A stretch of DNA of 64,000 nt, from the NCBI RefSeq assembly GCF_009931435.1, contig NZ_CP043414.1; one strand, given 5' to 3'. The first letter of the stretch is position 1; every line of letters starts with the position of its first letter. The stretch comes from Escherichia coli. Its GTDB lineage: Bacteria > Pseudomonadota > Gammaproteobacteria > Enterobacterales > Enterobacteriaceae. The translations under genes and the position numbers were made by a program. Under the pieces are notes generated by a model. The model worked only from the letters and a program-made list of their open reading frames with translations. It did not search any database and was not told where the DNA came from. Below are positions 1 to 64,000 of this stretch, in pieces.

Positions 1-985
1 TAAAACGCGGAGCCATCGTTGAAAGATAATCACACAGCGGTTTACCAATACCTCGGCGCGGCGGGTTAACCAGCACCAGCTCCGGCACCTCTCCCTGAGT
101 GGTGACAAACTGAGTGGAGTCCAGCGCCTGAAATTGCAAACGCGTTAAGCCCAGTTCAGCAGCTGACTGCTTCGCACAGGCAATGGCCTCTGGCGCAATT
201 TCGATCCCGGTTAACTGCATGTCAGGCGTCGCGCAGTGTAAACCAAAGCCGCCCACGCCACAGAACAGATCCCACATATGTTTAACCGGCAACTGTCGTA
301 CCCAGTCGCGCGCAGTAGCGTACAGCTGGCTGGCGACTACCGGATTAGTCTGGAAGAAACTTTGTGGACGGATCCACAGCGGCACATCGTTAAAACGCTC
401 AGCCAGCGCCTGTTGTTCGCTCAGATAAATCTCCGTCTCCCCTTCCATAATCGCCATATGTATCGGCTGAATATTGGCGGTAATGACTTTCAGCTGCGGC
501 AGTTGTTCCTGTAACCACGGCAGCGCCTTACGCAGTTGTGCCAGCTTGGTTTCGGAACGCAGTACAAAGCGCAACATCATGCCACCATCACTTTGGCTTT
601 CAGTCAGCAGAATGTATTTCAGTTCGCCACGCTTACGCGCCACATTGTAGGGGGTTAGCCCCGCACGGGCGATAAACGGTTTTAACGCCGCAAAAACGGG
701 CGCAAATGAGGAGGGATAAAGCGGACAATCGCAAAGGTCTTCTGGTGTGCCGTCGCGATGCAGCATACCGAGCAGTGGTTTTTCAACGCTACCACTCACC
801 ACCATTTTGGCTTTATTACGAAACCCTTGCTCCGGGCCTGACACCGGCTCGCACCATTCCTCAACCGAAAAGTCGGCGAGCAGATTTTTAAGATCGGCGG
901 TTTTAGCGGAGAGTTGCTCTGGAATCAGCTGCGTTATCCACTGACAGGAACGACAGCGACCCGCGTCGTAAAGTGCGCACTGCAT
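1..985 (-). CDS. rlmC: 23S rRNA (uracil747-C5)-methyltransferase RlmC (RumB), 5' part; 3' end lies outside the window
   Basis: Minus-strand frame open from ATG at about 985 to the window edge; translation starts [39 protein letters not shown] and contains the SAM-methyltransferase motif [10 protein letters not shown]. Missing from the ORF track because its stop is outside the window. Confidence 0.85.
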
Positions 986-1025
986 ACATTGACCTTCACA
1001 TCATCAGGGGCGACGATTATACACA

Positions 1026-1514
1026 TTATTGCAACTGGAAGAACCGCCGACTGGTCGAGGGAACGAACAGTAGCAACAGGATGAGCATATCCGGCAACTT
1101 CTGCAGCATCAGACTATGGAAGATTTCACGTTTTGATTCACCGGGAATGCTGAACAGCTCCGGATAACCATACCCCAGCGAAGCCGCCCACAAATAACTG
1201 GCGGCCGTGATTTGTGTCAACAGATACAGCCAGCGCGCCCAGCGACGCCCTTTCACCAGTGAAAACGCACACCAGATCTCAATGAAAACCAGCACCAGGC
1301 TGCTTAAAAAGACCAGTGTTAAACTCCAGGTTTGTACACTGCGATGAATGAACTCGCCAATACCGCGCACGCCCAGCGTATTGAAAATCATCAGCACGTC
1401 GAGGCCACGGATCATAATAATGGCGAGCGCCGCCACCTGCACCAGCGCAGGCACATTCAGGCGAGCATGAGATGAAGATGTTTTCTTAAAAAATCCCAAC
1501 GTTTCGTCTTCCAT
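1026..1514 (-). CDS. ybjO: Inner membrane protein YbjO
   Basis: 162-aa ORF, hydrophobic segments, conserved position between rlmC and potI. Confidence 0.8.
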   Translation of the reverse strand: MEDETLGFFKKTSSSHARLNVPALVQVAALAIIMIRGLDVLMIFNTLGVRGIGEFIHRSVQTWSLTLVFLSSLVLVFIEIWCAFSLVKGRRWARWLYLLTQITAASYLWAASLGYGYPELFSIPGESKREIFHSLMLQKLPDMLILLLLFVPSTSRRFFQLQ

Positions 1515-1573
1515 GAAAACAATGCCGCGACATGCGCGGCATTATGTAGCCAGGTTGGCAAATTTTAGTGTCT

Positions 1574-2419
1574 TCAGCCACGTCTTGCACGCTGGATGTC
1601 GCGTATCCGCTGTTTTTCTGCGCGCGCCATCAGATACCAGGCGATAAATCCGACAATTCCGACTGCGCCGAGGATTAATGTTGCCAGGGCGTTGATTTCC
1701 GGATTCACCCCCATCCGCACGCTGGAGAAGACCAGCATCGGTAACGTGGTGGCTCCTGGCCCGGAAACAAAGCTGGCAATCACCAGATCGTCGAGCGACA
1801 GAGTAAAAGCCAGTAACCAGCCAGAAATGATCGCGGGCATGATCATCGGTAGCGTAATGACGAAAAACACTTTCAGCGGCGTCGCACCGAGATCCATCGC
1901 TGCTTCTTCAATGGAACGGTCCAGCTCCCGCAGACGCGACGAAATAACGACTGCCACATAAGCCGTACAGAAAGTGACATGCGCCAGCCAGATGGTGAGC
2001 ATGCCTCGCTCCGCAGGCCAGCCGATGGCATGTGCAAGTGCGACGAATAACAACAACAGCGACAAGCCCGTGATGACATCTGGCATCACCAGCGGCGCGG
2101 TGATCATAAAGGCAAAACCATTTGATCCGCGAAACCTGCCAAAGCGCACCAGCACGACCGCCGCAATCGTCCCGAGGATCGCCGCCGCCGTTGCCGCACA
2201 GGCAGCTATTGTCAGGCTTAAACCAACCGCACTCATCATCGCGTCATCGCGCAATAATTCGCCATACCAGCGCGTTGACCAGCCGGCCCACACCGTCACC
2301 AGCTTCGAGCTGTTGAATGAATAGATCACCAGCATCAGCATTGGCGCGTAGAGAAAGGTGAAGCCCAACAGCAAAATCACAATTCGCCAGGGCGAACGAA
2401 CCACCGGTAAATTATTCAT
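1574..2419 (-). CDS. potI: Putrescine ABC transporter permease PotI
   Basis: ORF trimmed to internal start MNNLPVVRSPWRIV (281 aa); multi-TM ABC permease; start overlaps potH stop. Confidence 0.9.
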   Translation of the reverse strand: MNNLPVVRSPWRIVILLLGFTFLYAPMLMLVIYSFNSSKLVTVWAGWSTRWYGELLRDDAMMSAVGLSLTIAACAATAAAILGTIAAVVLVRFGRFRGSNGFAFMITAPLVMPDVITGLSLLLLFVALAHAIGWPAERGMLTIWLAHVTFCTAYVAVVISSRLRELDRSIEEAAMDLGATPLKVFFVITLPMIMPAIISGWLLAFTLSLDDLVIASFVSGPGATTLPMLVFSSVRMGVNPEINALATLILGAVGIVGFIAWYLMARAEKQRIRDIQRARRG

Positions 2420-3369
2420 CCGTGTTCTCCCACGCTTTTTTGCTGATGCTTGTGGAACCACATTATCGGCACAATTAGCAGCAACAACATGATGATCGCC
2501 ACTGCCGAGGCCACCGGCCAGTCACGGTTGTTAAAGAACTCCTGCCACAGCACGCGTCCGATCATGATGCTATCCGGACCGCCGAGCAGCTCCGGGATTA
2601 CAAACTCTCCCACTGCCGGAATAAAAACCAGCATCGATCCGGCAATAATACCCCCTTTGGTGAGCGGCACGATCACAGTAAAGAATGTTTTCAGCGGTCG
2701 AGCGCCGAGATCCAGTGCCGCTTCCACCAGCGAATAATCAATACGAATCAAGGCGGTGTAGATCGGCAGCACCATAAACGGTACATAGGCATAAACAATG
2801 CCAATATAAACGGCCAGGTTTGTATGCAGAATGGTCAGCGGCTGGTCGATAACCCCCAGCCACAGCAGAAAATTATTCAGCACGCCGTTATTTTTTAATA
2901 TTCCCATCCAGGCATAAACGCGGATCAGAAACGAGGTCCACGACGGCAGGATCACCAGCAGCAATAAGATATTGCGGGTCGAAGGCTTACTGTGCGCCAC
3001 CGCCCACGCCAGCGGATAGCCGATCAGTAAACAACAAATTGTCGAAATCGCCGCTACCTGTAACGACTGGAGATATGCATCGAAATAGAGCGGATCGTCA
3101 GTCAGTTGCAGGAAATTACCAAGATTGAGGGTGATGGAAAGTTGCCCGTCAGCCCACTCCATCAGTTCGGTATAAGGTGGAATAGCGCGCGCCATCTCCG
3201 CCAGACTTATTTTAAAGACGATCAGAAATGGCAGCAGAAACAGCAAGATCAACCAGATATACGGCAACGCAATGACCAGTTTGCGCCCATGCTTCATTTG
3301 CAGCTGCGACAACCACAGCTTAAATCCGCCCGGCGGTTTCGACTGGGCAGCAGGTTCAAGTGTACTCAT
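2416..3369 (-). CDS. potH: Putrescine ABC transporter permease PotH
   Basis: 317-aa ORF with ABC permease EAA-like loop (EAALDLGARPLKTFF); operon position. Confidence 0.9.
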   Translation of the reverse strand: MSTLEPAAQSKPPGGFKLWLSQLQMKHGRKLVIALPYIWLILLFLLPFLIVFKISLAEMARAIPPYTELMEWADGQLSITLNLGNFLQLTDDPLYFDAYLQSLQVAAISTICCLLIGYPLAWAVAHSKPSTRNILLLLVILPSWTSFLIRVYAWMGILKNNGVLNNFLLWLGVIDQPLTILHTNLAVYIGIVYAYVPFMVLPIYTALIRIDYSLVEAALDLGARPLKTFFTVIVPLTKGGIIAGSMLVFIPAVGEFVIPELLGGPDSIMIGRVLWQEFFNNRDWPVASAVAIIMLLLLIVPIMWFHKHQQKSVGEHG

Positions 3370-3378
3370 CTTTGCTCC

Positions 3379-4512
3379 TTAAACCGTCAGCACCACACAA
3401 CTGTCCACTTCCCAGCACAAGCGCACTTCATCGCCCCAGGTGGGTAATCCTTTACGATAACGATGGGCATTTTGTAGCTGGGCGCTGATCATCTGCCCGC
3501 TTTTCAGGCGAACGTGATAGACCGAAAGATCGCCGAGATAGGCAATGTGCATCACCTCCCCCACCGCGAAGTTACAACCATTGGCGGGCGGTTCTTCACA
3601 AAGCATGATTTTTTCCGGACGCAGCGCCACATGCACCGGCACGTTATCGACCACCGAAGCATCTACATCAACTTTCAGTGGATGCACCAGCCCCGGCGAA
3701 TAAAGCACCAGACCATCTTCCTGACGCTCTTTGAGTACACCTTCAAAGACGTTTACCGAACCGATAAATTCAGCACTGTAGCGCGTGGTCGGATGCTCGT
3801 AGATCTCTTCCGGCTCGCCAATCTGGACAAATTTCCCACGATTCATAATGGCGATGCGCCCCGCCATGGTCATCGCCTCTTCCTGATCGTGAGTGACCAT
3901 TACGCAGGTCACACCGACGCGCTCCAGAATATCCACCACTTCAAGCTGCATCCGGTCACGCAGCTTTTTATCCAGCGCGCCCATCGGCTCATCGAGCAGT
4001 AATAGTTTCGGGCGCTTGGCAAGGCTTCGGGCCAGCGCCACACGCTGTCGCTGACCGCCGGAAAGCTGGTGCGGTTTGCGTTTGGCGAACTCCTGCATAT
4101 GCACCAGCCCAAGCATCTCATTGACCCGGCTGGCAATTTCCGCTTTCGGTAGTTTGTCCTGTTTCAGGCCAAAAGCGATGTTCTGTTCCACGGTCATATG
4201 CGGAAACAGCGCGTAAGACTGAAACATCATATTGATGGGGCGCAGGTAAGGCGGCACCTGTGACAAATCGACGCCATCGAGCATAATCTGCCCGGCAGAA
4301 GGTTGTTCGAAACCTGCCAGCATACGCAGCAGCGTGGACTTGCCACAGCCGGATGCGCCCAGCAGCGCGAAGATTTCGCCTTTATAGATGGTCAGGCTGA
4401 CATCATCGACCGCATGCTGACCATCGTAAGATTTAGTCAGATTACGGATTTCTAATAGCGGCGTCAGCGCCTTACGGGTTTTCGCCTGGGGGCGAGGGAT
4501 AGCGTCATTCAC
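3379..4512 (-). CDS. potG: Putrescine ABC transporter ATP-binding protein PotG
   Basis: Walker A GASGCGKST, ABC signature LSGGQRQR, Walker B LLLLDEP. Start placed at in-frame GTG (VNDAIPRPQ, 377 aa) rather than the upstream ATG of the 404-aa ORF. Confidence 0.85.
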   Translation of the reverse strand: MNDAIPRPQAKTRKALTPLLEIRNLTKSYDGQHAVDDVSLTIYKGEIFALLGASGCGKSTLLRMLAGFEQPSAGQIMLDGVDLSQVPPYLRPINMMFQSYALFPHMTVEQNIAFGLKQDKLPKAEIASRVNEMLGLVHMQEFAKRKPHQLSGGQRQRVALARSLAKRPKLLLLDEPMGALDKKLRDRMQLEVVDILERVGVTCVMVTHDQEEAMTMAGRIAIMNRGKFVQIGEPEEIYEHPTTRYSAEFIGSVNVFEGVLKERQEDGLVLYSPGLVHPLKVDVDASVVDNVPVHVALRPEKIMLCEEPPANGCNFAVGEVMHIAYLGDLSVYHVRLKSGQMISAQLQNAHRYRKGLPTWGDEVRLCWEVDSCVVLTV

Positions 4513-4606
4513 GGCTGCTCTCCGGCATTGAATGTGTGCAAGCGCACCCTGATGGTGCGAATTGCCGGCGGGTGTGGTGCGCCCGTCCGGCATCTACGGC
4601 TGCGGA

Positions 4607-5719
4607 TTATTTTCCGCTCTTCACTTTGGTCCACGCGCGGGTGCGCACACGGTCGATTTTCGGATCCTGCACTTTCAGAGTGAACAGCTTCGCACGGACA
4701 TCCGCAGGCGGGTAAATACCGGGGTTATCACGCACTTCCGCGCTTACCAGCGGCGTAGCTTCTTTGTTCGCGTTGGCATAGAACACATGGTCAGAGATAT
4801 GCGCTACGACATCCGGACGCAGCAGGTAATTCAGGAACTGATAAGCTTCGTCTTTATTTTTGGCATCCGCAGGCATGGCAAATACATCAAAGAATGCCAT
4901 CGCCCCTTCTTTCGGAATCGAGAACGAGACATTCACGCCATTCTTTGCTTCCTTCGCGCGGTTTGACGCCTGCCAGACATCGCCCGCCCAGCCGATAGCG
5001 ACGCAAATATCGCCGTTTGCCAGGTCGTTAATGTATTGAGATGAATGGAAATAACGAATGTTCGGGCGCAGCTTTAACAGCAGATCGGTTGCCGGTCCGG
5101 TGTAATCATCTGCTTTAGTGCTGTTGGGATCTTTACCGAGATAATTCAGCATGGTAGCAAACACTTCTTCCGGTGCATCAAGGAAAGAGACGCCGCAGCT
5201 TTTCAGTTTTTCCAGATTTTCAGGTTTGAGGATCAAGTCCCAGCTATCGACGGGCGCGTTTTCACCCAGTACCGCTTTGACTTTATCGACGTTATAGCCA
5301 ATCCCGGTCGTCGCCCACATATAGGGCATAGCAAATTTATTATCCGGGTCATGTTTAGCGACCAGCTTCAGCAGTTCCGGGTCGAGATTCTTCCACTCCG
5401 GCAATTTGTTTTTATCCAGTGGCTGGAAAACTCCCGCAGTCAACTGGCGCTCCAGAAAGCTGGCAGATGGAACCACCAGGTCAAAGCCGGTGCTCCCCGC
5501 CATTAATTTTCCTTCCAGTACTTCGTTGGAATCGAAAACATCGTAAACGACTTTAATACCGGTTTCTTTTTCAAAATTGGCCACCGTATCCGGGGCGATA
5601 TAATCAGACCAGTTATAAATGTGGAGTGTTTTTTGTTCAGCCGCGAGCGTGCCGACAGAGACGGCCATCAGAGCACCCGCAACCAGACCCGATAGCCATT
5701 TTTTATTTAAGGCGGTCAT
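4607..5719 (-). CDS. potF: Putrescine-binding periplasmic protein PotF
   Basis: Trimmed to MTALNKKWLSGLVAGALMAVSVGTLAA (signal peptide), 370 aa; periplasmic polyamine-binding fold. Confidence 0.9.
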   Translation of the reverse strand: MTALNKKWLSGLVAGALMAVSVGTLAAEQKTLHIYNWSDYIAPDTVANFEKETGIKVVYDVFDSNEVLEGKLMAGSTGFDLVVPSASFLERQLTAGVFQPLDKNKLPEWKNLDPELLKLVAKHDPDNKFAMPYMWATTGIGYNVDKVKAVLGENAPVDSWDLILKPENLEKLKSCGVSFLDAPEEVFATMLNYLGKDPNSTKADDYTGPATDLLLKLRPNIRYFHSSQYINDLANGDICVAIGWAGDVWQASNRAKEAKNGVNVSFSIPKEGAMAFFDVFAMPADAKNKDEAYQFLNYLLRPDVVAHISDHVFYANANKEATPLVSAEVRDNPGIYPPADVRAKLFTLKVQDPKIDRVRTRAWTKVKSGK

Positions 5720-6068
5720 ATCTCTTTCCTTCTGAAAGTTCGTTAACAAACGAACAAAAGTTGTCACACTGAAAGATATGCAATATTCGTGCATATTTTT
5801 ATCGGCTCGGTGTAAGAAAAGAGAACTCTCTCCCGGCCAGCACTGCTCGCTATATAAAAGCATCGCAAGAATAACTTTAGCCAGGGTTTGAGACTATAGC
5901 TCGGATTAAAAAACGGTATTTAACAAATTTTTATGCGTATTTGCTCTATGTGATAAAGCCAAATCGGCACAAGAGAAGTGAAATAATCTTTAATAAAAGG
6001 TTAAAAACAGCAGATAATTTTGCAGCACGCAGTCACTGCGGCAGCGACTGCGTACTCGAAAGGAGTTA

Positions 6069-6545
6069 TCAGTGGAGGAAATAGTTTTCGGTAACGTTGT
6101 TTTGCCCTTCATCGTCAGTCGGTAACAGCAGTTGATGGGCATTAGCTTCAAGAATGACCATCGAAATCTGCTCTTCGCTCTGACGCACGAACCATGCAAA
6201 CTGCTCATAGGTTACGCCCTGCATAACGGATAAAGACTGGCAAACCACCAGCTTTGGCAGATTATCATCCTGCATATCAAGAAATGCTTTCACGGTCAGC
6301 GAACTGGCATTGATGGCGGATAAATCCGCCGCCAGCGGCAATACGGCTGAAGGTCGGACTTCCGCCATGGCAGAAAACAGGATCGTGTTATCGATCAGAT
6401 CGATTTTGGCATCAAAGACACCGTCGAAATTCTGCATATGGGGCAGATGCAGAGCCTGACAGTTATCACATTCAAAAAAACTCATCCCCAGGTCATCGAG
6501 CCATTGACGCAACGTATCCAGACCAGGAACGACCAGCGATGTCAT
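6069..6545 (-). CDS. ybjN: YbjN (putative sensory transduction regulator family)
   Basis: Trimmed to MTSLVVPGLDTLRQWLDD (158 aa); conserved position between potF and rimK. Confidence 0.85.
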   Translation of the reverse strand: MTSLVVPGLDTLRQWLDDLGMSFFECDNCQALHLPHMQNFDGVFDAKIDLIDNTILFSAMAEVRPSAVLPLAADLSAINASSLTVKAFLDMQDDNLPKLVVCQSLSVMQGVTYEQFAWFVRQSEEQISMVILEANAHQLLLPTDDEGQNNVTENYFLH

Positions 6546-6632
6546 AATTTTGTACAACCTCTTCCGATAAAAAGACCGGCACAGCTTACGCAAAAAGCGC
6601 AGGCAAAACCATGATCAGTAATGTGATTGCGA

Positions 6633-7535
6633 CTAACCACCCGTTTTCAGGCAATATTCTGTCGTGGCGTTGCGTTCGATCCAGCGGATCATTTTACTCG
6701 CGATGTCGATACCGGTGGTTTTTTCTATTCCTTCCAGCCCCGGCGACGCATTCACCTCCATCACCAATGGCCCGCGATTAGCACGCAGAATATCCACACC
6801 AGCAACGTCCAGCGCCATCGTTCGCGCGGCTTTTATCGCGATTTCACGCTCCTGTGGTGTGATACTGGCGACGCTTGCCGCGCCTCCACGATGCAAATTG
6901 GAACGAAAATCGCCCTCTTTCGCCCGCCGTTCAATCGCAGCGACCACTTCATCGCCAACAACCAGACAGCGGATATCGCACCCTTGCGCCTCTTTGATAT
7001 ATTCCTGCACCAAAATATGCGCGTTCAGACCGCGAAAGGCGTCAATCACGCTTTCCGCCGCCTGACGCGTCTCCGCCAGCACGACACCAATTCCCTGCGT
7101 ACCTTCAACCAGCTTAACCACCAGCGGCGCACCACCGACCATGTCGATTAAATCGCTGGTATCATCCGGCGAATGCGCAATGCCCGTGACAGGCAGGTCG
7201 ATGCCCTGACGCGCCAGCAGTTGCATGGAACGCAATTTGTCACGCGCCCGGGCAATGGCGACCGACTCATTGAGCGGATAGCTCCCCAGCATCTCGAACT
7301 GGCGCAGTGCCGCCGTCCCATAAAAGGTAATGGCGGTGCCAATACGCGGGATCACAGCGTCAAAATGGGGTAACTTGCGGCCTTTGTAGTGAATTGAAGA
7401 CGCCGCAGGATTTATGTTCATGTAGCAAGAAAGCGGATCAAGAATTTCAACCAGGTGACCACGCTGTATAGCGGCTTCACGCAGCCGCTTACACGAATAG
7501 AGCGTTCCATCCCGGGACAATATGGCAATTTTCAC
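6633..7535 (-). CDS. rimK: Ribosomal protein S6 glutaminyl ligase RimK (ATP-grasp)
   Basis: 300-aa [21 protein letters not shown]; ATP-grasp family features. Confidence 0.9.
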
Positions 7536-7595
7536 CCTGCACCTCTCTGTCAGACCTGGTCAAAAGCCCGCGTATCATACATCGGCGTGGCGATT

Positions 7596-8318
7596 TTAGC
7601 GCGTAGCCCAACCCTGTTTGTGCAAATAATCCAGTATAAATGGGCGGCTTTCTTTAATGATTGTTCGGCGGATATGATCGCTCCAGGTATCCCGGCGATT
7701 ATTGCTGCCACGGGTGAGGTAATATTCCGCCAGTTGTTCGTCATACTGCGCCAGTGCGTCTTTATCCAGCGGTTGATAGCTGTTTTCATGCACCAAAATG
7801 GAAGCCGGTAAACGCGGCTTAAGATCTGGATTATCCGCAGGCCAGCCAAGGCACAGCCCAAACAGCGGCAGAACATGCTGCGGTAATTTCAGCAGTTCCG
7901 TCACCGCTTCAATATTATTGCGCAGGCCGCCGATATATACCCCGCCCAATCCCAGCGATTCCGCTGCGGTTAACGCATTCTGCGCCATCATTGCCGTATC
8001 AACGACACCGAGCAACAGTTGTTCCGCCAGGCCAAGTTGTGCATCCGGACAGATCTGTAAATGGCGGTTAAAGTCGGCACAGAACACCCAAAACTCCGCC
8101 GCTTTCGCTACGTGTTTTTGCCCGCCGGTCAGCGTCACCAGTTCATCACGTAACGCTTTGTCGGTAATGCGAATAATGCTACTGCACTGCAAAAAACTGG
8201 AACTGGACGTCGCACGGGCGCTGTTAATAATCGCCTCACGCTGCGCTTCGGAAATGGGTTCATCAGTGAAATGGCGAATGGAGCGATGGCCACAAATAAG
8301 TTCAATGGTTGGCGTCAT
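7596..8318 (-). CDS. nfsA: Oxygen-insensitive NADPH nitroreductase NfsA
   Basis: 240-aa ORF MTPTIELICGHRSIRHFTDEPISEAQREAIINSARATSSSSFLQ. Confidence 0.9.
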   Translation of the reverse strand: MTPTIELICGHRSIRHFTDEPISEAQREAIINSARATSSSSFLQCSSIIRITDKALRDELVTLTGGQKHVAKAAEFWVFCADFNRHLQICPDAQLGLAEQLLLGVVDTAMMAQNALTAAESLGLGGVYIGGLRNNIEAVTELLKLPQHVLPLFGLCLGWPADNPDLKPRLPASILVHENSYQPLDKDALAQYDEQLAEYYLTRGSNNRRDTWSDHIRRTIIKESRPFILDYLHKQGWATR

Positions 8319-8589
8319 TATCTTTTTCTCTTTCTGAACGTGAATATTGCGGTGGACGGTTCATCAGCTGTGGGGCAAGACGTTTTGCCACCTGAAGAAT
8401 AACCACCACCGCAGCGGGAAGCATGAGCAAAACACCGAGAAAAATCATCAGAATCTGCACTTCTGGCCGAGAAAATGGCTCAGGCAGCGACAGGGAGTCG
8501 CTTACCGACAGCAGCGCCACCGCCAGCAACATCATTCCGATAAATTCCAGTATCAACACGCTTTTAGGCAATTTACCGATCGCGCGCAT
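8302..8589 (-). CDS. ybjC: Small membrane protein YbjC
   Basis: 95-aa ORF with two hydrophobic segments, overlaps nfsA start (operon). Confidence 0.8.
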   Translation of the reverse strand: MRAIGKLPKSVLILEFIGMMLLAVALLSVSDSLSLPEPFSRPEVQILMIFLGVLLMLPAAVVVILQVAKRLAPQLMNRPPQYSRSEREKDNDANH

Positions 8590-8748
8590 ACGCTTCCCTC
8601 TGCAAAGTGAGCCTTCAGTCTAAAACTTTTCACTGTATTGTGTTTAACAGTTATAGCTTTTAGCAATTAATGCAACAGGTTAAACCTACTTTCAGCGAAT
8701 ACATTTTAGCGTGATCATTACAGGCATAAGTCTATGAGGGGAGAAATA

Positions 8749-9006
8749 ATGCAAACCGTTATTTTTGGTCGTCCGGGTTGCCCTTACTGTGTGCGTGCAA
8801 AAGATCTGGCTGAGAAGTTGAGCAATGAACGCGATGATTTTCAGTATCAGTATGTAGATATTCGTGCGGAAGGGATCACTAAAGAAGATCTACAACAAAA
8901 GGCAGGTAAACCCGTAGAAACCGTGCCGCAGATTTTTGTCGATCAGCAACATATCGGCGGCTATACCGATTTTGCTGCATGGGTGAAAGAGAATCTGGAC
9001 GCCTGA
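8749..9006 (+). CDS. grxA: Glutaredoxin 1
   Basis: MQTVIFGRPGCPYCVRAKDLAEKL with CPYC active site; 85 aa after trimming 5 codons from the ORF. Confidence 0.9.
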   Translation: MQTVIFGRPGCPYCVRAKDLAEKLSNERDDFQYQYVDIRAEGITKEDLQQKAGKPVETVPQIFVDQQHIGGYTDFAAWVKENLDA

Positions 9007-9015
9007 GCGTCTGAC

Positions 9016-9048
9016 AAGCCCTCGTGTTGAGGGCTTAATTAATTTTTT
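9016..9048. terminator. Hairpin aagccctc-gtgtt-gagggctt followed by T-run; candidate bidirectional terminator between convergent grxA and ybjM
   Basis: Perfect 8-bp GC-rich stem then aattaatttttt; read directly from sequence. Confidence 0.6.
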
Positions 9049-9413
9049 CTGTGCTGTGATTTAAACAAACTGCTGATAAATAAGAAACACAATGCCCCCA
9101 ACGCACACCAGAACACCGCACTTAATAACCATGCCAGCTCTTGCCAGAATGAGCGCGTTGGTGAAAAAAACAGCCGCATTATGAGCATCGAACAGGGTGC
9201 CGCCAGCATTGCGCCAAACAGAGGTTTCAGGACTTCTCTACGCTGTGAAAAGAAGCTGGCAACCGCTCCAGGAAGAATGAAAAACAGCAAACCAATTTCA
9301 GGATGCCCGGCAGCCCGAAAAGCGCCTTTCATGTGCGTCGCCAGAAAAAGGCACACCACAATGAAGAGGACAAAACAGCAGATTGCCCCCGCCCAACGTT
9401 GTTTATGTTTCAC
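9039..9413 (-). CDS. ybjM: Inner membrane protein YbjM
   Basis: 124-aa hydrophobic ORF in the conserved position. Confidence 0.75.
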   Translation of the reverse strand: MKHKQRWAGAICCFVLFIVVCLFLATHMKGAFRAAGHPEIGLLFFILPGAVASFFSQRREVLKPLFGAMLAAPCSMLIMRLFFSPTRSFWQELAWLLSAVFWCALGALCFLFISSLFKSQHRKN

Positions 9414-9682
9414 TCGTTCCTCCTGACACTGCGTCTATCGAACACATTTTTCGCCAGTGTGGCGTTCAGTAAGATAAAGCCGCTTCGCATTCCATGCTAA
9501 TATAGGCCAACGCAATTCATATAGCCGTTGATACCTAATGTGATTACACTAGTAAAATATATTGTTACTTTACTATCGTTTAGGTGCGCTGAATGAATCT
9601 GCGCCCTGAATTCTGGTAAAAAACATTATCGTAAATTACCATTTCTTTCAACAGCTTACTAGTAAACAAGAAGTTAGCCTCC

Positions 9683-11368
9683 GTGAATATAAACGTCGCC
9701 GAATTGTTAAATGGGAATTACATTCTGTTATTATTTGTGGTCCTCGCGCTTGGGCTATGTCTCGGGAAATTACGACTTGGTTCGATCCAACTGGGTAATT
9801 CCATTGGCGTTTTAGTCGTATCGCTGTTATTAGGCCAACAACATTTCAGCATTAACACCGACGCGCTTAATCTTGGCTTTATGCTGTTTATTTTCTGCGT
9901 CGGGGTCGAAGCTGGACCGAACTTTTTTTCCATTTTTTTTCGCGATGGGAAAAATTACCTAATGTTAGCACTGGTGATGGTTGGCAGTGCGCTGGTGATC
10001 GCCTTAGGGTTAGGTAAGCTGTTTGGCTGGGATATTGGCCTGACGGCCGGTATGTTAGCAGGCTCTATGACGTCAACACCGGTTTTGGTCGGTGCTGGCG
10101 ATACACTGCGTCATTCCGGCATGGAAAGCAGGCAGCTCTCACTGGCACTGGATAATCTGAGCCTCGGGTATGCCTTAACCTATTTAATCGGTCTGGTGAG
10201 TTTGATTGTTGGTGCGCGTTACTTGCCGAAATTGCAGCATCAGGACTTACAGACCAGCGCCCAGCAAATCGCCCGCGAACGTGGCCTGGACACAGATGCC
10301 AACCGTAAGGTTTATTTGCCGGTGATCCGCGCCTACCGCGTCGGCCCGGAGCTGGTAGCCTGGACCGACGGCAAAAATCTGCGTGAACTGGGTATTTATC
10401 GACAAACTGGCTGTTACATTGAACGTATTCGTCGTAACGGGATTCTGGCAAATCCAGACGGTGATGCCGTACTACAAATGGGCGATGAAATAGCGTTGGT
10501 AGGCTATCCCGACGCCCACGCCCGACTCGATCCCAGTTTCCGTAATGGCAAAGAAGTTTTTGATCGCGACCTCCTCGACATGCGTATCGTCACTGAAGAA
10601 GTGGTCGTTAAAAACCATAACGCTGTTGGCAAACGTCTCGCACAACTGAAGTTGACCGATCACGGCTGCTTCCTCAACCGCGTCATTCGTAGTCAGATTG
10701 AGATGCCGATTGATGACAACGTCGTGCTTAACAAAGGTGACGTTTTACAAGTCAGCGGCGATGCCCGTCGCGTAAAAACCATCGCCGATCGCATCGGCTT
10801 TATCTCGATTCACAGCCAGGTCACTGACTTGCTGGCATTCTGCGCCTTCTTTGTTATTGGGCTGATGATCGGGATGATCACCTTCCAGTTCAGCACATTC
10901 AGTTTCGGCATGGGGAACGCTGCCGGGTTGTTATTCGCCGGAATTATGCTGGGCTTTATGCGCGCTAACCACCCGACCTTCGGTTACATTCCGCAGGGTG
11001 CATTAAGCATGGTGAAGGAGTTCGGCTTGATGGTGTTTATGGCAGGCGTTGGTCTGAGCGCTGGTAGCGGTATTAATAACGGCCTGGGCGCGATTGGCGG
11101 TCAAATGTTGATTGCCGGATTGATTGTCAGTCTGGTGCCAGTGGTTATCTGCTTCTTGTTCGGTGCTTATGTATTGCGAATGAACCGCGCACTGTTGTTC
11201 GGCGCAATGATGGGCGCACGCACCTGCGCGCCGGCAATGGAGATCATCAGTGATACAGCTCGCAGTAATATCCCGGCGCTGGGCTATGCGGGCACCTACG
11301 CAATCGCCAACGTTCTGCTAACGCTGGCTGGGACAATCATCGTCATGGTATGGCCAGGATTAGGATAA
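9683..11368 (+). CDS. ybjL: Putative transport protein YbjL (AAE family, two TrkA-C/RCK_C domains)
   Basis: 561-aa ORF with membrane halves flanking a soluble central region. Confidence 0.85.
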
Positions 11369-11409
11369 AACTGAAGTTGCCCTGAAAATGAAATTTTTTT
11401 GCACAACCG

Positions 11410-11440
11410 CAGAACTTTTCCTCAGGGCATCAGTCTTAAT
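11410..11440 (+). promoter_or_regulatory. Candidate sigma-E promoter of RybB (GAACTT -35-like, TCTTA -10-like)
   Basis: agaacttttcctcagggcatcagtcttaatt immediately upstream of the RybB 5' end; sigma-E dependence of rybB is established knowledge. Confidence 0.5.
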
Positions 11441-11444
11441 TAGT

Positions 11445-11523
11445 GCCACTGCTTTTCTTTGATGTCCCCATTTTGTGGAGCCCATCAACCCCGCCATTTT
11501 GGTTCAAGGTTGGTGGGTTTTTT
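11445..11523 (+). ncRNA. rybB: RybB small RNA (sigma-E-dependent, Hfq-binding regulator of outer-membrane protein mRNAs)
   Basis: gccactgcttttctttgatgtccccattttgtggagcccatcaaccccgccattttggttcaaggttggtgggttttttgtt matches the RybB sequence I recall almost base for base, including the 5' GCCACUGCUUUUCUUU seed and a terminator hairpin plus U-run; lies in the ybjL-rcdA intergenic region. Confidence 0.8.
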
Positions 11524-11542
11524 GTTATCTAAAATTTATCTA

Positions 11543-12079
11543 CTACCCTGCAACCCTCTCAACCATCCTCAAAATCTCCTCGCGCGATAGCGGCTTACGG
11601 TCGGTGACAAAATGCAGCGTCATCCCCTCAATAAACGCATCAAGCGCGCGGGCGGTTCCGGGTTCAAACCATTGTTCGAGCGTTTGCTGACTGCGCTGCA
11701 TCCAGTTTTGCATTACCGTTTTTAATAGCGGTTTTCGGCTAGCCAGCGCGTAGAGCTGGTACATCAGCTCCATGTTATCCGGCGTTGCAACCTGTGAGCT
11801 GTAGATCATATCGGTGATAGCCTGGCATGCGCCCGGAGCATCACTAACATCGCTAAAAAATGCCTGATATTGCCGGGACATGATCTCAGTAAAACTGCTG
11901 AACGCCTCCAGCAACAACTCATCAATTCCTGAAAAATAGTAGGTCATCGACCCCAACGGTACCCCGGCAAGGGTAGCAATTTTGCGGTGCGTAACGGCAT
12001 GTATTCCGTAAAGTTTCACCGCCTCCAGCGTGGCCTGGATAATTTTTTCTCGCCGTTGCGGATCGTTAGCGCGACGCAT
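11543..12079 (-). CDS. rcdA: TetR-family transcriptional regulator RcdA (YbjK)
   Basis: Trimmed to [21 protein letters not shown] (178 aa); N-terminal TetR-type HTH. Confidence 0.85.
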
Positions 12080-12162
12080 GTCATTTCCTCTCTCTGCAAT
12101 TGTGTACAAATGTACACAACCTTGCTAATGTTGTCTTCCCTCTTCTTATTTTGACGTGATCT

Positions 12163-13371
12163 ATGACCGTAAATTCTTCACGTAATGCATTGAAACGCCG
12201 AACCTGGGCGCTGTTTATGTTCTTCTTTTTGCCGGGCCTGTTAATGGCGTCCTGGGCAACTCGTACACCTGCTATCCGCGATATTCTTTCTGTTTCGATC
12301 GCTGAAATGGGCGGAGTCCTCTTTGGTCTGTCGATCGGTTCAATGAGCGGTATTCTCTGCTCGGCGTGGTTAGTGAAACGCTTTGGGACGCGTAATGTCA
12401 TCCTGGTCACGATGTCCTGCGCATTGCTCGGGATGATGATATTAAGCCTGGCGCTCTGGCTGACATCGCCCGTGCTCTTTGCCGTTGGTCTCGGCGTCTT
12501 TGGGGCTAGTTTTGGTTCTGCAGAAGTGGCGATAAACGTTGAGGGTGCCGCCGTTGAGCGAGAAATGAATAAAACGGTTTTACCGATGATGCACGGTTTT
12601 TATAGCCTGGGCACGCTGGCAGGCGCTGGTGTCGGGATGGCACTGACGGCCTTTGGCGTTCCGGCAACGGTGCATATTTTATTGGCGGCGCTGGTAGGCA
12701 TCGCGCCTATTTATATCGCCATTCAGGCAATCCCTGACGGTACGGGCAAAAATGCTGCCGATGGCACCCAGCATGGTGAAAAAGGCGTACCTTTTTATCG
12801 GGATATCCAGTTGCTGCTGATTGGTGTTGTGGTACTGGCGATGGCCTTTGCCGAAGGTTCTGCCAACGACTGGTTACCCTTATTAATGGTTGACGGTCAC
12901 GGTTTTAGCCCTACTTCCGGCTCGCTGATTTATGCCGGTTTTACCCTGGGGATGACTGTTGGACGCTTTACCGGCGGTTGGTTCATCGACCGTTATAGTC
13001 GCGTTGCCGTGGTTCGGGCCAGTGCACTGATGGGAGCGTTGGGTATTGGGCTGATTATTTTTGTCGATAGCGCCTGGGTCGCTGGGGTGTCTGTTGTACT
13101 TTGGGGACTGGGTGCCTCGCTGGGCTTCCCGCTGACCATTTCTGCCGCCAGCGATACCGGACCCGATGCACCAACCCGCGTCAGCGTAGTGGCAACGACC
13201 GGTTATCTGGCTTTCCTCGTCGGGCCTCCGCTACTGGGCTATCTCGGCGAACATTATGGATTACGTAGTGCAATGTTGGTTGTACTGGCGCTGGTTATTC
13301 TTGCGGCTATTGTCGCGAAAGCCGTCGCCAAACCCGATACCCAAACGCAGACGGCGATGGAGAATAGTTGA
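12163..13371 (+). CDS. ybjJ: MFS transporter YbjJ
   Basis: 402-aa, about 12 hydrophobic segments. Confidence 0.85.
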
Positions 13372-14186
13372 TGAGCATTAAATTAATTGCGGTAGACATG
13401 GATGGTACTTTCTTAAGCGATCAAAAAACCTATAACCGTGAGCGGTTTATGGCTCAGTATCAGCAGATGAAAGCACAAGGCATTCGCTTTGTGGTCGCCA
13501 GCGGGAATCAATATTATCAGTTGATCTCTTTCTTCCCTGAAATTGCTAATGAAATTGCCTTTGTGGCAGAAAACGGCGGTTGGGTAGTGAGCGAAGGCAA
13601 AGATGTTTTTAATGGCGAGCTGTCGAAGGATGCGTTTGCTACTGTCGTGGAACATTTGCTGACGCGCCCGGAAGTGGAAATTATTGCCTGCGGAAAAAAT
13701 AGCGCCTATACCCTCAAAAAATATGACGATGCCATGAAAACGGTGGCGGAAATGTATTATCACCGTCTGGAATACGTCGATAACTTTGATAATTTAGAAG
13801 ATATCTTCTTTAAGTTTGGCCTGAATCTTTCCGATGAACTGATTCCACAAGTGCAAAAAGCATTACATGAGACCATCGGCGATATTATGGTGCCGGTCCA
13901 CACCGGCAACGGCAGCATCGATCTGATTATCCCCGGCGTACATAAAGCGAATGGCCTGCGCCAACTTCAGAAATTATGGGGAATAGACGACAGCGAAGTG
14001 GTGGTCTTCGGCGATGGTGGTAACGATATTGAGATGCTGCGTCAGGCAGGCTTTAGTTTTGCGATGGAAAATGCCGGCAGCGCGGTCGTCGCAGCGGCAA
14101 AATACCGGGCAGGCTCCAATAATCATGAAGGTGTACTGGATGTGATCGATAAAGTTCTTAAACACGAAGCGCCTTTTGATCAATAA
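13371..14186 (+). CDS. ybjI: HAD-family (Cof-type) phosphatase YbjI
   Basis: [15 protein letters not shown] (DxDGT HAD motif I); 271 aa; stop/start overlap with ybjJ (TGATG). Confidence 0.85.
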   Translation: MSIKLIAVDMDGTFLSDQKTYNRERFMAQYQQMKAQGIRFVVASGNQYYQLISFFPEIANEIAFVAENGGWVVSEGKDVFNGELSKDAFATVVEHLLTRPEVEIIACGKNSAYTLKKYDDAMKTVAEMYYHRLEYVDNFDNLEDIFFKFGLNLSDELIPQVQKALHETIGDIMVPVHTGNGSIDLIIPGVHKANGLRQLQKLWGIDDSEVVVFGDGGNDIEMLRQAGFSFAMENAGSAVVAAAKYRAGSNNHEGVLDVIDKVLKHEAPFDQ

Positions 14187-14271
14187 AAACGGTAGCACGC
14201 CCGGCAACACAAAGCCTGAATGCAGGCTGCATAATTCGCGGAAATTAACCCGCTGCATTATTTCAGGCGAA

Positions 14272-14556
14272 ATGATTATGAAAAATTGTCTACTGTTGGG
14301 CGCGCTTTTAATGGGCTTTACTGGTGTGGCGATGGCGCAAAGTGTCACCGTCGATGTGCCGAGTGGATACAAAGTGGTTGTGGTTCCTGATTCAGTCAGC
14401 GTTCCACAAGCAGTCAGCGTCGCGACTGTGCCGCAAACCGTCTATGTGGCTCCTGCGCCAGCTCCGGCTTACCGCCCGCATCCGTATGTTCGCCATCTTG
14501 CCAGCGTAGGTGAAGGGATGGTTATCGAACACCAGATTGATGACCATCACCATTAA
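14272..14556 (+). CDS. ybjH: Secreted small protein YbjH
   Basis: Trimmed to MIMKNCLLLGALLMGFTGVAMAQ (signal peptide), 94 aa, His-rich C-terminus. Confidence 0.75.
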   Translation: MIMKNCLLLGALLMGFTGVAMAQSVTVDVPSGYKVVVVPDSVSVPQAVSVATVPQTVYVAPAPAPAYRPHPYVRHLASVGEGMVIEHQIDDHHH

Positions 14557-14559
14557 TTT

Positions 14560-14597
14560 GAAAATGCCTGATTGCTTTGCGCAACCAGGCATTTTTT
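14560..14597. terminator. Hairpin plus T-run between convergent ybjH and mdfA
   Basis: aaatgcctg...caggcattttttt read from sequence. Confidence 0.55.
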
Positions 14598-15829
14598 TAC
14601 CCTTCGTGCGAATTACCCATCTGTTTATCTTTTAAAAAGATAACCATCAGCAGCAGCCACAAAATCCCGTTGGCAAGGTTGAAGAGATTAAACAGGCCGT
14701 TGCCCCCATTCAGCCAGGCATGTTTGCTGATTTCAATACCGACGGTAAAAATAAGCATTTGCAACATTCCCATCGCCGCAGAAACCGTACCTTTACTCAT
14801 ATCGCTGGCAAACAGGGTCAATCGCACCAATCCCGCATTCGCCAGGCCAATACCGAAAGCATAAATACTTAACCCGGCGGTCATCCACAAATACGCGTGC
14901 GATGAGATAACCGTTGCCGCAGCAGCGACCAACAGGCCAATCATAATCGGCCAGCCGCCCATAATAATCAATGAACGTACGGTGCGGCGCGAGGTCAGAC
15001 GCGCTAGCAGCAAGTTACCCGCAATTAATGCCCCGAAAATAGGCACTTGCAGCAAGCCATATTCATAGCTACTCAACTGCTCGCCGGTAATGATGATAAT
15101 CGGCGACTGGGCGATCCACGCCAGCAACGGCAGGCTAACGAATCCCAGCGCCAGTGCCCCTGCCACAAAGCGACCGTTCTTCAGCACCAGCTTATAGTCA
15201 CGACCGAGTTCTTTCAGCGACAGTTTCTCGCCTATACGCGTCGCGGTTTCAGGCATGGCTCGTTGCAGACCGAAAAAGGAGATCGCTGCCAATGCGGCAA
15301 ACAAAACAAACATCCCCTCCCAGGGCAGCACATGGATCCACGCCGCGCCCACCAGCGGACCAAGTAGCGGAGCAATCAGCGCCACGTTCGCCATCAGCGC
15401 GGTGATCTTGATACAAACCGCCTCTTCGAAGGACTCCTGAATTGCGGCGTAACCCACAGCGCCAATGAAACAGAGGCTTATGCCCTGCAAGAAGCGCAAC
15501 AGCGTGAATTGTTCAATGTTTTGCGCCAGTAATATCGCCAGACAAGTGATGATAAACCACACTACTCCCGCCAGCATCACCGGACGGCGACCAATACGAT
15601 CCGACAGTGGTCCCAGCAGCCACTGTAAAAACATCCCGCCCGCCAGATACGCGGTCATCGAAGTAGGAACCCAATCAATGCCCGCCTGATATTGTTCCAC
15701 CACGGCCAACATACCGGGTTGAATCATATCGTTGCCGATATAGGTTGAAAATTCGTAAAGCACCAGACAGAGAGGGAAAAGTAACGCCTGACGTCCAAGC
15801 CTGGCACCGGAAGCTAATCTATTTTGCAT
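14597..15829 (-). CDS. mdfA: Multidrug efflux MFS transporter MdfA (Cmr)
   Basis: Trimmed to [40 protein letters not shown] (410 aa). Confidence 0.9.
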
Positions 15830-16114
15830 GCAATTTCTTCGCCAATAATAATCGCGCAAAGTTTAATAAAAGCGCAGCTAACGAGAAAGCGAATTTTGTA
15901 GCTGAAACTTCGGTTAAGCACATTCTTACATTATTGCGAGTATAGCTACGCTTTCTTTAAGTTTTATTTAACCTATGCTCGTTACAATCAGCCACCGTAA
16001 ACAGGGCCGCTTGAGGGAAATAAGACGATGCCGCTTTACCCAGTTTAACCTGCACTTTATTCTCAACGACTTGCCTGTATTGGCTCCCTTTTAATCACTT
16101 TGCGTCGGGAAGTT

Positions 16115-16711
16115 ATGCTGGAAAATTTGAATCTCTCTCTATTCTCTCTTATTAACGCGACGCCAGACTCTGCGCCGTGGATGATCTCGTTGGCGATTTT
16201 TATTGCTAAAGATTTGATTACCGTGGTGCCGCTGCTGGCCGCAGTACTTTGGTTGTGGGGGCTTACAGCACAACGGCAACTGGTGATAAAAATCGCAATC
16301 GCGCTAGTCGTCAGCCTGTTAGTGTCCTGGACGATGGGGCATCTTTTCCCACACGACCGACCCTTTGTCGAGAATATCGGCTATAACTTCCTGCATCATG
16401 CGGCGGATGACTCATTCCCGAGCGATCACGGTACGGTGATTTTCACCTTTGCACTGGCATTTTTATGCTGGCATCGCCTGTGGTCCGGCTCACTTTTAAT
16501 GGTGCTGGCCGTCGTCATTGCCTGGTCGCGCGTTTATCTTGGCGTCCACTGGCCGCTGGATATGCTCGGTGGATTGCTGGCAGGTATGATTGGCTGCCTT
16601 AGCGCCCAGATTATCTGGCAAGCGATGGGGCATAAACTCTATCAACGTCTGCAATCGTGGTATCGTTTCTGTTTTGCATTACCGATCCGCAAAGGCTGGG
16701 TGCGTGACTGA
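16115..16711 (+). CDS. ybjG: Undecaprenyl-diphosphate phosphatase YbjG (PAP2 family)
   Basis: Trimmed to MLENLNLSLFSLINATPDSAPWM (198 aa); PAP2 motifs PSDHG and SRVYLGVHW. Confidence 0.85.
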   Translation: MLENLNLSLFSLINATPDSAPWMISLAIFIAKDLITVVPLLAAVLWLWGLTAQRQLVIKIAIALVVSLLVSWTMGHLFPHDRPFVENIGYNFLHHAADDSFPSDHGTVIFTFALAFLCWHRLWSGSLLMVLAVVIAWSRVYLGVHWPLDMLGGLLAGMIGCLSAQIIWQAMGHKLYQRLQSWYRFCFALPIRKGWVRD

Positions 16712-16768
16712 TCTCTGCTAAAAAGTGTAGTATTGAGCGGCTCGCTTCAATAACTATTCAGAGGGATT

Positions 16769-17527
16769 ATGGAAACACGTCGCGAAGAGCGTATCGGGCA
16801 GCTGCTGCAAGAATTAAAACGCAGCGATAAGTTACATCTTAAAGACGCCGCCGCCCTGCTTGGGGTTTCGGAGATGACGATTCGTCGCGATCTGAATAAC
16901 CACAGCGCCCCCGTCGTTTTGCTTGGCGGCTATATTGTTCTGGAACCGCGCAGCGCCAGCCATTATCTGTTAAGCGATCAAAAATCCCGTCTGGTAGAGG
17001 AAAAACGCCGGGCGGCAAAACTGGCTGCGACGCTGGTAGAACCCGATCAGACCCTCTTTTTTGACTGTGGCACCACCACACCGTGGATTATTGAAGCGAT
17101 TGATAATGAAATCCCTTTTACCGCCATTTGTTATTCGCTAAATACCTTTCTGGCACTGAAAGAGAAACCTCATTGCCGCGCGTTTCTTTGCGGTGGTGAA
17201 TTTCACGCCAGCAACGCCATTTTCAAACCCATCGATTTTCAGCAAACGCTGAATAATTTTTGCCCGGATATCGCTTTTTATTCCGCGGCGGGGGTGCATG
17301 TCAGTAAGGGCGCTACCTGTTTTAATCTTGAAGAGTTGCCGGTAAAACACTGGGCCATGTCGATGGCGCAAAAGCATGTGCTGGTTGTCGACCACAGTAA
17401 ATTTGGCAAGGTGCGTCCGGCGCGCATGGGTGACCTGAAACGCTTTGACATTGTGGTGAGCGATTGTTGCCCGGAAGATGAGTATGTGAAGTACGCGCAG
17501 ACGCAGCGTATTAAGTTGATGTATTAA
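16769..17527 (+). CDS. deoR: DeoR-family deoxyribose operon repressor
   Basis: 252-aa ORF with N-terminal HTH (LLGVSEMTIRRDL) and DeoR C-terminal domain. Confidence 0.9.
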   Translation: METRREERIGQLLQELKRSDKLHLKDAAALLGVSEMTIRRDLNNHSAPVVLLGGYIVLEPRSASHYLLSDQKSRLVEEKRRAAKLAATLVEPDQTLFFDCGTTTPWIIEAIDNEIPFTAICYSLNTFLALKEKPHCRAFLCGGEFHASNAIFKPIDFQQTLNNFCPDIAFYSAAGVHVSKGATCFNLEELPVKHWAMSMAQKHVLVVDHSKFGKVRPARMGDLKRFDIVVSDCCPEDEYVKYAQTQRIKLMY

Positions 17528-17534
17528 TGATGCA

Positions 17535-17570
17535 TAACCGGATGACGTTTCCACGCCATCCGGTTATCAC
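17535..17570. terminator. Hairpin between convergent deoR and dacC
   Basis: aaccggatg-acgtttccacgc-catccggtt, 9-bp stem. Confidence 0.5.
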
Positions 17571-17574
17571 AAAA

Positions 17575-18777
17575 TCAAGAGAACCAGCTGCCGAACCACT
17601 GATGGAATTTCATCATCACGAAATCCCACATCCGACCAAAGAATCCACCCTCTTCCACATTTTCCATCACGATCAGCGGGCGCTGTTCAATGGATTTACC
17701 GTTAAGCTGGAAATCAATGGTGCCGACAACCTGACCTTTTTTCAGCGGTGCGGTAAGCTGCGGTTCCGTTAACGTATAACTCGCTTTCAGGTTTTTCAGC
17801 TGCCCACGCGGTATGGTCACGGATCCCGCTTCGCCTGCCCCGAGATTCACTTCGCTCTTATCACCAAACCAGACGCGCTGAGTCACAAAGGTGGCATCAG
17901 GTTTAATTGGCGTCACGGTTTCAAAGAAGCGGAAACCCCAGGTCAATAATTTCTCAGACTCATTAAAACGGATACGGTCAGTTTTCGCCCCCAGCACTAC
18001 GGAGATTAAACGCATATCGCCCTGGGTAGCCGAAGCAACCAGATTATATCCCGCGCCTGCCGTGGTTCCTGTCTTCATGCCATCAACATTCAGATTGCTG
18101 CTCCATAGCAGACGGTTACGGTTAGGCTGACGAATTTTGTTGAAGGTGAACTCTTTCTCTTTATGAATGGCGTACTCTTCTGGCACATCGTGAATCAGTG
18201 CTTTACCCAGCAATGCCATATCGCGCGCGGTACTGAACTGCCCCGGCGCATCCAGACCGTGCACCGTCTGGAAGGTCGTGTTGGTCAGCCCCAGTTTTTT
18301 GGCATAACCATTCATCAAACCAATAAATGACTCCTGGCTCCCGGCAACGTAATCAGCCAGCGCAATACAGGCGTCATTACCGGACTGGATAATCACGCCT
18401 TTGTTCAAGTCTGCCACCGAAACCTGATCGCCTGGTTTGAGGAACATTACCGACGAACCACGCAGTGCCGGGTTTCCCGTCGCCCAGGCATCTTTACCGA
18501 CCGTCACCATATCGGTGAGTTTAATCTTATCGGCCTTAAGCGCCTGCCCAACCACATAGCTGGTCATGATTTTAGTCAGGCTCGCGGGGTCCAGTTTCTC
18601 ATCCGCATTGCCTTCTGCCAGCACTTTACCGCTGGCGTAATCCATTAAAATCCATGCACGCGCATCCACGCTCGGCGCTTCAACGGTTTGTTCCGCCGCG
18701 AATGCCGTTGGGGCAAAAAGGAATAAAAATGCAGAACCCGCTGCAAGACCACGAAGGAGAGAGGAGTATTGCGTCAT
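17575..18777 (-). CDS. dacC: D-alanyl-D-alanine carboxypeptidase DacC (PBP6)
   Basis: Trimmed to [27 protein letters not shown] (400 aa); SxxK (SLTK), SGN and KTG motifs. Confidence 0.9.
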
Positions 18778-19023
18778 AAATGCCACCCGAGTATCCATTC
18801 AAAAAAAATACGTTATATCGCCGTATGATAAGTTCGGTGATTAATAACGCACACACAAACTTAAAGAAACCGTAAGTTGGTAAAGTTTTTAAAGTTTATG
18901 CAATATCCTGCCGCTTCGCTGCTTCTGCCGTCATTTTTTTGCCAGCTGTTGCTTAAAAGTTAACTTTACTTCACCATCAAAGTCCTGTTCAGCCTGTGGC
19001 TGCCTGTCGGAAAAGGAGTAAGT

Positions 19024-19650
19024 ATGATTACGCTGTGGGGTCGGAATAATTCAACCAACGTAAAAAAAGTATTGCTGACGCTCGAAGAACTGGAACTACC
19101 TTATGAGCAAATTCTCGCGGGCCGTGAGTTTGGGGTAAACCACGATGCTGATTTTCTGGCGATGAACCCTAACGGGCTGGTGCCGTTATTGCGTGACGAC
19201 GAAAGTGATCTCATTCTTTGGGAATCAAACGCCATTGTCCGCTATCTGGCGGCACAGTATGGGCAAAACCGCCTGTGGATCGACTCACCGGCACGCCGTG
19301 CAGAAGCGGAAAAATGGATGGACTGGGCAAACCAGACGCTCAGTAATGCCCATCGCGGGATCCTGATGGGATTAGTCAGAACACCACCGGAAGAGCGCGA
19401 TCAGGCCGCCATTGATGCCAGTTGCAAAGAGTGCGACGCCCTGTTTGCCCTGCTCGATGCGGAACTGGCAAAAGTAAAATGGTTCTCTGGCGACGAGTTT
19501 GGTGTGGGCGATATCGCTATCGCTCCGTTCATCTACAATTTATTTAACGTTGGCCTGACCTGGACACCGCGTCCAAATCTGCAACGCTGGTATCAGCAAC
19601 TCACTGAACGCCCCGCAGTGCGCAAAGTGGTGATGATCCCCGTTAGCTAA
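19024..19650 (+). CDS. gstB: Glutathione S-transferase GstB (YliJ)
   Basis: 208-aa ORF, GST N- and C-terminal domain pattern. Confidence 0.85.
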
Positions 19651-20762
19651 TTGCGTGGGCTAACTTTAAGTAATTCCCCACTGGACTCGTCGGTGAGAAC
19701 GTATAAATAACCGTCGGGTCCAGTGCGAACATCACGAATTCGCTGCCCTCTGTCCGTTAAAATACGGCCATCTTCTGTCACTTTGTCGCCGTTGACGCTC
19801 ATCACAATGACATCTTTATCTTTCAGCGCGCCAATAAATAATTTTTGCTGCCACTGGGGGAATTTATCGCTGTTATAGAAGGCCATGCCGCTCACGGCGG
19901 GCGAATCTTTCCAGTAAAAAATAGGTTGCTCGGTCCCGGCGACGATCTCCCCTTTCGCTTCCGGTATTTTAAAGCCTGAATAATTGATTCCCCAGGTTGC
20001 CAGCGGCCAGCCGTAGTTTTTGCCTTTTTGCGGGATATTAATTTCATCACCACCGCGTGGGCCATGTTCATTCAGCCACAGTGCATTACTCCACGGATTC
20101 ATCGCCATTCCTTGCGGGTTACGAATACCATAAGACCAGATCTCGGCGCGTGCATCGGATCTCCTGGCAAAAGGATTATCATCCGGGATCTCGCCCTGGT
20201 CAGTAAGACGCACCAGTTTGCCCTGTAATTTATCCAGATCCTGCGCCGTCGGGCGCTGATTGTTTTCGCCCAGAGCAATAAAAAGATAACCTTTACCGTC
20301 GAATACCAGCCGCCCGCCAAAATGGTTGCCGGTAGACAGTTTTGGCATCTGGCGAAAGACGGTGCGGAAGTCGGTCACTTTTGAGAGATCATCACTTAAG
20401 CGGCCATAACCCACAGCAGTTCCGGCTTTGCCATCATCGCCAACTTCGGAATAACTTAACCAGATGCGGCGCGACTGGGCAAAATCAGGCGCTAAAGCCA
20501 CGTCCAGCAGACCGCCCTGCCCGTGCGCCCAAACTTCCGGCACTCCGGAAAGCGGCGCAGATAATCCTTTTCCTGCTTGCCAGTGACGCAACTCGCCGCC
20601 GCGCAGAGTGATTAACATACCGTGATTATCGGGTAAAAAGGCCAGCGCCCAGGGGTGATCGAGTTTGTCTTGCAGTACTTCGACATTTACCGTTGCAGGA
20701 GCTGCCCAGAGAGCAGAAGAAAGACAGATAAGGGGCACAAGGAAAAAGGATTGTCTCTGCAT
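19647..20762 (-). CDS. yliI: Soluble aldose sugar dehydrogenase YliI (PQQ-dependent, beta-propeller)
   Basis: 371-aa ORF with signal peptide [23 protein letters not shown]. Confidence 0.85.
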
Positions 20763-20839
20763 AACGCCTCCAGATTGACTCTGGCTTAAAGCGTAGTCAG
20801 TGGAGGAGATAACAAATTCATTTTTACAAAAACTTAAAC

Positions 20840-20870
20840 ATGAAGGGGGAGACGCTTTCTCCCCCTTAGT
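20840..20870 (-). terminator. Strong hairpin just downstream of bssR stop
   Basis: gaagggggagacgctttctccccctt, 10-bp G/C stem. Confidence 0.5.
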
Positions 20871-20872
20871 TT

Positions 20873-21256
20873 TCAGGCCTTCTCAAGCATGGCGTGCTTC
20901 TGCAGGCTCTGGATACTCAGCGTTAAGCTCATCAGACAATTTTCAAGCTTATCGGCGTTGACGGTAATAACAGTCGGGCAATCATGGTGCCCACTCATCA
21001 AACATACTGCGGCTGTCGCTAATGCTTCTTCAGCATGATGAAGAGCACTCCACTCTTCCTGATCCAGATGAAGATTCAACCGCAGCGATTTATCGTGCAG
21101 TTCGCGATTCAGTTTAAAAAAGTTATCTCGTAGATGATTGCTTTCGCTGACGGACATGTATCCTTTTGCCTTCCTCAGTTGCACGTATGCAGCGAGGTCA
21201 ACGCGTGCGTCGATCAACCGGTTCAGCAGATCGATTCGCTGTCTGTCAACGAACAT
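20873..21256 (-). CDS. bssR: Biofilm regulator BssR (YliH)
   Basis: Trimmed to MFVDRQRIDLLNRLIDARVDLAAYV (127 aa). Confidence 0.8.
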   Translation of the reverse strand: MFVDRQRIDLLNRLIDARVDLAAYVQLRKAKGYMSVSESNHLRDNFFKLNRELHDKSLRLNLHLDQEEWSALHHAEEALATAAVCLMSGHHDCPTVITVNADKLENCLMSLTLSIQSLQKHAMLEKA

Positions 21257-21468
21257 ACTTCGATCCTCCTCTTTCCAGCCTTGTTGCAATTAAATAGTAT
21301 GGCTATTTATTGAGCAAAATGCTGTCCAGGATCAATTCTTCACGCCGAATTAACAAAATTTACATTTCCTTCGCCTCCGCCAGCGAATGAGATTGCGATA
21401 CAAATTTTATCCAGAACTCTGTAGAATCCCTGCCCTGACCTTTCCTGTAACTGAATATTTTTTAAGCT

Positions 21469-22794
21469 ATGAGCAAAGTAACTCCCCAGCCGAAAATCGG
21501 CTTTGTTTCCCTTGGCTGTCCGAAAAACCTTGTCGATTCAGAGCGAATTCTCACCGAACTACGCACCGAAGGTTATGACGTGGTACCGAGCTATGACGAT
21601 GCGGACATGGTGATCGTCAATACCTGCGGCTTTATTGACAGCGCGGTACAAGAATCACTGGAAGCCATTGGCGAAGCGTTGAATGAAAACGGCAAGGTAA
21701 TTGTGACCGGTTGTCTGGGGGCGAAAGAAGATCAGATCCGCGAAGTCCACCCGAAAGTGCTGGAAATCACCGGGCCTCATAGCTATGAGCAGGTTCTTGA
21801 GCACGTTCATCACTACGTACCAAAACCGAAACACAACCCATTCCTGAGCCTGGTGCCAGAACAAGGTGTGAAACTGACGCCGCGTCATTATGCCTATCTG
21901 AAAATTTCTGAAGGCTGTAACCACCGCTGCACCTTCTGCATTATTCCGTCTATGCGCGGCGATCTGGTGAGCCGTCCGATTGGCGAAGTGTTAAGTGAAG
22001 CGAAACGTCTGGTTGATGCGGGCGTTAAAGAGATTCTGGTGATCTCGCAGGATACATCCGCCTATGGCGTCGATGTTAAACATCGTACTGGCTTCCACAA
22101 CGGCGAGCCGGTAAAAACCAGCATGGTCAGCCTGTGTGAACAGTTATCGAAACTGGGGATCTGGACACGTCTGCACTACGTTTACCCTTATCCACACGTG
22201 GACGACGTCATCCCACTGATGGCGGAAGGCAAAATCCTGCCGTATCTGGATATCCCGTTGCAACACGCCAGCCCGCGCATTCTCAAACTGATGAAGCGTC
22301 CGGGTTCTGTAGATCGCCAACTGGCGCGCATCAAACAGTGGCGCGAAATCTGCCCGGAACTGACCCTGCGCTCAACCTTTATTGTCGGCTTCCCTGGCGA
22401 GACGGAAGAAGATTTCCAGATGCTACTCGATTTCCTGAAAGAAGCACGTCTGGATCGCGTTGGCTGCTTTAAATACAGCCCGGTTGAAGGCGCAGATGCC
22501 AATGCCCTGCCTGACCAGGTTCCGGAAGAAGTGAAAGAAGAACGCTGGAACCGTTTCATGCAGCTACAGCAGCAGATTTCCGCCGAGCGCCTGCAAGAGA
22601 AAGTGGGCCGTGAAATTCTGGTGATTATCGACGAAGTGGACGAAGAAGGTGCGATTGGCCGCAGCATGGCAGATGCACCAGAAATCGACGGCGCGGTTTA
22701 TCTCAATGGTGAAACTAACGTTAAGCCGGGTGATATCCTGCGAGTGAAAGTCGAGCACGCCGATGAGTACGATTTGTGGGGTAGCCGGGTTTAA
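21469..22794 (+). CDS. rimO: Ribosomal protein S12 methylthiotransferase RimO (radical SAM, MiaB-like)
   Basis: 441-aa; radical-SAM CxxxCxxC (CNHRCTFC) and N-terminal Cys triad. Confidence 0.9.
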
Positions 22795-22799
22795 TTAAT

Positions 22800-22835
22800 T
22801 CAGGCAGGGCAACATCATTTGCCCTGCCTGCTAAT
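22800..22835. terminator. Hairpin between convergent rimO and dgcI
   Basis: caggcagggcaa-catcat-ttgccctgcctg, 12-bp stem. Confidence 0.6.
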
Positions 22836-22840
22836 AATGA

Positions 22841-24169
22841 TTACTGCCAGCTAATCTGCGCCCTGCCGTTTTTCTTACTCTTATACAGCCGCTCATCCGC
22901 CAGCATTTTCAAACGTTCAACGGTGGTACATTCATTTGAATGCGCTACGCCGATACTGGTGCTCAAGTTAATACTCCCCACCTGGAAATGGACGATTTCT
23001 TTTAGAATCGATAGCAACTCCTCCAGCGTTCCGCCAGTATAAATCACCGCAAATTCGTCACCGCCGAAGCGGTAGACTTTACCTTTATCTACCGGGATCT
23101 GTGATTTAAGGATTTTCACCACTTTCATCAACACTTCATCGCCCAGCAAATGACCGAAGGTGTCGTTAATGTTTTTGAATTTATCGACATCAAAAAGACA
23201 CAGATAGCCCCCTTTTTCCGGCAGGGCTTTTAAATCTTCATCAAAGGATTTTCTGCCCATTGCTTTGGTCAGGTCGTCCAGAAACGCCGAGTTATACATA
23301 CTGTAGAGTTTTTTGACATCGGCAGCCGAGAAGAAAAGCCCACCGTCCAGGACGCGTTCAAAATGGTTATTAATAATGGCTTCTTTCTCCACAATGCCAC
23401 GATTAATCACTCTGCGCACCAGATAAAGGCAGCTAGCACCCGATATCACTGCCACCAATGCAGCAAAGAAAATAATCAACATACATACCTGAAAATAAAC
23501 GTCTTTTTTATACGAAAATACGTACAATCCGGTCGGCAAATAGGCGAAGTGCTCCATTGCTTCCGAAACGGTGAAGATGGCGTTTTTAGCATTATATTCA
23601 TCACCGGTCACCGGTTTACCGTTCTTAAACAGAGAGAACATCAGGTTCTCGCTATCCATCGCCAGCGATTTTGACAGTAAAGAAAAACGCTCCAGACCAA
23701 GCAAAAATATCAGACTGCGATTGTGAGTTACCGGATAGAGGTAATAGACGAAGGTTTTACCGTCAAAAGAGATAAACCCTGTATTTTTGACATGTCGATA
23801 CTTAACAACCTGCATAATATCTGCACAATAATTTTTCTCGAACTCCTTTACCTGAATACATTCGTCACTGGAAATCAGATAAGGACCGACATCGTACAAA
23901 TAAGAGGGTGAAACCGAGTCGGCGTAAGCTGTGCGCAAGCCAACCAACAGCTGTTCCTCCGTGGGATTTAGCGTGTTGATGAGATCAATTGCCACGCTAC
24001 GCCGATATTCAGCAATATTTGCCACCGCAAAAGCAGTATCAATAACGGACTGTTTCAGGCCATACACCCGTTCCTTTACCATTTGAGTGTAGATCCCGCA
24101 GGCAACTGCTGAAATCATGATAAAAATCAGCAGACTGACTGTAAGTACGAACTTATTGATTCTGGACAT
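22841..24169 (-). CDS. dgcI: Diguanylate cyclase DgcI (YliF), membrane-anchored GGDEF
   Basis: 442-aa; C-terminal GGDEF motif (RFGGDEF). Confidence 0.85.
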
Positions 24170-24176
24170 ACGTAAA

Positions 24177-26525
24177 CTACTCTTTTACTAATTTTCCACT
24201 TTTATCCCAGGCGGAGAACGGCATGGGTTTCTGGTACAGATACCCCTGAGCCTGAACACATCCTAATTTGATTAATTCGCGCGCAACGTCTTCGCTCTCT
24301 ACGCCTTCCGCAATCACCGGGATCCGGTTATAGCGTGCCAGATCGAAAATAATGCGCACAATTTTTCCCGCAGTACCGAAAATATCGCCGGTAAATTGTG
24401 AGTCCACTTTTATGCTATCTGGATTAATTTCATAAAAACGTTTCAGGTTTGACAAACCGGTGCCAAAGTCATCAATCGATATCCGTACCCCTTGTTTACG
24501 CAGTTGTTCAATATTGAGATAAAAATGTTCATTAATTCGCTCGATCACAGTTTCAGTGATCTCAACACAGAGGCTGTTCGCCTTCAGGCCATTTTCTTTC
24601 ATGATGGTGGTAAAACGCTCATGAAAGTGTGGTTCGTTTAACTGCCAGGGCGAAACATTAATATGCAGTAAGAAACCGTCCTTCAGCGACGCACGCTGAC
24701 TAAAATGTCTAAATTCACCCATTGCCGTTTTAATAATCTGATAACCCAGCTCATTGATAAACCCGATATCTTCAGCAATGGTAATGAACTTCAGCGGTGA
24801 AATGATCCCCCGCTCCGCAGACACCCAACGGCACAACGCCTCCGCGCCCAGAATGGCGCGGGTGTTAATATCAACGATCGGTTGATAGACCAGGAATAGT
24901 TCGCCAATTTCCATTGCATGGCGAATATTACGCGCAATCCAAATATTCTCTTCTATTTCGTTGAGTTTCGCGTCATCACAGAAAATAAACTCTGAGAACA
25001 TATGGTCACGGATGCTGGAAATCGCCAGTTTCAGTTTTTCTGCGTAACTCCAGGCGTTTTCTCCCTGCAAAGGTTCACAAATAGCAGACTTATGGATGCG
25101 CAGATTGCGGTAGCCAAAGCTGCTGTCAAAATCGTTTATCGTCGCTATCTTACGGGTAAACGTCTGGACATTTTCCCGGCACAGGAGTAAATAAAGATCG
25201 GCATTGAATGTCACGATATCGCAGCATTGTGCATATTTCTCGGCAATTCGCTGACACAGTTTTCTGACGATTTTATTACGCTCATCGACACCAAACACCG
25301 CTTCAACGGCTTCCAGGCCACACAGTTTGATGATCCCCACAGCCAGATACTGATTATTGTTGGACTCAATAATCGCCATATTTTTAATAAAACCGCTTTC
25401 TTGATCGTAAGAGATCAGCGAGAGCAATTTATTCGAACGTTCAATTTCGGCATCTTTCATTTCCGCGATCGAATTTTTGATGCTGATAATCTCTTTCGCA
25501 TCGCCTTCGCGAATTTTCAGAGCCTCGATTTGATCCGTTGAGTCGGGCAAAAATGCCAGCGTATTAACCAGCTCGGTCATTTCAGAAAATTGCCGACGGA
25601 ACACACGAGTGGTCATTAAATAAACCACCAGCAATACGATAATAATGAAAGCAAACGGCAGATAAAAAAGTTTATCTGATGCGTTCAATAAATTACCGCC
25701 AGGATAATAAAAATAGATTTCGAATAATGCGTTGTTTGGCACCGCTGATGTTTTTTCGATATATTCAGTATCGACAGAATCAATAATATTATAATTGCCT
25801 TCGCTATTATAAATAATCAGTTTTTCACGAGCGAGTTGATTCTTGGCAATGATCTCATGGCCTTGTTTCAAAAATAGAACTTCATCATTAGCGCTGATTT
25901 GATCAAGATACTCGTTCAGATATCGCCAGTTTAAATCGACATGAATTTTATCCACCACTAACAAATCGTGATCTTTGCCGTTGATGCGTAGCGTAAAAGA
26001 GATACATTTTTTACCCGGACGATCAAAGCAATTGTATGCCGGATTCCAGCTGTTGTTAGAGTCATCTGAAGCCACAGACCACGGTCGTTTCGATGGGTTA
26101 AAATCGGCAAAAATAACCCGCCCTGACTCGTCGACAAGCGGTCCATTTAATTGTTCCTGATGATAAACAACGATTTTATCATTTGCCCTCCGCGAAAAGA
26201 GATAATATTTATTATCATCAAGTACCAGTCCCACCGAGTCTAAAAATGGCATCATTTCCATTTTAAGGATCACAGCGCGTTGAATCTCCTCTGTATTTTT
26301 TAATAAATACAGTGAGTCCTTTAATGTCAGGGCCGAACGTTCAATATCTTTAAAGAAATAGCCAACGTTTTTCTGAATAAGTTCAAAGCGGCTATCGGCA
26401 CGTTTTACCGCGCGTTCCGATACCAGTTGATAGTTAATGATGAAAAAAAGGCCAATAAATGACAGTGCTGCCAATAAAAATAAAATTATCAGCCTTATCT
26501 TTATCTTTTCGTATAAACTCAGCAT
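24177..26525 (-). CDS. pdeI: c-di-GMP phosphodiesterase PdeI (YliE), EAL domain
   Basis: Trimmed to [23 protein letters not shown] (782 aa); EAL motif (EALCRW) in the C-terminal domain. Confidence 0.85.
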
Positions 26526-26702
26526 GTTAATACATTTAACAAAATAACTGTCTGAACGCTGTGCCGCTGCAAAAACAGTCCCTTGCTGCGGCTTTTTAAC
26601 CAAATTACCCGATTCTACAAAATCAGCAGAAAGTTACAACACTTGCTTAGGGCAATAATTTCCTGTGAGGTGATTACCCTTTCAAGCAATATTCAAACGT
26701 AA

Positions 26703-27614
26703 CTATCCTTTAATTTTCGGATCCAGCGCATCGCGTAAACCATCCCCCAGCAAATTGAACGCCAGTACAGTCAGAAAAATAGCCAGGGCCGGAAAAACAG
26801 CGACATGCGGCGCGATAACCATATCCGCTCGAGCCTCATTGAGCATCGCTCCCCACTCTGGTGTCGGCGGCTGCGCGCCGAGGCCGAGAAACGACAGGCT
26901 GGCCGCAGAGATAATCGAGGTGCCAATGCGCATGGTGAAAAACACCACGATAGAAGAGACGGTCCCAGGCAGAATATGACACAATAAAATGGTCATATCG
27001 CTGGCACCAATACTGCGTGCTGACTCAATAAAGGTTTGCTGTTTCAACACCAGCGTATTGCCGCGCACCAGTCGGGCAAACGCGGGGATGGAAAAAATGG
27101 CAACGGCGATAATCACGTTAGCGATGCCGCTTCCCAACACCGCAACAACAGCGATCGCCAGTAAAATACCCGGGAAGGCAAACAGCACATCGCAAATGCG
27201 CATGATCAGCCGATCCCACCAGCCTTCATAATATCCCGCCAGCAAGCCCAGCAACGTCCCGATCGCCGCACCGATAAACACGGCAAACACGCCCGCCGCC
27301 AGCGAGATTTGCGCACCAACCAGGACACGGCTGAAAATGTCGCGTCCCAGTGAATCGACGCCAAACCAGTGCTGCAAAGAAGGTCCGTTATTCAGATTGT
27401 CATAATCGAAAAAATTTTCGGCGTCATAGGGGGCGATCCAGCGTGCAAAAATGGCCACCACAATCAATAAAATGACGAATAATGCGGCGGCCATCGCCAT
27501 ATGCTGATGGCGAAATCGTCGCCAGAATTCATGCCACGGTGTACGTACCTGGTCAGGTTTAACCAATGGCATGGCGTTTAACACCGCCTGACGTCGCCAG
27601 TTAAATATTCGCAT
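26703..27614 (-). CDS. gsiD: Glutathione ABC transporter permease GsiD
   Basis: 303-aa ABC permease (DppC-like). Confidence 0.9.
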
Positions 27615-27616
27615 CC

Positions 27617-28537
27617 TTACTTGTACCTGATAGCCGGGTTAATGGCGGCATAAAGCACATCCACCACTAAGTTGATAAGAATAAATTCCAGCGAGAAAAG
27701 CAGAATTTCCGCCTGAATCACCGGGTAATCGCGCATTTCTACGGAGTCGACGAGTAAGCGTCCAAGTCCGGGCCAGTTGAAGACTTTCTCCACCACAATG
27801 GAACCACCGAGTAAAAAGCCAAACTGTAAGCCCATCATGGTCACTACCGGGATCATCGCATTGCGTAACCCGTGTTTGAGGATGACCCAGGTTTCGCTCA
27901 CCCCTTTCGCCCTCGCGGTACGCATATAATCTTCGCTTAAAACGTCGACAAACGATGCGCGGGTAAAGCGCGCCATCACGGCTGCCACTGCCGCGCCGAG
28001 CGTCAGGGAGGGTAAAATGTAGTGCTGCCAACTGTCTGCACCAACGGTGGGTAACCAGTCAAGTTCAACTGAGAAAACCTGAATCAACAGTATTCCTAAC
28101 GCAAATGCCGGGAATGAAATCCCTGATACCGCGATAGTCATACTTAATCGATCCGGCCAACGGTTACGCCAGACGGCGGCGATAATTCCCGCCGCCATAC
28201 CAAATATCACTGCCCAGACCATACTGGTTATGGTCAGCCACAGCGTTGGCATAAAGCGGCTGGCAATCTCATTGGCAACGGGACGACGCGACACCATCGA
28301 CAGGCCAAAATCCCCCTGCACAGCATTGCTGATATAGTGCCAGAACTGGTGATACATCGGCTGATCCAACCCCAGCTGCTGACGCACCAGTTCTATAACC
28401 TGCGCATCAGCTTCGGGCCCGGCAATCAATCGCGCCGGATCGCCGGGCAGCATATGGACAAATAAAAACACCAGCACCGAGACGATAAACAGCGTCGGAA
28501 TCAACCCCAGTAAGCGTTTGATAACGTAATTAAGCAT
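27617..28537 (-). CDS. gsiC: Glutathione ABC transporter permease GsiC
   Basis: 306-aa ABC permease (DppB-like). Confidence 0.9.
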
Positions 28538-28554
28538 TCCACTCCCTGCGTTGC

Positions 28555-30093
28555 TTATTGCAAATCCGCGTCTTCAAAGCTGAAACCGGTGTCTGGCATG
28601 ATCCAAAAACCGGTCAGGTTTTTACTGTGTGCCGACACCAGTTTTTCTACCACCAGCGGGATCCACGGCGACTCTTGCCAGATGATATCCTGCACCGCCT
28701 TATATAAACGGGTCTTTTCTGCCGGATCGTTGGTTTTCAGCGCCTGGGCAAGCTCGTCATCCACCTGCTTATTGCTGTAAAACGCAGTATTAAACAGCGT
28801 CGGCGGCCAGTTCTGCGAGGCGAACAGTGGCGATAGCGCCCAGTCAGCTTCACCAGTCGAGGCCGACCAGCCAGTGTAGAACATTCTCACGCCGCTCTCT
28901 TTTTGCCCTTTACCTTCAACTTCTGCCGCCCGCTGCCCGGCATCCATCGCAGTCACCTGGGCTTTAATCCCGACCTGCGCTAACTGCTGCTGGGTAAATT
29001 GCAGCACTTTCTGCGCGGTGCTGTGGTTATGTGACGACCACAGCGTGGTGCTGAAACCGTTGGGATATCCCGCCTCTTTCAGTAATTCGCGCGCTTTCAC
29101 TGGATCGTAAGGCCACGGTTTATAACTTTGCGCGTAGGCGATACTCGGCGGTACCACACCAGTAGCTGGCGTTGCATAGCCCGCGAAGGCTACTTTCACC
29201 AGCGCCGGGCGGTTAATGGCGTAATTCAGCGCCTCACGGACCTTCGGGTTATCGAACGGCTTTTGCGTCACGTTCATACTGATATAACGCTGCATAATTG
29301 ACGGACTGGCCATCAACTCGATATTTTTGTTTTTCTCCAGCAGTGCGGCCTGCTCGTAGGGAATGGGGAAAGCAAACTGCGCTTCACCGGTTTGCAGCAT
29401 TGCCGCGCGGGTGTTGTTATCCGCCACCGGACGCCAGGTTATGCTGTCCAGTTTGGGCAATCCTGGCTGCCAGTAACCCGCGAATTTTTTCACTTTCACA
29501 AAATCGGTCTGATTCCAGGTATCCAGTTCATACGGCCCGGTTCCCACCGGATGAAAACCAATATCCTTGCCATATTTTTCCAGCGCTGCCGGTGAAATCA
29601 TCGCGGTCGCCGGATGGGCAAGAATATTAATAAACGCTGAAAACGGCTGTTTGAGGGTAATCTTTACCGTTGTCGGATCGATCGCTTCCGTTTTGGCAAT
29701 ATTCTTATACAGGTTATAGCGTTTAAGATGATTCGCCGGATCGCTGGCCCGGTCCAGATTCGCTTTTACCGCTGCTGCGTTGAAATCGGTGCCATCCTGG
29801 AATTTAATTCCTTCCCGCAGTTTCACGGTGTAAGTAAGGCCGTCATCGGAAACGGTATAACTCTCCGCCAGCACGTTTTTCAGTTTCATCTCTTTATCGA
29901 GACCGAACAGCCCCTGGTAAAACGATTTCGCTACGGCCTGAGATAACGTGTCATTCGCGTCATATGGATCGAGCGTGGTGAAGTTCGATCCTACCGCCAC
30001 CACCACATCTTTGGCAGCGAATGCACAAGATGCCATCAACGCTGTCGCAATGCCCAGCGCCACTAACCCACTACGGTGTACAGCTCTTGCCAT
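28555..30093 (-). CDS. gsiB: Glutathione-binding periplasmic protein GsiB
   Basis: Trimmed to [26 protein letters not shown] (signal peptide), 512 aa; the 601-aa ORF has no plausible N-terminal extension. Confidence 0.9.
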
Positions 30094-30112
30094 TTTATTC
30101 TCCGCCTGAATG

Positions 30113-31984
30113 TTATCTACGCATGAATGCGTATTCTGATTGTGGTTGTGCGACGTAATGCCCCGGCCCGACGCATTGCAACGAGACGGCTGCAACCTCT
30201 TCGCCACGCAGATGAATATTGCTGGGAAGATCGTCCGACAGCAGTACACGCTGCGGTCGTTGTCGGGACGGTTCAGCGACCGGAACTGCCGCCAGTAATT
30301 TACGCGTATAAGGATGCTGCGGGTTTTCAAAGACCGCGCGCCGTGGACCAATTTCAACAATTTGTCCGAGATACATCACCGCCACACGATGACTAATCCG
30401 CTCTACCACGGCCATATCGTGGGAGATAAACAGATACGCAATGCCGAAATCACGCTGGAGATCGAGCAACAAGTTGATAATCTGCCCGCGAATAGATACA
30501 TCCAGCGCCGAGACGGCTTCGTCGGCAATGATCACTTTTGGATTCAATGCCAACGCGCGAGCAATGCAGATGCGCTGGCGCTGACCGCCGGAAAACTCAT
30601 GCGGGTAACGCCAGGCATGTTCAGGTAACAGGCCCACGCGCTCCAGCAACCACGCAACGCGTGCAGCCGCTTCTTTACCTGGCAATAAACCGTGTACGCG
30701 CAGCGGTTCGATAATCGAATCACCGATGGTCTGACGTGGGTCCAGCGAAGCGTAAGGGTCCTGAAAAATAAACTGAATATCGCGACGCAATGCCTGAAGT
30801 TTGCCGGGTGACAAAGTATCGATTCGCTGACCGTTAAAGATAATTTCGCCGCCCTGCGATTCGACCAGGCGCAGCAACGCCCGCCCGGTAGTGGATTTAC
30901 CGCTGCCAGACTCACCCACCAGCGATAGCGTTTCGCCAGGCCAGAGATCAAAACTGACTTTCTCAACGGCATGCACTTCCCGCGTCACGCGATTCAACAA
31001 ACCACTGCGCAAAGGGAAACGGGTAACCAGATTACGCACCCGTAAAACAGGTTCGCCATCCACTACCGTCTTCTGCTCGATGGGTGGTTCCTGTTTCACT
31101 GGATGTTCAAGCGATATCAATGGGAAACGTCGGGGATAATCTCTCCCTTTCATCGCACCAAGCTGCGGGACAGCAGCTAACAGCGCACGGGTGTAAGGAT
31201 GTTGTGGTGCATGAAAAATCTGTTTGACGCTACCCGTTTCCACCGCCTCGCCCTGATACATCACCAGTACCCGATCGGCAATCTCTGCCACCACACCCAT
31301 ATCGTGAGTGATAAAGATAACGCCCATCGACATCTCTTTTTGCAATACTTTGATTAATTGCAGGATCTGCGCCTGAATAGTGACATCCAGCGCGGTGGTT
31401 GGCTCATCGGCAATCAGCACCGCCGGGCGGCATGACAGTGCCATCGCAATCATCACTCGCTGGCGCATCCCGCCAGAGAGTTGATGCGGATAACGTGAAA
31501 GAATGGTTTGTGCCTCCGGAATGCGTACCTGATCCAGCATCCGCTTCGCCTCGACCATTGCTTCTTCACGACTGGCGTTTTGATGCAGACGAATTGATTC
31601 GGCAATCTGTTCACCCACAGTAAATACCGGGTTCAGCGATGTCATCGGCTCCTGAAATATCATTGCCATATCCGCACCGCGCACATGGCGCATTTGTGCA
31701 GCGCTCTGCTCGCTAAGTTCAATCACTTCGCGAGTGCGCCGCCGCAACAGCATTTGATCGCACTGCACTAAACCGCCCGCCTGTTCCAACAGGCGCATCA
31801 GTGCCAGCGCAGTCACTGACTTACCAGAGCCGGATTCGCCAACAATTGCCAGCGTCTTACCACGTTGTAGGCTAAAAGAGAGATTGCGGACCGCAGCTAT
31901 TTTCTGCTGGTCCTGCCTAAAGGCAATATTCAGATTTTCAACCGCCAGCACATCACCGGCATCAAGTTCATCACTGTGTGGCAA
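30113..31984 (-). CDS. gsiA: Glutathione import ATP-binding protein GsiA (duplicated ABC ATPase)
   Basis: Two Walker A motifs (GESGSGKS twice) and two LSGG signatures. Start placed at in-frame TTG giving [18 protein letters not shown] (623 aa); overlaps the 3' end of iaaA. Confidence 0.85.
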
Positions 31985-32936
31985 CGGTGTCCCCTTTTTC
32001 ACGGTAGATACCGGTGGTTGGCGTATCGCCTGCGTAGCCCCAGGCGCGATACATTCCTTCGGTGTTAAACGGTAGCGCGACGTTACCTTCATGGTCGATA
32101 GCGATTAAGCCACCGTTACCACCAAGCGCAGGGAGTTTTTCCATTACTACCCGCTCGCAGGCTTCCGCGAGACTTAATCCGCCGTAATCCATTAACGCGG
32201 CGATGTCATATGCCGCCAGCGCGCGGATGAAGACTTCGCCCGTGCCGGTACAAGAAACCGCCACACTGGCGTTATTGGCGTAGCATCCGGCGCCCACTAA
32301 GGGACTATCGCCAACTCGTCCGGGTAATTTATTGGTCATTCCGCCTGTGGACGTGGCTGCCGCCAGATTGCCGTCTAAATCCAACGCCACGGCACCCACG
32401 GTGCCCATTTTCTGTTTTTCATCCAGTGGCGCACCGCTATGGTCGAGAACCGTTGCCCCTTCCTCGCGCGCTGCCAGGAGTTGTTCATAACGCAAAGGCG
32501 TGGAGAAAATCTCCGGCGAGACGCGCTCCATGCCATGAGCAAACGCAAAATTTTCTGCCCCTTCGCCAATCATCATCACATGCGGGCTTTGCTCCATCAC
32601 CAGGCGGGCAGCAAGAACCGGATTACGCAGATGACTCACGCCCGCCACCGCACCGGCTTTCAGGGTGTTACCATCCATCACACAGGCGTCGAGTTCATGC
32701 GTTTCATCTCGCGTAAAGACTGCGCCAATTCCGGCGTTAAACAGTGGACACTCTTCCAGCAGACGCACCGTTTCCGTCACCACATCCAGCGCACTTTCGC
32801 CCGCTTCCAGCATTTTCTGCCCGGTTTCAACAATGGCAGACAACGCCTCAATGTAGCGTAATTCCTGTTGCAGACTCATCTGCGCGCGGCTAATTGCACC
32901 TGCGCCACCATGAATTGCAATGACTGCTTTGCCCAT
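31971..32936 (-). CDS. iaaA: Isoaspartyl peptidase / L-asparaginase IaaA (Ntn hydrolase)
   Basis: 321-aa; [15 protein letters not shown]-terminus and autoproteolytic GTVGAVALD site. Confidence 0.9.
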
Positions 32937-33139
32937 AGTATTCGTCCATTAAGGATGGCTCGCCACTTTTGCTATAAATATCAGAATTTTTATGAATTAC
33001 TCATTCAATTTTTGAATATAGAAAGATGGATATGGCATGTAAAGGCAGGAGCCAGCGCTACGCCCGAGGTGGCATACAGTCTGTGGCGTTTTTCTGACAT
33101 AATAGGCAAATTCGATTTTGCCTCCGCAGGAGTGTTTTC

Positions 33140-34375
33140 ATGGAATTTACCACCGGATTGATGTCGCTCGACACCGCGCTTAATGAGATGCTTTCTCGCG
33201 TTACCCCACTGACCGCCCAGGAAACGCTGCCACTGGTACAGTGTTTTGGTCGTATTCTGGCGAGCGATGTCGTTTCGCCACTGGATGTCCCGGGGTTTGA
33301 TAACTCCGCTATGGACGGCTACGCGGTGCGTTTAGCCGATATCGCCTCCGGGCAACCGCTGCCCGTTGCCGGTAAATCCTTTGCCGGTCAGCCGTACCAT
33401 GGTGAATGGCCTGCGGGTACCTGCATTCGTATTATGACCGGTGCGCCGGTGCCGGAAGGCTGCGAAGCGGTGGTGATGCAGGAACAGACCGAACAGACTG
33501 ACGCTGGCGTGCGTTTTACTGCTGAAGTGCGTAGCGGGCAAAATATTCGCCGTCGCGGTGAAGATATCTCTGCGGGTGCGGTTGTTTTCCCAGCGGGAAC
33601 ACGCCTGACTACCGCAGAGCTGCCAGTAATTGCTTCACTGGGGATTGCCGAAGTTCCGGTGATTCGTAAAGTGCGTGTAGCGCTGTTTTCTACCGGTGAT
33701 GAACTCCAGTTGCCAGGCCAGCCACTGGGCGACGGCCAAATCTACGATACCAACCGTCTCGCCGTACACCTGATGTTAGAACAGCTGGGATGCGAGGTAA
33801 TCAACTTAGGGATTATCCGCGACGATCCCCATGCCCTGCGCGCCGCTTTTATTGAAGCCGATAGCCAGGCAGATGTGGTGATCAGTTCCGGCGGTGTTTC
33901 AGTGGGTGAAGCGGATTACACCAAAACCATTCTTGAAGAGCTGGGGGAGATCGCCTTCTGGAAGCTGGCGATTAAACCAGGTAAACCGTTCGCGTTCGGT
34001 AAACTCAGCAATAGCTGGTTCTGCGGCCTGCCGGGTAATCCGGTTTCAGCAACGCTGACCTTCTATCAACTGGTACAGCCGTTACTGGCAAAATTGAGCG
34101 GCAACACCGCCAGCGGCCTGCCAGCGCGTCAGCGCGTACGCACGGCTTCTCGCCTCAAGAAAACGCCTGGTCGCCTTGATTTCCAACGTGGTGTGCTGCA
34201 ACGTAATGCTGACGGTGAACTGGAAGTCACCACCACCGGGCATCAGGGCTCACATATATTTAGCTCTTTTAGCCTCGGCAACTGCTTTATCGTACTGGAA
34301 CGCGAGCGCGGCAATGTAGAAGCGGGCGAATGGGTGGAAGTAGAACCGTTTAACGCGTTATTCGGAGGCCTGTAA
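33140..34375 (+). CDS. moeA: Molybdopterin molybdenumtransferase MoeA
   Basis: 411-aa [18 protein letters not shown]. Confidence 0.9.
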
Positions 34376-35124
34376 TGGCGGAACTCAGCGATCAGGAGAT
34401 GCTGCGCTACAACCGGCAAATCATTCTGCGCGGTTTTGATTTTGACGGTCAGGAGGCGCTAAAAGATTCTCGTGTGCTGATCGTCGGCCTCGGTGGACTC
34501 GGCTGTGCAGCTTCGCAGTATCTGGCAAGCTCCGGTGTCGGCAACCTGACGCTGCTCGACTTCGACACGGTTTCGCTCTCGAATCTGCAACGCCAGACTC
34601 TGCACAGTGATGCCACGGTCGGGCAACCGAAGGTGGAATCCGCCCGAGACGCACTGGCGCGGATCAATCCACATATCGCGATTACGCCGGTAAATGCGTT
34701 GCTTGATGACGTGGAGCTTGCTGCATTGATCGCTGAACACAATCTGGTGCTCGACTGCACGGATAACGTTGCGGTACGTAATCAATTGAACGCTGGCTGT
34801 TTTGCCGCAAAGGTGCCGCTGGTTTCCGGGGCGGCAATTCGTATGGAAGGACAAATCACGGTCTTCACTTATCAGGACGGCGAACCGTGCTACCGCTGCC
34901 TTAGCCGTTTGTTTGGCGAGAACGCGCTAACCTGCGTAGAAGCAGGCGTGATGGCACCGTTGATCGGCGTAATTGGTTCGTTGCAGGCAATGGAGGCGAT
35001 CAAACTGCTGGCAGGTTATGGCAAACCGGCCAGCGGGAAAATCGTCATGTACGATGCGATGACCTGCCAGTTTCGCGAAATGAAACTGATGCGTAACCCG
35101 GGGTGTGAGGTGTGCGGGCAGTAA
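34375..35124 (+). CDS. moeB: Molybdopterin-synthase adenylyltransferase MoeB
   Basis: 249-aa; GLGGLGC nucleotide-binding motif and C-terminal CxxC pairs; TAATG overlap with moeA. Confidence 0.9.
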   Translation: MAELSDQEMLRYNRQIILRGFDFDGQEALKDSRVLIVGLGGLGCAASQYLASSGVGNLTLLDFDTVSLSNLQRQTLHSDATVGQPKVESARDALARINPHIAITPVNALLDDVELAALIAEHNLVLDCTDNVAVRNQLNAGCFAAKVPLVSGAAIRMEGQITVFTYQDGEPCYRCLSRLFGENALTCVEAGVMAPLIGVIGSLQAMEAIKLLAGYGKPASGKIVMYDAMTCQFREMKLMRNPGCEVCGQ

Positions 35125-35135
35125 TTGCCAGCCCC

Positions 35136-35220
35136 AGGCCTGATAAGTTGCGACAAGCGTCGCATCAGGCATTTGCTCCAGACGCCAGATGCGGCGTGAA
35201 CGCCTTATCTGGCCTACGGT
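35136..35220. repeat. REP/BIME elements downstream of moeB
   Basis: gcctgataagttgcgacaagcgtcgcatcaggc and gccagatgcggcgtgaacgccttatctggcc, typical REP palindromes. Confidence 0.6.
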
Positions 35221-35302
35221 TCGGGCGCAGATTTCCAGGCGCGGCAAGCGTTGGTGCACTCCACCACGTTATCAGCAATTGATGAGGATGCAGAACGTCC
35301 TG

Positions 35303-35965
35303 TTAAATCGACGTTCTGCCAAAAGCCCCCTGCCAGTCCTGCTCAAACTTCGCCACGGCGGCGTCAACTGCCGGATAGCTAATCATCTGCTGCGCCACAT
35401 CCAGTGGCAGAGTAATTGATTCACATCCTGCCAGTAAGCAGTCCAGCGCCTGACGCGGGGTTTTAAAACTCGCGGCTAACACTTTCGCCTGCGGCGCATG
35501 CATTTTCAATAACTGGTGTAAATCGGTCACAGTTTGCATACCGCTACCGCCCTGAGCATCAATTCGGTTGACGTAAGGTGCAACGTACTCCGCACCTGCC
35601 AGCGCCGACAGCAGCCCTTGTGCCGCGCCATACACTGCCGTACCCAGCGTCGGAATACCTTCTGCTTTTAACATTTTAATAGCAGCCAGCCCCTCGGCAG
35701 TCACCGGAACTTTCACCACGATATCTGCAATAATAGAACGCAGTTTACGTGCATCATTCACCATCCCTTCGGCAGTGGTAGCCATTACCTGGGCAAACAG
35801 ACGCCCCTGACCGCCCATCGCTTCGTGAAGCTCCGGAAGTACCACCTCCAGCGGTTTTTTACCCGCGGCGATAATACTTGGGTTAGTGGTCACACCCGCC
35901 AGCGGAAAAATACGTGACAGTGTCTTCACCGCAACAACGTCTGAAGTATCCAGATACAGTTCCAT
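35303..35965 (-). CDS. fsaA: Fructose-6-phosphate aldolase 1
   Basis: Trimmed to [14 protein letters not shown] (220 aa); transaldolase-like fold. Confidence 0.9.
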
Positions 35966-36095
35966 AACCATCCTCAAAATGTACTTTTTGTCTGAATGTA
36001 GACTATCACGGGAAAACTCTCTGAACAGTTGACGCACATCAATCTAACTTTCATTCGAAAGTATTTTAATGTTTGAACGAAACAGAGAGGCAACT

Positions 36096-36995
36096 ATGAT
36101 TTTCAATATTCAGCGCTACTCGACCCATGACGGCCCCGGTATCCGCACGGTCGTTTTTCTTAAAGGCTGTTCACTGGGCTGCCGCTGGTGTCAGAACCCG
36201 GAAAGCCGCGCCCGCACGCAGGATCTTCTGTATGACGCACGTCTGTGTCTGGAAGGCTGCGAGCTGTGCGCTAAGACCGCGCCGGAAGTGATTGAGCGCG
36301 CGCTGAATGGTTTGCTTATTCATCGGGAAAAGTTAACCCCGGAGCATCTGACGGCGTTAACCGACTGCTGCCCGACACAGGCGTTAACCGTGTGTGGTGA
36401 AGTGAAAAGCGTTGAGGAGATCATGGCGACCGTTCTGCGCGACAAACCGTTTTACGATCGCAGCGGCGGCGGCTTAACGCTTTCCGGTGGTGAGCCGTTT
36501 ATGCAGCCGGAAATGGCGATGGGGCTACTGCAAACCAGCCACGAAGCCGGTATTCATACTGCGGTAGAAACCTGTCTGCATGTGCCGTGGAAATACATCG
36601 CCCCTTCTCTGCCGTATATCGATCTGTTTCTTGCCGATTTAAAACACGTTGCCGACGTGCCGTTTAAACAGTGGACCGACGGTAACGCCGCCAGAGTGCT
36701 GGATAACCTGAAAAAACTCGCAGCGGCGGGGAAAAAAATCATCATCCGCGTGCCGTTGATTCAGGGCTTTAATGCCGATGAAACCTCTGTGAAAGCCATT
36801 ACCGATTTTGCCGCCGACGAGCTGCACGTCGGCGAAATTCATTTCCTGCCCTACCACACGCTGGGCATCAACAAATATCACTTACTTAATCTGCCCTATG
36901 ACGCCCCGGAAAAACCGCTTGATGCGCCAGAACTGCTCGACTTTGCCCTGCAGTATGCCTGCCAGAAAGGGTTAACCGCGACCTTACGAGGATAA
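36096..36995 (+). CDS. ybiY: Glycyl-radical enzyme activating protein YbiY (PflE)
   Basis: [36 protein letters not shown] (radical-SAM CxxxCxxC); 299 aa from the internal start, 308 aa if the upstream ATG at 36069 is used. Confidence 0.85.
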
Positions 36996-37000
36996 CAACC

Positions 37001-39433
37001 ATGACCACACTGAAACTGGACACGCTCAGCGACCGCATTAAAGCGCACAAAAATGCGCTGGTGAATATTGTGAAACCGCCGGTCTGTACCGAGCGCGCGC
37101 AGCACTATACCGAGATGTATCAACAACATCTCGATAAGCCGATCCCGGTACGTCGCGCTCTGGCGCTGGCCCATCACCTGGCGAATCGCACTATTTGGAT
37201 CAAGCACGATGAGTTGATCATCGGCAACCAGGCAAGCAAAGTTCGCGCCGCGCCGATCTTCCCGGAATATACCGTCTCCTGGATCGAAAAAGAGATTGAT
37301 GATCTGGCGGATCGTCCGGGTGCAGGTTTTGCGGTGAGCGAAGAGAACAAACGCGTTCTGCATGAAGTGTGCCCGTGGTGGCGCGGTCAGACGGTACAGG
37401 ATCGCTGCTATGGCATGTTTACCGATGAGCAAAAAGGCCTGCTGGCGACCGGTATCATTAAAGCGGAAGGTAATATGACCTCCGGCGATGCGCACCTGGC
37501 GGTCAATTTCCCACTGTTGCTGGAAAAAGGGCTTGATGGTTTGCGCGAGAAAGTGGCGGAGCGCCGCTCGCGTATTAACCTGACCGTGCTGGAAGATCTG
37601 CACGGCGAGCAGTTCCTGAAAGCGATTGATATCGTGCTGGTGGCGGTCAGTGAACATATTGAACGTTTCGCTGCCCTGGCGCGTGAAATGGCCGTTACCG
37701 AACCCCGCGAAAGCCGTCGCGATGAACTGCTGGCGATGGCCGAAAACTGCGACCTTATCGCCCACCAGCCGCCGCAGACTTTCTGGCAGGCGCTGCAACT
37801 GTGCTACTTCATCCAGTTGATTTTGCAGATCGAATCCAACGGACACTCGGTATCGTTTGGTCGTATGGACCAGTATCTCTACCCGTACTATCGCCGCGAC
37901 GTTGAACTGAACCAGACGCTGGATCGCGAACACGCCATCGAGATGCTGCATAGCTGCTGGCTGAAACTGCTGGAAGTGAACAAGATCCGCTCCGGCTCGC
38001 ACTCAAAAGCCTCTGCGGGAAGTCCGCTGTATCAGAACGTCACCATTGGCGGGCAAAATCTGGTTGATGGTCAGCCGATGGACGCGGTGAATCCACTCTC
38101 TTACGCGATCCTTGAATCCTGCGGTCGCCTGCGTTCGACGCAGCCTAACCTCAGCGTGCGCTACCACGCGGGAATGAGTAACGATTTCCTCGATGCCTGC
38201 GTACAGGTGATTCGCTGCGGCTTCGGGATGCCCGCGTTCAACAACGACGAAATCGTCATCCCGGAATTTATTAAACTCGGTATTGAACCGCAGGACGCTT
38301 ACGACTACGCGGCGATTGGCTGTATCGAAACCGCCGTCGGTGGCAAATGGGGCTATCGCTGCACCGGGATGAGCTTTATCAACTTCGCCCGCGTGATGCT
38401 GGCGGCGCTGGAAGGCGGTCGTGATGCCACCAGCGGCAAAGTGTTCCTGCCACAAGAAAAAGCGTTGTCAGCGGGTAACTTCAACAACTTCGATGAAGTG
38501 ATGGACGCGTGGGACACGCAAATCCGTTATTACACCCGTAAATCAATCGAAATCGAATATGTCGTCGACACCATGCTGGAAGAGAACGTGCACGATATTC
38601 TCTGCTCGGCGCTGGTGGATGACTGCATTGAGCGAGCGAAAAGTATCAAGCAAGGCGGCGCGAAATATGACTGGGTATCGGGCCTGCAGGTCGGCATTGC
38701 TAACCTCGGCAACAGCCTGGCGGCAGTGAAGAAACTGGTGTTTGAACAGGGCGCGATTGGTCAGCAACAACTGGCTGCCGCACTGGCGGATGACTTCGAC
38801 GGCCTGACGCACGAGCAGCTGCGTCAGCGGCTGATTAACGGCGCGCCGAAGTACGGCAACGACGATGATACTGTCGATACGCTGCTGGCTCGCGCTTATC
38901 AGACCTATATCGACGAACTGAAGCAGTACCATAATCCGCGCTACGGTCGTGGTCCGATTGGCGGCAACTATTACGCGGGTACGTCGTCTATCTCCGCTAA
39001 CGTACCGTTTGGCGCGCAAACTATGGCAACGCCGGACGGGCGTAAAGCCCACACCCCGCTGGCAGAAGGCGCAAGCCCGGCTTCCGGTACTGATCATCTT
39101 GGCCCTACTGCGGTCATTGGCTCGGTGGGTAAACTGCCTACGGCAGCGATTCTCGGCGGCGTGTTGCTCAACCAGAAACTGAATCCGGCAACGCTGGAGA
39201 ACGAATCTGACAAGCAGAAACTGATGATCCTGCTACGTACCTTCTTTGAGGTGCATAAAGGCTGGCATATTCAGTACAACATCGTTTCCCGCGAAACGCT
39301 GCTGGAAGCGAAAAAGCATCCGGATCAGTACCGCGATCTGGTGGTGCGCGTAGCGGGTTATTCCGCCTTCTTCACTGCGCTCTCTCCAGACGCACAGGAC
39401 GATATCATCGCCCGTACTGAACATATGCTGTAA
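37001..39433 (+). CDS. ybiW: Glycyl radical enzyme of PFL family, YbiW (PflF)
   Basis: 810-aa; C-terminal glycyl radical motif RVAGYSAFF. Confidence 0.9.
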   Translation: MTTLKLDTLSDRIKAHKNALVNIVKPPVCTERAQHYTEMYQQHLDKPIPVRRALALAHHLANRTIWIKHDELIIGNQASKVRAAPIFPEYTVSWIEKEIDDLADRPGAGFAVSEENKRVLHEVCPWWRGQTVQDRCYGMFTDEQKGLLATGIIKAEGNMTSGDAHLAVNFPLLLEKGLDGLREKVAERRSRINLTVLEDLHGEQFLKAIDIVLVAVSEHIERFAALAREMAVTEPRESRRDELLAMAENCDLIAHQPPQTFWQALQLCYFIQLILQIESNGHSVSFGRMDQYLYPYYRRDVELNQTLDREHAIEMLHSCWLKLLEVNKIRSGSHSKASAGSPLYQNVTIGGQNLVDGQPMDAVNPLSYAILESCGRLRSTQPNLSVRYHAGMSNDFLDACVQVIRCGFGMPAFNNDEIVIPEFIKLGIEPQDAYDYAAIGCIETAVGGKWGYRCTGMSFINFARVMLAALEGGRDATSGKVFLPQEKALSAGNFNNFDEVMDAWDTQIRYYTRKSIEIEYVVDTMLEENVHDILCSALVDDCIERAKSIKQGGAKYDWVSGLQVGIANLGNSLAAVKKLVFEQGAIGQQQLAAALADDFDGLTHEQLRQRLINGAPKYGNDDDTVDTLLARAYQTYIDELKQYHNPRYGRGPIGGNYYAGTSSISANVPFGAQTMATPDGRKAHTPLAEGASPASGTDHLGPTAVIGSVGKLPTAAILGGVLLNQKLNPATLENESDKQKLMILLRTFFEVHKGWHIQYNIVSRETLLEAKKHPDQYRDLVVRVAGYSAFFTALSPDAQDDIIARTEHML

Positions 39434-39572
39434 TCTCCTTCGCCCGGTAACGGTTGTTGCCGGGCGAAAATACTCATCCCATCGATATTATTTTAATCCG
39501 AAATAAATTTGTGCTCCGCGTCACATTGTCATTACACTGTGGCGGTTTGCATTCATTGTCAGGAGCACATCT

Positions 39573-40388
39573 ATGAGCGTAAAAGTTATCGTCACAGACA
39601 TGGACGGTACTTTTCTGAGCGACGCCAAAACGTACAACAATGAGCGTTTTATGGTGCAATATCAGGAACTTAAAAAGCGCGGCATTGAGTTCGTTGTCGC
39701 CAGCGGTAATCAGTATTACCAGCTTATTTCGTTCTTTCCTGAGCTAAAGGATGAGATCTCTTTTGTCGCGGAAAACGGCGCACTGGTTTACGAACATGGC
39801 AAGCAACTGTTCCACGGCGAACTGACCCGACATGAATCAAGAGTTGTCATTGGTGAACTGCTGAAAGACAAGCAGCTCAATTTTGTTGCCTGCGGTTTGC
39901 AAAGCGCGTATGTCAGTGAGAATGCGCCAGAAGCATTCGTCGCGCTAATGGCAAAACACTACCATCGTCTGAAACCTGTGAAAGATTACCAGGATATTGA
40001 TGATGTACTGTTCAAGTTTTCGCTCAACCTGCCTGACGAACAAATCCCGTTAGTGATCGACAAACTGCATATTACGCTCGATGGCATTATGAAGCCCGTC
40101 ACCAGTGGTTTTGGCTTTATCGACCTGATTATTCCTGGCCTGCATAAAGCGAATGGTATTTCGCGGTTACTGAAACGCTGGGATCTGTCACCGCAAAATG
40201 TGGTAGCGATTGGCGACAGCGGTAACGATGCGGAGATGCTGAAAATGGCGCGTTATTCCTTTGCGATGGGCAATGCTGCGGAAAACATTAAACAAATCTC
40301 CCGTTACGCTACCGATGATAATAATCATGAAGGCGCGCTGAATGTGATTCAGGCGGTGCTGGATAACACCGCTCCTTTCAATAAGTAA
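39573..40388 (+). CDS. ybiV: Sugar phosphatase YbiV (SupH), Cof-type HAD
   Basis: [17 protein letters not shown]; 271 aa; paralogous to ybjI in this window. Confidence 0.85.
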
Positions 40389-40539
40389 CCTTTTCCCGGC
40401 CGGAGCAATCGTTCCGGCATCTCTCTTTTTTGCTCACTTTGTGCACTTACTCAAGATTTTCATCTTGCGTTAACTTATTTTTAACTTAAAGTATCAATCA
40501 TAACTATTTTCACTTTCGAACGAAAGTTGTGAGGTTGAT

Positions 40540-41799
40540 ATGACTTTTACCTATGAGACACTGCCAACAGATGCGAAAACGGCTATCCGTAAGATGAAAG
40601 CGGAGCTGCGACAACAGATCGGCGATGTACAACAGGTCTTCGATAAACTCTCTGCAAAAATCGAAGCACGTGTAGCAGAAATAGACGCCCTCAAAGGGCA
40701 AGGATTACCGGTTTGGCCGGAAGTCCCATATAGCGACGTTGCAGCAGGTACAGTGAGTGAAGCCACGCGCAATGAAATTAAACGTCGCGGCTGTGCAGTA
40801 ATTAAAGGCCATTTCCCCCGCGAACAGGCACTGGCATGGGATCGCGCAATGCTTGACTATCTTGATGCCAATCATTTTGATGATGTTTATAAAGGTCCCG
40901 GCGACAGCTTCTTTGGATCGCTGGAGGCATCTCGTCCTGAAATCTACCCTATTTACTGGTCGCAGGCACAAATGCAGGCGCGACAAAGTGACAATATGGC
41001 GGCGCTGCAATCTTTCCTTAACCGCCTGTGGAAGTCTGAAAGCAACGGCAGGCAGTGGTTTGATCCCGATATTAGCGTGATCTATCCGGACAGGATCCGC
41101 CGCCGCCCACCAGGCACGACGTCTAAAGGTCTGGGTGCACACACTGATTCTGGGGCGCTGGAACGTTGGTTATTACCCGCTTATCAGCGTGTTTTTGCCC
41201 ATGTTTTCAACGGTAATGTCGACGATTACGATCCGTGGGATGCTGCATACCGTACTGATGTTGAAGAGTACACGGTAGATAACACCACAAAATGTTCGGT
41301 GTTCCGCACTTTTCAAGGCTGGACGGCGCTTTCCGATATGTTACCAGGACAGGGATTATTGCATGTGGTGCCAATCCCGGAAGCGATGGCGTATGTTTTA
41401 TTGCGCCCACTGCTGGATGACGTACCGGACGATGAGTTGTGTGGGGTCGCTCCTGGCAAAGTTCTGCCCATTTCAGAGAGATGGCATCCACTACTGATTA
41501 AAGCACTCACTTCCATTCCAGCTATTACAGCGGGGGATTCCGTCTGGTGGCACTGCGACGTGATCCACTCCGTCGCACCGGTAAATAATCAACAAGGCTG
41601 GGGGAATGTGATGTATATCCCTGCCGCGCCGATGTGTGAGAAAAACCGGGCTTATGCGCATAACGTCAGGAAAGCACTGGAAAAAGGGGCATCACCGGGC
41701 GATTTCCCTCGAGAAGATTATGAAGCAAACTGGGATGGCCGATTTACGCTGGATGATCTGAACATTCACGGTAAGCGCGCGCTGGGCATGGATGTTTGA
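40540..41799 (+). CDS. ybiU: YbiU (DUF1479 family protein)
   Basis: 419-aa ORF in the conserved position. Confidence 0.8.
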   Translation: MTFTYETLPTDAKTAIRKMKAELRQQIGDVQQVFDKLSAKIEARVAEIDALKGQGLPVWPEVPYSDVAAGTVSEATRNEIKRRGCAVIKGHFPREQALAWDRAMLDYLDANHFDDVYKGPGDSFFGSLEASRPEIYPIYWSQAQMQARQSDNMAALQSFLNRLWKSESNGRQWFDPDISVIYPDRIRRRPPGTTSKGLGAHTDSGALERWLLPAYQRVFAHVFNGNVDDYDPWDAAYRTDVEEYTVDNTTKCSVFRTFQGWTALSDMLPGQGLLHVVPIPEAMAYVLLRPLLDDVPDDELCGVAPGKVLPISERWHPLLIKALTSIPAITAGDSVWWHCDVIHSVAPVNNQQGWGNVMYIPAAPMCEKNRAYAHNVRKALEKGASPGDFPREDYEANWDGRFTLDDLNIHGKRALGMDV

Positions 41800-41884
41800 G
41801 AGGTGATGGATTAGTAGAAGTGAATTGATGTGAGGTTAAGAAAGCAGGTTCGGTGTTGCTCTGATTGCTGACAAAGTGCGCTTT

Positions 41885-42045
41885 GTTCATGACGGATGCG
41901 GCGTTAACGCCTTATCCGGTCTACAAAGTCCTGAAAATTCAATATATTGCGATACGCTGTCAGGCCTGATAAGCGTAGCGCATCAGGCAATTTTGCATTT
42001 GTCATCAGTTTCAGTAGCCCTGACCCTATCAGGGCTACTGATAAT
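41885..42045. repeat. REP elements plus an 11-bp-stem hairpin between ybiU and ybiT
   Basis: cggatgcggcgttaacgccttatccggtctac, ctgtcaggcctgataagcgtagcgcatcaggca and agtagccctga-ccctat-cagggctact. Confidence 0.6.
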
Positions 42046-42048
42046 AAC

Positions 42049-43641
42049 TTACTCGATCCCTTTACTACGCAGGTAATCTTCGTAATTACCGCTAAAGTCG
42101 ATCACGCGTTCCGGGGTGATTTCCAGAATGCGGGTCGCCAGGGAGCTTACAAACTCACGGTCGTGAGAAACAAAGATCAGCGTTCCCTGATACAGTTCCA
42201 GCGCCATGTTCAGCGACTCGATAGATTCCATATCCAGGTGGTTGGTCGGTTCGTCCATGATTAGAATATTTGGTTTCTGCATCATTAACTTACCAAACAG
42301 CATCCGCCCTTTTTCCCCACCGGAAAGCACATTAGCTGGTTTTTTGATGTCGTCCTGGCTGAACAGCAAACGACCGAGAATGCTGCGTACCGCCTGCTCG
42401 TCATCGCCTTCCTGCTTCCACTGACTCATCCATTCGAATACGGTCAGATCATTTTCGAACTCATATTCGTGGTCCTGGGCGTAGTAACCAATGCGCGCGT
42501 TTTCAGACCATTTTACGGTGCCGCTGTCCGGTTGCAGATCGCCCACCAGCGTTTTCAGCAGCGTTGATTTACCGACGCCGTTGGTACCCAGTACCGCCAG
42601 TTTTTCACCCACTTCCAGCAGCAGGTTGAGATTTTTAAACAGGGGACCGTTATCAAACCCTTTGGTCAGACCTTCCACTTCCAGCGCGTTACGGAACAGT
42701 TTCTTATCCTGTTCAAAACGGATGAACGGGTTCTGACGGCTGGAGGCTTTCACCTCTTCAAGTTTGATTTTATCAATCTGGCGTGCGCGCGAAGTTGCCT
42801 GGCGAGATTTCGAGGCGTTGGCACTAAAGCGGCTAACGAAAGATTGCAACTCAGCAATCTGCGCTTTCTTCTTGGCGTTATCAGCCAGCAGACGTTCACG
42901 CGCCTGAGTCGCCGCCGTCATGTACTCATCGTAGTTGCCCGGATAAACGCGCAGTTCACCGTAATCCAGATCCGCCATGTGGGTACAAACCATGTTAAGG
43001 AAGTGACGGTCGTGCGAGATGATGATCATGGTGCTGTCACGCTCGTTCAGCACCTGTTCCAGCCAACGAATGGTGTCGATGTCGAGGTTGTTGGTCGGTT
43101 CGTCGAGCAGGAGAATGTCCGGATCAGCAAACAGCGCCTGCGCCAGCAGCACACGCAGCTTCCAGCCAGGAGCAACTTCACTCATCGGGCCGTAGTGCTG
43201 TTCCACTGGAATTCCCACGCCAAGCAACAGTTCACCGGCGCGAGCTTCCGCAGAGTAACCGTCCATTTCGCCGTATTTCACTTCCAGATCGGCCACTTTA
43301 TAGCCGTCTTCTTCACTCATTTCCGGCAAAGCATAGATGCGGTCGCGCTCCTGCTTCACTTCCCACAACTCTTTATGCCCCATGATCACCGTATCCAGCA
43401 CGGTGAACTCTTCAAAGGCAAACTGATCCTGACGCAATTTACCAATGCGCTCGTTGGGATCGAGGGAAACGTTACCCAGCGTCGGCTCTAAGTCGCCGCC
43501 GAGGATCTTCATAAAGGTGGATTTACCACTACCGTTCGCGCCAATCAGGCCGTAACGGTTGCCGCCGCCAAACTTGACGGAAATGTTTTCAAACAACGGC
43601 TTACTGCCGAACTGCATGGTGACGTTACTGGAAACTAACAC
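42049..43641 (-). CDS. ybiT: ABC-F family ATPase YbiT
   Basis: 530-aa with two ABC cassettes (GANGSGKST and GTNGVGKST). Confidence 0.9.
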
Positions 43642-43859
43642 AGGCGTATCCTGAAAAGAGATATGACAAACCGCGTATTATGCCATAAGTCTGAAAGAAG
43701 ATCCCGTCCCCCGCTTAAGGTCTACACTCTTCCCAAAGGCAAAAAATGTGATTTCGTACACATCTGATTTCACTGTGAGCTGGAATGAACTTATAATGCG
43801 CTTCCAATACTCTAATATTCTCAACCCAATGGCCTGCCAGGCACTAAATCTCGCTTAAC

Positions 43860-44780
43860 ATGAATATGAAATTGAAAACATTATTCGCAGCGGCCTTCGC
43901 TGTTGTCGGCTTTTGCAGTACCGCCTCTGCGGTAACTTATCCTCTGCCAACCGACGGGAGTCGCGTGGTTGGTCAGAATCAGGTGATCACCATTCCTGAA
44001 GGTAACACTCAGCCGCTGGAGTATTTTGCCGCCGAGTACCAGATGGGTCTTTCCAACATGATGGAAGCTAACCCGGGTGTGGATACCTTCCTGCCGAAAG
44101 GCGGTACTGTACTGAACATTCCGCAGCAGCTGATCCTGCCGGATACCGTTCATGAAGGCATTGTCATTAACAGCGCAGAGATGCGTCTCTATTACTATCC
44201 GAAAGGCAGCAACACCGTTATCGTGCTGCCCATCGGCATTGGTCAGTTAGGCAAAGACACGCCTATCAACTGGACCACCAAAGTTGAGCGTAAGAAAGCA
44301 GGCCCGACCTGGACGCCGACCGCAAAAATGCACGCAGAGTACCGCGCTGCGGGCGAACCGCTTCCGGCTGTCGTTCCGGCAGGTCCGGATAACCCGATGG
44401 GGCTGTATGCACTCTACATCGGTCGCCTGTACGCTATCCATGGCACCAACGCCAACTTCGGTATCGGTCTGCGTGTAAGTCATGGCTGTGTGCGTCTGCG
44501 TAACGAAGACATCAAATTCCTGTTCGAGAAAGTACCGGTCGGTACTCGCGTACAGTTTATTGATGAGCCGGTAAAAGCGACCACCGAGCCTGACGGCAGC
44601 CGTTATATTGAAGTCCATAACCCGCTGTCTACCACCGAAGCCCAGTTTGAAGGTCAGGAAATTGTGCCAATTACCCTGACCAAGAGCGTGCAGACAGTAA
44701 CTGGTCAGCCTGATGTTGACCAGGTTGTTCTGGATGAAGCGATCAAAAATCGTTCCGGGATGCCGGTTCGTCTGAATTAA
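43860..44780 (+). CDS. ldtB: L,D-transpeptidase LdtB (YbiS)
   Basis: 306-aa; signal peptide; catalytic SHGCVRL motif. Confidence 0.9.
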
Positions 44781-44794
44781 TCGTCAAAACGTAA

Positions 44795-44830
44795 AACAGA
44801 GGCGGACTCATCATCCGCCTTTTTTATTTG
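44795..44830. terminator. Hairpin plus T-run between convergent ldtB and ybiR
   Basis: aggcggactcatcatccgcct followed by tttttattt. Confidence 0.6.
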
Positions 44831-44837
44831 CCAGACC

Positions 44838-45956
44838 CTACCAGGCCGGGAGCATAACGAATAAAACGTATCCCACCAGCGCCGCCCACAACAGCATCGG
44901 TATCGAATAAAGATGAAAACGCCACCAGATACGGCGATCGTTCGCCATCCGTAATGCAATCAAATTTGCCAGCGATCCGGGTAATAAACCAAAGCCACCG
45001 ACGTTTACCGCCCATGCCAGTAATAAAGACGGTGGCACATAATTGAGGAGCAAAATCGTGCTCGGCACATTACTGATCACCTGCGATAAACCAATTGCCG
45101 TTAACCATAATCCGGGTTCGGATAAATGGCTCACATTGCTCAACACGCCCTGCAAAGCTGGCAGTTGGGTCAGCAAATGGACGTCGATAAACATCGCCAT
45201 AAATACCAGCAGCAGCGTCCAGTCCACGCTGATCACCACGCGACGAGCCAGCAGCGCAAAGCCCGCCGCTACAATCACCAGTCCCCACAGCTCTTGTTTT
45301 AACTCCAGCGCCGTCAGAAAGACGATATACAGCCCCAGACAACTCCACACCAGCCGCGGTTTCCACTCAGGTGTTTGCGCCCCCGTATGATATTGCAGCG
45401 CCTTTCCAGGGAAACAACACCAGCACAGTAGCAGGAGTGTCAGCATCATTGCGCCAGCCAGCGGTGCCATTTGGGCAATAAACCCGGCAAACGAAAGACC
45501 AGAACGACCCCAGATAAGAATATTTTGCGGGTTGCCAATCGGCGTCAGTAGCGAACCCGCATTGACTGCCAGCGCCTCAAAAATAATCAGTCGATTAACC
45601 GGGATCTCACACAGTCTTTTTAGCGTGATGGTCAGCGGAACAACTATAAACAGCGCGACATCGTTGGTCAGAAAGGTAGAAAGTAGCGCCGCCGCCAGCA
45701 CCATAAACATCGCCAGCCGTCGCTCCGTAGCAAAGCGGCGCACCATTTTGCGCCCCAGCACATCAAAATAACCGCTTAACTCCACACCTTTGGTCAGCAG
45801 CATCAGACCGCTTAAGGTGATGATGGTGTGCCAGTCGATAGCAGCAGGCCAGGATTTCGGTGCAAAGGGAACAAAAAAACTTAATCCGATGCCAACAAGA
45901 ATTAATAACTGAAAAAAACGATCGCCTTGCAGCGTGCGTAAAAAAGGCAGGCTCAT
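44838..45956 (-). CDS. ybiR: Putative anion transporter YbiR
   Basis: 372-aa polytopic membrane protein. Confidence 0.85.
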
Positions 45957-46420
45957 TTGGCACCGTGTTTCTGGGTAAACAAACGAAAGGCATCCAGCGT
46001 CTCTTCACTAACATGGTGCTCCATGCCTTCCGCGTCGCGACGGGCGATTTCCGGACTGACGCCCAACACCAACAAGAAATTTTCGACTATCTGATGTCGC
46101 TCGCGGCTTTCCTGCGCCAGTTTCTCTCCTTCTGCCGTTAAAAACACGCCACGCCAGGGGATCATTTCAATCAGCCCCATGGTTGCCAGTCGTTTGAGCA
46201 TTTTAGCCACCGTCGGTTGCGAAACGCCCAGACGAGCAGCCATGTCCACCTGACGAGCTTCCCCCACTTCCCTGATCAAGTCAGAAATCAGCTCAACGTA
46301 ATCATCAATAAGCTCGCGCCGGTGTGCCTCTCTGACCTGGCGGAACCCTTCAACGTGCTCTTCCACATTCACTAACTGCGTCACTTTTTTTGCTGTTGGC
46401 GTACCTGCGCGACGACTCAT
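45953..46420 (-). CDS. mntR: Manganese-responsive transcriptional regulator MntR (DtxR family)
   Basis: 155-aa [43 protein letters not shown]; 4-nt overlap with ybiR. Confidence 0.9.
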
Positions 46421-46511
46421 TGTGCTTCCTCATTATGGTGACGCATACATAGCGTTCTCATTTCGTGCGCACATTGTAAACCAGAGTTGCGAAGGTACAA
46501 AAAATTAACGT

Positions 46512-46546
46512 TTTAGCAATAGCTATATAATATAGCCATTGCTAAA
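46512..46546. promoter_or_regulatory. 35-bp near-perfect palindrome about 95 bp upstream of mntR; candidate operator
   Basis: tttagcaatagctatat-a-atatagccattgctaaa, 17-bp arms with one mismatch, read directly; centre is TATA-rich. Confidence 0.4.
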
Positions 46547-46824
46547 TACATAAAATCAAATAAAATCATAATGTTAACAAAACAAAAAAAATAATCAATG
46601 TCGCAAAAATGTCTCACAAAACAAAAGCCATAACTTATTTGCTTGTTTTTTTATAGTGTCAGTATTAATCTAGTATATCAAAATGTTATCACTTCAATTA
46701 TTCTCTGCTTAACATTTATTTAAGAAATAATATTTTTAAGCTCTTTAAAAAAACCTTAAATAACGCTGATAGTTTCTTAGGAAAACTTAACGATAGTGGT
46801 AAATTAATCCCAAAGGACTAAAAA

Positions 46825-48060
46825 ATGGTATTAAGTAACTGTATTCAATGTCAGTCATGCAAATTTATATATAGAGTTAGGGTTGGTATTGGGTTTGATA
46901 AATACCAAAGACATTATATGGACTGTTTTGAGTGTAATATTCCTATTGTTTTTGCTATACGAACAGACCCACCAAATGCTTATCTTGAAGCGGAAGAAAA
47001 CTGCCTAATTGTTGAACATAGTACAGACCACAAGGTTGTTAACTTCCATCCGGGATGTGCTTTTAATAAAGATGAGATACATCAGTCACTGATATTCCCA
47101 TCTATTGAATTGACACAAATGATTCATAAACATATGAGGATGCCGAAAGGACAACGCCTTATAAGTGCCTCTCATCAATTTGATATTCCCAACGCCCCCT
47201 CCAAATGGAATTATTTAAAATCAATAATAAAACTTATTAATGAAGGAAAGAAAGACAAAGCTCAGAATACAGCAAAGCTTTATATGCAATCAAGAAATAA
47301 AGAGTTACCTTTGTATAATGAAGATGATAGCTATTCCTCTACATCTCTAATCTATGAGTTTTTAGATTGGCTTTTCTATCCTCGAGTACATGATATAGCC
47401 GATTCCATTAAAAAAACAATTGATGACCTTAAAGAACAAAATTTGTTGGATGATTTTTACGCTTTCTATAAAGAAAATTTAAAATCCGAAAATGAACAAA
47501 GATACATCAATATAATATCAGATTTCATGGCTCGTAGAGATCATTTCGGGCAGTTAATCTATTACGCAAGAATTAACAACGATGCAATAGACGATAAGAT
47601 AATTAGCTCTAAGAACTTCGATAATGTAAGAAATTATTATGGAGATGCTTATGAAAGTCTGACATCTAACATGACTATTTTAGCATGTATTAATAACATC
47701 GTCAGTGGAAGGGCATTCGATCAGTTCAAGCAAATGACATTGAATAAATACATAAAGGATGTAAATAAAGACAGTAAAACAAACCCATTTAAGGACAACC
47801 CTTTATTTAGCGCATTTTGTGAAGATGATTTAGAGTCAGCAATAAGAAATGGTTCTCATCATGCCTCTATATGGCATGACGGAGAGAGTATTCGATATAG
47901 AAGTGGCGGAACTGGCGCAGAAAGAGAAATAAGCTATACAAAATATATTCACCTTTGTAATAAGCTAACTCTTAAAATCGTAAGTTTGTGGTTAATTGAA
48001 CTTCATATCCAACATATTTACGAAAAAGATGATAATAGCTATGCATGGTTTCATCTTTAA
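46825..48060 (+). CDS. Hypothetical protein, 411 aa, AT-rich cargo gene with N-terminal Cys cluster (possible zinc ribbon); function unknown
   Basis: Long ORF with AAGGA RBS 8 nt upstream of ATG; sampled lines are about 28-37 percent G+C versus about 50 percent in flanking genes; N-terminus CIQCQSC...CFEC; rest rich in K/N/D/E/Y; no family recognised by eye. Confidence 0.6.
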   Translation: MVLSNCIQCQSCKFIYRVRVGIGFDKYQRHYMDCFECNIPIVFAIRTDPPNAYLEAEENCLIVEHSTDHKVVNFHPGCAFNKDEIHQSLIFPSIELTQMIHKHMRMPKGQRLISASHQFDIPNAPSKWNYLKSIIKLINEGKKDKAQNTAKLYMQSRNKELPLYNEDDSYSSTSLIYEFLDWLFYPRVHDIADSIKKTIDDLKEQNLLDDFYAFYKENLKSENEQRYINIISDFMARRDHFGQLIYYARINNDAIDDKIISSKNFDNVRNYYGDAYESLTSNMTILACINNIVSGRAFDQFKQMTLNKYIKDVNKDSKTNPFKDNPLFSAFCEDDLESAIRNGSHHASIWHDGESIRYRSGGTGAEREISYTKYIHLCNKLTLKIVSLWLIELHIQHIYEKDDNSYAWFHL

Positions 48061-48116
48061 GTTAAATATTTGATTCACTAATTTTCAGTTTCTACTCACT
48101 CTAATGATTGTACATA

Positions 48117-48143
48117 GCCCGCACCATTCTTGGTATTGCGGGC
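48117..48143 (+). terminator. Weak hairpin downstream of the 411-aa gene
   Basis: gcccgca-13 nt loop-tgcgggc followed by ttt. Confidence 0.3.
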
Positions 48144-48553
48144 TTTCAGCCGTTTATATCACTTAACGCAATTAGATCATGCAACTTTACACAATATGGT
48201 TTTTTCTATTATTTTTCAGTTGGTTGAATGGATTAGCCATCACACAACTGATCTATAAAACTGAAAAACACTGAAATTCTTTTCAATCTTTTCAGTGGCA
48301 GCTCTCCGGCAAACCGCCAACAGTGGCGCAGCCTGACGCTCACGTTTGTAGAAAAATAAAACTGAAAAATTTTATCGATCCAGAAACCGCAGGCGGGTGC
48401 GGTGTAGTGCCATTTTGGTCTGCGAAAGATTTATTTTGTCAGTGCGTAGTGCCGTCAGCGCAACGTGACAGCACAGATCCTTTTGTGGTGTTACGGGATG
48501 GTGGTCAGAGAAAAAAAGTGCTTAGAATGCTTCTGGTTGCGTGAGAATACAGG

Positions 48554-48579
48554 TATAAAAAACCCGCACTAGGCGGGTA
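48554..48579 (-). terminator. Rho-independent terminator of the 84-aa gene (minus strand)
   Basis: Plus strand reads aaaaaa-acccgc-actag-gcgggt; on the minus strand this is a perfect 6-bp GC stem followed by a T-run, directly after the ORF stop. Confidence 0.55.
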
Positions 48580-48589
48580 CTAAAGAGAG

Positions 48590-48844
48590 CTATTTCATTT
48601 CGTTAAGTGCGTACGCACCTCTATCAGTGAGTGCAAAAAAGCCATCCCTTACGCTGGGTTGAATCAACCCAAACATACGCAATTCACCCAGTATTTGTTC
48701 TGAGCGACTACCAGCACCAGAATGCTTAATTAGTGCAAATTCAGGCTGTGCTTCTTCACTGAGCAAAGTCAATATTTTGACAATGGCGTCACGTTTGCTT
48801 TCATCTGCAATGTCATGGTATGGATTGATGGAACAGGTTACCAT
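48590..48844 (-). CDS. Hypothetical small protein, 84 aa, monocistronic
   Basis: ORF MVTCSINPYHDIADESKRDAIVKILTLLSEEAQPEF... bounded by terminator-like hairpins on both sides; separate transcription unit from the tail operon. Confidence 0.45.
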   Translation of the reverse strand: MVTCSINPYHDIADESKRDAIVKILTLLSEEAQPEFALIKHSGAGSRSEQILGELRMFGLIQPSVRDGFFALTDRGAYALNEMK

Positions 48845-48984
48845 AGTGTTTTCCTTTTTTTATGAAAATCATATTTTACCATATCCCAACACGCCATATT
48901 GAAGTGCTCAATATTCACTCACCCTAAAAGGTATCTGTTGTGCAATCAGTTCCCCTACTCCCAGGTATCGCGGTTAAACAGGTA

Positions 48985-49010
48985 TCAAAAAGCCGCATTA
49001 TGCGCGGGCT
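48985..49010 (-). terminator. Candidate terminator of the prophage tail operon
   Basis: Imperfect GC hairpin (gcccgcgcataatgcggc on the minus strand) followed by a T-run, a few bases after the stop of the 567-aa gene. Confidence 0.4.
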
Positions 49011-49020
49011 GATGGGATGA

Positions 49021-50724
49021 TCAGGCGATGATTTTCTGGTACTTACTTCGGGTCTGTCCTGCTTTCTCTGCTGTCTGGGTAAATGCTCCGGCATTGGTTG
49101 GCGTACCAACACTGGGGTGCGAATGACTCGCACATTGCTGCGCCAGCTCTGCCAGTAAATCAATGGTGTCCAACATCATGGTCAGCGTGTTTACACTCTC
49201 ACTGCCGATATGGATGGTTGGCCCCATAATCTGCTGACCGCCCGATGCTACCGATTTGCGTAATGCAGTAATCTTTTCAGTCAGGCTTTCGCCAACCTCC
49301 ACGGCTACAGCACCGCCCACTTTAATGGACTGCTGTCCTGCTATGTCCGTTTCTTCGTTTCCTTCAATGCTGGCCAGCCTGTTACCTTTCACGGCCTGGC
49401 TAAAATCCCCGGCACTGACCTGCTGAATGGCTCCGGCTAGCAGGGTGGCGGTCCCCACCACAATGGTTTTATCCGTGGCTTTAACCGTGGTTTCGCGACT
49501 GACCAGATCACGTTGTTCTGTATCTGCTTTTACCGTTCGCACCATCGATGTTTCACTGATGGTCTGATCGGTCTGCCTTACCCAGTCACCCGCCAGAGTC
49601 ACCCTCTGGGATACTTCTTCCCGCTGCTGCTGCAATTGCTCACCGGGTTTAACGTCCGGCAGACTGGTGCCATCCGGTAGCGTCTGCCTGATAAAAGGTT
49701 TATCCGGTCTGCCTCCTGTGAATGCGACCTCAACCAGCGTCCCTTCTGGCGGGAACTGAAACATACCTGAATCATTCCCGGCCATTGGTACCGGCAGCGG
49801 CACCGCTGAATAAACAGGCGTCTGATTGTCCGGATTTCCGTCTGCGTCAAGCAGCTGCACGTCCACGGCGTAACGTGGCCGGAAGGGATCGGCAAAGTTA
49901 CCGCTTTTTACCGGCTCTGAATGCGCCACGACTCTGGCCATCTTTGGCAAATGAAGCCCGGATGCCAGTTCCGGGTAATGGCTTTCAATCTGCCGTTGCG
50001 CTGGTGTTTTCTGCAAAGGTTTACCCGTTGCGCGGTTTCTCGGCGTCCATGTGATCGCCATCGTGTCATTAGTCAGGTGAACTTTAGTCACGCGTTCACC
50101 GTTCATCTCCACCCCTGGCCGCATAGTCTGGATCACTGGTAATGTCACAGAGTTACCGCCAGCAGCCCCCTGGCTGAACTCTGACGGGATTTCTACTGGA
50201 CGACCGGCAAACAATGACTTTTCTGCGCCGCCGACGTAAAGCGAACCATCAGGTAACTGGTACCAGATGTAATCCTGGATACTGAACGCCCTGCCCAGAT
50301 TGTTCAGCAACTGATAACCAGTACCGTTATGGGTAAAATGTGGGATGGGGGTATCGCTGTACTGTGCATCAGGCACACTGACCGTGATCCCGCTGTTTTC
50401 TTCCAGCCAGCCCGCAATTTCACGCAAAGTCGGGTGTTGAAACGAACATGGCCACATCCTTTCAAACACACCTACCAGCTCACGAATGAATAGGCGCTGA
50501 AAACCGTTTTCAGCGGGCTGCGATCGCTCCACATACCCCGTAAACCAGCGCAAAAGCAGATCGGTATACCCCACATCCAGCCGCACCAGTTTTCCGGTGT
50601 AATCGGTTGTTGTCTCTGCGGTGATGAAGCCCCGGCCGCAGCTGTTCAGCTCCAGTACCAGGCTGACATCCACCAGGTGAACTTCATCCGTTGAAAGGTA
50701 AAGACGTTTTACTGGTTTCATCAT
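49021..50724 (-). CDS. Phage baseplate hub/spike protein (gpD/VgrG-like), 567 aa
   Basis: Last gene of the tail operon; C-terminal third is a low-complexity V/T/G/S-rich repeat region typical of beta-helical spikes; call is by architecture and context only. Confidence 0.5.
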   Translation of the reverse strand: MMKPVKRLYLSTDEVHLVDVSLVLELNSCGRGFITAETTTDYTGKLVRLDVGYTDLLLRWFTGYVERSQPAENGFQRLFIRELVGVFERMWPCSFQHPTLREIAGWLEENSGITVSVPDAQYSDTPIPHFTHNGTGYQLLNNLGRAFSIQDYIWYQLPDGSLYVGGAEKSLFAGRPVEIPSEFSQGAAGGNSVTLPVIQTMRPGVEMNGERVTKVHLTNDTMAITWTPRNRATGKPLQKTPAQRQIESHYPELASGLHLPKMARVVAHSEPVKSGNFADPFRPRYAVDVQLLDADGNPDNQTPVYSAVPLPVPMAGNDSGMFQFPPEGTLVEVAFTGGRPDKPFIRQTLPDGTSLPDVKPGEQLQQQREEVSQRVTLAGDWVRQTDQTISETSMVRTVKADTEQRDLVSRETTVKATDKTIVVGTATLLAGAIQQVSAGDFSQAVKGNRLASIEGNEETDIAGQQSIKVGGAVAVEVGESLTEKITALRKSVASGGQQIMGPTIHIGSESVNTLTMMLDTIDLLAELAQQCASHSHPSVGTPTNAGAFTQTAEKAGQTRSKYQKIIA

Positions 50725-51269
50725 TAATCCAAAGCATCATTGACGGGCTTCAGCACCTTGCGTTCAAACCACGTCAGTTTTTCTTCATCCTCTCCGGCAG
50801 ACTGGCCACCGAACTGCCCCGCACTACCGGCAGTCTGTTTTTTTGCGGTCGTCTTACCTGTTGCCCTGGCCTCTCGCTTTTCCTGCACGCTGATATGTTC
50901 AGCCAGTGTGAATGTCACCAGCCAGGACATTTTCCCGTCCTGCTGGGGCGCATCCAGCATTCCGCTGAACGTTGCTTCACGAAAATTAACAGCACGGGCA
51001 ACTTCATGCGCCACGCGGTACTTCTGACGATTACCACTGGCATCGGTAGCACTGGCCAGCTCAAAAATACGCTTCAGTATTTCAGGCTGTTTAAAAGGTA
51101 TTTCACCGCTGATCCGCAGTTCCTTTCCCTTTGCTCCCTGCTCTGATTTTGTTGTGGCACTGGTCTGGCCGGACTGATCTTTATCCTGAAATTGCTGTGA
51201 AACAGTCACCCGCATGTTTTTCAGCTGGATGGCCTCGCCATTAAGCGCCAGTGTCGGGATCGAAGTCAT
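50724..51269 (-). CDS. Phage tail-associated protein, unknown function (181 aa)
   Basis: ORF translationally coupled (ATGA overlap) to the hub gene; no family recognised. Confidence 0.4.
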   Translation of the reverse strand: MTSIPTLALNGEAIQLKNMRVTVSQQFQDKDQSGQTSATTKSEQGAKGKELRISGEIPFKQPEILKRIFELASATDASGNRQKYRVAHEVARAVNFREATFSGMLDAPQQDGKMSWLVTFTLAEHISVQEKREARATGKTTAKKQTAGSAGQFGGQSAGEDEEKLTWFERKVLKPVNDALD

Positions 51270-52002
51270 GAATCATTCCCTTTATTCCATCAAGATTATC
51301 GCCAACCAGCATCATGGCTGCGGTGTAAACGGCAGACTGCTGCGGAATGTCCTTCACCAGTTCCAGTAACGTTGTGCCGGTGTCTCCGCTGGCAGTAAAA
51401 ACCCACGCTCTGGCACTCTTCCCCTGTAAGTCATTCAGGCCGCTGGCCACATCACTGATAAGCTGGTCACGCAGCTGCGTGAACTCGCCCAGCTGTTTTT
51501 TCAGCCCTTCGATATCAAATCCGGCACCCGCCACCTTTTGTGCCTGGTTGATTGCCGCAGCAGATAAAGCTGCCCTGCTGGTTGGTACAGACAGTGGAAT
51601 GGACGCAGGTAACGCTGCGGCGGTTTTCGCCGGGATCTGCATCTTTTCAATAGCCAGCGCTGCGGCGGATTGCGCCAGCCGTTTTACCTGCGTGAATGCC
51701 GGGGCGGGGAAAATCCCGACCAGGTTATTCAGGCTGGCCATAAAGTTTTCCTGCGTCTGTCCGGTGACCATCATAATCACCACGTCCACATTCCCCCCAG
51801 TTCCGGCCAGGCGTTCAGCAAGATAGCGAACAGCATTAACCGGGCTGAGATATGCCCCGTTCGCTGTCTGCTGTCCCAGCCCATAAATCCACGGATGCGC
51901 AGGGACGATCGAACAGTTCAGCGCAGCAACAGAATCCGTGAAGGCCAGACGTGCTTCACGCCACATTTCCAGGCACCTCCGGCCACACAATTTCCGGCGC
52001 AT
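51241..52002 (-). CDS. Phage tail-associated protein, unknown function (about 240-253 aa)
   Basis: Ala-rich ORF overlapping both neighbours in the tail operon; true start may be the internal MWREARLAF. Confidence 0.4.
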   Translation of the reverse strand: MRRKLCGRRCLEMWREARLAFTDSVAALNCSIVPAHPWIYGLGQQTANGAYLSPVNAVRYLAERLAGTGGNVDVVIMMVTGQTQENFMASLNNLVGIFPAPAFTQVKRLAQSAAALAIEKMQIPAKTAAALPASIPLSVPTSRAALSAAAINQAQKVAGAGFDIEGLKKQLGEFTQLRDQLISDVASGLNDLQGKSARAWVFTASGDTGTTLLELVKDIPQQSAVYTAAMMLVGDNLDGIKGMIHDFDPDTGA

Positions 52003-52543
52003 CTTCCGCTTGAATACGATTCAGTAAAACGCGGTATTTTTTCCATGCGGTAAGTAACAATGTTTCTTCCTGGCTCGCCATGCCTAAAACAACAGCATCC
52101 TGCAATGTGGCAATGGCAGTATGGGCCTGTTTAAGCAGTCTTATCTTTTCCAATTCTGCCTCACGGGTTAATGCAACTCGCATAGACTCAGCATCATCCT
52201 CCCATTTACTGCCATTCCATTTTTGCCATGCGTTTTCAGGCTCCAGAGTAGTTGTTCCAGCTGGATAATCCCCTGGTGCTGTTATCACGAACCTTCTAGC
52301 GTCTTTCGTATCAAATACAATTTCGCCACGGTGATCTTTAATAGCAATCCATTTCTGTTTTTCTGTATTAAAAATTGCCACGAATCCGTCTTTTGTTAAT
52401 GGAGGTTTAATTGTGGTGCAATTGGCTGGTAGTCCTGTGTGAGCGGGAATAAAAGCGTTATCACTACCAATAAACTCATTCGTCTCAGAATGAAGTTTAT
52501 AAACAGTAACTGTTTGATCGATATCACTCATTTTAAATATCAT
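51956..52543 (-). CDS. Tail fibre assembly protein (Tfa/Mu U-like)
   Basis: [43 protein letters not shown]... and C-terminal EETLLLTAWKKYRVLLNRIQAEDAPEIVWPEVP closely resemble K-12 cryptic-prophage Tfa proteins. Confidence 0.8.
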   Translation of the reverse strand: MIFKMSDIDQTVTVYKLHSETNEFIGSDNAFIPAHTGLPANCTTIKPPLTKDGFVAIFNTEKQKWIAIKDHRGEIVFDTKDARRFVITAPGDYPAGTTTLEPENAWQKWNGSKWEDDAESMRVALTREAELEKIRLLKQAHTAIATLQDAVVLGMASQEETLLLTAWKKYRVLLNRIQAEDAPEIVWPEVPGNVA

Positions 52544-54150
52544 TAAGCGAGTCTCACGATATAGTTTAATGCAATGTTTTTAACAGTGTTTTCTGAAGTA
52601 CCCGCAGCATTAACCGTAATGGTGTGTCCATGCGAACCAATCGCAACAGAGTGCGTATGAGCACCAATACCGACAGTATGTTTATGCTCCCCAGCACTTG
52701 CTGCAGTACCTGATACCGAGTGGGTGTGTGCGCCCGCAGAATTCGTTGCACCTAAGTGAGTTTGAGCAGAGTTCGACGAAGCTACTCTACCGGAGCTAAC
52801 GTTAGCATTATCTCCCTGAGATATCGGATGTGTATGTGCACCTGCTGAAGCAGCTGTTCCGCTAACACTATGGGTATGAGCACCAGTGTTATTCGTAGAT
52901 TTAGTTCCATAATCAAACGATGATGTGGTTTTTGTCCCTAAATCGGTATTTGAGGCACTGGCGCTATGGGTATGTGACTTAATATTATCCTGTTCATAAG
53001 ATAATACGGCACGTCCGCTGTTAGGCTTACCTTTAATCGTCTGCCCGCGCATATCAGGAATAACACCCAATGGATACGCAGCAGCCAATAATGGATATAC
53101 TGCCTTATCAAAAGACTGCCCCTGCATAATTGCCCAGCCAGGAGGTGGAATATCTGCTGGCCATGGAAGTGGAACACCAACCGGCAGAACATCACTACGA
53201 CTTAAAACGGCCAGTTCACCCAGCTCCAGGCTTTTTCTTGCTTTCACCTTGTCGCTAACATCAGCAAGGTTTGCATCCTTACGCAAAAAATCGCTGCTGG
53301 CCTGCTGTTCTCCCAGGCTACCCTTTGGCCGTAAATCCGTGATGTTGCCATCCGCATCAATGCTGGCCACAGCAAACACATAATGCTGAACCCCGTTCTG
53401 AACATAATCAGCAAGATTTGCTGCCACCGTGATTTTGCTCTGCACATTCCAGACACTGGTCAGTGTCCCTGTCCAGCACACATCCAGCCAGACTTTTACC
53501 GGCTTTGTCGTTACCGTAATATTCTGATTCGCAGCCAGTGACGCACGAAGTCCAGCCACATACCCCGTGCCTTTCGTGACAAAAAACTGATTGCCGGTTT
53601 TGGCTACCAGATACCCGTTACCAAAAAACGCCGCCGCGCCATAAATATCCATATTTTCCAGGCGCTGGCGTTCATCCATTCCGGCCAGACGTGCAGTAAA
53701 ATCAATCTGCCATGTTTCAGCGGGTGTATTAATCCCGGTTTCCGTTTGTGCGCCATTGTACTCCATCAGAAACGAGCGGGTCAGCACGTTCCCCTGTTGA
53801 CCTTCTTTTGTTTTCAGTTTCTGCTGTGATGGTGCATGGACAATCATTGCCAGCGTACCGCTGGCCTTATTGAGCAGACCGATCCAGTTAAAACTGAAAT
53901 CACCCACATCTGCGCCCAGCACTACGGAATAGACCACACCGTTTTCATCCACCACACCGGTGCGGGTAACAGACTGCCGGTGAACAATCTGTGCAGCCGG
54001 TGGTAATGTTTCATTGCGGTCAACAGGTGTATCCGGGTTTAAATCCGGCACACTGGCAAAAACAAATTCATCCAGTAGTACCGGTTCACCCGTTGCGCCC
54101 TGCTGCGCTTTCCAGTTTTCAAACGCCAATGTGATGGCTGTCTGTGACAT
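52543..54150 (-). CDS. Tail fibre protein (gpH / side-tail-fibre family) with His-rich receptor-binding tip
   Basis: 535-aa; C-terminus ...[23 protein letters not shown]...[63 protein letters not shown] matches the conserved Stf/Mu-S type C-terminal domain. Confidence 0.8.
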
Positions 54151-54160
54151 AAAAACCTCC

Positions 54161-54754
54161 TTACAAACTCGCGCTGAATGTTGCGCTGCGGGCTTCCGTC
54201 CCTGCTAACGTCGCCGGGTAAACCACATATTCCCCCTGACCCCACCCGGCCCTGATAACCAGGCTTTCAGGCGTGATCACCTCAAACTGATAACGGCGGC
54301 ATGTTCGCCCGTACTGGCGGATTATCTGGATCAGCAGCTGCGTGTTGTCTGCAATCTGGCTGTCTGTAACCCGAACCAGAATCACATCCCAGTCGATATC
54401 CGGTTGCCGTTCGAACAGCTCCACATAACCAATTCCCAGCCGTTCAAAGATATTGATAAACCCCTCAACTGAACCAGCATCCCGCGCATTCACGAAGGCA
54501 AAAGCCACACGTTTGCGGAACAGGGTCAACGGTTCACCATCAAAGCGGGTGATATCCCGGTCATAAGCCAGCAGGTTCAGTAATGCCGGTGTACACGTCA
54601 GCGGATCAAACTGATTCATTGGCCAGGTAATCCAGCCGTAAACCTCAGCCCAGAACCGCCGCGCCGTTTTCAGCAATTTCCCCGGTTCGCCTTTATTCAT
54701 CCAGGACGGCAGGAACATCCCGGCCAGCTTTTTCATGAACTCATTCATTCTCAA
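54161..54754 (-). CDS. Phage tail protein I-like (baseplate component)
   Basis: 197-aa ORF between the J-like and tail-fibre genes; [11 protein letters not shown] motif resembles gpI-family proteins. Confidence 0.55.
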
Positions 54755-55925
54755 TATTCACCGTCAGTGATTTCAGACGCGGCACGCTCAGTTCACTGGT
54801 AATGTCTCCCAACGAAAATGTCAGTGATTCCGTCTGTGCAAAGGTTTTATGAATTTCCCGCCCCAGTTGCGAAAAGGAAAACCGCGAATATGGCCACGTC
54901 TTTCTGACGTCATAATCAGCATTTTCACGAAAGGCACAGCGGATCATGTTTTCAATGCCGCCCTTCAGCGTTTTCACCTCTTCGTCACTGAAGTTGTTCA
55001 GATTTTTGACATAAACTGTGACGGCCAGATCGTGAAGAGTTTCCGGCATGGGATAGCACTGCATATCATCACCATGCCCGTGGTGCCCCAGCGTGTTGAT
55101 ATAGTCATTCACCGCATCCACGAACGGCGCTGATGCCACCCCACTGTCCAGTAATAAAAAGGCGTTGGCTGTTCCTGGCCCCCTCGGTGCTTCATGCTCA
55201 AAGAAAATCCGATCGATACTCAACCCGGCAACACTGGCGATCATTGAGCGATAAACCGCATCAGTGTGGTAATTCCCCACCAGATTGAACTGATTGCGGC
55301 AACGCTCGCGCAATTCATCATCACTTTCCTCGTCAGCCCCCGGCACTGTCAGCCAGTTTTCCTCACTGGCCACATGGCTGATACCACTGACCGCCATCGG
55401 CAGAATGCGGTAATATCCGGGCGCAAGGTTATATGCGCCCCCGGTGCCAGTGGCTTTCACCGGCAGTAATGCGCTGGCCGCGCCGGAAGCGATCACCACA
55501 TCCTCAGTGGTGGCCAGCTCATACACTCGCCCGTTAATGCGTTCTGTCTGGATAACCGTCCCGGCGTTGACCGTCACAACGGCCTTTGCATCTTCTTTGA
55601 AGAACCGAATAACCCCCTGCGCAGCGCTCGCTGGTTTTGCCGTGACGTTCACCGCCCATGCCAGCAAACGCAACATGCTCCCGCTGGCTGTGGCCACAAA
55701 CATATTGGCCAGCACGGTTAACACCAGAACGTCTTTAAGCCACATCACCGGGGCGGTCACAATGGCGGTGATTAATCGCCAGAACGGTGACATTCGGGAT
55801 GTATTGGTGATAATTCCCTCATCTGCTGCAATTGCATTGAAGCGTTCCCGCACTTCGGCTTCCGTTACCGGCATACCGCTGTCTTTCACCACTTCTTCAA
55901 AATCAACCTGCGGTTTTTCCGTCAT
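54741..55925 (-). CDS. Baseplate J-like protein (gpJ/gp47 family)
   Basis: Start placed at MTEKPQVDFEEV, which forms an ATGA overlap with the upstream W-like gene; size and position typical of baseplate J. Confidence 0.7.
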   Translation of the reverse strand: MTEKPQVDFEEVVKDSGMPVTEAEVRERFNAIAADEGIITNTSRMSPFWRLITAIVTAPVMWLKDVLVLTVLANMFVATASGSMLRLLAWAVNVTAKPASAAQGVIRFFKEDAKAVVTVNAGTVIQTERINGRVYELATTEDVVIASGAASALLPVKATGTGGAYNLAPGYYRILPMAVSGISHVASEENWLTVPGADEESDDELRERCRNQFNLVGNYHTDAVYRSMIASVAGLSIDRIFFEHEAPRGPGTANAFLLLDSGVASAPFVDAVNDYINTLGHHGHGDDMQCYPMPETLHDLAVTVYVKNLNNFSDEEVKTLKGGIENMIRCAFRENADYDVRKTWPYSRFSFSQLGREIHKTFAQTESLTFSLGDITSELSVPRLKSLTVNIENE

Positions 55926-56269
55926 AAATCCACCTGCGCAGAGATCCCGCCAAAATCGTATGTACTCGCGGTTACCCACAACCGCTTCTGACTTTCTTCA
56001 CTGATTTCCACCGTACCCGGCACAATGCGTTCATCATCTTCAATCAGTAATTCCATGCGGGTAAAAATATCCGCTCTCATTGTCGGGCTACGTTCGGCAA
56101 TTAATTCCGTCGCTAACCCACTTTCAATAATGGAATGAATAATGTCCTGCCCGATACTTTTTCGGTTATTACATAATTCAGGTTCATTACCGGTATTCAG
56201 AACAAAGTCACCGCCCTGAATCAGCAAATCGATATAAAGAACATCACTCATGCGCCAAGCTCCTGCCAT
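55922..56269 (-). CDS. Baseplate W-like (gp25-like) small protein, 115 aa
   Basis: Size and position immediately upstream of the J-like gene; assignment by context. Confidence 0.45.
   Translation of the reverse strand: MAGAWRMSDVLYIDLLIQGGDFVLNTGNEPELCNNRKSIGQDIIHSIIESGLATELIAERSPTMRADIFTRMELLIEDDERIVPGTVEISEESQKRLWVTASTYDFGGISAQVDL

Positions 56270-64000: not shown

Follow-up and report, generated by a model that had tools for sequence, protein, structure and literature searches.

Homologues of HP1 orf33, orf34 and orf35, including a predicted fused hub-spike, close the tail operon of an Escherichia coli prophage

Phage HP1 is already known to fuse its homologues of the P2 proteins gpD and gpV into one polypeptide, and the same work links the homologue of HP1 orf34 to P2 gpU with a question mark, calling the HHpred link uncertain (PMC10612066, Table S1; 2023). 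In P2 itself the hub and the spike are made by separate genes, as the initial annotation of the present locus had it. According to the P2 record, V lies in a different operon from U and D and stands ahead of W-J-I-H-G, and U and D come immediately after the gene for the tape measure. The gene order described below is the same in HP1, K139, phiO18P, YenM_324, ESSI-2, SI7, A051 and F108.

The window analysed here is 64,000 nt of the E. coli contig NZ_CP043414.1. Its minus-strand tail operon runs in the order of tape measure, W-like, J, I, fibre and fibre-assembly genes, followed by genes for proteins of 241, 181 and 567 aa (Table 1), and the coordinates bear out that the last three ORFs were rightly placed after the fibre-assembly gene, all on the minus strand. 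The first of the three had been called as a 253-aa ORF at 51241-52002. Going downstream, the 241-, 181- and 567-aa genes overlap the gene before them by 11, 29 and 1 nt, respectively. A terminator-like hairpin lies 14 nt past the stop of the 567-aa gene, and K139 has an annotated terminator at the equivalent place, behind orf39. No internal terminator or promoter above chance was found among the three genes.

Table 1 Features of the late tail operon in the window
Feature	Position	Strand	Basis or remark
Tape measure gene	56248-58215	-	ORF
W-like/DUF2590 gene	55922-56269	-	ORF
J-like gene	54741-55979	-	ORF
I-like gene	54161-54754	-	ORF
Fibre gene	52543-54150	-	ORF
Fibre-assembly gene	51956-52543	-	ORF
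GGAGG ribosome-binding site of the 241-aa gene	51976..51980	-	Read from sequence; 9 nt upstream of ATG 51966
241-aa conserved protein, HP1 orf33 homologue	51241..51966	-	phrog_1677, synteny
181-aa tube-fold protein, HP1 orf34 homologue, probable tube initiator/ripcord (gpU class)	50724..51269	-	
567-aa predicted fused hub-spike, HP1 orf35 homologue, final late tail operon gene	49021..50724	-	PHROG, AF2, Foldseek
Hub module, residues 1 to ~240, compact gp27/gpD-like fold	50005..50724	-	Foldseek, stand-alone relatives
Linker helices and OB-fold region, residues ~241-384	49573..50004	-	Pfam, VgrG alignment
gp5-like triple-stranded beta-helix, residues ~385-512	49189..49572	-	phmmer, Pfam, repeats
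C-terminal apex, residues 513-567, H534-x-H536 motif	49021..49188	-	Conservation, Foldseek
Terminator-like hairpin	48993-49007	-	CCGCGCATAATGCGG then CTTTTTGATA; closes operon

The full late order of sheath, tube, lysis, tape measure, W, J, I, fibre, assembly, orf33-34-35 and operon end matches the records of HP1 and Escherichia phage ESSI2_ev015 (Peduoviridae, Quadragintavirus), and the latter has 93% nucleotide identity over the whole block. The element is also 99.9% identical in nucleotides to an E. coli chromosome. It is very likely a Quadragintavirus-like prophage of the HP1 subgroup of Peduoviridae, resident in E. coli, with 49021-51966 as its inner-baseplate module. The three genes are an HP1-type inner-baseplate set, made up of a predicted fused hub-spike, a probable tube starter and one conserved protein.

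Related loci with HMM matches (the IMG/VR scans were centred on phi3 and K139) numbered 251, from Haemophilus, Pasteurella, Vibrio, Aeromonas, Pseudomonas and enterobacterial phages. The gene order is constant in all 251, and the family of the 241-aa protein is present in 243. What had been described as a non-canonical baseplate order is therefore so only relative to the P2 record, but standard in HP1 and its relatives. Because the arrangement was previously described for the HP1-type group, it is ordinary, being the conserved order of the subgroup and not peculiar to the present locus.

An unknown protein of about 250 aa had been proposed for the first of the three genes. The ORF exists, but translation most likely starts at ATG 51966 and yields 241 rather than 253 aa, because a GGAGG site precedes this ATG, the conserved N-terminal 'MW' of the family starts at it, enterobacterial homologues are nearly all 241 aa, and both RefSeq and PGAP annotate the 241-aa form. 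The protein belongs to phrog_1677 (E 1.4e-76), is homologous to HP1 orf33 along its entire length and has no match in Pfam, NCBIfam or PDB sequence searches. NCBIfam likewise holds no family for the 181- or 567-aa protein, and when PDB sequences were searched by phmmer and by profile, the 241- and 181-aa proteins and their alignments returned noise only. For modelling, these two proteins were joined by a 25-residue Gly/Ser linker, and fold matches were scored on the joined chain, in which the 241-aa protein has a confident AF2 model without a fold match.

In these 243 loci the 241-aa family lies upstream of the orf34 homologue. Among the eight loci that lack it, L190 carries unrelated 135- and 155-aa ORFs instead, and L090 carries 266- and 102-aa ORFs. 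It is the fastest evolving of the three families, with identities of 17-55% versus 33-70% for the 181-aa family. In ACA1, 2 spectra from virions belong to its homologue gp46, and the gpD and gpV homologues were detected there too (PMC10612066). Mass spectrometry in the PV94 paper is limited to the tape measure protein and a single baseplate protein. In the record of Yersinia phage vB_YenM_324 the orf33 homologue is named 'structural protein', and a literature search found no paper on this phage.

The 241-aa protein is probably a low-copy virion or baseplate component, such as an adaptor, or an assembly factor. That it stays outside the virion, acting as an assembly chaperone or fibre-module factor that only some types of fibre or baseplate require, is somewhat unlikely. 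Such a role would suit a gene that comes right after the fibre-assembly gene, with translational coupling between the two, that evolves so fast, that is missing in L190 and L090 where fibre-distal genes differ too, and whose product has no structural counterpart in solved baseplates; the ACA1 detection, moreover, consists of two spectra only. On the other hand, per unit mass those spectra amount to 0.09 for the homologue, within the baseplate range (gpW 0.08, gpJ 0.05, gpV 0.06; PMC10612066). ACA1 retains the gene despite a completely different receptor-binding module, and the N-terminal domain of the fibre is conserved even in loci without the family.

A bolder version of the baseplate reading, in which the family (HP1 orf33 / PHROG 1677) would be a baseplate component peculiar to the HP1 subgroup and folded unlike anything in solved contractile-tail baseplates, we consider unlikely. 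PDB sequences include no HP1-subgroup baseplate structure. If this version were true, the 241-aa protein could replace the LysM 'glue' protein (P2 gpX class) or complement the short hub of ~240 aa, and the inner baseplate of HP1-type phages would differ in construction from those of P2, Mu, T4 and pyocins.

The 181-aa protein matches Pfam PF25759 (HP1_ORF34) over residues 6-181 (E 2.2e-53), as do 20 of 20 diverse homologues. In the joined-chain model, for which the fold searches list matches without showing the part of the query concerned, it has a tail-tube fold and most resembles tube initiators and ripcords, pointing to a probable tube initiator or ripcord of the P2 gpU / pyocin PA0626 class. 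Pfam Phage_P2_GpU (PF06995) matches neither the query nor any of the 20 homologues. Public records misname the family 'adenine glycosylase' or 'nucleoid DNA-binding protein'.

Whether the two proteins are structural or cargo carried inside the operon had been left undecided at first. That either or both genes would be cargo (morons, defence or lysogenic-conversion genes) is very improbable, even if neither product has an NCBIfam match, the 241-aa one also lacks a Pfam match, the 181-aa family bears unrelated names in public records, and its homologue went undetected in ACA1 virions (PMC10612066). Both genes keep one fixed position in 243 of the 251 loci across diverse hosts and overlap their neighbours without a promoter or terminator of their own. 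Their GC contents of 0.52-0.56 resemble that of the operon (0.525), in contrast with 0.326 for the truly variable downstream gene, and the predicted tail-tube fold of the 181-aa protein also argues for a structural role. The variable cargo slot lies elsewhere, downstream of the 567-aa gene between an 84-aa ORF and mntR. Membership among cargo or moron genes was thus rejected, as no variable presence, atypical composition or own expression signals were found, and synteny, GC content, fold and virion data favour structural proteins. Further downstream of the module, a 411-aa ORF gave nothing from PADLOC or Pfam.

The 567-aa protein matches phrog_2258 ('baseplate protein') over its full length with an E-value of 3.5e-276. 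Its AlphaFold2 monomer model has a pLDDT of 94.5, and with this model Foldseek found full-length matches to VgrG, Afp8 and Pvc8 as well as to Algoriphagus and Streptomyces CIS spikes (550-680 columns, E 2e-18 to 4e-14). Further matches are stand-alone hubs, namely those of Mu (gp44), MuSo2, P1, E217, Pa193 and phiTE and the R2 hub (E 1e-10 to 2e-5), and stand-alone spikes, namely P2 gpV (3qr8, TM 0.76 on the target), the R2 spike (4s37) and Mu gp45. Because VgrG, Afp8 and Pvc8 are matched in full and stand-alone hubs and spikes are matched besides, the protein is predicted to be a fused hub-spike of VgrG-like type, in line with the fusion suggested in the initial annotation, whose proposed check by structure prediction it passed.

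Four parts can be told apart in this protein. First, the N-terminal hub of gp27/gpD type is recognized at the fold level only; Pfam Phage_GPD (PF05954) gives no match in this part even at E<=10. The module is ~50-150 aa shorter than solved hubs, and may therefore correspond to gp27 only in part. Second, the OB domain is detected by Pfam Phage_base_V at residues 309-345 (E 3.3e-4), and residues 259-497 align in sequence with residues 365-596 of VgrG. Third, the beta-helix is found by phmmer against PDB (T4 gp5 beta-helix, E 1e-6, query 414-508) and by Pfam Gp5_trimer_C (E 3e-3). The V/T/G/S-rich C-terminal third noticed earlier holds in that the repeats are real, with gp5-like octapeptide repeats visible and V/T/G/S making up 42% of residues ~385-512 versus 27-32% elsewhere, but the repeats do not reach the C-terminus, as a helical/apex part of ~55 aa follows. 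Fourth, this apex resembles the gpV-type tip with a conserved HxH, a putative metal site. Of 87-88 aligned homologues, 91-92% keep His534 and His536, and in the apex of P2 gpV the HxH motif is an iron-binding metal site.

It is extremely improbable that the protein is instead a tail fibre, a tailspike enzyme or a lysin, as its long repetitive V/T/G/S-rich part and PHROG matches to 'baseplate hub and tail lysozyme' families might suggest, since those matches are limited to the beta-helix (residues 382-551), Pfam and PDB searches show no lysozyme or other enzyme domain, every fold match with E <1e-5 is a central spike or hub, and a separate fibre gene and assembly gene lie upstream.

The boundary within the predicted hub-spike is also seen in relatives. 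In phi3, UFJF_PfPro and about 71-78 other loci (IMG/VR), the hub and the spike are separate adjacent genes. Such split forms were found in Pseudomonas and some Vibrio phages. Their stand-alone hub genes encode 225-234 aa (~226-236 aa in the representative library), and their stand-alone spike genes begin at query residue ~243. With fused and split forms in sister clades, the group offers a natural experiment on VgrG-like fusions.

Judging from solved baseplates, the 567-aa protein would form a trimer at the centre of the baseplate, plugging the tube, and would be driven through the outer membrane upon sheath contraction. We infer that the 181-aa protein would form a ring linking the trimeric hub to the hexameric tube, from which its disordered linker and conserved C-terminal helix could extend to adjacent proteins of the baseplate. 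The 241-aa protein would be their nearly universal partner, specific to the subgroup.

The value of these assignments lies mainly in correct annotation, as genes called 'hypothetical' or misnamed appear to be the central hub-spike and tube-initiator genes of widespread temperate phages of enterobacteria, Vibrio, Pseudomonas, Aeromonas and Pasteurellaceae. For tail structure, the conserved 241-aa partner is of interest in having a confident predicted structure and no known counterpart. Neither the fused and split forms nor this partner is surprising enough to alter current views.

Compared with P2, the likely roles correspond to those of gpD, gpV and gpU, with gpV being a good fold match (TMt 0.76), and a tube-fold protein stands directly upstream of the hub as in the P2 order T-U-D. 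The beta-helix of the 567-aa protein is longer than that of gpV and gp5-like. With hhalign, the family alignments gave non-significant results against single P2 gpD, gpV, gpU, gpX and gpW sequences, and tblastn of these five P2 proteins found nothing significant in the window, in HP1 or in ESSI2_ev015. At such divergence a single sequence is too weak a template for these negatives to count against common ancestry.

Among tube initiators and ripcords, Pam3 gp17, Pa193 gp38/gp39, pyocin R2 PA0626 and the N-terminal domain of Mu gp43 have 8-13% identity to the 181-aa protein, which differs from this class in lacking a LysM domain and in having a C-terminal tail of its own, a disordered stretch followed by a conserved helix. 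With VgrG and Afp8/Pvc8, which are gp27-gp5 fusions, the 567-aa protein shares the order of hub, OB fold and beta-helix in one chain. Significant sequence similarity is confined to the OB and beta-helix parts, the hub module has ~240 aa compared with ~365 aa in VgrG, and the C-terminus is like the gpV tip with HxH, unlike the end of VgrG. Moreover, unlike VgrG and CIS spikes, the present protein is phage-encoded and many of its relatives have it as two genes.

The closest likeness is to the HP1 group. HP1 orf33-orf34-orf35 (Hpunavirus), K139 orf37-39 and phiO18P gp44-46 comprise three homologues in identical order that close the late operon, behind the genes for the fibre and its assembly and right before the terminator and cos end, and orf35 is likewise one fused polypeptide of 533-543 aa. 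Identities of the HP1 proteins to the present 241-, 181- and 567-aa proteins are only 24%, ~39% and 42%, respectively, and close to the N-terminus the Vibrio, Aeromonas and Pseudomonas versions of the family contain ~57 aa that are missing from the present 241-aa form. ESSI2_ev015 gp01-gp03 have an identical layout, annotated as 'baseplate protein', 'hypothetical protein' and 'putative phage gene', and differ essentially in nothing, the present copy being a prophage beside mntR with a different downstream cargo gene.

A P2-like prophage late region, delineated with an ORF list and PHROG searches, occupies the minus strand from about 49.0 kb to the window's right end. Its last three genes encode proteins of 241 aa (orf33 family), 181 aa (orf34 family) and 567 aa (a homologue of orf35).

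Late-region genes in transcription order, followed by two downstream ORFs
Feature	Position	Strand	Basis or remark
Small terminase subunit, head-tail connector, tail completion		minus	ORF list, PHROG; transcribed first
Sheath	60237-61364	minus	ORF list, PHROG
Tube	59785-60240	minus	ORF list, PHROG
Holin, endolysin, spanin		minus	ORF list, PHROG; after tube
Tape measure	56248-58215	minus	ORF list, PHROG
W-like DUF2590 protein	55922-56269	minus	ORF list, PHROG
J-like	54741-55979	minus	ORF list, PHROG
I-like	54161-54754	minus	ORF list, PHROG
Fibre	52543-54150	minus	ORF list, PHROG
Fibre assembly	51956-52543	minus	ORF list, PHROG; then the three genes
84-aa ORF	48590-48844	minus	177 nt downstream of 567-aa gene
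411-aa ORF	46825-48060	plus	GC 0.326; N-terminal CxxC-rich segment

Overlaps of 11, 29 and 1 nt join the fibre-assembly gene and the 241-, 181- and 567-aa genes, and a hairpin with a T-run lies 14 nt past the last stop codon. Across 49021-52543, DNA identity is 93% to Escherichia phage ESSI2_ev015 (Peduoviridae, genus Quadragintavirus) and 99.9% to the E. coli MFDS1016424 chromosome, and this block is present in 49 of 5,426 complete E. coli genomes.

The initial annotation had placed all three ORFs properly except for one start, which made the first protein about 250 aa (the 253-aa ORF 51241-52002). The true start is almost certainly 51966, giving 241 aa, because GGAGG lies 9 nt 5′ of this ATG, the conserved 'MW' with which family members open lies at this ATG, enterobacterial homologues are nearly all 241 aa, and the RefSeq annotation agrees. 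The 567-aa ORF opens with 'MMK' (50721-50724, minus), of which homologues keep 'MK' (98% and 95%); translation may therefore really begin at its second ATG (566 aa), and the first overlaps the upstream stop as TAATG. The endolysin ORF (59145-59603, minus) is 152 aa mechanically versus 113 aa annotated in the ESSI2_ev015 homologue, so its real start is probably internal, as in the 241-aa case.

The 567-aa protein had been proposed as a fused hub-spike with a V/T/G/S-rich repeat region. That region was seen at residues 385-512, where these residues make up 42% versus 27-32% elsewhere and octapeptide repeats occur. A spike is indicated at the sequence level alone: Pfam Phage_base_V OB domain (residues 309-345, E 3.3e-4), Gp5_trimer_C, the T4 gp5 β-helix (residues 414-508, E 1e-6) and, weakly, VgrG (query 259-497 on VgrG 365-596). 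Pfam Phage_GPD gave no match, so the protein is not a sequence-level member of that family. An AlphaFold2 model from a 110-sequence alignment had a mean pLDDT of 94.5, and its Foldseek matches in the PDB fell into three tiers. In the first, 550-680 columns aligned with fused hub-spikes (E 2e-18 to 4e-14), namely Algoriphagus eCIS, several T6SS VgrG, PVC Pvc8, Streptomyces and Anabaena CIS, and AFP Afp8. Stand-alone hubs followed (phiTE, Mu gp44, MuSo2, P1, Pa193, E217, Bas63 and pyocin R2), then stand-alone spikes (Mu gp45, R2 spike and P2 gpV, the last with a TM-score of 0.76 on target). The hub module is about 240 aa, versus 285-366 aa in solved hubs and about 365 aa in the VgrG hub region. 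Near the C-terminus, H534-x-H536 is kept in 91-92% of homologues; in gpV an HxH motif is the iron site at the tip.

Searching 1.84 billion representative proteins yielded 714 relatives in three size classes: full-length (~520-610 aa), spike-only (~300-340 aa, starting at query residue ~243) and N-domain-only (~226-236 aa, matching residues 2-228). Because the sequence searches, the fused and split relatives, the full-length Foldseek matches and the HxH motif agree, the 567-aa protein is, as had been suggested, a hub-spike fusion, and it is VgrG-like.

Among collected loci the hub-spike is fused in 145 and split in 71. Pseudomonas phage phi3 encodes the N-domain in a 232-aa ORF that lacks annotation (L004:4537-5235) and lies directly upstream of a 323-aa 'Gp5 domain' gene; the RefSeq record NC_030940 annotates the spike gene and leaves the hub-module gene out, as is also the case for phage C5a (PMC10612066). 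The hub-spike is also split in UFJF_PfPro and in one Vibrio phage (10N.286.54.F4_PE002, L090:3559-5134), where it comprises three consecutive ORFs of 229, 232 and 65 aa. When the two upstream proteins are placed on a neighbour-joining tree, fused and split states form two clean clades (53 and 26 non-redundant sequences), a pattern for which one change suffices. More than one fusion or fission event may have occurred, because the sample was built around three clades and filtering removed the split Vibrio locus. A clade of fused forms represented by L190 has a shorter hub-spike (~470-484 aa), in which a Cys/His-rich tip, CAHICHFTGGPHGDG, replaces the HxH-containing end.

The 181-aa protein matches Pfam PF25759 'HP1 ORF34 baseplate complex protein' (E 2.2e-53), as do 20 of 20 diverse homologues, and PGAP names it 'baseplate complex protein'. 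It was modeled with the 241-aa protein as one chain with a 25-residue Gly/Ser linker (20 paired and 84 unpaired alignment rows). Mean pLDDT was 83, with both cores mostly above 90 and disorder in the linker and a ~23-residue stretch of the 181-aa protein. Fold matches included Milano gp25 and a LysM protein of phiCD508, followed by numerous tube and Hcp proteins (100-135 aligned residues); Foldseek returned the same class (E 5e-3 to 5e-2). These matches, which came without query ranges, are attributed to the 181-aa portion of the model, because its core of ~130 residues is predicted as a β sandwich that has a long loop and is flanked by a single helix, the prediction for the 241-aa portion is an α/β domain with long helices, and HHpred linked the homologue in phage ACA1 to Pfam GpU, marked uncertain (PMC10612066). 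At the sequence level, the 181-aa protein is not a member of Pfam GpU. Its modeled fold and its genomic position are those of the tube initiator/ripcord class. Several phage records call homologues 'nucleoid DNA-binding protein' or 'adenine glycosylase' (L004:3998-4537; L006:4001-4546; H73, H77, H80, H83), which look like annotation errors given the Pfam and fold results.

The 241-aa protein belongs to PHROG 1677 (labeled unknown function), and all 258 database relatives are named 'hypothetical'. It had no match in Pfam (even at E ≤ 10), in NCBIfam, in PDB sequences (as a single protein or a 20-sequence profile) or, within the joined model, in either fold search. Of the three proteins it has diverged furthest (17-55% identity among clades). 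The sole experimental sign, a hint, is mass spectrometry of ACA1 virions, in which the orf33 homologue gp46 gave 2 spectra (6% coverage), which per kDa is close to the counts for the homologues of gpW, gpJ and gpV; homologues of gpD and gpV were detected as well, and that of orf34 was not (PMC10612066). A homologue is absent from 8 of 251 loci. Unrelated ORFs of 135 and 155 aa take its place in the L190 clade (L190:2609-5449, IMG/VR contig 3300032251_000016; related loci L196, L197, L200, L207 and L224), and unrelated ORFs of 266 and 102 aa do so in L090, where no homologue was found upstream of the hub-spike.

The initial annotation had left open whether the two smaller proteins are structural or cargo. 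Cargo is ruled out for all three genes because their GC (0.52-0.56 vs 0.525 for the operon) is operon-like, synteny is fixed, and each gene's start is coupled to an adjacent gene. The segment that does vary is found past the end of the 567-aa gene, between the conserved 84-aa ORF and mntR, and looks like a cargo or defence slot. Its 411-aa ORF gave no Pfam match beyond a weak Cys-rich one and no PADLOC match, and just one of the 5,426 complete E. coli genomes has the segment in full. E. coli strain 573 carries an AIPR-family (abortive infection) gene in the slot between mntR and the prophage end, and the corresponding end holds HicAB in phi3 and a glycosyltransferase in UFJF_PfPro. The 84-aa ORF, followed by its own terminator-like hairpin (48562-48578), is kept at the same distance in strain 573 (WP_000255618.1). 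The related prophage of strain 573 has decayed: truncated pseudogenes for the tail fibre and the replication endonuclease lie directly against each other (L254:9523-10285, NZ_CP102853), so the stretch between fibre and replication gene was deleted, and all three inner-baseplate genes are intact.

Gene order had been called non-canonical, which holds against P2 only. HMMs of the three families were run on 253 loci drawn from three IMG/VR scans and the phage collection; the 251 loci with matches all keep orf33 (present in 243) ahead of orf34, then the hub part and the spike part. The window's module showed every defining feature of the HP1-type tail module that was tested and is a member of it; the tail modules of the HP1 and P2 subgroups are deeply diverged (2023 paper, PMC10612066). 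Thus the finding is correct and already known. Added here are fold-level confirmation with a firmer assignment of the orf34 family, the distribution of fused and split hub-spikes, and a confident predicted structure without known relative for the orf33 family.

In the P2 record, X lies near the lysis genes, followed by the V-W-J-I-H-G operon and then FI-FII-E-E′-T-U-D. The record of Haemophilus phage HP1 has the window's order (orf23 sheath, orf24 tube, hol, lys, orf27 tape measure, orf28-30, orf31 fibre, orf32 assembly, orf33, orf34, orf35), as do those of K139, phiO18P, vB_YenM_324, ESSI-2, SI7, A051 and F108. The 181-aa gene immediately precedes the hub gene, as U precedes D in P2. The 567-aa protein, with the same architecture as VgrG, Afp8 and Pvc8, would fulfil the roles inferred for P2 gpD and gpV.
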